A stretch of 62,860 bases of DNA, filler included, from Sluysia triapertura (taxonomy: Eukaryota), in assembly GCA_046118255.1 (NCBI GenBank). It is 5 parts of 5 records of this genome, joined end to end, with 100 filler letters (N's around TTAATTAATTAA, not from the genome) between each part and the next. Parts side by side here need not be neighbours in the genome. Positions count along the whole stretch, not along the records: positions 12,911 to 25,379 come from JBJNIA010105874.1; 4 more parts are not named here. One strand, 5' to 3'. Positions 1-62,860 of the stretch are shown here, piece by piece (the first letter of the stretch is position 1; each line of letters begins with the position of its first letter). The position numbers were made by a program, and so were the translations under genes. Under the pieces are notes generated by a model that had not been told where the DNA came from, ran no database searches, and saw only the letters and a list, made by a program, of their open reading frames with translations.

Positions 1-114
1 AAATTTTCCAATATCAATGTCTCTCGTAACAATAGATAAAATTTTCCAATATCAATGTCTCTCGTAACAATAGATAAAATTTTCCAATATCAATGTCTCT
101 CGTAACAATAGATA
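1..114. repeat. Tandem repeat, 3 x 38 bp (AAATTTTCCAATATCAATGTCTCTCGTAACAATAGATA)
   Basis: Three identical units at 1-38, 39-76 and 77-114; probably continues past the window start. Confidence 0.95.
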
Positions 115-736
115 ACGTTAAATTGTCTCTACTATCTGTCCTTTAGTCTACTGTTTTTATACCAAAATTTTGTAATGATTTTGTAATTATTTAATAGTGA
201 ACACAATTTAAATAATTACATGTAACAATTTAATTTTTTAACACACAATTTTTTAATGGCTTATACAATTTAATAAAACACACTATATACAATTTAATAA
301 ATTATTGATTTAAATTTAATACTATAAACTATAATGATTTATACAATTTAAACTACACAATTTTTTAACTATAATAATATATTTAAATTTAATACTATAT
401 TTGTAAAATGATTTGTTTAGATTAATTTCAATTGTAAGTAGTTTTAATAGTAATAATAATAATATAAAATGATTTGTGTAAACTAATTTAAATTGTAAAT
501 AATAATAATAATAATAAATTTTATTTCGTTGTCTATTAATAATTAATTATATTTACAAATAACATTTTATAATAAAAATTTAGATAACAAATATTTAACA
601 TTAACAATTTTTATATTAAAATAGATAATTTAAAATTTAACATTAACAAGCATTAACAATTTTGTACAACACTTATAATAATAAACAACATTTTGAAAAA
701 TTGTATATGACGATATATGTAGAACCAAATTTCTAT

Positions 737-945
737 TTAACACATTACATGCCATGTCATTTATATTTTACGATCAGTCGTCGTCATTCGCATGATCATC
801 ACAGTAAAAAAATATATCTAAAGTTAATGAAAATATAAGAGAAATTAATTAAATCATACTTTCAACAAGAAATCTAGAAATAAACGCAACACCACGTGGC
901 AATTTTGTCATGTCACCGAACAATGTTTGGCGTGCAATGTGTTAA
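737..945. mobile_element. piggyBac-like MITE (~200 bp) with TTAA target duplications
   Basis: TTAA-CACATTACATGCCA ... TGGCGTGCAATGTG-TTAA imperfect TIRs; a similar orphan end CAATGTGTTAA near 2059-2069. Confidence 0.7.
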
Positions 946-2679
946 ACGTACTTTAATTTAGACATTTTATGAGAAATGGTTGTATTGAAGTTAGGAAATA
1001 TAAAAAAATATTTTAATGCACTTTTGCATTTTATTTTATTTTAATTTAGTCTCGAACTCCACCAGCACAATTGAAATTACAGCTTATGCAAATGAAAACT
1101 AAAAGAACCAAGTAAAACATTGATATGATTTATGACTGAATTACAATGCAATTTAAATTTTATATTTGGGTTATGAAAATGAAAAATTATTTTACCTGAA
1201 AATAAAATTTTCTCTAAAAAAATCTTCATTTTTATTTGAAAATGAAAAGTAAATTTCTAAGTGAAATATTCATATATTAAAGCTAAGTTCAATATTTGAA
1301 GAAAGTAAATTTCGATAATATAAACGGATCTGATTTTACTCGACTTTAATTATAATATTAATTATTGTTGCATTTAATTTCAAATTTTGATTTACATGAA
1401 AAATTTTGAAAACATTAGATGATGTATGATCTGAATTGAGTTAAATATAATGGAAATAAAGTTCACATTAATTTTTATTAATTACTTTAATCTTAAATGT
1501 ACACTCAACCCTCAATCCAATTCGAAAAAATCCGAAGAATATAAAATTCCGTTCAAAAGTGAAAACATGCGGAAATTATTTAGAAATGAAGTTGCTACAG
1601 ACAAATGACACGAATATGAAATGAAATTTAACACAACTTATAAATCTTGTGGAACTTATAAATTCAGCCCAAAATAGGCGATATTGAAGTTTTTAAAATG
1701 AAAGATATGAAACAAGCTTTTATTGTCGAATATGTAAAATAAATTTAATTTTCTTAGCTGATTAAGATGTATTTGATAATTTTATATAGAAAAATCATTA
1801 TATTTTAATAATTAATGTTTTGAAAAGAAGAAAATTTGGTTATTGACTCTGTTTCATTACTAGTGATTTTGTTAAATTTTAACAAATTGAAGACGGTACT
1901 TAGTGAAAGCATATAGCCTGAATTGCCGCATATTTTGTTGAAATTATAGAAATTACAAGTGATACTTTCGAAAACACAGTGTAACATTTATTAAGTATAA
2001 TACATTAATCTTAATGAGCTCATAAATTCACATAACATTAATTCATGTCATCCGTCTTCAATGTGTTAATATCTTATTTTAGTCGATTCGTACCCGACTA
2101 AGTTTTAGTTCAATAATAATTACAAATTTGAAGTATTTATATTTTTTAGGAAAGGTTCAACGTCTATTACTTCGCACGAAAGCTCAGATAGTGATAAATG
2201 TAAATTATATTTTTTGTATTATAATATAAATTTGTTACAAAACTTACTTAACATGTCTAAATGCTATTACAAAATGATATTATTTGTTTTAGAACTTTTT
2301 AAAATTACTTTTAAACTGAAATCGTTTTAGGTAAGTTGAAAAAGTTAAACTGTACGTTTTTTATTGTAGAAATAAAAACGTTTATGCTTTTATACTGCAA
2401 ACTTTTTATTGTATTTTTACTTTAAATAAATAATTTGATAATCCATATCATTGTGAACGTTTTAATTCTAGTATTAAATTGGTTTATAAGTCGTTGAGGT
2501 TAATTCTTGTTTTTGTTCGTAGAGATGTAACTAATTCTTTCATGCCTTATTGACGATGAAGAAATTTCAATTTGTGGTATTATCATTCATACAATGGCTA
2601 GCCTTCTCGGATGTTATTGGTCTAATAACCACATATCCTAGTAAACTTCATGAATTTTCAACTCAATCATACCGCCATA

Positions 2680-3340
2680 TAATATACCTAAAGTGATTGC
2701 ATTTAGGCTCCTCAACACTCGCATGCTTCATACCCGTATACTTGAGTAGTGCGAAATTACCAGATTTTCAGGGATTGTCTCAACCTGGATATTGTCATTC
2801 TACGTCTTATTATGATTGAATGGTTGTCAAATTGATAAATAAGTTCGACTTCAGACATGGCGTGCTAAAATAAAGACATCTATCCTTAACTTACAAAAGA
2901 AGTATAAAATATGTTACTTTTCTATTCACCGATGACTAAATTAAACTTTCGTAAAATCTGACATAGGAGTTAGTAAAGATAAAATTGGCCAATATCTCCA
3001 TCGATTGATTAATATTATCAATCGTATTTTCTGAGAATAGCGAAGATGTCAAGGTGTCTTTACCGTCTTCGGTATGCATTTTTCAATACGATTGAATGAT
3101 CAAAACGAGAAACATCCTTAAAGTAAACTAACTCCCAAAAACCAATATCATGTGGGATATTTGGTGATATATTGGCTTGAGGTACCAATTACTCTTAACT
3201 TTATCTCATAGGCGTCAAATATCTTAATGATGTCTATGAAAAATTAATGTGATAAACTTCGGGTCCAATTCAAGTGCCATACTTGTGGGTGCCCTGGGGT
3301 CGTGGGATCCAGATAATGAAGTATTATTTTGGGTGGTCGA
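2680..3340 (+). mobile_element. Decayed 3' part of an RLE-type (NeSL/R2-like) non-LTR retrotransposon, divergent family
   Basis: Translated blocks KVIAFRLLNTR, YLIGVKYLNDVYE and AILVGALGSWDPDNEV are collinear with VCAFRLFNS, FLIDIK and VVAIGSLNPDNE of the element at 30.6-34.2 kb; GALGSW is the typical RLE C-terminal motif. Confidence 0.75.
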
Positions 3341-4165
3341 TATTACTAACTTGGTGTGTCATCTTTGAATCGTCATTTAATGCGTATAAAGATAACTTCC
3401 TGCAATGAAGTAAAATCGAAACAGAATAAACAAAAGTAAATTTATATTTTTAATCTGAATTTATTCATTGTCTTTTTTCTTATTTCTTTGTGTATATAAT
3501 GAACTAGAACTGATTTGTTAGTATTCGTTTTGTAACGATTTATTCACGCATCATCTGCGCAACATCCGCAATTGTTTGTGTTCTAATTAGGTATGGCGAA
3601 TTTTCTATGCATTTTGTTTTTAGTTTATTGTTTTTATATCATTGTTTTAAGGTGTTTTTAAGTATTTTATTGCTGAAAACAATTCAATTTGTTTTGGCTT
3701 TTTGAATATTTTTAATTTATATTTAATATATTAAATTTATAATTAATATTTCGATATACTATTAATTTTTTGTAGTATTATATTTGCTATAAAATAAGCA
3801 CTTAAATGTGCCTAAAATTAATCATTCATACTTCTGTAGTAGAAAGAACTGAGTCTTAATATTTTCTAATTTACCAGTGATTTGCCTTTATCTGGTAGAT
3901 TTTTATTATTTTTAAACAAATAGTACATAATCTATCACCTATCATAATGTGGATTTTGCATAAATTATCTTAAAAACATGTTACGTTCAGTTTTCCTATT
4001 ATTCACATGAAATTTTACAACGTAAGCATTTATATATTACCATAATAATTTTGAATTCTACTCCTGTTTTTAATTCTAACCAAAGTAATTATGCTGATTG
4101 ATTCGGTCGGTAGTAATTTCAATTTTCGCACCTTTGTAAACATATTAAAATCTGTTATCAATGAA

Positions 4166-4171
4166 ACACAT

Positions 4172-4221
<50 letters not shown>
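4166..4221. repeat. Compound (AC)n(AT)n microsatellite
   Basis: Direct reading. Confidence 0.95.
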
Positions 4222-4225
<4 letters not shown>

Positions 4226-6939
4226 AAGCAACATAATATTTACTATTAACTATTTAACATTAATATTAAATTAGAATCTTTAAAAATATGTTAACAATGT
4301 TATGCTTGTTAATATAATCGAATGTGTGAAAAAAGAAAATAAAATACTCTAAACGAATCTGGACATGCAATGCTTGTCACTATGATTGAATTCGTAATGT
4401 AGTACTTATTGTAAATATAATGTAATAAGTGTGGTACTACAAATGCAATGTAATAAAATGTTATTAAAGAATGTTATAGTTAAATCAATATACAACTAAA
4501 ATAGTGACATAAGTAACATAATACTCAATGTAAATAATACAATGTAATACGAATACTGTCTAATCGAGTACTTAATGAATGTTTGAAAATAATCTACTGA
4601 ATAAATACTCATTCAATAAATATTGATAGTAAAAACAATGTAATATTAATTATGGAAATAAATTCTGTGACTGTCTAAAAATGTTATGTTTAATCGAAAA
4701 ATAGTTAAAAACAAGCGACATTGTGGGCCATAATAGCAATTTTTTATGCTGAATTAAACAAGAAATAATATTTAATTAAATGAATATTATAAATGATTGT
4801 GAATTAAATAATTCTGCAAAATGAAAATAGTTGAACCTTTGAGTTCTAAACTAAATTGTACCGAACGTATATGAATATATAATTTTATGTAAATAAATCG
4901 AATTTTTCTGTAAGTAGTAAATCGTTAAATCTATTGAATTAGATTTAAATCATTAAATTTGAATGGTATTTATTTAGATATGGATGGTAATAAGAATGTA
5001 CTGCGGCATGTAAAATAATTAATAAAATTTTCATATAATTTTAGAATTGTGTTATTTTATGATATATATTATTCTGTAAGTAATAAATCTTAGTAATAAT
5101 TTAAAGACAATTAATTTGTAATAGTAAAATACAGACTTTGAATATAACACTTTTAAACTAATTTATTTTAAAACTGAAAAATTATTATACAACCGAAATT
5201 GAACTCTATCATACAACAAATTCGATTTATATTATCGCTATATCATACACATTTGATTCATATTATCATTTGTGGAAATTGATATAAATACTACGAAAAA
5301 TCATTTAGAAAAGATAAGATTACTTTCAATTTTCATACTGGAGAAAATCCCGATATTGCTACGGCCTGAAGACTCGGAGGATATATAAAGCTAATTTACA
5401 ATTGAAACTATCCATTACCGTAAGATCAATTTCGGCCTAATTAAAATCTAATTCGACTAAAATGTTATTAAATTTGTTTAAAATTTTATAAACTTTGGAA
5501 TTTGTCCTCGTAAAGTTTTATAAACTTTTGAATTTGTTTATGATTTTAATAATTATTCATATGTTTATATATTTATCTACAAATTTGTGGTGTTTGAATA
5601 AAGAATTTTTTGATTCATTTAATTTTCTTAAAGAGGAAAGAAAATTGAATAAAAGGAATTGAAGCATAAGATCAAAAGGTTAAGGTTTAAACTTATATTA
5701 CTTAATTAAGCACTTCCATTAAACATAATAGAAACTTTGTATTGAACTCATCTCTGAAATAAAAATTATTAGATAAATTAGAATCGATTAGGTGAAGTAT
5801 AAACCCTGTTAACAGAAAAGTAAAAATCCTAAGTTGATACTTCATAAGAGTGAATACTGAAAAGAGCTAGAGTTGACATGTGAGATTGATTAAACCCTAA
5901 CGCATATAGCATTATCTAAACTAATACATATATCTCCAAAAGAGTAAAGGTAAAACCCAACGCATGTTATTTGTTAACATATATAATCTATGTATTCGTG
6001 TTATTTTATAATCTATTTATTCGTTGATATGTGCTGTCTATGTGAACATAATATCTAACTATTGATTGTGTGTAGAAATATCTATTTATTTCTGAACATA
6101 ATTGATTTTAATTGTGTATAGAAACTTGTTTTTAAATATTGAAATTTTATATGAAGGTTTAAAAAAGAAAATAATTTTGATTTTATAATATGTAAGTAAT
6201 TTTATTTACCATTTTTTAATTTAAATATTAATTTATTCTAATATTATATCTATTTCAATTATAACTTTGTTTAAATCATTAAATTAATTATAGCTTTGTT
6301 TAAACTAATCAAGGTTAGTTCCAGAATAGTATATAAGATAGTAATTTTTAACATATAATCAAGGGTTCGCAATGTTTTAACCACATTCAAAATTAACTAC
6401 CAGACATTTTCAAATAAATTCAAACATTCTAAATTATTAATTCTTTATCATTTAATATTACTTAAAATTACCAAGAAAATAAATCACATTTTTAACATTG
6501 TACACCCATCTTTTCAACGTAACAAAATATAGCCTATGATCTATCTTATCCACATCCACTAAACTACTCTTTTTCAACATACTTATAATTCATAATCTTT
6601 TGACATCCAAACAACAATATACTTGGAAATTCACATAATACACTCATCTTATTTTAGAATACTTAAATCATGTGTTGTCATCACCTAAATTTACTTTTAG
6701 TTGAAACCATTAAACAGTATTCAAAAAATGCATTGAAAACTAATACACGTTTAAATTTCATTTGGAACATTTAACTCACTATCTTACTCAATATCTTGAA
6801 CTGCTAAATATACAACAAACTAATTCAAAATAATTATTTGAAGATATTTAGTTCTAGATAACTTCATATATATTTAGAAATATAATTATTATTAATTATT
6901 ATTATTATTATTTAGAAATATTATTGTTATTGTTATTAG

Positions 6940-7059
6940 TATTATCATTGTTATTTCTCATTATCTTCAATTTTTAATATGTTAAGAAATAAAAGGATTA
7001 AAAGCAAGATCATGTTAAATTTTTAAGATTTTATGTGGTTATAATGATAATAACACTGC

Positions 7060-7115
<56 letters not shown>

Positions 7116-7420
7116 CATTTGTATTATTGTTATTAGCATTAAAAACATTTTATCATTTTTATTATCATTATTATTAACAATGTACATTAAATTAATTAGT
7201 AGGATCTGTATAATGGTCACTATTATTTGAGCAAAATTTTATCTAATTATGTTACCCTGTCACCAGTCGACATTTCATAAATTAGCCAGCAGGTCACGTC
7301 AACTGTCGACTGATGACAGTTTAATACAATCATCATGATTTTTGCTACACACTAATTGGCATGTATGCCTTTTTAATTTTTACTCATTAAACATAGTAGT
7401 TGATTGGACGTCCAATCAGC
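6940..7420 (+). repeat. Structured dispersed repeat, copy A: AT-rich block, (TTA)n, long hairpin 7257-7319, palindrome TGATTGGACGTCCAATCA 7401-7418
   Basis: Homologous (reverse complement) to 36655-37000 and 21380-21730. Confidence 0.7.
7061..7114. repeat. (TTA)n microsatellite
   Basis: Direct reading; it produces the spurious poly-Ile ORF 7023-7220. Confidence 0.95.
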
Positions 7421-7449
7421 AATAGGAATAATCTATAAAATACATGTTT

Positions 7450-7790
7450 ACGTTGTAGCTATAATTCTCCACCAACAACTTAGATATTCACTTGATATTT
7501 TTAGTAAACTGAACAAATCAAAGCTGGCTTTCGAATATGAATTTTGGACGATTATAAATGATGTAATTCAGAAAAAAATCTCTAGAACACTTACATGATG
7601 ATAAATGTCTTATTACAAACGTTGGTAAAACGTTGTAATGAGTCAACAGTATATTTTCGTATGAAAGCACTAAAATTTGATATGAACCTTTTGAGTCTTT
7701 ATTTTAACAATAATTTTTTAGAGATCTCCGAATGGTTGAAACATATTTCGGATTATATATGCAACCATTTTACCTCTTAGTTTGCATTCG
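7450..7790 (+). pseudogene. RUN-domain (PLEKHM1/SNX29-like) pseudogene, copy A
   Basis: AIILHQQLRY..KLNKSKLAFEYEFWTII and ALKFDMNLLSLYFNNNFL align with the RUN ORF at 36108-36434 and its continuation; frameshifted and 5'-deleted. Confidence 0.7.
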
Positions 7791-8082
7791 TTTTTATATA
7801 TATTTTACTAACATATGATTATTCATAGATACGATATTTCCGTTTAATTTATAGGGATGCTTATTGTACCGAACTCCAGATTAAACTATGATAATATTCT
7901 CAAGCAAACACCAACATAAATCAACACACCTTTCATAAATACATTATTGAACAAATTATACATTACATTTAATACTCAAACACAATTCCAACAATGTAAT
8001 TCCATTAAATTCTACTTATTATTCTTGTTGAGACTCTTACTCTATCTTTAGTTGAAATTTTTTGAACTCTCCCGATGTATGT

Positions 8083-8083
<1 letters not shown>

Positions 8084-8126
<43 letters not shown>

Positions 8127-8150
8127 GCTATTATTATTATTATTATTATT
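8084..8150. repeat. (TTA)n microsatellite
   Basis: Direct reading. Confidence 0.95.
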
Positions 8151-8695
8151 GTATTATTGTATTATTGTACTTGAGATCGGTTAATTGGAGCTGTACGTAA
8201 TCTAGCTCATAGAAATGGTAGCAGCATGATAGTGCGTAGTTCCGCTTTGTTTAAATTTGAATTCAAATATACTTTGCAAGTAGAGTTTCCAACATGTCGC
8301 ATAGCAGATAATCAGTGTTATGTTATCACGTCCGTAAAATCTATAACCTTCAGAGCAATTTTTGAACTGTAATTCATACAAAATTGCGTAACCTAATTAA
8401 ACTTCTGTACATAATCTTCTACGACGTCGTTCATTTGTATTGTGGTGAGGAAACCAGCTGTAAGAAAATTGCATGGGACAGTTTCTTTGCTTGAATCCTT
8501 ATCCAACTCAAAGTTTAGCTGGAGAGTCCATCGGAAATCGTATTACTGTAATTATTCATCCGTAGCATAAAATACACGGCCAGGTGTATTTTATGTATTC
8601 TATGATAGGAATTTCAACTAAAAAATTAAAAAATCGAACCGGCTAATATTAAAACAACAATTTGTAAGAAAGTGTGTAGAATAAAATTAAAAAGG

Positions 8696-9246
8696 TGAGT
8701 CCACCAACGTATTGGACTTACTGAATTAACGGCCAACGGTTGGATTTATCTTATAATCAATAATGTAAGGAGGTCAAAAATCTCTTAGAGGATTTTATGT
8801 TATTAATTTTTATTTAAAACAGATGTTATTTTAATTCGGTTCTTACTTGGAACCGTTAGTAATTTTGATAAGGTTCTTAAACCGAACCTATAATTTATAC
8901 AAATGATTTTAATGAGGTTCTTACACAGAACCTATTATTATTAATATTTTAGCTTTAAATGAAAGAGATTTTAATAAGGTTCTTACACGGAACCTGTTCT
9001 TTATTCAAATTTTAAATAAATTATTGTAACGAAAATTAAAAATGTGTATTATGAAAACAGCTAAAACCAATTATTTTACAACTGTAGTTGTAATATATAT
9101 AATAATTTTGTAGGATTATTTATAAATGAAATAATCAAATATAAAGGATTTTATAAGATATTTTAATAAGCTATCTATAAACGATAGCTGGTAATAATTC
9201 AAGTAATGTTAAGTCAGATTTTAATAAGGCAATATTAAATATTGCT
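8696..9246 (+). repeat. Array of short hairpins, mostly (G)ATTTTAATA followed by a stem and 7-nt loop
   Basis: CGGTTC-TTACTTG-GAACCG (8837), AGGTTC-TTAAACC-GAACCT (8871), AGGTTC-TTACACA-GAACCT (8915), AGGTTC-TTACACG-GAACCT (8977), AGCTATC-TATAAAC-GATAGCT (~9169), GCAATAT-TAA-ATATTGC (~9229). Confidence 0.8.
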
Positions 9247-10129
9247 AGAAAAACTTAATAACAAAAAACTAACGAGACGAAATAATTAAGTGAGCTGGTA
9301 TCGAAAATTGAATTATTGGAAACTGAATGTCCGTTGATATAGAATTTGACTTAATCGTGTCACTTCGGAAGGTAAAATATATAAATCTTCGTAAAGAAAA
9401 ATTGTGTCAATTGTGAAAAACTTGTCACTCTTTATAATAGGTCAAATGACCTTGATAAAAACTAAAACAAATTTAATAAAAATTTTTTTGATTTTTTCAA
9501 AATAATAATTTTCAAAATAACAATATTAGCATAATTTATACAATAATAATTTTTTATCAAAATAATAATTATTATTATAATTTAAACACGAATAACAATA
9601 ATTTTGTATCAAAAATACAATAATTATAATAGCGACAATGACTAACTAAATTATTCCGATAATTGCAAATTAAATTATTCCAATAAAATTAAATTATTCC
9701 AATTGATATTAAATTAAATTATTCCAATAAGTAAAACTGATAATAAAATTTGTACAAAATATTAAAATTATACATTATTAGTAAGTGACCTTTAAAACTG
9801 TATATTATTAGTGGTGAGTGATCTTTGGTCTTTACACATACTTTAAATATAATAACAATATTTTTAAAATAATAATTATAATTACAAAATAAAACTCATT
9901 TATGGACCTATGGTAGTTCAAACCTATTATCCAAACATTTAAGAAACATAAATAAACGAAAAAATTCCTAAAATACTGAATCACTTATATAGTAGCAAGT
10001 AATTTAAAAAATGAAAGTTAAGGCAAAAAAGACCAATTTCATTAATAGAAAAGTATAGCCAATCAATGAATGTTAATGCCGATGATGCTACCAGACAGCA
10101 TTTACAAAATATTAGAATATTAAATTTAG

Positions 10130-10469
10130 CATAAATTTAGTATGGTATTGAACGATCTAAAAAATGCTGATTATATAAAATTCAATGCATATATTTACTT
10201 ACGGAAAGTTTCATAATATGTGTAAAGTCGTTTTTAACGACAAGTTTCAAGCCGCAGCTAGTATCTGCGTAAGTACACTTAAGCCAATTATTATGATATA
10301 TAAAGTTAGGGAAAATAGATCTAGTATAAACGCTGCTTTTAGTTTAGTATTAAATGATGCAAAGAAGGCTGGTTATATGAAAATGATTACGCATTTTCGG
10401 GAAAATGCCCCGGTTACATTTACAATGCATTTTCTTAAGATGCGAGCTCTAGTTAGTGCCTACGTATAA
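10130..10469 (+). pseudogene. Unknown ORF remnant with an internal peptide duplication
   Basis: FSMVLNDLKNADYIK (~10137) versus FSLVLNDAKKAGYMK (~10337) in different frames; 94-aa ORF 10185-10469. Confidence 0.4.
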
Positions 10470-10879
10470 GAAGACACATAAGACAAGGGAATTTAAATTG
10501 TACAATGAGTAAAACTTCTCAATAAATGACACCAAACCTTACCTATTAATCCTTGCCTGCAGCTATCTGTCATCACTTCAGAATGCGAGAAAGACGAAAG
10601 TGAGAATTTCGATGAATGTTGTTTCTACAAGTGATTTACCTTCCTGTATAAAATTTCATAAACTCTTAATGTCTTATTTTTACTTCTTATTGATCTTCCC
10701 TAACTTGACAATGGCATTCATTAGTGTTGATAATTTTGATTTAATAAATGCATTAATACATAAACAAGTACATGTTAATTCAATAAATATGTCTTTTTAT
10801 AATATTTCTAAGTAAACGTTTTATTATTATTATATTATTCGGTAACTTAATTCCAAATAAATGTTTTATAATTATAAAA

Positions 10880-12222
10880 AACCGCTGGGTGTTTTCTTAA
10901 TCTAAAAACCTAACCTAGAGCAAAATAAATTATTATTCTGAGTCCGTTTACAGTGTACGACTTACTAATGGCGTACCTGTAAAATTACGTGAAAACAATT
11001 ATCAAAAATTAATTGTACAAAAAAATATTCTTTGCCTTAACTTAATAACAATATGCAAAATCTTCGTTTATGTCAATTAACAATAAATAACTTAAAAACT
11101 AATCAAGACCAACACTAGCTTATGGAATATCTAAATTAATATAAAAATCAAGTAAATAATATTCTTATAAAAACGTGTCGTTTCTTATATCTTCAAATCT
11201 TAATATAATGACCGTTAGAACGTTTCAGTTTTTCTTCTTATTCTATGAAACGATATTGGAATTAACGTATTTTCGATTAAAATATAAATTGATTATGAAT
11301 TATTCGTAAGGTAAAATAATTATAAACTTAATTTAAGTTACGACGTTAATACTAGAACAATTATAATAAAAACAGGACTCTATTAAACAAAAACGAATAA
11401 AAATTAAAATAAAAACAACTATAAATTTATAAGCTTCAAAAGTTAATTATCAATGATAAATAATAAAATTATAATTAAGATATAATTAAGATATAATCAA
11501 ATTATAATAAAGGTCTAGCCGTTAGACTCTACCTTGTAATAATTATTTTATAACTGACCTTAAGGGCCAACTAAAATGTAGTGAATTTATATTTTAAATT
11601 GATTTTGTGATTGGCCTTCATGACCAATCGTGAAAAGCAGTAATTTAAGTTTAGATTTTAACTCAGTATGAGTTTGTAAGCTATGTAGAACAAACTTACG
11701 AATTAATTAATTAATAATAAATGCGGTGTTATCTGATTGTCCTTCCTTTCAGTTGAGTTGATTTCTTGAAAATGGAAAATCGTTTTCTCTAATTGTAGAC
11801 GTGGGACAGGATATTGTTGACTGAATATAAATTTGAAAATTGCTGGACGTTGAATTGTCAGTTTTACCGATGGTGATCAAATTCAATTTTATCTGATTCA
11901 AACACAAATGTGTGATTAAAATGGGCGTAGTATTATTTCTTTGTGTTTAATTGACTTTAATAATGGCGACTTCTTTATTTGTGTATGTCTTTATATACAC
12001 ATAAAGACATTTTTAAAATTTTTATTTAATCAAACAAAATTCTTACGAGAAGTTTCTTTATAGTTATTTTTTAATTTATAATAATAATAATTTTAAATTT
12101 AATATATTTAAACTAATAATTTTTTAAATAATATAAATTTTAATAATTTTTTATAATATTTATAATATTTATAATTTTTGTAAATATATGAGAAATAAAA
12201 TTAAAATTATTATACCTTTACA
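10880..12222 (+). mobile_element. LTR-like dispersed repeat (>1.3 kb), copy 1
   Basis: Collinear reverse-complement match to 28554-29890; shared sharp terminus ...ACCTTTACA at 12222 with AATAAA ~25 nt upstream; internal small hairpins at 11513-11676. Confidence 0.7.
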
Positions 12223-12810
12223 ATATCATGGGCAAATATTTTTACTAAGTTATCAAATTAAATAATTATTAATTATTAATAATTATTAAATAATTAATTA
12301 ACAAATGTACTTTAACAATTCGACAAACAAAACCTTATAAAAGGTTATTTCTTCGCATTTCTCATTGTCTTATCTTGAATCAAGTATTTCATTTATTTAT
12401 CTTATCATTACAATTCATCATAGTCCCCTATCTCAATTCCTCAATAACGTTTACCTTATCTGTCATCTTGAATCTTGAACATTTATATCTACCTTTGCTT
12501 TTCACTATTCCCAACAATCTCAACATTTTGCTATTTTTACTGATAACTTGAAAATATGAGTTTGATATGTTGCAGTTTTTACCGATATTGAAAGCTAAAC
12601 CTATGGCAAAACAGAAAATTGATCAGGGTTCGGTTACAACAATCGTCTTATGTCGTAAAGTTAACTAAAACGTAATATTGTTGCATCTTTAAAACTTGTT
12701 AAATATTAAACTCACTATTATTATCTTGATCATTTTAAACCTTAATAATTTCAAGATTAGTATGTCAAATATAATTTTACTGTAATCTTCTTTTATAACT
12801 CTATCAATAA

Positions 12811-12910
12811 NNNNNNNNNNNNNNNNNNNNNNNNNNNNNNNNNNNNNNNNNNNNTTAATTAATTAANNNNNNNNNNNNNNNNNNNNNNNNNNNNNNNNNN
12901 NNNNNNNNNN
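12811..12910. other. Artificial contig linker
   Basis: 44 N + TTAATTAATTAA (stops in all six frames) + 44 N. Confidence 0.98.
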
Positions 12911-13921
12911 CAAGTCAATCTCAGGCCTTCATAAGGTCTCAAACCCTTATATAGGTCTTTGGAACCCTAAGATATTCTTTAACTGTTTAAATTATTATAA
13001 ATATTTTCTCTTTCATGATTCTTATTTCAACAATGTTTATAATACTTCATCTATCACTTCTCATAGAATTCATCCGTAATCCTATATGCCACTCACCCGC
13101 CCCCCCAATCCAAAGTTGGACGATCCCAACATTTGCATTCTATTTCTTTAATGATTAAAAAATATTATTATTTATTATCATTAAAAAAATTTATTTAATT
13201 TTGAAGCGATATATCAACATTATACTTTTAAGTAAAGTTTTCAAAATCTACTATCTTTTAGCAATGTTAATATTAAAAGTTATCGTATTATCCATTATTA
13301 ATTTACAAGTAAATGAAGGAACTCTTAAGTCATAAATTGAAAAATGATACATTTTCCAATTAAAACAAATATGAGCAATTTTAACGCAAAGCGTAAAAAG
13401 GAAAATGTTGAATCTTTGAAATTAACAGTAACAATAAAACAATATCAATTTAATTTACTTAAATAAAATCTCAAATATATGAAATAAAAATTATCACAAA
13501 TTTTCTTATTTTAATAATGATACTTATTTAACCCAAAATTACATTCTTAATTCAAATTAATAACAATAAGTTAATAATATAATAATTACAAAATCAAATA
13601 AGTCGTTATTATAAGTTTATGAGTGAACAATAGTACAACTAAAGTGAATGAAAAATAAGTAAATTTCAAAGTTAACAATAATATCGCGATTTATCTATGA
13701 AATACAAAATTATAATTCTGAAGGTTAATTTGCCTAATAATAATATATTATTATTATTTAAAATTAGTCACGAAGTAATTAAACTTAAGGTCACTTAGTG
13801 ATCTGTTAAGTTTACGTTAAATTCAATCTAGAAACTATCAAAATAGGTTAGGTAGTATGTATCTTCAATGATAGTTCAAATAATATCTTCAAATCAATAC
13901 ATAAATATTTAATTTAAAATG

Positions 13922-14272
13922 ATATTTTAAGTCAGACTTTTTACGATCTACCATATAATGCAAAAACTCAGATTTTAAGTTAGTCGTTTACGGTCTAACC
14001 AAATAGTTATGTATTTTAGAAATTTAAGCTAGCCTTATTACGGTCTAGGAGGAAAAAGCAATGATTGTATTTACTCACTATAAAAGAAGTGTATTACTAG
14101 ACAATTTAAGATTTCACAAAATTCACAAATATAATATGAATAATCAATTTACCACTTAAACCGAAATAATCTGGTGTATAGATTTTAGATTTAGATTAAC
14201 TTAGCCATTTACCGTCCAAGTGAATGAATTGATTTAATGTGAGTATATTTTATATTCACCCAGTTACGGTGA
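13922..14272 (+). repeat. Hairpin-unit array with ~49-nt period
   Basis: Units CAGACTTTTTACGATCT (~13933), TAGTCGTTTACGGTCT (~13981), TAGCCTTATTACGGTCT (~14030), each preceded by ATTT(T)AAG; further units at ~14202 and TCACC-CAGTTAC-GGTGA at ~14256. Confidence 0.7.
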
Positions 14273-14656
14273 GAATGACAAAACTTGTACAAAAATATCT
14301 TACTTTCATTGACAAACTTGTCGATGTGTTGATTATTTCAAATTGTGTGTATAACTACTGAAAATCCAGTATTTAGATACTTACTTTCTTTTCATTAATT
14401 AATTTAAACAAAAAATATAAAAATATAATTTTAATCAAAATAACATTTTAATTTATTTAATTTAGTGATATTATTTACATATTAATTTAATAGTTTATAA
14501 TTTCATTTAGTTTATTTAATTTATTTATTTTCATTTATTTAATCTATCAATTCTGAAATTCTTTAATAATTAATATAGAGATTATTTAATTATAATAATT
14601 AATAATAATTAAAAAATTAAAAATAACACAAAACATAAAACAGCAAATTTAAATAA

Positions 14657-15420
14657 TCATTTTAAGCCTCTATATCTTTCAGTCTCAATACTACTTCCCC
14701 CACCGGGAAGATTTGTCCACGAATCATTAAAGTCCAAATCGACGTTGTCATCTTCTAGAAAATACGGTGGTGGAGAATCTGTTAATGTGCCGCACGATAT
14801 TCGTTTCCGTTGTCGTATTGTAGGCTGGTATTCCAACAGGGAGAATCTATAAAGGGAAACTCCCATTCGGAGTCGTAGCGGCTGGGCTTAATTTTTGGGA
14901 TTGGCGTAGAGTGTTTTCTTTTGGGAAGTTTTGGAGTGGTAAACTCGAATGATGATGATGATTCCGAACTGTCATGAGTGTTATCAGTTGATGATGTCGA
15001 TTGTTGATTGTCAGATACGCGTTTTCGTGCTGGAAACGATATTGTAAACCACTGTGCTTGAATTTGTTACAACAATGACTTGAACGTAATGACGTTAATA
15101 GATTGTATACTCTATGTTTGTGTTCGTCTACTTCTTGTTTAGCTGCAATTCATTTGGTTGATGTCGTGGTAATACGGGCAGGATGTGCCGAATTTTATGC
15201 ATAATCCAAATGAATCCAACTGTGATGGACATTGTCCTATACATTTTTGGTTGGATAAGATAACGTTAGTACCAGACATAAAATGAAAATGATCTTTAAT
15301 GTGTGCTTGAAAACATATAGCATTATTCAACAATGATAAAATCAACTCGATATGTCTTTCCTTTAATGTTGTAGGCGATATAGTTGCGAAGCGTCTCTTT
15401 ATAATCTGTCTGCTCTTAAA
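14657..15420 (-). pseudogene. CCCH zinc-finger protein remnant (C-x9-C-x6-C-x3-H), paralog of 19236-19553
   Basis: CPSQLDSFGLCIKFGTSCPYYHDINQ...HKHRVYNLLTSL versus CSHTAMQNGKCIRFGETCKYFHSINE...HYSRIDYLLADL; internal stops and frameshifts; Ser/Pro-rich tail. Confidence 0.7.
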
Positions 15421-16029
15421 GTCTTCTAACTATGTAACATTAGATTTTGACGTTCCTTGAATATTTTGTTCTGATTTGAATATTAAGCGCTTACATAAAA
15501 TCATATGCCATATAGGATTAGATGATAAAAATGATACAACAGGATTAACAACAGCTTTCTGAATAATTCCATATCAGCACGCTTGAGATGCACTTGTGCT
15601 ATCGTGTTGATTAGGGCCACATTTATGTTGTTTTGTGATTAGAAATACTTCTCTATTTCATCATCTTTGACGCCAGTACCGACGCCAGATAAGGGGAAGA
15701 AAAAATTTTTCCTTGTTTTTTTACCATTTTCCCACTGAGCTATCAGCTCCGTCTAACAATTTTATTTTATTATACGCAATATTTATACATGGCACTTTAG
15801 GCCTTTACCACAACACTATTATTTCGGGTAATTTGACGAACCCCCTATGTGGAAGTGATATCCACAGATTATCGTCAATTCTGAACAATGCGTTGGCTTT
15901 GGCTTTAACTTATTATTCGTAAACAATATTCTGGTTACATGTTCTAAATACGTTTATGATTCGCCATATAATACAAGTAATTGTGTTTCCGATCTTAATT
16001 GTACTTCTACCTTATTACATTTATAAGTA

Positions 16030-16594
16030 CAGTGGTACCTCGGTTTATGAATTTAATCCGTTTCAAGATTGTGTTCGTAAACCGACATGTTCGTTAACCG
16101 GAACATCAATTACAACAGAAATTGTATGGAAATGCAATTAAGTCGTTCCAATATATAATTTTTTAAAATTTAGCGTTCGCAAACCGAAGTTTATTATTTT
16201 TAAATTATTTTTAATTTAATGTTTAAAAAATATCGTAATGTTACATATTTTTATAAAACATAGGTTTTAAAAAGAAACAGTTTTATTTAGGTCAAAACAA
16301 TTTACTGCTGGAAAGGGCACTTTTCTTCAACATTAATTTCATCAGTGATTTTTCTTTGATTCTTACGTTCTTTTTCTTCTGAGATTTTCGTCAAAATGTA
16401 TCGAGAATAGTCAGTATTTTTCTTCTTTTTAGAGTCTCTTGAAAATATGATATTGCATTATCATTCATAATATTAATTTCTCGGTTTGCATCAAATTTGT
16501 TTTGGTGATACTTTTCAACGAATTTAAGTACTTATTGCAAATATCTTTGATGGTAGCACTTGTGATATATTCTTCTTGTTCAGCCTCAAATAAC
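16030..16594 (-). mobile_element. Tigger/pogo DNA transposon 3' end (TIR plus transposase C-terminus)
   Basis: TA + CAGTGGTACCTCGGTTT TIR at 16030; minus-strand ITSATIKDICNK..FVEKYHQNKFDANREINIMNDNAISYFQETLKRRK..LDTF matches the Tigger transposase tail. Confidence 0.85.
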
Positions 16595-17069
16595 ATCTGA
16601 CTATGTAATTTCCTTGAGCAACTACATTGTGATAAATTTTACTTTCAATAGATCCTTTTTTAAATGTTCCATCGAAATGTATATTGCTTAATGTTCTAAT
16701 ATTATAAATTATTTTTTCATTATTCCTTATTCTTAATTTGTCACCTTTATTTAAACCTATATAACCTGTTTCAAATGCGTCTCTGTAATTATTTGGTAGT
16801 ATTTTAAAAGGTTTTGATACTTTCGATAGGTGTATTATTGAGAGTGACTGTAGTGTTGATCTTCTAGCTGTACATTCCCTTACTAAGGTAGTTACTGAGT
16901 TTCCTTCCTGATTGACATTTAGGACTTTTATATCTCTTATTTTGACTCTATTTCACCAGGATTCCGGAAAATCTTCGGTTTCTAACAGTGTTTTACTGCA
17001 GTCAAAAGCTTTTATTCCATTAGTTTTATTTATTCCGAACATAGCTAATAGTATCATTAGAAAAAGCAT
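16595..17069 (-). pseudogene. Envelope glycoprotein N-terminus of chuvirus-G / Anakin-env type (class III fusogen-like), truncated at the Tigger remnant
   Basis: Signal-like MLFLMILLAMFGINKTNG, then IKAFDCS ... VNQ..TLVRECTARR ... NNYRDAFETG ... DGTFKKG...IYHNVVAQG, following the AYDC / VxxC / CxxxxxTG / GxCxG / WxNVVVQ order of chuvirus-like glycoproteins; one TGA and several putative Cys losses. Confidence 0.7.
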
Positions 17070-17597
17070 GCTATTAGTGGAATTACTTAATCTAGGTATA
17101 ATATTGTTTAACATATTATTGTTGTTAAATAAATTTAATAAAATATCAAATGGTTCATTTTGATTATTCTTTTCCTTAATTATATTTTTCCAGCCTACCT
17201 GTTCGTCGATCCAAAGTTTGAGTTTCTTTTCGATAAATTCTATAACCTTATCTATTTTCTATATAGTTAGTGACTTTGCTTGGTCGCATTAAAGTATAAT
17301 GTACGCTAAAATTATTTTAATCTTCTCATTACTTAAACCTGTATTAATCCGCTTGTTATTATTAATATATAGTGTCCATTGTCAATGTAATCACTAATGT
17401 ACTTAATTTTCTATTTGCTTCATTATTCTTATAAAAGATGATTTATAGTCTTTCATTTAAGAAATATTTTCTTATATTTGTCGAAATCCGTAAATTTATT
17501 GGACAGTAACGTATAACTATATTTTTTTTGTATCTATTATATTTTTATTATTCAAATCTTCACAAATTATTTTAATAGTCAATGATATTTGGCGTTA

Positions 17598-18215
17598 TTA
17601 TTTTATTTCATTATATTCACTTTTTCTTGGTCGGCCAGGGCCTCTTTTTATAGTGTTTGTTTCCTTATCGCTAGTTTCGATATGAGGATTGTTATTCAAA
17701 TCATTTATGTATTTTGGTTTTTCAATTATATTTTCATCATTAAATTCAATATCATTTTCCGTTAATTGTCTCACATAAGAATGCGGAGTCTTATCTAAGT
17801 CAATATCATTAAATATATTCGTAGTAACAATAAGTTTATTCTGTACTGCATAAGTGATAAAAACTTTTATTATTTCATCATGGTTTCCCAACGGATGACC
17901 TTAATCATTTAAGAACTCGTCCGAGTCTAACTTTCTATAATGATAATATAATTGTACATTTGTTACTGAAATATCATTTGATTTAATTATGTCAATAATT
18001 TTTTTTATTAATGTAGTCACTGGTAATTCCGTGAAAACATTAATCGATTCATTAATTAGTATGGGTTCTTCGGACCTTTCCATTTCTTCACTTGTTTTTA
18101 ATAACATTCTAGCTTTTGTTTTATAAGAACTGTTCTCATGGCTTAGAATTACTATATTTGATTTAATAATTTGTCCATCAATCCAAGTCATATCTGAGGT
18201 GAGTAAATTATCCAT
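17598..18215 (-). pseudogene. ~205-codon frame with one internal TAA: ubiquitin-like segment and C-terminal AT-hook
   Basis: ORFs 17901-18215 and 17598-17891 are in the same frame; NVFTELPVTTLIKKI..NVQLYYHYRKLDSDEFLND*G resembles a Ubl beta-grasp; KRGPGRPRK is an AT-hook. Confidence 0.5.
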
Positions 18216-18399
18216 ATATTAATCTTGTTTTCTCTTTGATCTATTTCTTCATTCTTCGCCATTGTCGTCATCCAATTTCATTCTATGGAATTCTTGCAGT
18301 ACTCTGGTTTCTTCTTCTGTAAACTGCCTTTACTTCTTCTAGATCTATTTCCTTCATATTCTTCACCATAACTGTCATAATCATCATGATATTGTCTTT

Positions 18400-18960
18400 C
18401 ATAATCGTAATTAACTTGCATTCGACCATTTTTATCATTTTTCTCATCAAATCTTACCTGTCTTGATGGATCTTGATTATTGGTAATTAATTCGTGGTTA
18501 AAAGTATCTTATTTTAATTTCTGCAATTTCGAGCGTAGTGTCCATTCCTATTGCAATTATGACATATTACTTCTCCATCTACGTTAGTTTGAGTCTTATA
18601 GTTGTTTGTTTTATCGATATAATCGACAATTATCTCTGGATTCTTACTCTTATTTATAAATTTTTCATTATTCGCCAACTTAGTGGAGGTCTTTACTCAA
18701 ATTCGTTTGATCCGGTATTCTGAAAACTTCTTGTCTTTCCTGTTTTTTAGTTATAATCATTTCTTCTGTGTTAGAATTATTCCTTCTACAATTATTTCCT
18801 CGAAAATTACCTGTACTGTTATTATCTAAAAAAATCTTATTTTTAAATGTATCTTCTCTTAAAATATATTCTGGGCTCTTATTATTATTATTTATATAAC
18901 TTAAATTGCTTTTTCTTCAGCCCTGGATTTCTATATTGTGTTGGTTTAAGGTTGTTAGGT
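18400..18960 (-). mobile_element. Gag nucleocapsid remnant of an LTR retrotransposon/retrovirus-like element
   Basis: Perfect CX2CX4HX4C knuckle CHNCNRNGHYARNC at 18523-18564, preceded by Asn/Arg-rich low-complexity sequence. Confidence 0.8.
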
Positions 18961-19235
18961 TGTGAAATGTAATTAAACTTATCGCAATTTTAATTATTTA
19001 AAATTTAATACTATAAGTTTATTATGCCAAAAATTATTATAGTTTTTCTTTAATTTTATTTTAAAAAATAATTAAAAATTCAATAAATAACAAAAAACAT
19101 TTAAAAGCCTAAATTTATTTTTTACAACTAAACTAAAAATTTTTATCTGGGTCAATTTCCAAATATGCCATTTTTTCTTAGAACCAAATTCCTTAACTAA
19201 ATAAAACATAAAATTAAAATATCACCATTGAAATC

Positions 19236-19553
19236 TTAATGAATGTTTACTTTGATGTTATTCCGAGAAGGTCCGTCTAGTAGTGGAATTGTAGGATTGT
19301 TGATAGCTGTTTTGATTACTTTTATATTGGGAAGTGATTTAGTAAAACTATTGAGGTCTGCCAATAAGTAATCTATTCTACTGTAGTGTGAAGTGCGAAC
19401 TGCTGGATCAATTTCGAACTTTTCGAATTCATTGATTGAATGGAAATACTTGCATGTTTCACCAAATCTTATACATTTTCCATTTTGCATTGCCGTATGC
19501 GAACATAGAGCCATTTTGTGATGTACATTGAAGTTTGTAGAACTATACCCCAT
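19236..19553 (-). CDS. CCCH zinc-finger ORF (105 aa, probably a fragment)
   Basis: CSHTAMQNGKCIRFGETCKYFH; paralog near 15.2 kb. Confidence 0.6.
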   Translation of the reverse strand: MGYSSTNFNVHHKMALCSHTAMQNGKCIRFGETCKYFHSINEFEKFEIDPAVRTSHYSRIDYLLADLNSFTKSLPNIKVIKTAINNPTIPLLDGPSRNNIKVNIH

Positions 19554-19559
19554 ACCATG

Positions 19560-20075
19560 ATGATAAACATCAACATTTTATTGCTTGGTTTTGGTAATAA
19601 AATTAGTAAAACTTTCTCGATGTTTTGAGTTGATTGATAACTTATCATTTTATGTGCATCATAAATTGTTAAATATCGAATAGAATAAAAATTTCTCTAA
19701 TTCGATTCGTATGATGTAGCACCATCAAAATTCAACTAGGAGTTGCTACCACAATATCAACATCGAAAATACTAGGTTCCGTAAAGTGATTAGTCGGATC
19801 TATATTATTTTTAGATTAACTCCTTCAATTGACTTCATTGAATTACCACATTCTTGTATTATCAATTGGATTGTAAAAATCAAAATCTTTATTTACATAA
19901 ATGGTTGACTTTTGTCTAACCGCATTGTATAACTTGAATATGATAAGCTCCAGTTTCAGATAAATCAATAATATCTTTACGTTTAATCATAATTGGTGTA
20001 GCATGTTGTTGAAGTTGACTCGATTTTAACCATTTTACTTTAATAATATTGTCTAAAAGATCATATACTTTAGTT
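19560..20075 (-). pseudogene. DEAD-box helicase RecA1 remnant, DDX6/eIF4A-like
   Basis: Ordered motifs: LLDNIIKVKWLKSSQLQQHATPI (Q motif), KDIIDLSETG-AY (motif I, GKT deleted), DIVVATP (Ib), IRYLTIYDAHKMI (degenerate motif II), IEKVLLILLPK..MLMF (before motif III); frameshifted, no introns evident. Confidence 0.75.
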
Positions 20076-20269
20076 ATGACTGCTATGATTGTGTAACCAA
20101 AAATTTAAAGTTATGTTTTTTCTTATTTTTAACTAAAACCAAATTTTTACTGCAATTTATGATTAATTTTTACTTTTTTGTCTCGTTCTAACTTAAAAGA
20201 CACCTACTTAGCAAAATAGTTAGGATCTCGAGATGAGTTAGGCTATTAGATACAATTTATGTCACTAAT

Positions 20270-20722
20270 TGATGACGGTCTAATTAGACTTATTCAACAG
20301 AAAATAATATGTCTTGTTAGTTTAACTGCTCTACTTCTTGGTAATCGGTTAGAGGAGATATCGGAACTATTAGTTCAAGATAGTTTAACTTAAAAACAGC
20401 CTTATCCTGGTCTGTTAAACTGTACAGGAAATTTGTATATTGAAACAGCCTTCTTACGGTCTATCAATAATTTATCAGATTTTATACGTTAAGACAGCCT
20501 TTTTGCGGTCTGATTAAATTGTCGAGAATTTTAAATAGAAAAAACGAAGTAGTTCTACTACCAAAAGGTTTATTCAGAAAATCAATCTTACAAAAACTAA
20601 AATAAACTTTACAATGAAGACAATATTATAATAATGATAAGATTTTAAATATTAAGATATCAATAATATCGTAGACCATAATGATTTTGACTGGAGTTTA
20701 AATCAGCCTTTTTACTGTCTAA
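20270..20722 (+). repeat. Hairpin-unit array with exact 49-nt period
   Basis: CAGCC-N7-GGTCT units at 20397, 20446 and 20495, with a further degenerate unit at ~20703; flanks are loosely collinear with 14170-14410. Confidence 0.8.
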
Positions 20723-21379
20723 CAATAATCTAAAGATTTTACGTAAGATTTTAGTCCTAGGACATGATGAAACTTATATATAAAAAATTACTTTTTCATG
20801 GATATTATTGTAATTGTTTTTGTTGTATTTCTTGTGGAGATCCAAATTTCCAAATTTTTCTCGACTTCTATGTCATTATATATCTTATCACTTTCTGTTG
20901 TGTGTTTTAGAATTTTTTGCCAATACTTATATACGTCTGTTATCCATATTGTTTATGATTTTTATTTATTACTTTAATTAAACAAAAACATTTTTTTTGA
21001 TTTGAGTAAACAAATTTATTTTAACAATTTCATTTTTAATATTTTTATTTAATATTTTATAGTTTTTATAATATTTAGAATTAGTATTTACAACAATATC
21101 AAAATGATTATAAAATATAATAAACGATTTAATTAATTTATAAAAAAATAATAATTAAATTCAAAATATTAGTCGTCAAAATCAAAATAATAACCAATTT
21201 GTCAAAATTAGTAAATTAAATCACACATGGTTTATCACAAAAATCATTTTGATATCCGATGTCCAACAGTTTATTACATTAAATTTTTATTGGCACCAAT
21301 TTTTTTGTTCTTCATTCCACTCATTTTTTGCTCACTGTCACTGCCCAATAACAAATCTGTATACACACAGCTTGACAAT

Positions 21380-21730
21380 CATATGCTGATTGGACGTCCA
21401 ATCAGATAAAATTGGTTTTTTAACTAATATCTGTCATCGGTATTAATTGATGTAAACATAACTCTTATGTGTAGCTGTGCCGTTAGGAATGATTGATTTT
21501 AGTCTATCCTAACGCTGTTAGTAGTGACAGTTAATGTAGTTGGAGACAACTACATTGGTTTTATGTTATTAATTTTACACTAATAATAATAGTACAAATA
21601 ATAATAATCTGTAATAATAAAATGATAATAATAATAATATACCAAAATTGAAAACATAAATCTTTTAATTTTCAAACAAGATCTTTCTTTTATTGTAACT
21701 TCTTTTCTGGACATAAATCTAACTATAATT
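21380..21730 (-). repeat. Structured dispersed repeat, copy C (no RUN coding part seen)
   Basis: 20-bp perfect palindrome CTGATTGGACGTCCAATCAG 21386-21405; nested stems 21431-21530; 10-bp stem 21533-21556; (TAA)-rich tract and AT-rich block as in copies A and B. Confidence 0.65.
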
Positions 21731-23149
21731 CTTTTGAAATTGATTAAAATTAAATTAAGATGAAATTTTCTGGTTCTAATTTTGTTAGGCAAAGAATTAA
21801 ATGTTTCAAATGAATTTTAAATTTAAATGAAGGCTTATGTCTAACAACTTACTCACTTAATATTTATTCACGTTTGTCCCAATTCGGGTGCTAAATTTTG
21901 CTGAAGTTTTTCTTTCAAAATAAATTTAACTTTAATTTTTTAATTCAATCCGTCTGTATTGACGTACCTACAGAAATTTATAATCTCCTTATGTAAGGAC
22001 CTATTAATCCTTAACTTACAAAGCTCTTTACTTAAAAAACGAATTTTTATTAATACACAGTTGTAGTTTATAATTTACAAAAATATTCCAAATGTTGATG
22101 ATGCTTGTAATAATAACAATAATAATAACAAAGTTAATGATAACAATAAATACAGTTTTTGAGGCTTTATTTTTTATTAATCAAATTTTAAAAAATGATT
22201 TTATAATTGGTTTTAAGACCAACTTTTAAAAATTATAATTTACGTACGATTTTGTAACTCATACAAAAAATAGGATATCTTACATAAATTAACTTGCTAC
22301 TTGAATATAAGAAACGAATTATAGTTTTGGCTTTATCAATAATATTGTTCTTTACATTTTCTTTTTATTGATCTGGTATAATGGATTTAACGTCTTGACG
22401 ATCAAAAGACGAAGAATTTTCTTTCTTTGAGTAATGGTTAAAAATCTTTTAGGTTTTAGTTGATAATAAAAATCCATTATTAAAAATAAAGATCCATTGG
22501 TTTTGTTCATTATTAATTGAAAATCCATTATTACTTTATTGATAAAATAAATCCATTAATATTTCAGTATTTCATTAAAATGCATTATTAAAAATTATTT
22601 AAAAATCCATTATTTGTTATTTTACTTAATAAAAATTTTATTTTATTTAGTTAATTTTAATTAAAAAAATTATTTAATTAATTTTATTTTCCATATTTAT
22701 GTACCTTTAATCCTTTAACAACTTTAATTTTCTTGTAATGACTTACTGGAATTATTGTTATTCTATTAACGTCTTACCTTCAATTAATATTTTCAGGAAA
22801 TGTTTTAACCTCAATTCCAATTTGTGAAAATTTAGTAATTTATTTCCCTTCTTATTAGAACAACCCTAGAAAACCAATATAAACAATCTATTTAAAAGAA
22901 TTTTCGTTTAACTTTTATTCAAATTATGTAATCTCTTAATTCTCAATTTCTTTGGTAGTTCGTTTTCTAACCTTTCTTTTAATTAAATATTTTCAAATAG
23001 CTTATTATTATTCATTATTATTTTTTTCTAATTATTATTATTATTATTTTATATTATTATTAATTATTATCTATTCTTCATTTCAGATCTGATGATGGTG
23101 ATTTTATACGTTGCATAATCCTAACATATAACATATCGTTTCCATAATT

Positions 23150-23650
23150 CAGACTTATATTTCCTTGGTGACATACTTGCTACTACAAATACAATCAGAA
23201 CTCCTGTGACAAAAAAATGCAACCAAAAATCCAAACATCAATATCCTTAATATAATCTGCACGTGGAAAATTTGCGGAAATACCTGTTGCTTGAGTTAAA
23301 ATCCCTAATAAAGTCGATGCAGCTTCATTAATAATCAGAAATTTAACCAACTTATCGTAATAGTTTAAACATTAAGAATGTAAGTACTTCCTAAATAACT
23401 TCTTAGGTGTCTTTGTAAAAAGAATGTAGCTTTAATACGTGAAAAATCATCCGTACTTACATATTTTCAATCGATGGCTGATTAAATTCAGGTATTTCTA
23501 ATTTTTTAGGAATTTTAATTGGCTTATCTCCGACGAAATTTGAATCGATCCAATGCACAACCAAAAATACCAATATCTATGTGACACTCCCAATCCATTG
23601 AAAACGTTCGAAGTTTCATGTGACATGAAAAACGCAAGTAACTAATCGTA
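23150..23650 (-). pseudogene. Cys-loop ligand-gated anion channel subunit (GluCl/GlyR/GABA-A-like) pseudogene
   Basis: FSCHMKLRTFSMD..ECHIDIG (Cys loop), LEIPEF, FSRIKATFFLQRHLRSYLGSTYI, ISWLNF*, LLGILTQATGISANFPRADYIKDIDVWIFGCIF (M2-M3); deletions and frameshifts. Confidence 0.9.
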
Positions 23651-25173
23651 ACAGTAAAAATATTGTTATGCTAAAGATAATTACTAAAGATAAGTCCTCA
23701 ATCACAAAGTTTATCATAAATATGTTAAGGTAGCTCTTTTAATGGAAATAAATATTCAAAATCTTCTTTCTTGTCTAGCTACCTTGTTCTGATTTTATTA
23801 CAAAAATGCGATATTTATATAGTAGTTTGGTAATTAAAAATTGGAAAATAAAAATAATTATTTGATATAATTATTCAATCCTTTTAGCCACTCATAAGCT
23901 GACCAATTTTAATACTCGGCTTCCAATTTATTGTCTTCTGACATTACCCAAAGATAATGTGATGAACTTAATCAAAATTTAATATCATTATCATACTAAT
24001 ATTTTTTTATTAATATAATGTATCAACTTAAATTAGACAAAACTAATCAAATACAAAATTTCTTTTCTATAAAAAGCTTCTTACACAATACGTCATAAAT
24101 TTAATCCTAGATTATAAAACTAATTAAAATAACTAATTTTTATTGTAAATATGTAATATTTGTATAATATTAAAATGCCGTAATATATAATGTATAATAT
24201 TTTAAGAATTCATGGAATGTAATTTATGTAATTAAATAAGAAATATATGCAAGAAATAGTTCTTATAAAAATAGTTCTTATAATTATTGTTATTTAATTT
24301 TTATTATTAGATTTATTTCCTAACAATTATTGCAGTATTATCAAAAGTACTATTAAAACTTCACAAAAGTATTATTATTGATGAATAATAAAGTCAATGA
24401 GATTTATTTAAATTTCATTATAAAATGCATATCATTTTAAACCACTTTCAACCATTTCAAACAAAATTTTATTCAAGACGTAAGTATGGGCTTCAAGAAT
24501 TTTTATGAAGACGTTCACTGCCTTAAAAAATGCGAAATTTTTTTCTTGTTTCAAGTAGTAATAAGTGTCTCTATTACTCATTAAAAAACGTTATTGAAAA
24601 ATCGTTAGCGACTATTCAATTACAATCATTTTGGAATAATACTTAACGGATCAATAATCACAGGCCAATTTTGAATATCAACATTTATTTAATAGAGTAA
24701 TCGTTAGTTGAATATTTTTGTAAGAAAGAATTTTAAAGGAAAATAAACTAAAATGTACTTAAAATATTTTAATAATATTTAATTAGTAATATTTACATTA
24801 TTACATATTTAACAGTAATTAATCTCAAAATTAGAACAATTATCGACTAAAGATAATTTTAATAAACTAATTAGAAAGTTTTTATTATACTTAACGTAAA
24901 TTAACACTGTTGGTCGATAAACTCAAATTCTTATAAAAACTTTTTTACGTATTATCGAATTCATATTCGTATGTATCATTTGTTTTTATTATTATTAATA
25001 AATTTTTAACATATTTATAAATTTGATTAATTAGTTAAAAAGGAAAAAAGATTACAACTTTAATTTTGAATAAGTATTTTTAAAACCCTTCTTGCAGTTC
25101 AATAAATTATATAGCTTTAAAGAAGTGTGAAATATATACAACATATAATAACAAAAAGTGTTTTCACTTATAA

Positions 25174-25379
25174 CAGGGGTGCGCAAATACTTTAAAGTGC
25201 GGGCCAAAATGAAATTTTTAAAATGTCTCCCGGGCCGGAGGACTATACCGCGTATGCTTTGCACAAGCGGATGTTTTGGATGGAGTTTTTTCCCTGCCCA
25301 ATTTTTTTTCGACAAAAACACTAAGTATCATTTCAATTTGAATAAAATATGTCACGTAATTTTTAAAGAAATATTATTA
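25174..25379. mobile_element. hAT (Charlie-like) transposon end running into the contig break
   Basis: CAGGGGTGCGCAAA terminus followed by GC-rich GCGGGCC/CGGGCCG subterminal motifs. Confidence 0.65.
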
Positions 25380-25479
25380 NNNNNNNNNNNNNNNNNNNNN
25401 NNNNNNNNNNNNNNNNNNNNNNNTTAATTAATTAANNNNNNNNNNNNNNNNNNNNNNNNNNNNNNNNNNNNNNNNNNNN
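25380..25479. other. Artificial contig linker
   Basis: 44 N + TTAATTAATTAA + 44 N. Confidence 0.98.
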
Positions 25480-28400
25480 TATTTCTATGAAATAAAATGT
25501 ATGATAATTTAACGAGCTACATAATTTGCGACTTATACTTTTTACAGTAACATGAGTTTTGAGCGAAACATAAAGAAACTCAAAACAAAATAATAAAACA
25601 ATTATTTTTAGACAGTGTTAACAAATAATATTTTCATTTCATTCTAAATCTTCATGCTAAGTTTTTTTCGACCCTACATGCTTTCCAATAAATAGTTTAT
25701 AAACAAAATACATATACATAAATATACACAAGTATGTAAAATTCTCGTTTTAATAAAACATAAATGTTTGTTTTTGACTAACATTGCTGGAGGTTTCTGA
25801 CGAATAAATTAAATTTAGTTTTAATAAGCATTAAAGCTACCGTGGAAATTAATTTATCGAGGATTATTTATTTGATTTTAGTGAGTATTATTATTTTAAG
25901 GAGATTTCAATTCTTCACGAATGAAATCGTAAAATCCATTTAAAATAATTAAGAAATTTTCACCACCTCAATCTAACGAGAGAAACTTTTGTAATTTAAA
26001 ATATAATAGAAAATACGATCAAAGATCATTACGATTTTGATCATAAATCAGTAATTCTTTTTATTTTATTATTCTATCTTTCAACATCTTAGTTATACTT
26101 GTTTGTCATTAATTTATAGTACATAAATATTTAATTTTGCGTCATTATTTAATAAAAAAATTTAAGTAATTGAGATTTTAGCGAATTAGTTCGATTGATA
26201 ATAAAAATAATTGAATATAAGACCAGTTTTATTTTAAGTTCATAAATAAATGTTTTACAATAATATTAGCTTGGTGTTAGTTACAGGAACGCCATCTTTA
26301 CGACATGACTTTTACTCTAACTGGACCCTGCTAAATTTTTAGTTTACCGGAGGTTTAGATTTAAGAAAACCACAGCAAAAATATGTATCATCAGCCAATA
26401 AACCTAAAGCATAAACACAATCTGTATAATGCCGTATTATTTAAAATTTGTTTGTTTGAATTACGGTCGTTATGTCGTTGTTCCATAAAATCATTGATTG
26501 TACGATTTTATTTTTACCTTCTTTTTTATTTTTTCTAAATCTCTTAATATCCCATCAAACATTGATATTCTCAGATAATAATCTGAATGAAAATTTAAGT
26601 CCTGATAACCGTCTGTTATCGATTATCAGCACATTTCTAGCTTATCATGATCAATTAATAGAATCAATATTTGAAGGGATTGTTGAAGAAGTTAATAATT
26701 ATGTTTAATCATTATGGTCAAATCCATCCAATCATCATATACCGACTATCCATTGGACACTGACAAACAATTGGCAACAAGATCCTAAAACGAAACAATC
26801 AAGTTGTCATGATTAACTTAACTTGAACGATAATTCAGTTTGATATCATTTAAGATTTTTCTCACTGAAAGAAGCTGTTTAAGCAAAATATCCAACAGTT
26901 AAAATAGTACGAGTAGCTTTAATAGGTATTTCGCCTTGATCAAACATACAATCGGTAAGCATAGTCAGAAATAAAAACAACAAGCAACACGTTCAAGTCT
27001 GCTAAATCTACTTTCTGGAGAACGTGCCATGATTGTAACCACAAAATGATCGTCCTACAAATTTACATATATATTTATTTTTTATACAGGTTACTATATT
27101 TTGTACTTTGCCAATCCAAATTTGTGAAATCACTTTACATAATCGGGATATGCCATTGAACTATCAGTTTAGTCGATTAATCAAAATCAAAAAAACTCTG
27201 AATTACTTATTAATAAAAAAGTCACTAAAGTGTCTATTGCAACAGAAAATACTCTCAATGAACTGTCATATGAAACTATTGAACATTTGAGTCACTGCAT
27301 TGATAAAAGGTTGAAATTAAAATGCTGGCAAGATTGTTCATTAAAAATTGATGATAAAGTCCAATTAATTAACGTATAGGCGATCTTAAAAATGAAGACA
27401 TAAACAATGACAGTTTTGATGATGCTGGATTACGAAAGTTTTTTCCGGTCAACAGAAAATGTAACAAACTTAGTAAGAAATATCGGATTTCCTTGATATG
27501 CAGTCAACATAGAAGTAGTAAAAGTTTCACATCCAAAAAAACAGATTATTTCAGAAAGATGAAAATGCGTTTTCGAGATGATCTAGTTAAAGTGTGTATT
27601 AATGACAATAAAATAGTCGAATTGGTTATTATTCGATATAGAAAGACAGTTTCACTAAAGAATAATCATACTGGTTGTATAAAAATAAAATAATATTAAG
27701 AAATGGAAGAATATTAGATTGGGAAGTCAAAATGCAACAGTTATTAAATGACAGAGATTCACTCATTGCTCAAAGTATCTCCATTGTTGCTTCTCCAGCT
27801 GCAAATAATAACTGGCCATTGTCGTCGTTTCCAATTAACAATTCAATTTTATTATCAAGTAATGATTTATCGTTCGATTTTTATTTGTTTGATAATTTAT
27901 TCTTCTACTATTGTTTGTTAAATCGAATTTGATTTTTATAAATGAATTAAAATTGTAATTCTAAATTTTATGTTCAAGAAATTATTAAGATCATTTTGGC
28001 TTAACCTTAAGTCAACATGTGCATAGCATTAAATACAACAGAAAAATTAATGATAGGTTGTCTTAAGTAGATAAGTCTATTAATTTAAGAATAAAGATCA
28101 AAAACAGAAATAGTTTCTATTTAAAACATAAAATATGTAAAAGTAGTAATGAGAAAAAGACAAAGTCGTATGACAGTCTACGCAGTTATATGTGTAAGCT
28201 GTCCATAAACGTGGATTTTTAACTTTATCATTTAATGTAAATATAGTGCCATTTTATCATTTATTTGCTCGAAAATATCTAACAAATGGAGTAGTTTTTA
28301 CATCCATAAGTCATTTTTAAAAGTTGAGCAGAATTAAATTTTACGCAGTTAAAAACTCAATAATTTCTTCTTTTAATAATCGTCTTAAACTTCAACCATG

Positions 28401-28553
28401 TGACATGCATCTTATTTCTGCGTGCCATATCATAATAAATTTTCGATTCAGAGTCTTTCTTTTTACAGAGATTTGAAATTAAACAATTCTTAATAAAGTT
28501 TACAACTTTGACAGAACCATGACGCACATTGTTCAATTCCATAGACATAAAAG

Positions 28554-29890
28554 TGTAAAGGTGTAAATATTATGATCTTATTTTTTATATTTACAAAAAT
28601 TGTAAAAATTATAAGAATTATAAAAATTATTAACATTTAAAATATTATTATTTAAATTATACTAAAATTAAAATTATTATTATTACAAATTAAAAAAATA
28701 ACTAAAAAGAAACTTCTCGAAAGAAGTTTATTTGATTAAATAAAAATTGTAAAAATGTCTTTATCTGTATATAAAGACGTAAGCAAATTAAGAAATCTCC
28801 ATAATTAAAAATAAATAAGTCAGTCAATTCATCACAAAGAAACAACACTACGTCATTTGAGTACAATTCAATTCGGTCATCATCGGTAAAAAGACAACAT
28901 TTCAACGTTCATACATCAAATTCTTTTCGAGGGTTCCAGCAATTTTCAAATTTACGCTTCAGTCAACGATATTGTGTCCCGCGTCTACCATTAGAGGGAA
29001 CAATTTTCCATTTTCAAGAAATCAATTCGTTAGAAAGGAAGGACAATCGGAGTTTACCGGCATTTATTATTAATTAATCCGTAAGTTTGTCCTAAATAGA
29101 TTGTAAACTCACTACGAGCTAAAATGTACACTTAAACTATTATTTTTCAAGGTTGATCATTAAGGCCAATCACAAAATCAAACAAAAATATAAATTCACT
29201 TCCTTTTAGTTGGCCCTTAAGGTCAATTATAAAATAATTATTATAAGGTAGAGTCTAACGGCTAGACATTTATTATAATTTAACTGTTATCTTATAATTT
29301 TATTGATAATTAGTGTTATTGATAATCATATTTGTCGAATTTTACTAATTTATAATAATTTTATCTTATTTTTGTGTAATAAAAATATTAGAAGATTTTC
29401 GAGTTCCTTTTATTATAATTGCCTTAATATTAACGTGTAACCTATATTATTCACTCTCCGAATAATTCATAATTAATGTATATTTTAATCGCAAATACGT
29501 TCATTTCAATATTGTTTCATTAAATTTTAATAAGAACTAGAAAATTCTAACGGTTATTATATTATGATTTGGAGATATAAAAAATATTTTATACCTCATT
29601 TTATACCATCATTCTTTATTTGATTTTTATAATAATTTAGACATTCCATAAGCTAGCGTTCGTCTTAATTAGTTTTTAAGTTATTTATTGTTAATTGACA
29701 TAAACGACGAATTTGCCCATTATTGTTAAGTTCAGGCAAAGAATACTTTTATGCGATTAATTTTTGATAATTGTTTTCACGTAATTTTTAGGGTACACCA
29801 TTAGTAAGTCGTATACTGTAAACAGACTCAGAATAATAATAATTTATTTTGCTATAGGTTGCGTTTTTAGATTAAGAAAACACCCAGTAG
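28554..29890 (-). mobile_element. LTR-like dispersed repeat, copy 2
   Basis: Reverse complement of 10880-12222; begins TGTAAAGGTGTA on the + strand. Confidence 0.7.
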
Positions 29891-30595
29891 ATTTCTTGTT
29901 ATTATTTTAAATTAAGAACGTAATTTTGAATAAACATAATTATCAAAATAAGAAAATTTGTGATATTATTTAGGTCTTTATTTAAGTAACGTAAATTAAT
30001 ATTGGATTATTGTTATTATTGATTTAAGATGCAACATTAACAAAATTAACCAAATTCAGAGCTTGATAGTCGCTATTCAGTCTTAAGAACAGCAGTTATT
30101 TTGGTAAAAACATAAAATTAGAAAAACTTGTTAATTAAAAAATTACTTTATTATTCATTCTAAGTTTGACGAAAAAACGCGGTAACGATTTTAATCCTCT
30201 ATGGGTCAAATTTTTTTACTTAAATATAAAAAAATTATTTATTTTTATTTACTTTGACATTTCAGGTTGATATTTCAGGTTGACATTTCAGAGATATTAT
30301 ATAATAAAGACGTATACTTTTTCTTCTGAAAAAACTAAACTATTTGTTAAAATGTGGATATATTAGTTTGTGACCTTAAAGTGTCACAGGCCCATGGAGG
30401 GTAATTAAAAACAAAATTAATTGTAACTACATTTAAGTGATGGTTTAATGTGTGATTAAATCAGGGTTTCAACCAAACGCTTCGTGTTGAGCCCGAGGAC
30501 TGTTCATTTTCTAAACATGATTTTATTCACTATTTTCCTTTTGTAACGTGATTTCAAAAATTATTTCATTAAGGTTTCATGAGGAAACGTTGATT

Positions 30596-33500
30596 GTGTT
30601 GGGTAAAAGGCCTAAAGTTCCATGTATAAATATGGTAGTAACATTGACTATAATAAAATAAAATTGCTAGTTGGCAGACACCAACGCAATAGGCACAAAA
30701 TCTCTGGTGCGAAAATACTTCTTAAATGTTCGTGCTTCCTCGTCTTTGAGGATCATTCAAACCTTAACCAGCACCTTCTTACCCACAACTCTTCTAATAA
30801 TCTGCCCACTAAAACGACCACCAACTTGCATTCAACACATAAATCTGATTGACTAACCCTTGGCGCAATCATGACTTTCTTTAACGCATACATCATTGAT
30901 GTTGATTCTGTTGCGGTGGACTGTATTACTGCCAATTTTGCTATGTTCAATGGCGAAAAGGCCTTTCTGAACAATTTTCCCTTCTCAGAATGTTCAGCTT
31001 GGTTCCACTTATACTGAATCCTTAATATCGAATCCCACTGGATCCTTGTCATCTTTAATAAACAACAGAATTTCTTCTGCAGTATTGACCCTATTGCGTC
31101 TTATCTATGCCACCTTCTCCTCCTGGGTGACTATTTATCTAACGTCATGATTGCGTCAATTTCTCTTCCTGTCTACCCTTCTAAACCTTCGTTTCATTAA
31201 ATTTATTACTTACCCAATAGAGGAAGATTCTACCGACTGTGGCCCCTTTATATGTGATATTGCGTTACAATATCAACGCAACCCTGATATCTTTATTTTT
31301 GTAAGCTTGATATTTGCGGTAGTAGAGAGATCCTCTGTAATGTTGTTACTCTTTCTCTGGATGAGTCGAATAAGTTTAACAAATCGAAACACCCACATCC
31401 TTCGTTACAATCTCTTTGTCTCAAATTCAGTAAGGTAACTCTCTCCCTGGATGAATCCTTCACTGAATTTTGTAGTCTCATTTATCGCTTGCATGCTCCA
31501 AAGTTTCCTAATATTATGCCTCAAATTAAATTCCAGAGTAACGAGTTTAAGATATTAATCTTAACAAGATCTTTGAAAAGAATCAGACCAAAGCCTTCCA
31601 GGTGGTAACTGGTACTGACCCTTCTCCCTCACTCCTTCTGTTTTTACTATAGTTAAGGCATTTTTCCACCATTCGATCCATCTAAGATTGGTGTGACACC
31701 TTATTTTGTGCATTTTCAACTTGTTCTTCCTTTTCTGAAGCTGAAATCTTAATAACCATGAAGTATTGTAAAAACTCTGCGCCGAGACCCAATAAAATCA
31801 CATTCGAACAAATCAAGAATGTTGATCCCACAGCGAAGTTTCTTTTAATTTTCTTCAATAAAATACTTCATACTCAAAACGTTCCTCAGACCTGGAAATC
31901 TTTTCTTACATTCCTTATAATTAAACCAAATAAATTCCATATGGTAAATGTAGTTTCTTCCTGGCGTGCTTTTGCTGTTCTGGATTCTTTGTACTGCATC
32001 TTTACAAAGATCCTCAATGATCGACTCTTATCATGGATTCATTCTTGGAACCTCATCAGTACCCATCAAGCTTCTCTTCTTCGCTCTGATGGTTGCGCTG
32101 AACATAATTTCATCCTTCATTATTTATAGGAAATTATTAAGTCTCTTAATCATATAAAACCCCACAAAATCCAACTCCACGTCATCTTTCTTGATCCGTG
32201 CCTCACCAATTAATTTGGTATAACCTGTCTTGTATGGTCTTCATCAATCCACCCTTAAGTTTATCAGAAATCAGAAATTGATTCTTCGTCGACTCAATAC
32301 AGGTGTAATAACCTATTGAAGTATCCAGTAGGAGTCAAACAAGGGTGCCCAATCTCACTGACCCTGATCGACTACTTGTTTAGGTCTTTTCCTAATTCCC
32401 TTGCCACTGCGGATGAAATAGTCCTAAGCTTCACAAATGCTTAACTGCATGGTCGAAAGGCCAAGTCAACTTAATTTTCTGTACCAACAAAAGTTTTTAC
32501 TTTAATAATCTCTCTGGAAGCGAGCTCTTCCTATACATTGATAATGTACCTATTCCGCCTATGAAAGATGGTGATAAAATCACCTACCTGGGGGTTCCTT
32601 TTGGCGGGGGTAACTTGAAAAGACAGAACCTTAACTGACTTTTGGAGGAAAACCTGCAGTTTACTGTAGACTTAGCTGTAAGAACAAGTTTCTTATATAC
32701 TGCAACTTTCTTCATTTCCGCCTTCCTTTTCACCTTCGCAACTTCAGTATTAATATCCAAACACTGAGTATCCCGCATACAAAACAATCCAAGAAACTCC
32801 CTCGAACTGTATGTTATGATGAAAAGGTTCGTCAAATATTTAAACATTTTCTGGACCATAAAACCTTTCCTCTTAATAATAATTTCTTCTTTGCGCATAA
32901 GAACCGAATCCTCCTACGATGACTATATGTGCCAAACTGTAGTCTGTGCCTTTCGACTCTTCAATAGTCATTAAGTTGAATGAATACAACTTAACAAGGT
33001 TGCTAATACCTCTGATGCCTTGATGTGGTTAAATGGATGCAAGCTGGACAAATGGATGCACCTTCAAACCTGGTGGTCCAAAATTCGCACTGTCCTTATT
33101 AACTTACACGAAAAAACAAGATTTATATCGCTTTCCTCTGCTCTAATGATGACAATCAGATTAAATTATCCATTAGTTGCAAATCCTTAGGTGGAAGCGA
33201 AAATAGCATCATATTTAATCGGTTTCATAAGGATAAAATTGGCAAATACCTTCATAAACTGATTAATATTTCAAATAGTAATACTTGGAAATTCCTCAAA
33301 TGTTGACTGTCTCATGAAAAATCCACTCTTGATCAAACCGATCTCACTTCAACTTAGTGATTCTTTTTGGGCTTTCATACTCAAGGCACGCAACATCAAT
33401 TAAATTTCTCGCCACATAACCTTCGCCTTCAACAAATTTTAACTTGCCGCTGGTGTGGCTTTGAGAAAGAATCTATTTCTCATGTCCTTTATTTGTATCC

Positions 33501-34239
33501 TCACACTCGCATCGGTCGAACTGTTAAACACAATAAACTTCTTGAATGCCTGGTTGAGATTCTTTCTCGTAAGGGCTTTTCCGTAAAAAAGGATTCTCAA
33601 ACGCCGATTATTGGGGACACTCGGTGCCCTATGTACTAATTCGACACAACTTTTTCTCATTGATATTAAGTCTCCAATTTATATCTATGAGAACTTTAAA
33701 TCTGCGCGGAACCTTGACTTATCTAAATATGCGGAAAATTGCTAGTGAAACTTTAGTGTCAGGTTTTCCCCAACCTTTGTTGTGGTTGCCATTGGTTCCT
33801 TGAATCCTGATAATGAACCTCTTCTTAAATCTTTGGATTTTCGCAAGGCAGAAATTAAGACTCTAACTTGTCAGTGTGCTCAGCTTTCTTACAAATTATT
33901 TTACTTCTATTTCTTCTTCTCTACAGAATGTTCATGTTCTGGTTTTCCTTTCACTTTTCATTTTTCAACTCACTTTCTTCTTTTTCCTCATTAATCATTT
34001 CCACACTTCAAATATTTTTCTCTCTTCATAAACTGGAAACCGTCGCGTCACAATGGTCCAATCCAGAACAATTCAGACTACTCCAACCAATTAAACCAAG
34101 ATTCAGTGCCAAGATATACTTTTAATTTTTGACATTACATTTGAATTGTATAAATTAACATTGACTTGATCCCATTATCTTTGATTATTAATACTTTTTT
34201 ATACTTTGTACCAAATAAAAGTTTTCAATTCAAATTCAA
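30596..34239 (+). mobile_element. Near full-length decayed NeSL-like non-LTR retrotransposon (C2H2, Ulp1 protease, RT, CCHC, RLE)
   Basis: CSCFLVFEDHSNLNQHLLTH; Ulp1 motifs HWILV / SIDP / DSTDCGPFIC; RT blocks KNSAPRPNKIT, WRAFAVLDSLYCIFTKILNDRL, GCAEHNF, GVKQGCPIS, YLGVP; CRWCGFEKESISHVL..HNKLL; LIDIK; AIGSLNPDNE; AATAAA then TTCAA-like tail; many frameshifts; 5' boundary uncertain. Confidence 0.9.
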
Positions 34240-34667
34240 GGAGGTGCCCCGTTCGATTTACGGTCAGTCCATCTTATGAAGTCTAACAAAAATAATAAAT
34301 AATAAAAAATAAAAAATATTAAACAATATTATGAATTATAGTTACACCGTTGCAACAAACAATAATCATACACTTTATATTAACAATAAAATAGAAAATG
34401 CTTACAAAAGAATATATATTTCGTCCTTAAGAATGAATATTACCCTTTATAATAATATTTCTTTTTCAAGGACATAATTTTAACGAGTATTATTTTGGCC
34501 ATCAGACATAAAAATCGGTTACAACGTTAACACTACTGTTAAATAAAATTTAGTTTTTTATTCAAAATTGATTTTATCTTTTGTATTTTTACTGAATCGT
34601 TTATTTATAGTTATTATTCCTATTGAGCAAAATTAGTTTTCATCAAGTCTCCATTAGATATTTATAT

Positions 34668-34850
34668 TTATTCTGAAGGTAGAGTCTTTAGTTGCCTTTC
34701 ATGTTAGAGATAGAAGTGCAATTAATTTTGTAAATGGAAATTTTCAAACTGTCTCCTCACTTTAATTTAGTAGGGTCGATAAGATAAGATTGAAAAATTC
34801 AACTCAGACAAAAGCTTTTTAATCACAGTACTATATACGTTTCTATTTTA
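34668..34850. repeat. Diverged dispersed repeat shared with 61687-61842
   Basis: Shared blocks TTATTCTGAAGGT, GAAGTGCAATTAATTTTG and TTTCAAACT.TCTCC. Confidence 0.7.
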
Positions 34851-35939
34851 CGTGAATTAAATATTATGAATTAAATATATGAATTAAATGTTTTCATTTT
34901 CCAGTTTTTAATCTCCTAAACAATTACCTAACTACTACATAAACGATCACATTTTCGTAATAAAATTAGAAAAGTTAGAATAAAAAGCTTCATTAAAAGA
35001 GTTGTCTCAACAATTTGTGATAAAAGCTGATAATAGCTGTGTGTCTTATAAGCAATATGACGATTATTGTGATTAGTAATTCGTGTTTTTTAATTATTTC
35101 ATTATTACTTAATACAGGTGTCAACAATTGTGTTGTGTCAACACTGGAATCTTATTATTCATCAAATGTATAGACACAATGATTTATGGTTTTGAATTTA
35201 AATATTATTATAATTTGTTATTTTTGCCATATTTAAAATATATCAAGAATGTATCGTTGAATATTTTGAATGAAAACCAACATATGCATAGTTAATATTA
35301 ACATGTCCTTTCACACTGGGAAAGCCTTGTCCCCAAAGACAATTACGTGTAACTTTATAAAATATAAAAGTGTAACAGAATTAATAAATGTTCATATCAT
35401 AAACATAAAAAAGCACAATAATAAAATTACATATAATATTCAAATTGGTTGTTATTTTCTTTTTCTTAAGAAATGAGTTTACATTACGTGTCAGATCTTT
35501 TGAATAAATTCCTAAAAAATTTTAATTTGGTTCTCCTACGGTGTTTCGTTGAGATGGTGTGAGAGTTAGTGAAAGGTCAGATGAAAGAGTTTTAGTTCAC
35601 GCTTTATTTAATCTCCATATATTGTGATTCAGATCCAGACCTATCTAAATTAAATTAAATTTAAAAGTGTTTCCTTTGTAGTTGTGTGTTGCATTTCTCT
35701 ATGCGAATAAACAAGGTTTTATAAGCAAGTCTCAATATATTTGTTTAGAATTCACACAGGATTGTAACGTGTTCACTAGTGTTTTACTAATCCGTCTGCT
35801 TTGGCTGATTTCTTAGATATTCCATAACAATACACTATTTCTTCTACATATAGTTGTGTTACTGTTTCTGCTTTCTGATAGCGCATAGGAAATTCTTCAG
35901 GCTAACCTGTTTGATAGTCCAAAAAGACTATATATAGGT

Positions 35940-36434
35940 CAATTGAATTATTAGATAGAACATCTGAATTAAACCACGTATTTACTAAAGATGATATTGC
36001 TTCTAGCTTGAAATGTAAATCTAGATTTCTTAGAAATAAATTCTTAGGATAAAAACGATTCAAGAATTTTATATCAGATTTTACTGATTCAATATAGCGA
36101 TTTAAAATTAATTCATGGATAGCGTGCCGAAACCAAATTCTAATGTAACAAAATTACTAATATCATGCAAGTATTCAAAAAATTCATTAGAAGTTATCTC
36201 TTTTATAACTGTCCAAAATTCATAATAAAAAACCAGCTCTGGTTTATTAAGTTTTCGTACAACAGTAGATGTATATCTAAATTGTTGATGAAGAAATATT
36301 GCTTCTATGACAGAACATAAATTAAATGAATATCTAGAATCTAAAATTTCTGGAAGATTTCTGCCTTCTTTATAAGTTGATATGGTTTGTATAAATCTTT
36401 TCAAGTAATCTATAATTAATTCGTTTTCCATCAC
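35940..36434 (-). pseudogene. RUN-domain (PLEKHM1-like) pseudogene, copy B
   Basis: LCSVIEAIFLH...FWTVIKE...FGFG then, after a frameshift, LNRYIESVKSDIKFLNRFY..FLRN..LHFKLEAISSLVNTW, matching RUN blocks and the PLEKHM1-type LSFEL...LNEW end. Confidence 0.75.
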
Positions 36435-36654
36435 CTAAATTAACTTTTAAATTATCTTTATAAAACTAAAAATCTTGTCCTTTATTTATTAATTTTTACA
36501 ATACTCTGATAATAACAGAAGCTGCCAAATTTTTACTACTAGTAATTGTAACTATTGCATAAAAATTTTGTGAGAACAATTTTATTAACTTTTATTCTTT
36601 TTATTACCATTAAATAATATTGTATCTTGTGCCAACAAAAATTACACTGTCTAC

Positions 36655-37000
36655 GCTGTGCCTGGATTGGTTGTCCAACCAGAGATATATAAAAATAATG
36701 AGTAAAATCATTCTGGTTGGACAACCAGTAATAATAATTTGTAAAGTAAACTCTAACCACTATCAATGGTGACAATGATTGCAAATGTAAATTAAAATCA
36801 CCCATTGATAGTGGTAGTTACCAAAATAAATGATTAAAATTAAAATTGGTGCTAATAATAATAATGATAATAATAATAACAATAATGTTATTATAAATAC
36901 ATAAATTCCTTATTTCTTAACTTAAGATGATATTTCTTTTGAATCTTTTAAATTTCTTGACATATTTAAAGTTAAAGATGATGAGATTAAGAATAATAAT
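36655..37000 (-). repeat. Structured dispersed repeat, copy B, upstream of the RUN gene
   Basis: Palindrome variant CTGGATTGGTTGTCCAACCAG 36662-36682, hairpin 36713-36728, long inverted repeat 36756-36815, AT-rich block matching 6940-7060. Confidence 0.7.
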
Positions 37001-37893
37001 AATAACAACAATATTATCGCTCTTATTATTATAAATACATAAAGTCCTTCGATTATGAATTTTATTTTGCTGTTAAGAAAACCAGCTTATAATGAGGTCT
37101 TATAAACATCATAACAAATGTAAATATATCTTTATCAAGAAAACTAATTAACTATCTCATTACCTAAGTCCTCATGTTTTGCATTATTTTTGCGTCCACA
37201 ACAGATTCCCCTATTTATGATATATTTACACATTCAAACCACATTTACAAGTACTGAAACGATTTTTATTAATTTAAATCCAATGCGTCTATTACACACA
37301 AAAGTGGCTCATTAAAAGCACCATTCTATGTATTATCATCTTTCATTGGACTCCAGCTTTTCTTTGTATTTCAAAATGTCACTTCATCATCCCAACAAAT
37401 ATTTTATATTTCTAAATTCTTGATACAATAAGTGAGTCTATTTTAAATACATACATCCACCTACTGTTACCAACTATGCGTCAGATTTTTTTTCATATAG
37501 GTATTATTCATAAGTATACTAGTTAAGTTATATTGAATCAGGTTAATATCACATTTTAATTTTCATACGAAATAACTAATTAAAACCGACAAAACAGTAA
37601 TGCGAACCATATATTTACATCATGAAAATAAATTGTTCCTTAAAATAATAAATCAAAAATTAAAATCCATTTTATTATCGTTCAAACAAGTGAGCAAGAA
37701 ATTTGCAACTTCATGTTTTCCATTTTCCAAAGCCTAAATAAATATATGTCAGTTATTTATAGTATAATTGTTAATTTTGTGATTGCATACAATTATTGAT
37801 TTTTAATAGTTGTATTTATTGTATATAATTATTGATAACTGGATTTTGAATATAAGGTAATATTTTTGTAAATAATATTTTAATAATAAAGTA

Positions 37894-38112
37894 CCGTATT
37901 TTCCGGACTATAAGCCCCACCCAAAAACTTAACAAGAGTCATAATTTAGGGGGTGCGACTTATACGTTGATGTTTAAAATCCTCAAAATTTCCTGACTCT
38001 AATAAATAAAAAATGTCATTTTTAATGCAAAGTCATATTCTAATAAACTACCTCGTCATTGTGTGATATATTTGTTTAAATATTTTAAATTTCTAATAAT
38101 TAATTATAATAA
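37894..38112. mobile_element. Tc2/pogo-like DNA transposon end running into the contig break
   Basis: TA + CCGTATTTTCCGGACTATAAG TIR and subterminal GCGACTTATA; related remnant at 25521-25549. Confidence 0.7.
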
Positions 38113-38212
38113 NNNNNNNNNNNNNNNNNNNNNNNNNNNNNNNNNNNNNNNNNNNNTTAATTAATTAANNNNNNNNNNNNNNNNNNNNNNNNNNNNNNNN
38201 NNNNNNNNNNNN
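38113..38212. other. Artificial contig linker
   Basis: 44 N + TTAATTAATTAA + 44 N. Confidence 0.98.
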
Positions 38213-41113
38213 AATTCCATAATAATAATATTTTATTGTCCTTTATATAAATTTATAATATTTTTAAACAAAATTATTATTTATATTAAAATACATTAAG
38301 ATTTATAATTTTATATTACATTAAAATTTGAAATATATTAGAATTACATTAAAATTTGAAATACATTAAAATTTGTATTATATTAACAATAATAATGACG
38401 ATGAGTAATTATAACTTTAACTCATTCAGTATGAAAACGACCATTTGAACATCGTTGCTTTTTTCAAAATACTGATAAATTTGCATGTTAAAAATTATTA
38501 CGCTTTTTTATATTTTACACATTATACGATTTTATAGATAATCAAGTATGAATATGATGGATTAATGTTTTAAAATCGTGTAGTAATTTCTACGTTGGAT
38601 ATACCTTAGTTTAGAATATTGTAAAGAAATGAAATCACAATTGATAATTTAAAGTAACAAATTTGTTTCTCCAAAAATAACTTTAATTTGGATTTGCAAA
38701 AATTTTTTATAAGCAATTTATATTAAAAGTAACGCCCCAAAATATCAATTATTTTATTTAATAAAAAAGAGTTTCGATGTTTACATTAATTCACATTCTA
38801 TTGCGTATTATGCAAACAGTAATGGGAATAAGTTTTACATTACATCGTTTAATTTATAAAGATTTGTAGTAGCGACAAATGTTATTATATTAAATGATCA
38901 TAAATCATGTATATATATTGTATGTGATTGTGCTTATTGAGTTTGAGTCATACAGTCATACTAACTGAGTTATTATTTGCGGACCATTGATTTTATTAGT
39001 GTTGATAGTTAATTTTTAGAACGAAATAAGTCAATTTGAATAAATGAAAAGGAAACATAATTGTAATGAATGCATGTCAATGTAATGTATCCAGTGGTAC
39101 TGATCAGAGGGCTGCAAAATGTTAAAATGTATTCCAACGCAAAATGAATAATAATAATTGTTCACTAAATGCTATTTTATCAGTTGTGTTCATCATTGAT
39201 ATTTAGTTTTATCAAGTTTTTTGTTATTAGATGATTGAAAGTCACTTATTTGATTAAGAACAATACTAACGCAATACTATTACTATTCATAATGAATAAA
39301 ATTAAAAGTAAAATAATTATCATTATCATCATAAAATAAATAATCTTTATCGTCATCATCATAATTAATATCATCATGCACATAATTACATTACTAATCG
39401 TTATCTTTCATCATTGTCATTCATAATATCACATTTTGAACACAATCACGTTTCTTATCTTTTTACATCATCATAATCATAATCGTCGTCATCACATCTT
39501 CAATTATAATTTTTAAATGTACAAATTTTTTATTTTATTATTATAAATAAACTTTGATAAAGAAAATGAAATCATCAGCAATGAAGCTAGACAATCATAA
39601 TGATACGAGCTTACAGTTTCGATTACCTCGCTATGCTTATTGATGAAATTTGTAGACGATAATATAACAAAACGCTGATAGATGTACCTAGAAATGTCGA
39701 TTGGAATTAAAATCCTCAGAACAAGACGATACATTCCGAAAATACTTTGACAATATCTTAAAAAGAATACTTAGAAATACATTTATGCGAATAACTAAGA
39801 ACAAGAAATTAAAAGCAAACTATAAAAAAATATCACAGAATCTGCTACATTCAATTAGCGCACGATAACATTTAAGGATTGAATAGTAACGTTGAAAATA
39901 AATTTTAGCTAGTTTTAACAATCTAAGTTATAAAGGTATTTGTTGAACACTGCACACAAATTGAATGTAGAATAAAAAGACAATTTGCATAAATCGAAAA
40001 AATACAACGAAAATGGAAGTAATAAGAATAGAAGAATAGATAGATAACAATAATACGGTAACGTTATTGTTCAATATTATGTCAATCAGTTATTGCGTGT
40101 TTGTAGTAAATCAGTTATTGTGCGTGTTTGTAAATCATATATTGTTTTATATGTTTTATATGTTGTATATTTAATCAGTGTTTAATAAATTTATAACTTT
40201 TAAGAAAACCAATATTTTTAAAAATTAGTAATACAACCTTATGATAATAATAATTTATTATGTATAATTTTATAATTTATTATAATTTTATGAATAATTT
40301 TATAATATTTTAACAATAAATCTTGATTAACGGAATAGTTCATTAATAAATTTGTTGATTAACAAAAAGAAAATATTCAAAAATTCTTTGTGACTTTCAA
40401 AAAAACTAGTATAACTAATATATAAAACACAATTCACAATTTTTACAGTTCACAATTATTAAATCTCAATTTGCAATTCGCTGTTTAGAAATTCGTAATT
40501 TATTATTCACAAGTTTCGATTCTCTATTTACAAATCGCAACTGATTTTTTGAAAGGAGTTCTACTTCGAGCATCAAGATTGATTGACTTTCATATTAACT
40601 GCTTCGATCATTTCATACAGGAAATATAATAATTCTTATAGTCATTTTTTTAGACTTTAACAACTGTTTAGAGTTGATGTAAATCACACTCAAAATCTTT
40701 ATTTAATATTTTTTATTCAACCATTTAAAGGGTTGATGTAGCATTGATTTAAAAAAACAATTAATTAATACGAATTTGTAATTTTTGTATATTCATTATA
40801 CTAAAGCTATATAAACTCATTGTCCCTATTATTATTTGAACTAAAAAATGTAAAAGGTGTATCATTTTTACCTCAAAGTCGATCTATACCATTATAAAAC
40901 GAATTAATATTGTTCATTTCATGTGTATGTGGATAATTCGACATTATTGATTCTAAATATAAGAATAAATTCATAAGAAATATAAAAATTCTTAACAATG
41001 AAAATAATCGTTAGTTTATACTGATAATTTGTTTTTTTCATTAATATTCTATTAAACCTTATGTATTTCTAGAAAAGGATATAAGAAAAGAAATAAGAAT
41101 AAGAAAAATTTAA

Positions 41114-41537
41114 TCATTTATTCTTCTTTAAAAATGGGTTGTTAAGTAATCTTTGGTCCCTTTTACAGAGTTCAGCCTCCTCATAACGTTTTCTTATTTG
41201 TCTTCGGCGGCGATTATGTTTTACTGACCGCGTTAGACCTGGATGAGGGACCTCTATAGCATGTTTTTCGATCTTATTCTGAGGATAGTCTGGTGGTGAA
41301 ATTTCCACCTCTTCTATAACTATATTTTGATTGACAACATGTTTTCATGGAGAAATACTCATTTGCAAAATATATTCATCCCTTCCAACTGTGTTCTACA
41401 AAGTGGGCAATTTATTGCTACTAAGGTTGAATGAAATTCTTAGGACATTTGAAATGTATTTTGTGGTCACAAGAGATTGTCTTAGCGTATTATTTATGTA
41501 TGCTTCGTTGACAAATAGAACACTTTGTGAAAGTCAT
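41114..41537 (-). pseudogene. Small RING-H2 finger protein pseudogene with basic C-terminus
   Basis: MTFTKCSICQRSIHK*YAKTISCDHKIHFKC...(frameshift)INCPLCRTQL; the tail is ORF 41114-41308 (HNRRRRQIRKR). Confidence 0.8.
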
Positions 41538-41786
41538 GTTTTTTCCTAAAAATTGAATTAGAAATTCGAAAAGGAAAATGAAAATAAATATATATAATAA
41601 GGCAATAACGAATTAAATTATTAAATAAATTGACTTAAAATTATATATAAATTGAAAATTATATATGTAATTGAGTAAACGTTAAAACTATGTAAATGAT
41701 ATTAAAAAACTATGTGATATAAAAAATATATTATAAATCTTAAAAACCCTAATTAGTATACGCTAAAATATTTTAAATAACATTAA

Positions 41787-41845
41787 TAGAGTTGGGTGAC
41801 CAGTCAAACAGAAGAAAACCGCCACTGGCGATCACCCAATCTCTA
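41787..41845. other. Isolated GC-richer ~59-nt hairpin
   Basis: TAGAG-TTGGGTGA-CCAGT ... ACTGG-cga-TCACCCAA-t-CTCTA. Confidence 0.6.
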
Positions 41846-42073
41846 CTTGTCACTGTGCCCTAAACCTTAATGGTCATTTGATGTCTATTTTGATATATTA
41901 AAATATTTTTATTTGATGAAAACATTATTATAACTTCTATAGCGATATTAGCCATAAGTGTAAAGTAAAGTATAGTTAACATGATGTAAAAATATATGTT
42001 AATTTTAATTTCATTTTCTTGGATATTAATTAATGTTAAGTTATTATAACTTGTACCATTTCGTATTTAAGTA

Positions 42074-42076
<3 letters not shown>

Positions 42077-42113
<37 letters not shown>
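42077..42113. repeat. (TTA)n microsatellite
   Basis: Direct reading. Confidence 0.9.
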
Positions 42114-42115
<2 letters not shown>

Positions 42116-42849
42116 TTGCCGATGATTTTAGGTATCTTACTCTTATAATACTTACGAACTTTGTTATTTTTTATTGTATTTATGATAGGTACTACTAAAT
42201 TAAATGGTCTTTTAAAGGACCAGAATACATTTGTATTCAATGTTTCATTAATAGAAAGTATCCATACATGTATTATGGATAACAACGAATGAGCTTGATA
42301 GTTTGTTTTAACTGTTTGTCTTGGTACTAGCAATCCATAAGTGTATCCTTTATCGATATAATATCTAACAACGATTGAATTGTACTGATGGATTTCTTAT
42401 TCTAACCAGATTTATGTTTTTCACTTTTCGCTAACATTTTATCATTATTTTATCAAAGAATATATAAGGATTAGTTTTGCGTGTATTTTGTCTTATCTAT
42501 TAATTCGATAGTTACTGTGACTTTATAAAATTGGAATTCGAATAATTTTTCGCATGTTATAATCCAATGTTTGGTAGTTTTGTAAGGATTTGTTTACCTA
42601 ATACACCATTTTTCCAAACAATATCGTATTGATAAGTATACTAGCTGCTTATCTATTATTTTAATATTAGCTATAACTTCATCTGTTTTGATTGAATTGA
42701 TAACTGCATATTATTATAATAAAGCTTTCTTCTATTTATACTATTTTTTATTAACTTTGTTGCATGTGTGTCAGAAGTACAAGTTAGACAAATACAAAGT
42801 AAAACAGATGACTTTGTACTCCACCATAGTGTATAGGAATACTTGAATT

Positions 42850-43870
42850 ACTATTATAATCCTAAATTGGTGGTGGCACCAATGGTGGTCTCGGTGGAGC
42901 AAAGAATAACGATTTCGTGGAATCGAATAATGATTATTATTATCATTGTTAAAATGAATGTGTAATTTTACATTTTGTAGTAATGAATGTACCAATCATC
43001 AATAATGCCATTATTATCACTATTATAAATAATGTTGTTGCAGTGAATAGAATTGTTACTGATGGATCTTTAATTAATTTCTTTAGAATTGTTGTCTTTT
43101 CACGTTTGCCTTTTATTGAATAATGTAATTGTTGAGTAGTTTTAACATGATTCTTTACAAACATCACTACATGTCTATCTTCTGTAGCTATAAAATTACT
43201 GCAAATAATTATTGGATACATATTTTAAGGTATATTTTGTTTATAAACTTTCCATATGCTGAAATTAAGTCTAGCAGGATTTATGCAGATACATTGTACT
43301 TCAATACTATTATCCACTATTTTAACTTGTATTTTTTCTGTCAGTTCTATAAATCAAAATATTTAGATCTATAAATTCGTTGTGAATTTAGAGCTATAAA
43401 TTCATAATAGCTTTACGTTTGACCACTTTTATGAAGTTAAATTATCTATAATATTGTAAAAAGATTTTGGTTTTCTGAAAATTTATCGCGAATTTTTTAT
43501 CTGTATTCTGCGTTACTGTTTTACGATATGGAAATAAAAAGTACAAACAATGAAGATCGAAATTATATGATACAACACTAAGCTGCGATCAATTTTTTCG
43601 CAAAGAATTTGTATGCATCTTTGAACTCTAATTTGTATCAAATCAATGTAATCAGTGATAATTCATGTGGAATATATCAATTCCTTTCTTGATTGTGTAT
43701 CCCAAAGAACACAAATGTCGATCAATTGTTCGTAGAAAATTTGTATATAATTTCGAATTATAATCTTTTTCCTTACTATTACTTTTTTGCAATTGCCACT
43801 TTTTATACTTAATTCTGTTAATTCGAATGTTATTTATAATATTATTGTGGAAATATTCATAATATTTCAA
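42850..43870 (-). pseudogene. Decayed single-pass membrane protein (C-terminal TM followed by a Pro-rich tail)
   Basis: TILFTATTLFIIVIIMALLMIGTFI hydrophobic segment, then APPRPPLVPPPI; upstream coding-like fragments with Cys. Confidence 0.4.
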
Positions 43871-44737
43871 ATAATCAGTTCATATATTATTGACGAATAA
43901 TTAATTCATAATTTATAATACAACTAGTCAATTCAAGTTAATCAATTTATACGTGTATTTTTATTTATAATAAATAATAATTTATTACAGGCAGATAGTC
44001 AATTTATATATATATATTTTTATTTATAATAAATTGTAATATTACATACAAATAATCAATTCATTCATAATGTATTACAATTCTGAATATTGGTGTATTT
44101 CTAGTCCGATTATTATTATACTAAATTTTAATTTTATACCTTTTCTATTAAATAGTAATTTAAAATGATTTTCCTCGATTATAATGCTTTTAAATTTTTA
44201 TTACATATAATTTGTCTTATGTATAATAAATCATGTTTTAAAGATAATTGTGATCGGATTTTATGTTCTTAAAATTTGATTTCATATTAATGTTATTGAT
44301 TCTTAATTTAAGATGATTTATTGACTACAATAATAATGTTTAACTTCATATTGTCTTTATAGAATCTCGCTTTAAAATGATTATTTATACATTGTCACGT
44401 TAAATTTAATTGTTATTAAATTTTGAATTTATGTTAACTATATGTAATGTCATTTTAAATTGATACTAAAGTATTATAATCTTAATATTTATTTTATTAA
44501 AATGAGTTTATTTTAAAATAAAAAATGATATTAAAATGAAAAATAAGCATTGTCTAAAATTCTAAAATAGATATTATTTTACAATAATAATGTTAATAAT
44601 AATAATAATAATAATAGTAATAGTAATAATAATAAATTACTAATATTAATTTGCTTTTCTGATTATGATAATACAAAAATTTTCGACACAGAATTATCAC
44701 TTTGAATTAACACTGTAACGAAAAGGTTTACTTTTAG

Positions 44738-44821
44738 CTAACACGTTGACGCAAACTTTTTTCCTCATTCATTAAAAACAAAAATTGGCGGCTACAGCCG
44801 CACTTTGCGGCAACGTGTTAA
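44738..44821. mobile_element. Tiny piggyBac-like MITE (~76 bp)
   Basis: cTAA-CACGTTGACGCAAA ... TTTGCGGCAACGTG-TTAA; related end TCAACGTGTTAA at ~56991-57002 with the GCTGTAGCCGCC motif. Confidence 0.65.
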
Positions 44822-47800
44822 CAGCACAATAATTGACTTAATTGTTTTACTACTTGTAAACGTTTTTCAACTTAATATTTTCATCACTTAAATGAATAAA
44901 TACAAAAATAATAATCCATTTCATTGTGTACTATTGTTATATGCTTTATTTTCTTTTATTTAATTATTTTATTTATTAATCGATATTTATTTTATTAATA
45001 AGTCCCTTATGTCGTTTAGTCATATATTGATTTATTTAATTTGTTTAAACTGTTTTTCAATTAATTTTCACTAGAAATATTTACATTGTTCAATCAATTA
45101 AACTAAATTATAATATTGTTCAATTAAAATTATTCAGTAATTTAATTTGTAAGTCATTTAAAAGTTATTCGGTATTGTTCTTTTGGTTCGATAAACTTTT
45201 ACATTCAAAAGAATTTTTTTAAAAATAGCACCAATTAAAATGTTGAATACTTAACTAAAAATTATTAAATCAACATTTATCGAATCAAAGTAGCTCATTA
45301 TATTGAAGTAAGGTTAAAATATTGATAAAGTTTGGAGATATTTTCAAATTCAAAGTTTCAGTAATTAAGAAAGTAACGTTATATATTCTTAGTTTTAATA
45401 ACATACATTTCCATGATTTGGATAATCTAAAGAATAAACCATAATTTCTGTTACAGTTGTACAATTTATTACAAATAAAATTTGGAAATTTACAATTAAA
45501 AAAATTAATAAAAACAACCTCTTATGAGTTTATTATTGAATAAAAACTAAGAAAATATTATAATTATATCGAAGTTAAGAAATACGTGTCCATATTTGTT
45601 AACTGTATTAACTTGAGTCGTGTAAAATGACTTGGTTCAGCGTAATTTTTGAAAGAAATTTGAAAGATATATTTAATAAGAATGATATTATGACAAATTA
45701 AGACAAAATTATGAACAATGATTCATATAATAAATTATTTTATGATTTTTATAGACATTGGCAATAGTTTGAAATCTTGAATTTTCTTTTCAGAATTTGT
45801 TGCATATAAATAGTTAATTTATAATAATCAATATGTTCAGAAATTATCCAAAAGTGTCTGTTGTTACTCTTGGAACTTATGAAAAACCTTACAATTTTAA
45901 TCCGTCTTCTAGGGTTAGATTATTTTTTTGTATTATATAGTTTATGATAATTATTATTTTGAATTGTTATTGATTTATTGTGTTCTTAGCCGATTATTCT
46001 TTAAATGTATTTTTAGAATTGAAATTAAAATTATTATTTTATAAATTTAATTTAAATAATTTATTATAGCACAGAAAAACCTTCATTTTATTTTATAATT
46101 TATTTTAATTTAAGCTGCCATGATATAATATCTTAATCGGATATTGTGGAACAATTTATTCTGTTCTCTTTTTTGTTAGTAGAAATTCAGAATATTACGA
46201 TTAGTTGGCATAAATCGTAAAAAACAAAAAAAGCATTTCGAAATTAAACATAACAATCGCTAATTAACTTAAAATTATAAAAATCTATATTAATTTTAAT
46301 TAAACTTTTTTCGTTTAAAAATATTCTTAATATTCTAAATTTAGTTTCCTCTAGTTTAGTCAAATTTAATTATTTATTAAAGATTTTACTTGTAGCATTA
46401 TTTTACCTCTACTAATTTATTTGTTTGTCTTCACCTACTTCTTACCAAGGTGAAACATAGAAAGCACTACCAAATAAAATAATTTAAAATTATTGTTACT
46501 TTCATAAAAACTATGATTATTATAACAATTATCATTATCATTTTACTCTTACTATAAAAATTAATTGTTGCTATTAGTCTACATATTACACAATAAAATG
46601 TCATGATACTTAACTGTTCTAATAATTAAAATATTAAATGTGCTAGTACTAAATACTTCCTAAACAATTATCAAAACAATGAGGATCATTATCGATTTCG
46701 CAATTACAAGCACATACACAGAAAACCATTAACAGAACATCCCAATTGTTTATCTTGTATTATTATAGACATACTGTGGACTACCGCAATAAATGTACAT
46801 TAGCCTTTTGAACTCTGAATCAATTTCGAGAATATTAGCAAAACAACGACTTCTAAACAAAAATTAAAGAAATATTTCGATTCAGTTAATTTAAGAAAAT
46901 TTATGGTCATATATTATATATTATGTACACCTTAATATTAAAATGACTCTTCATCAAATGGAAGATACAAATGCAAAATTGTTTTGCATTCCGAAACTTA
47001 AAAACTGAACGTGATCTCAGATGTACAAGGATTGCAACGAAAAACAGTATAAAAAAAGTCCAAAAGCGGAGAATGTGGAAAATATTACTTTCAGTATGCC
47101 AAGGGCCTTATAACCTGACTTGTAACTGCTGTTTTTGAAAGCACAAGAAAAAAATAGGAAAATAGGAAATGCCATTCTTTATATTATTCATAATTATAAT
47201 CAATACTTAGGCAGAGTTATATATATATATTAATCCGCTTTCTAAGTGAGTATTAACTTTATAGTCATTCAGTAGTTCATATTCAGTAGTTAGACAAAGA
47301 AAGAATGTCATATTGTGTTATTTTAAATGCTTAGTGCTCTTACATTAAAATTTTTTCATTAATATTTATTTTAATTGTGCAATTAATAGTCATGTCTGTA
47401 ACGAAACCTAATTAATATAATAAATTAATCAATAATTATTCTTACAGTATTCTTTGGATCTATAATTAAAACTTTAAAATTAAGTTGTAATGAAAACTTG
47501 TCACCGATTACCTTAAATTCAATTGAGACTTATTGATTTTAAACTTTTTAAATAATGACTAGTGATTCTTACTCACTTTAATATTATTCGTAAATCGTAG
47601 GCAAATATAAATTTTATATATATTTATATATCGCTTAAAAGTATTCTGATTTAACTCTATAATTTAAATCATCATAATAATTTAACTAAAATGATATGAT
47701 TTTAAAACCGTAATATAGACAATTTCTATCTGAAAAGTGATAATTTTAACTCATCTGTGATTTCTAACTAAAGTCTATTTAAAACGAACAAATAAGAATC

Positions 47801-50604
47801 ATTTAATGTTTTATTTCTAAACAAAATTTTACATAAAGTAGAATTTTTAAATTTTTATTTCACAAGATATTGTATTTATTCAGTTTTGTAATTATCACTT
47901 GTTTTATTCTACAAAATAGCCAATCAATAAGTCAAATTCAATTTGATGGCTCAAAGTTCAGTAAATTAATGTGTTTTACTAAAAACTTGATACTAGTAAA
48001 CGAAAATATTTTTGTGTAAAAATACTTCCTTGTTTAGTACTTTCACAAATACTACATTATAGCCAATAGTTTTCTCAATTATATTCTACAATAATTTCTT
48101 CATAATTAAATTTTCTCTATAATTAATTTCATCATAGAGCCAAATTTATTATTTAATAAGTTGAACATTTTATCAATTCCATGTATGTATGTATAAAAAT
48201 ATTTTGATTTCTTTTGGCAAAAATAATTTTAAGTTTTATTTTATTCTAGTATATTTTTTCTTATTTTTGTATTTTTATTACTTCTTTTCTTTTGCTTCAA
48301 ATCAATTAAAAACTTACTTTTTTATTAACTTAATAATAAACTTTACTTTGTTACTCTTTATGATGTAAATTTAATCTGGAGTCAATATTCGTCTCTAATG
48401 TAAGAAATGGAAATGAAAAAAATAACATTTTGTACTGTCGGATCTTACTTTCCAATATCTCTAAACTAATAAAACTTTATTGATAACAAAAACAATTTCT
48501 TTTATATACAGATTTGCAATTGATAACGAAGGAAATCTTAAATAGGCTAATCCAAACGTAAATTCCTTTTTATATTTATTGTTTTGTTTAAGGAAAACTT
48601 AAATTTTTATACTTGCAAAATTAATATTTGTCAATTAAATAATATTACTGTTAAATTAAGTAATATTTCCAACAAAACCAAAATGTTAAATTGAATAAAG
48701 TTATCAACAACTGTTAATTCAAAAACAACCAAACTATTAAACCAAATCTGAATCAAATAATTTAACCAAAAATTGTTAAATTAACTTGTGTTTATTTCAC
48801 TGAAAAACTCCTATTTATAGAGTAATTTTTTGTATAGAGTAGTCTCTTTCTATGTTAAACCTATGATATTCAGCCAATGATTTTTTCTGTTAGCACACAA
48901 AAATTCATTATTTCGTTTTTTACATATTATAGTTTTAAATTGCTCTCGTACACAAACTTAATATTTCAATTAACACATTATTTCATTTAGCATATTATCT
49001 CGCCATACTTATACTATTTATAATCATTATTCTGTACTTACAATTATTATTTTTAACATTGGTGTATTACCTACTATTACCATTGTGTATTTATAATTAA
49101 TTTAACATTTTAAATATAATGCTTATATTTTCATCGGCTTTATTTATTTGTTATTTTCTATATTATAATTGCACATGTTCTACGATGTTTTTACTTATTC
49201 TTCATGTTTGGTAAGATCCATATTTTCTTATTTTTCAAAATATTTTTGAATGTATTTAAGAATCCGTTTCTTTTGCATTTTGAAATTTCTAAACGTTTTT
49301 CAGTCCTTAATCAAAAATTTATTTATTTTAAATTAAATATTAAAACTATAAAAACTTTGCAAGAAATGTTCATAATTGTTATTGTAATTGAAATTAAGTA
49401 ATATTAATTAAGTAATTTAAACAGTTAATTATTTATGAACAAAATATTATTGTAACAATAATTTTATTACTACAATAAATATGCTTTTATTTTATTAATT
49501 CAGTGCTTTTGTTTAATTTTACAATCATCATTTAACCTAGCAATTGTTTGTATTTGTAGATTGTCATTGAATAAAAATAAATGAATAAAATTATCAATTG
49601 TCGATCTTACACAACAATAAATTATATTAATAATTATAACTAATAAATTTCATACATTTTTTATTATATTTTTAAAATCAGGTGTAGTCAATTAATAATT
49701 TTTATGCTAAAATCATCCATCAACCAATCATATCACTTAAAACTTGTGCCCACTCTAAACTACTACAAAACCACTAGAATAGTATGTGTTCGAGCGAAAT
49801 CACCACCAAACTTTGGATCCCTATATTTTCAAATTAGATTAGATTATAAAACACTGAATTAAACGTCTCTTTTGACGATAGTCTGATGGAAATAAATTAA
49901 TCTTACTAAAAAACAGAAACCATTTTAATTGCAATCATATTTTAGTTATATATTGCTTCAGTGACATAATCGCAAAATTTATCTAATATTAGTTTTAAGT
50001 TATGTACATAATTTATGTGTTAGATAATGAAAATAAAAAACAAATATCAAAATTAATTAATGAAATAATAATAAAATATAACATAATTCAAATAAAACAA
50101 ATATTATATTAAGATAAGAATAAAAATAAAATAATAATTAAAATCGAAACGAAATAAACTAAAGTACATATCATTATCGATAGGGGTCAAAAGAAAGGCG
50201 TGACATAAGTAAAAAAACGTATTTAAAATACTAAGATTACGTAAAATTCAGAACGACGAGAAAATATTGCTTATCGTTTAATTTAGTTTAGTATACAATA
50301 CAAATATATTGGCTAAATTGTCATTCAAACTCATTAAAATATATTTCGAATCACTATCAACACGATTGTTGATATTTATTTCGTAAATAAAGTACTCTGA
50401 TACCATTGGGAGAATTTTTAAACCTAAAGATTAAATTTTGTTAAAGATTACACTCAATCTTTACTTTTCATTTGCGTATTTCATTTTACTGTAAAGAAAA
50501 ATTTTAATCAATTAAAAAAATCAATTTTATATTAATTTAACACTAATTAGTATTATTATATTAATTAATTATTTAAACAATTTTACTTAACAAGGCTTTC
50601 AATA

Positions 50605-50704
50605 NNNNNNNNNNNNNNNNNNNNNNNNNNNNNNNNNNNNNNNNNNNNTTAATTAATTAANNNNNNNNNNNNNNNNNNNNNNNNNNNNNNNNNNNNNNNN
50701 NNNN
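50605..50704. other. Artificial contig linker
   Basis: 44 N + TTAATTAATTAA + 44 N. Confidence 0.98.
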
Positions 50705-51012
50705 TTATATTTTTGAAAGTCTTATGAACAAGTAAAAAAGAATAATAACAACGTAGTTGTAGATATTAAAAGAAATTCCATTTTGATTACAATGTTTTAA
50801 AATGATTTTGAAATGTGAATTTAATGTTTTTTAATGATGTTAATGATTTGAATATTGAAGTATTGTGAACTTGAAATGTTTTACATAAACTTTTGAATTG
50901 TACACTCGATGATCTAGAAAGTAAAGGAATTTTATTAAATCTGAAAAATAAAATATGCGATGTTATAAACATGATTTTTAGTCTGTATATGATGAATTAA
51001 AATTTTAAGATA

Positions 51013-51860
51013 TAAGGTTGGCCACCACACTCATCTCCTACGATGACTACATGTGCTAAAATATAGTCTGTGCCTTTCGACTCTTCAATAGTCGCACCTC
51101 TTTATCCGCACCCTTGCCATGAATGAATTGTGGAGAGTCGCTGGAGTACAACTTAATAAGGTTGCCAAAACTCTGATGCCTTGATGTGGTTAAATGGATG
51201 TCAGCTGGACAAATATGCGGAGCTCCAAAATTCGCACTGCCCTTATTAATTTACAGCGAAAATACAGGATTTCTGTCGCTTTCCTCTGCTCCAATGCTGA
51301 CAATCAGATTAAATTATCCATTAGTTGTTAATCCTTCGGTGTCAGCGAAAATAGCATCATTTTTAATAGATTTCATAAGGATAAAATTGGCAAATACCTT
51401 CATGAATTGATTAACATTTCCAATAGTAATACTTGGAAATCCCTCAAATGTCAGGGTCATTTTGTTGAATGTCTCATGAAAAGTCCACTCTCGGGCAGAC
51501 CGCACTCATTTCAACTCAGCAACTCTTGCTGGGCTTTCATGATCAATCTATTTCTTGTCCTTTGTTTGTGCCCTCACACTCGCATCGGTCAAACTGTGAG
51601 ACACAATAAACTTCTTGAATGCCTGGTTATGATTCTTTATCGTAAGGGCTCTTCGTAAAAAAGATTCTCAAACCCCGATTATTGGGGACATTCGACTCCC
51701 AGATATTCAAGCCCGGGTTACTAATTTGACACATCCTTTTCTCATTGATATTAAGTTTCCAACTGATATCTATGAGTACTTTAAATCTGCGCGTAACCTT
51801 AACTTGTCTATATATAAAGATCTGCATGGAAAATTGCAAGTGCAACTTAAGTATCAGGTG
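51013..51860 (+). mobile_element. Truncated second copy of the NeSL-like element (post-RT region plus RLE)
   Basis: High nucleotide similarity to 32910-33764; retains IGDIRLPDIQARVTNLTHPFLIDIKFP (PD..DxK). Confidence 0.92.

Positions 51861-62860: not shown

Follow-up and report, generated by a model that had tools for sequence, protein, structure and literature searches.

The window analysed here, 62,860 nucleotides of Sluysia triapertura with a base composition of about 25% GC, consists of five contigs joined by N spacers. One of them (JBJNIA010105874.1, positions 12911-25379) carries, in this order and all on its minus strand, a zinc knuckle, an AT-hook, a predicted Bcl-2-like segment, a hydrophobic signal segment, and pieces of an envelope gene (env) (Table 1). 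A single frame runs through the middle open reading frame (ORF) with its AT-hook, the leader, the signal segment, and both blocks of env, and the knuckle lies in a different one. Internal stops are as sparse as one per 207 and one per 245 codons in the two long frames, compared with a random expectation of 0.094 stops per codon, and ten stops fall within the 113 codons that separate these frames. From the knuckle to the start of the hydrophobic segment (17069) the distance is 1454 nt, which agrees with the value of about 1.45 kb given in a first-pass annotation; the motifs AFDCS (17009), VREC (16883), and NVVAQ (16628) named there do follow the segment in a single frame. The copy is dead: it contains stops, frame changes, unmatched env residues, and inserted repeats, and no capsid, reverse transcriptase (RT), integrase, or long terminal repeat (LTR) was detected.

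Table 1. Features of the locus on contig 12911-25379, listed along the minus strand; positions count along the window.
Feature	Position	Strand	Basis
Open frame of 113 aa with CCCH finger C-x9-C-x6-C-x3-H (19505-19440)	19236..19577	-	Pfam, Atlas, spacing
Gag remnant, single CCHC knuckle (18564-18523)	18514..18696	-	Motif search and Pfam
Ubiquitin/SUMO-like stretch (by eye only), one internal stop, env frame	17844..18077	-	Position fits Burro Ubi2/SUMO-like domain
AT-hook RGPGRPRK	17622..17645	-	Motif search
Bcl-2-like segment (BH1-like and BH2-like), two internal stops, env frame	17171..17339	-	Homologue-leader profile
Hydrophobic signal segment of env	17031..17069	-	Hydropathy; aligns with hydrophobic segment of four homologues
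Env ectodomain block 1, profile positions 6-177 of 639, one internal stop	16601..17063	-	Five-homologue profile
Likely inserted DNA-transposon end interrupting env, preceded by TA; inner boundary approximate	16030..16320	+	Sequence
Env ectodomain block 2, profile positions 394-447, then weak 451-472 match in another frame	15825..16028	-	Profile, tblastn
Short dispersed 67-nt repeat inside env	15753..15819	.	76% identical to 30593-30670 in another contig (blastn E 2e-9)
Possible remnant of the env C-terminal end with its membrane anchor; below significance	15330..15700	-	Best E 0.05-0.1, three-frame search
Coding-like stretch with CCCH finger (15231-15166) and Ser/Pro/acidic sequence	14657..15429	-	Pfam, composition

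Knuckle, middle ORF, and flanking CCCH frames

The CX2CX4HX4C knuckle is as perfect as first annotated. It occurs nowhere else in the six frames of the window, has a chance expectation of 0.007 per contig (300 Markov simulations), and matches Pfam zf-CCHC (E 3e-5); no capsid domain was detected upstream of it. Of the ubiquitin-like/AT-hook frame that had been proposed for the middle ORF, the AT-hook is real: GRPRK, which ends at 17622, is expected 0.013 times by chance, and the homologue P0010 carries the same motif in frame, upstream of its own env signal. The ubiquitin-like part found no match in Pfam, PDB, or Atlas.

Two CCCH fingers flank the cassette. They share an unusual spacing seen only in these two places in the window and are identical at 10 of 18 residues, a likeness confined to the finger core. 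Both resemble Pfam zf-CCCH_UNK at scores below the curated cut-off for the upstream frame (E 2.8e-4) and below cut-off for the downstream finger (E 1.4e-3). The first Atlas match of the upstream frame (0.90) is a cluster in which 18% of members carry PF00642, and this frame is possibly an accessory ORF. We rejected the two CCCH ORFs as LTR copies, as their DNA match beyond the finger core is AT-rich noise only.

Envelope remains and their homologues

A phmmer search with the window env over 1.84 billion proteins returned three matches, two of which (P0007 and P0008) are envelopes matching PF24664 Monjiviricetes_fusion (E 7.5e-87 and 2.2e-90, respectively), the chuvirus/mononegavirus fusion family of Pfam. 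The third, P0006, was dropped as a spurious match to a repeat protein. Residues 425-715 of P0007 as query added P0009-P0011, again PF24664 proteins; residues 1-330 recovered only P0007 itself. All five homologues are proteins from ENA records.

A profile built from these five proteins, with the window sequence left out, matches env block 1 with E 1.2e-16 and block 2 (16028-15878) with E 2.5e-5; block 1 has 24-36% identity to four of the homologues. The env remains therefore extend past 16595, where they had first been taken to end. The 570 nt between the blocks leave about 215 profile positions without a match, a loss of about 200 env residues. The likely transposon end at 16030 fills part of this gap, and its terminal sequence resembles pogo/Tigger ends; no second end was found in the window.

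The call of a chuvirus-type envelope holds through the homologues, every one of which belongs to PF24664, and not through the window piece, which has no direct PF24664 match in Pfam. The env ectodomain may have a gB-like fold; besides PF24664 on all five homologues, P0009 shows a weak PF00606 match (E 0.014). By way of the homologues, a mononegavirus/chuvirus-type env is in frame with upstream polyprotein domains. Sequence comparison of the window env with PDB gave no matches, and a word-seeded search with it found nothing among 1548 candidates. Among viral contigs, none of 34 and none of 361 candidates were confirmed. Two of 76 metagenome candidates were confirmed, both lacking env, and these are presumably Bcl-xL-like host genes.

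In three of the five homologues (P0008, P0009, and P0010), env is followed in the same ORF by two to three tandem DTG aspartyl proteases, so pol belongs downstream of env; in P0010, a C2H2 finger closes the ORF behind its two proteases. In agreement with the first-pass annotation, which had seen no protease, RT, RNase H, or integrase motifs between knuckle and env, pattern searches of the window were negative for protease, YxDD, and HHCC. Domain searches of the six contig frames and 15 shorter pieces found no capsid, RT, RNase H, or integrase, at a sensitivity limited enough that one search also missed env. MATH, BIR, ankyrin, and dUTPase domains were likewise not detected in the contig, and the window yielded no Rfam families or tRNA. 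There is no LTR or long direct repeat in the contig, which at 12.5 kb is shorter than the >30 kb Burro element. A weak protease-like trace that lacks DTG lies at 15423-15282 (6.1 bits, reached by 3 of 1000 shuffles). A weak match to the env tail covers part of the same stretch in a different frame, and we accepted neither.

A Bcl-2-like leader ahead of the envelope

The signal segment is preceded by an open in-frame stretch, as the first-pass annotation had noted in likening it to polyprotein-fused env genes; the Bcl-2-like character of this stretch had gone unnoticed. A profile made from the leaders of three homologues finds its best match in the contig here, at 4.6 bits, a score reached by none of 60 shuffles. 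The leader of P0007 matches Pfam Bcl-2 at E 1e-3, below cut-off, and the homologue-leader profile retrieves Bcl-xL or Bcl-2 in 56 of the 60 PDB matches listed (best natural E 0.028). For a predicted model of the P0008 leader, all 44 Foldseek matches listed and the best 11 VIA matches belong to the Bcl-2 family. Each of these lines is weak and all are concordant, and together they point to a BCL2-like domain immediately ahead of env.

A distance of 58-86 residues separates the predicted Bcl-2 domain from the predicted start of mature env, both in the window and in two homologues, and this suggests that the signal segment of env may double as the membrane anchor of this domain. The proposal does not appear in the literature passages covered. 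It is testable in planarians, in which Burro1 reportedly protects stem cells by means of a different anti-apoptotic domain (secondary source, PMC13465017, which cites a 2026 study on the IAP domain of Burro1).

The ancestor of the locus would have encoded one polyprotein running from Gag through accessory domains and Bcl-2 to Env, with protease and the remaining pol domains after it. Env would enter the ER by way of the internal signal segment and be freed by signal peptidase. The cleaved signal segment would hold the Bcl-2 domain on the cytoplasmic side, as in a tail-anchored Bcl-2 protein, and there the domain would damp apoptosis in the host cell. Beyond the env anchor, proteases and pol would again come to lie on the cytoplasmic side. 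The present copy, having lost capsid, much of env, and pol, would make nothing functional. This scheme draws on the homologues and on what is generally known about the topology of membrane proteins; read directly from the locus are the order of the parts, their common frame from the middle ORF to env, the stops, and the insertions.

Relation to Burro and other env-bearing retroelements

Burro (GYPSM1) elements are giant members of Ty3/gypsy found in planarians (Arkhipova & Yushenova 2019, PMC6431247). Their polyprotein comprises a Gag with two or three CCHC knuckles, MATH, Ubi2/SUMO-like, and BCL2 domains, env, protease (PR), dUTPase, RT, RNase H (RH), and integrase (IN). The env matches mononegavirus fusion glycoproteins and is described as the first case of an env placed in frame between gag and pol; decaying Burro fragments are known from Dugesia japonica (PMC6431247). 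Expression of Burro1 is shown in PMC8532177.

The locus resembles the Burro layout, as described in that source, in its CCHC knuckle, the BCL2-like leader, the mononegavirus-like in-frame env, and, in the homologues, the proteases after env; the stretch that looks ubiquitin-like by eye lies where Burro has its Ubi2/SUMO-like domain. We consider it probable that the locus is a Burro-like Ty3/gypsy retroelement in a planarian, decayed and with internal deletions; with similar confidence, we regard it as working like a Burro-type gag-env-pol gypsy element and as likely descended from one. Since the searches for capsid and pol came back empty, we do not assign it to Burro as an intact element. It spans about 5 kb, whereas Burro exceeds 30 kb, and it has one knuckle and no capsid match, whereas Burro has two or three knuckles plus a retrotrans_gag capsid (PMC6431247), a shortfall that may be due to deletion. 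MATH, BIR, ankyrin, dUTPase, RT, RNase H, integrase, and LTRs also went undetected. The Burro series PR-dUTPase-RT-RH-IN after env is absent from the contig, and its PR is present after env in three of five homologues. Conversely, the AT-hook and the two CCCH ORFs do not appear in the list of section 7 of PMC6431247, and the main Burro papers may describe them, or non-autonomous copies.

Since the Burro enzymes normally come after env, the gap between knuckle and env is expected, and the missing pol there is likely an ordinary finding. The features of the "Pol-less cassette" of the first-pass annotation are thus present and pol is missing, but gene order explains most of that reading. That pol is missing between knuckle and env does not support a satellite, given that proteases follow env in three of five homologues and that a gene order with pol after env is published (PMC6431247, PMC13524379), and the suggestion that it was able to form particles has no support, as no capsid domain was found and env is broken.

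GAG-ENV-POL elements with a gB-type env are described from Nematoda, Bryozoa, and Platyhelminthes (Chary & Hayashi 2026, PMC13524379) and termed "ancient errantiviruses" with HSV/gB-type ENV, e.g., Smed_errantivirus_1-6. These have env between gag and pol, and the six Schmidtea env segments resemble the homologue proteins by eye; unlike our locus, they are intact, occur in 1-215 copies, and have coordinate spans of 14.5-18 kb. The parts of PMC13524379 covered contain no mention of Burro or Bcl-2, and we infer that the Smed errantiviruses equate with Burro.

A short non-autonomous Burro-derived lineage (CCCH, knuckle, ubiquitin-like, AT-hook, Bcl-2, env, CCCH), with pol supplied in trans and this copy since decayed, is an unlikely reading. 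It would fit the finding that the roughly 2.4 kb from the env remains to the contig end hold no pol, with none on the other side of env in the contig either, and no minus-strand ORF of at least 60 aa between 13000 and 14600. The coding-like sequence ends cleanly at 14657 and gives way to an AT-rich tract, where GC drops from 0.32-0.43 to 0.09, and the matching CCCH fingers bracket the cassette. No homologue ORF (0 of 5) contains an RT (YxDD motif), and the C2H2 ending of P0010 would also suit such a lineage, but these ORFs are possibly cut by frameshifts or contig ends. Moreover, only a single copy is seen, LTRs are absent, the loss of about 200 env residues makes clear that deletions occurred in the present copy, no particle would form in the absence of a capsid, and the weak protease-like trace may follow env. 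Equally doubtful is the fuller picture of a pol-less Burro-derived satellite, bracketed by two CCCH RNA-binding ORFs, in which cleavage of a Bcl-2 leader from a class III env would yield a fusogen and a tail-anchored anti-apoptotic protein. If true, this would be a mobile element moved in trans that keeps host cells alive, and a CCCH-flanked pol-less layout, if recurrent, would represent a partner of Burro that is not autonomous.

More improbable still is that the locus stems from a gag-env-pol relative of gypsy type, likewise with a Bcl-2 leader, in a host other than a planarian (another flatworm, a bryozoan, or a nematode). The host range reported in PMC13524379 would allow it, but by eye the nematode C1 env there shows much less resemblance than do the six from Schmidtea, Bcl-2 next to env is described for Burro (PMC6431247), and Burro1 is termed planarian-specific (secondary source, PMC13465017).

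Anakin, a BEL/Pao element, shares a chuvirus-type envelope within an LTR element and many defective copies (250/263 in Table 1 of Dezordi et al. 2020, PMC7642597). It differs in its BEL/Pao pol and mosquito hosts, and no Bcl-2 leader is described in the part of that paper covered. In BEL/Pao, env lies downstream of the PR-RT-RH-IN polyprotein (PMC7642597), whereas here no pol separates knuckle from env and the homologues have proteases after env. A decayed Anakin-like element, or unrelated fragments adjoining by chance, is very improbable: the knuckle frame does differ from that of env, but homologues have the AT-hook and, separately, the Bcl-2-like leader fused to env, and from the middle ORF through leader and signal to the second env block the locus keeps to one frame. 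The gypsy-like rather than BEL/Pao context favored at first reading is supported. Troyka was ruled out on its different knuckle spacing and lack of env (PMC12440569).

As found, the locus is of little importance, being one more decayed Burro-like fragment of a kind already reported.

Elsewhere in the window, the longest open frame (161 aa, at 53496-53981 on the minus strand) and a 147-aa frame at 31686-32129 (+) have no Pfam match; the latter resembles a segment of an RT from a non-LTR retrotransposon. Repeat families common to different contigs have 75-81% identity (10868-12230 and 28546-29905; 32911-33764 and 51035-51859; 13404-13569 and 29893-30038).
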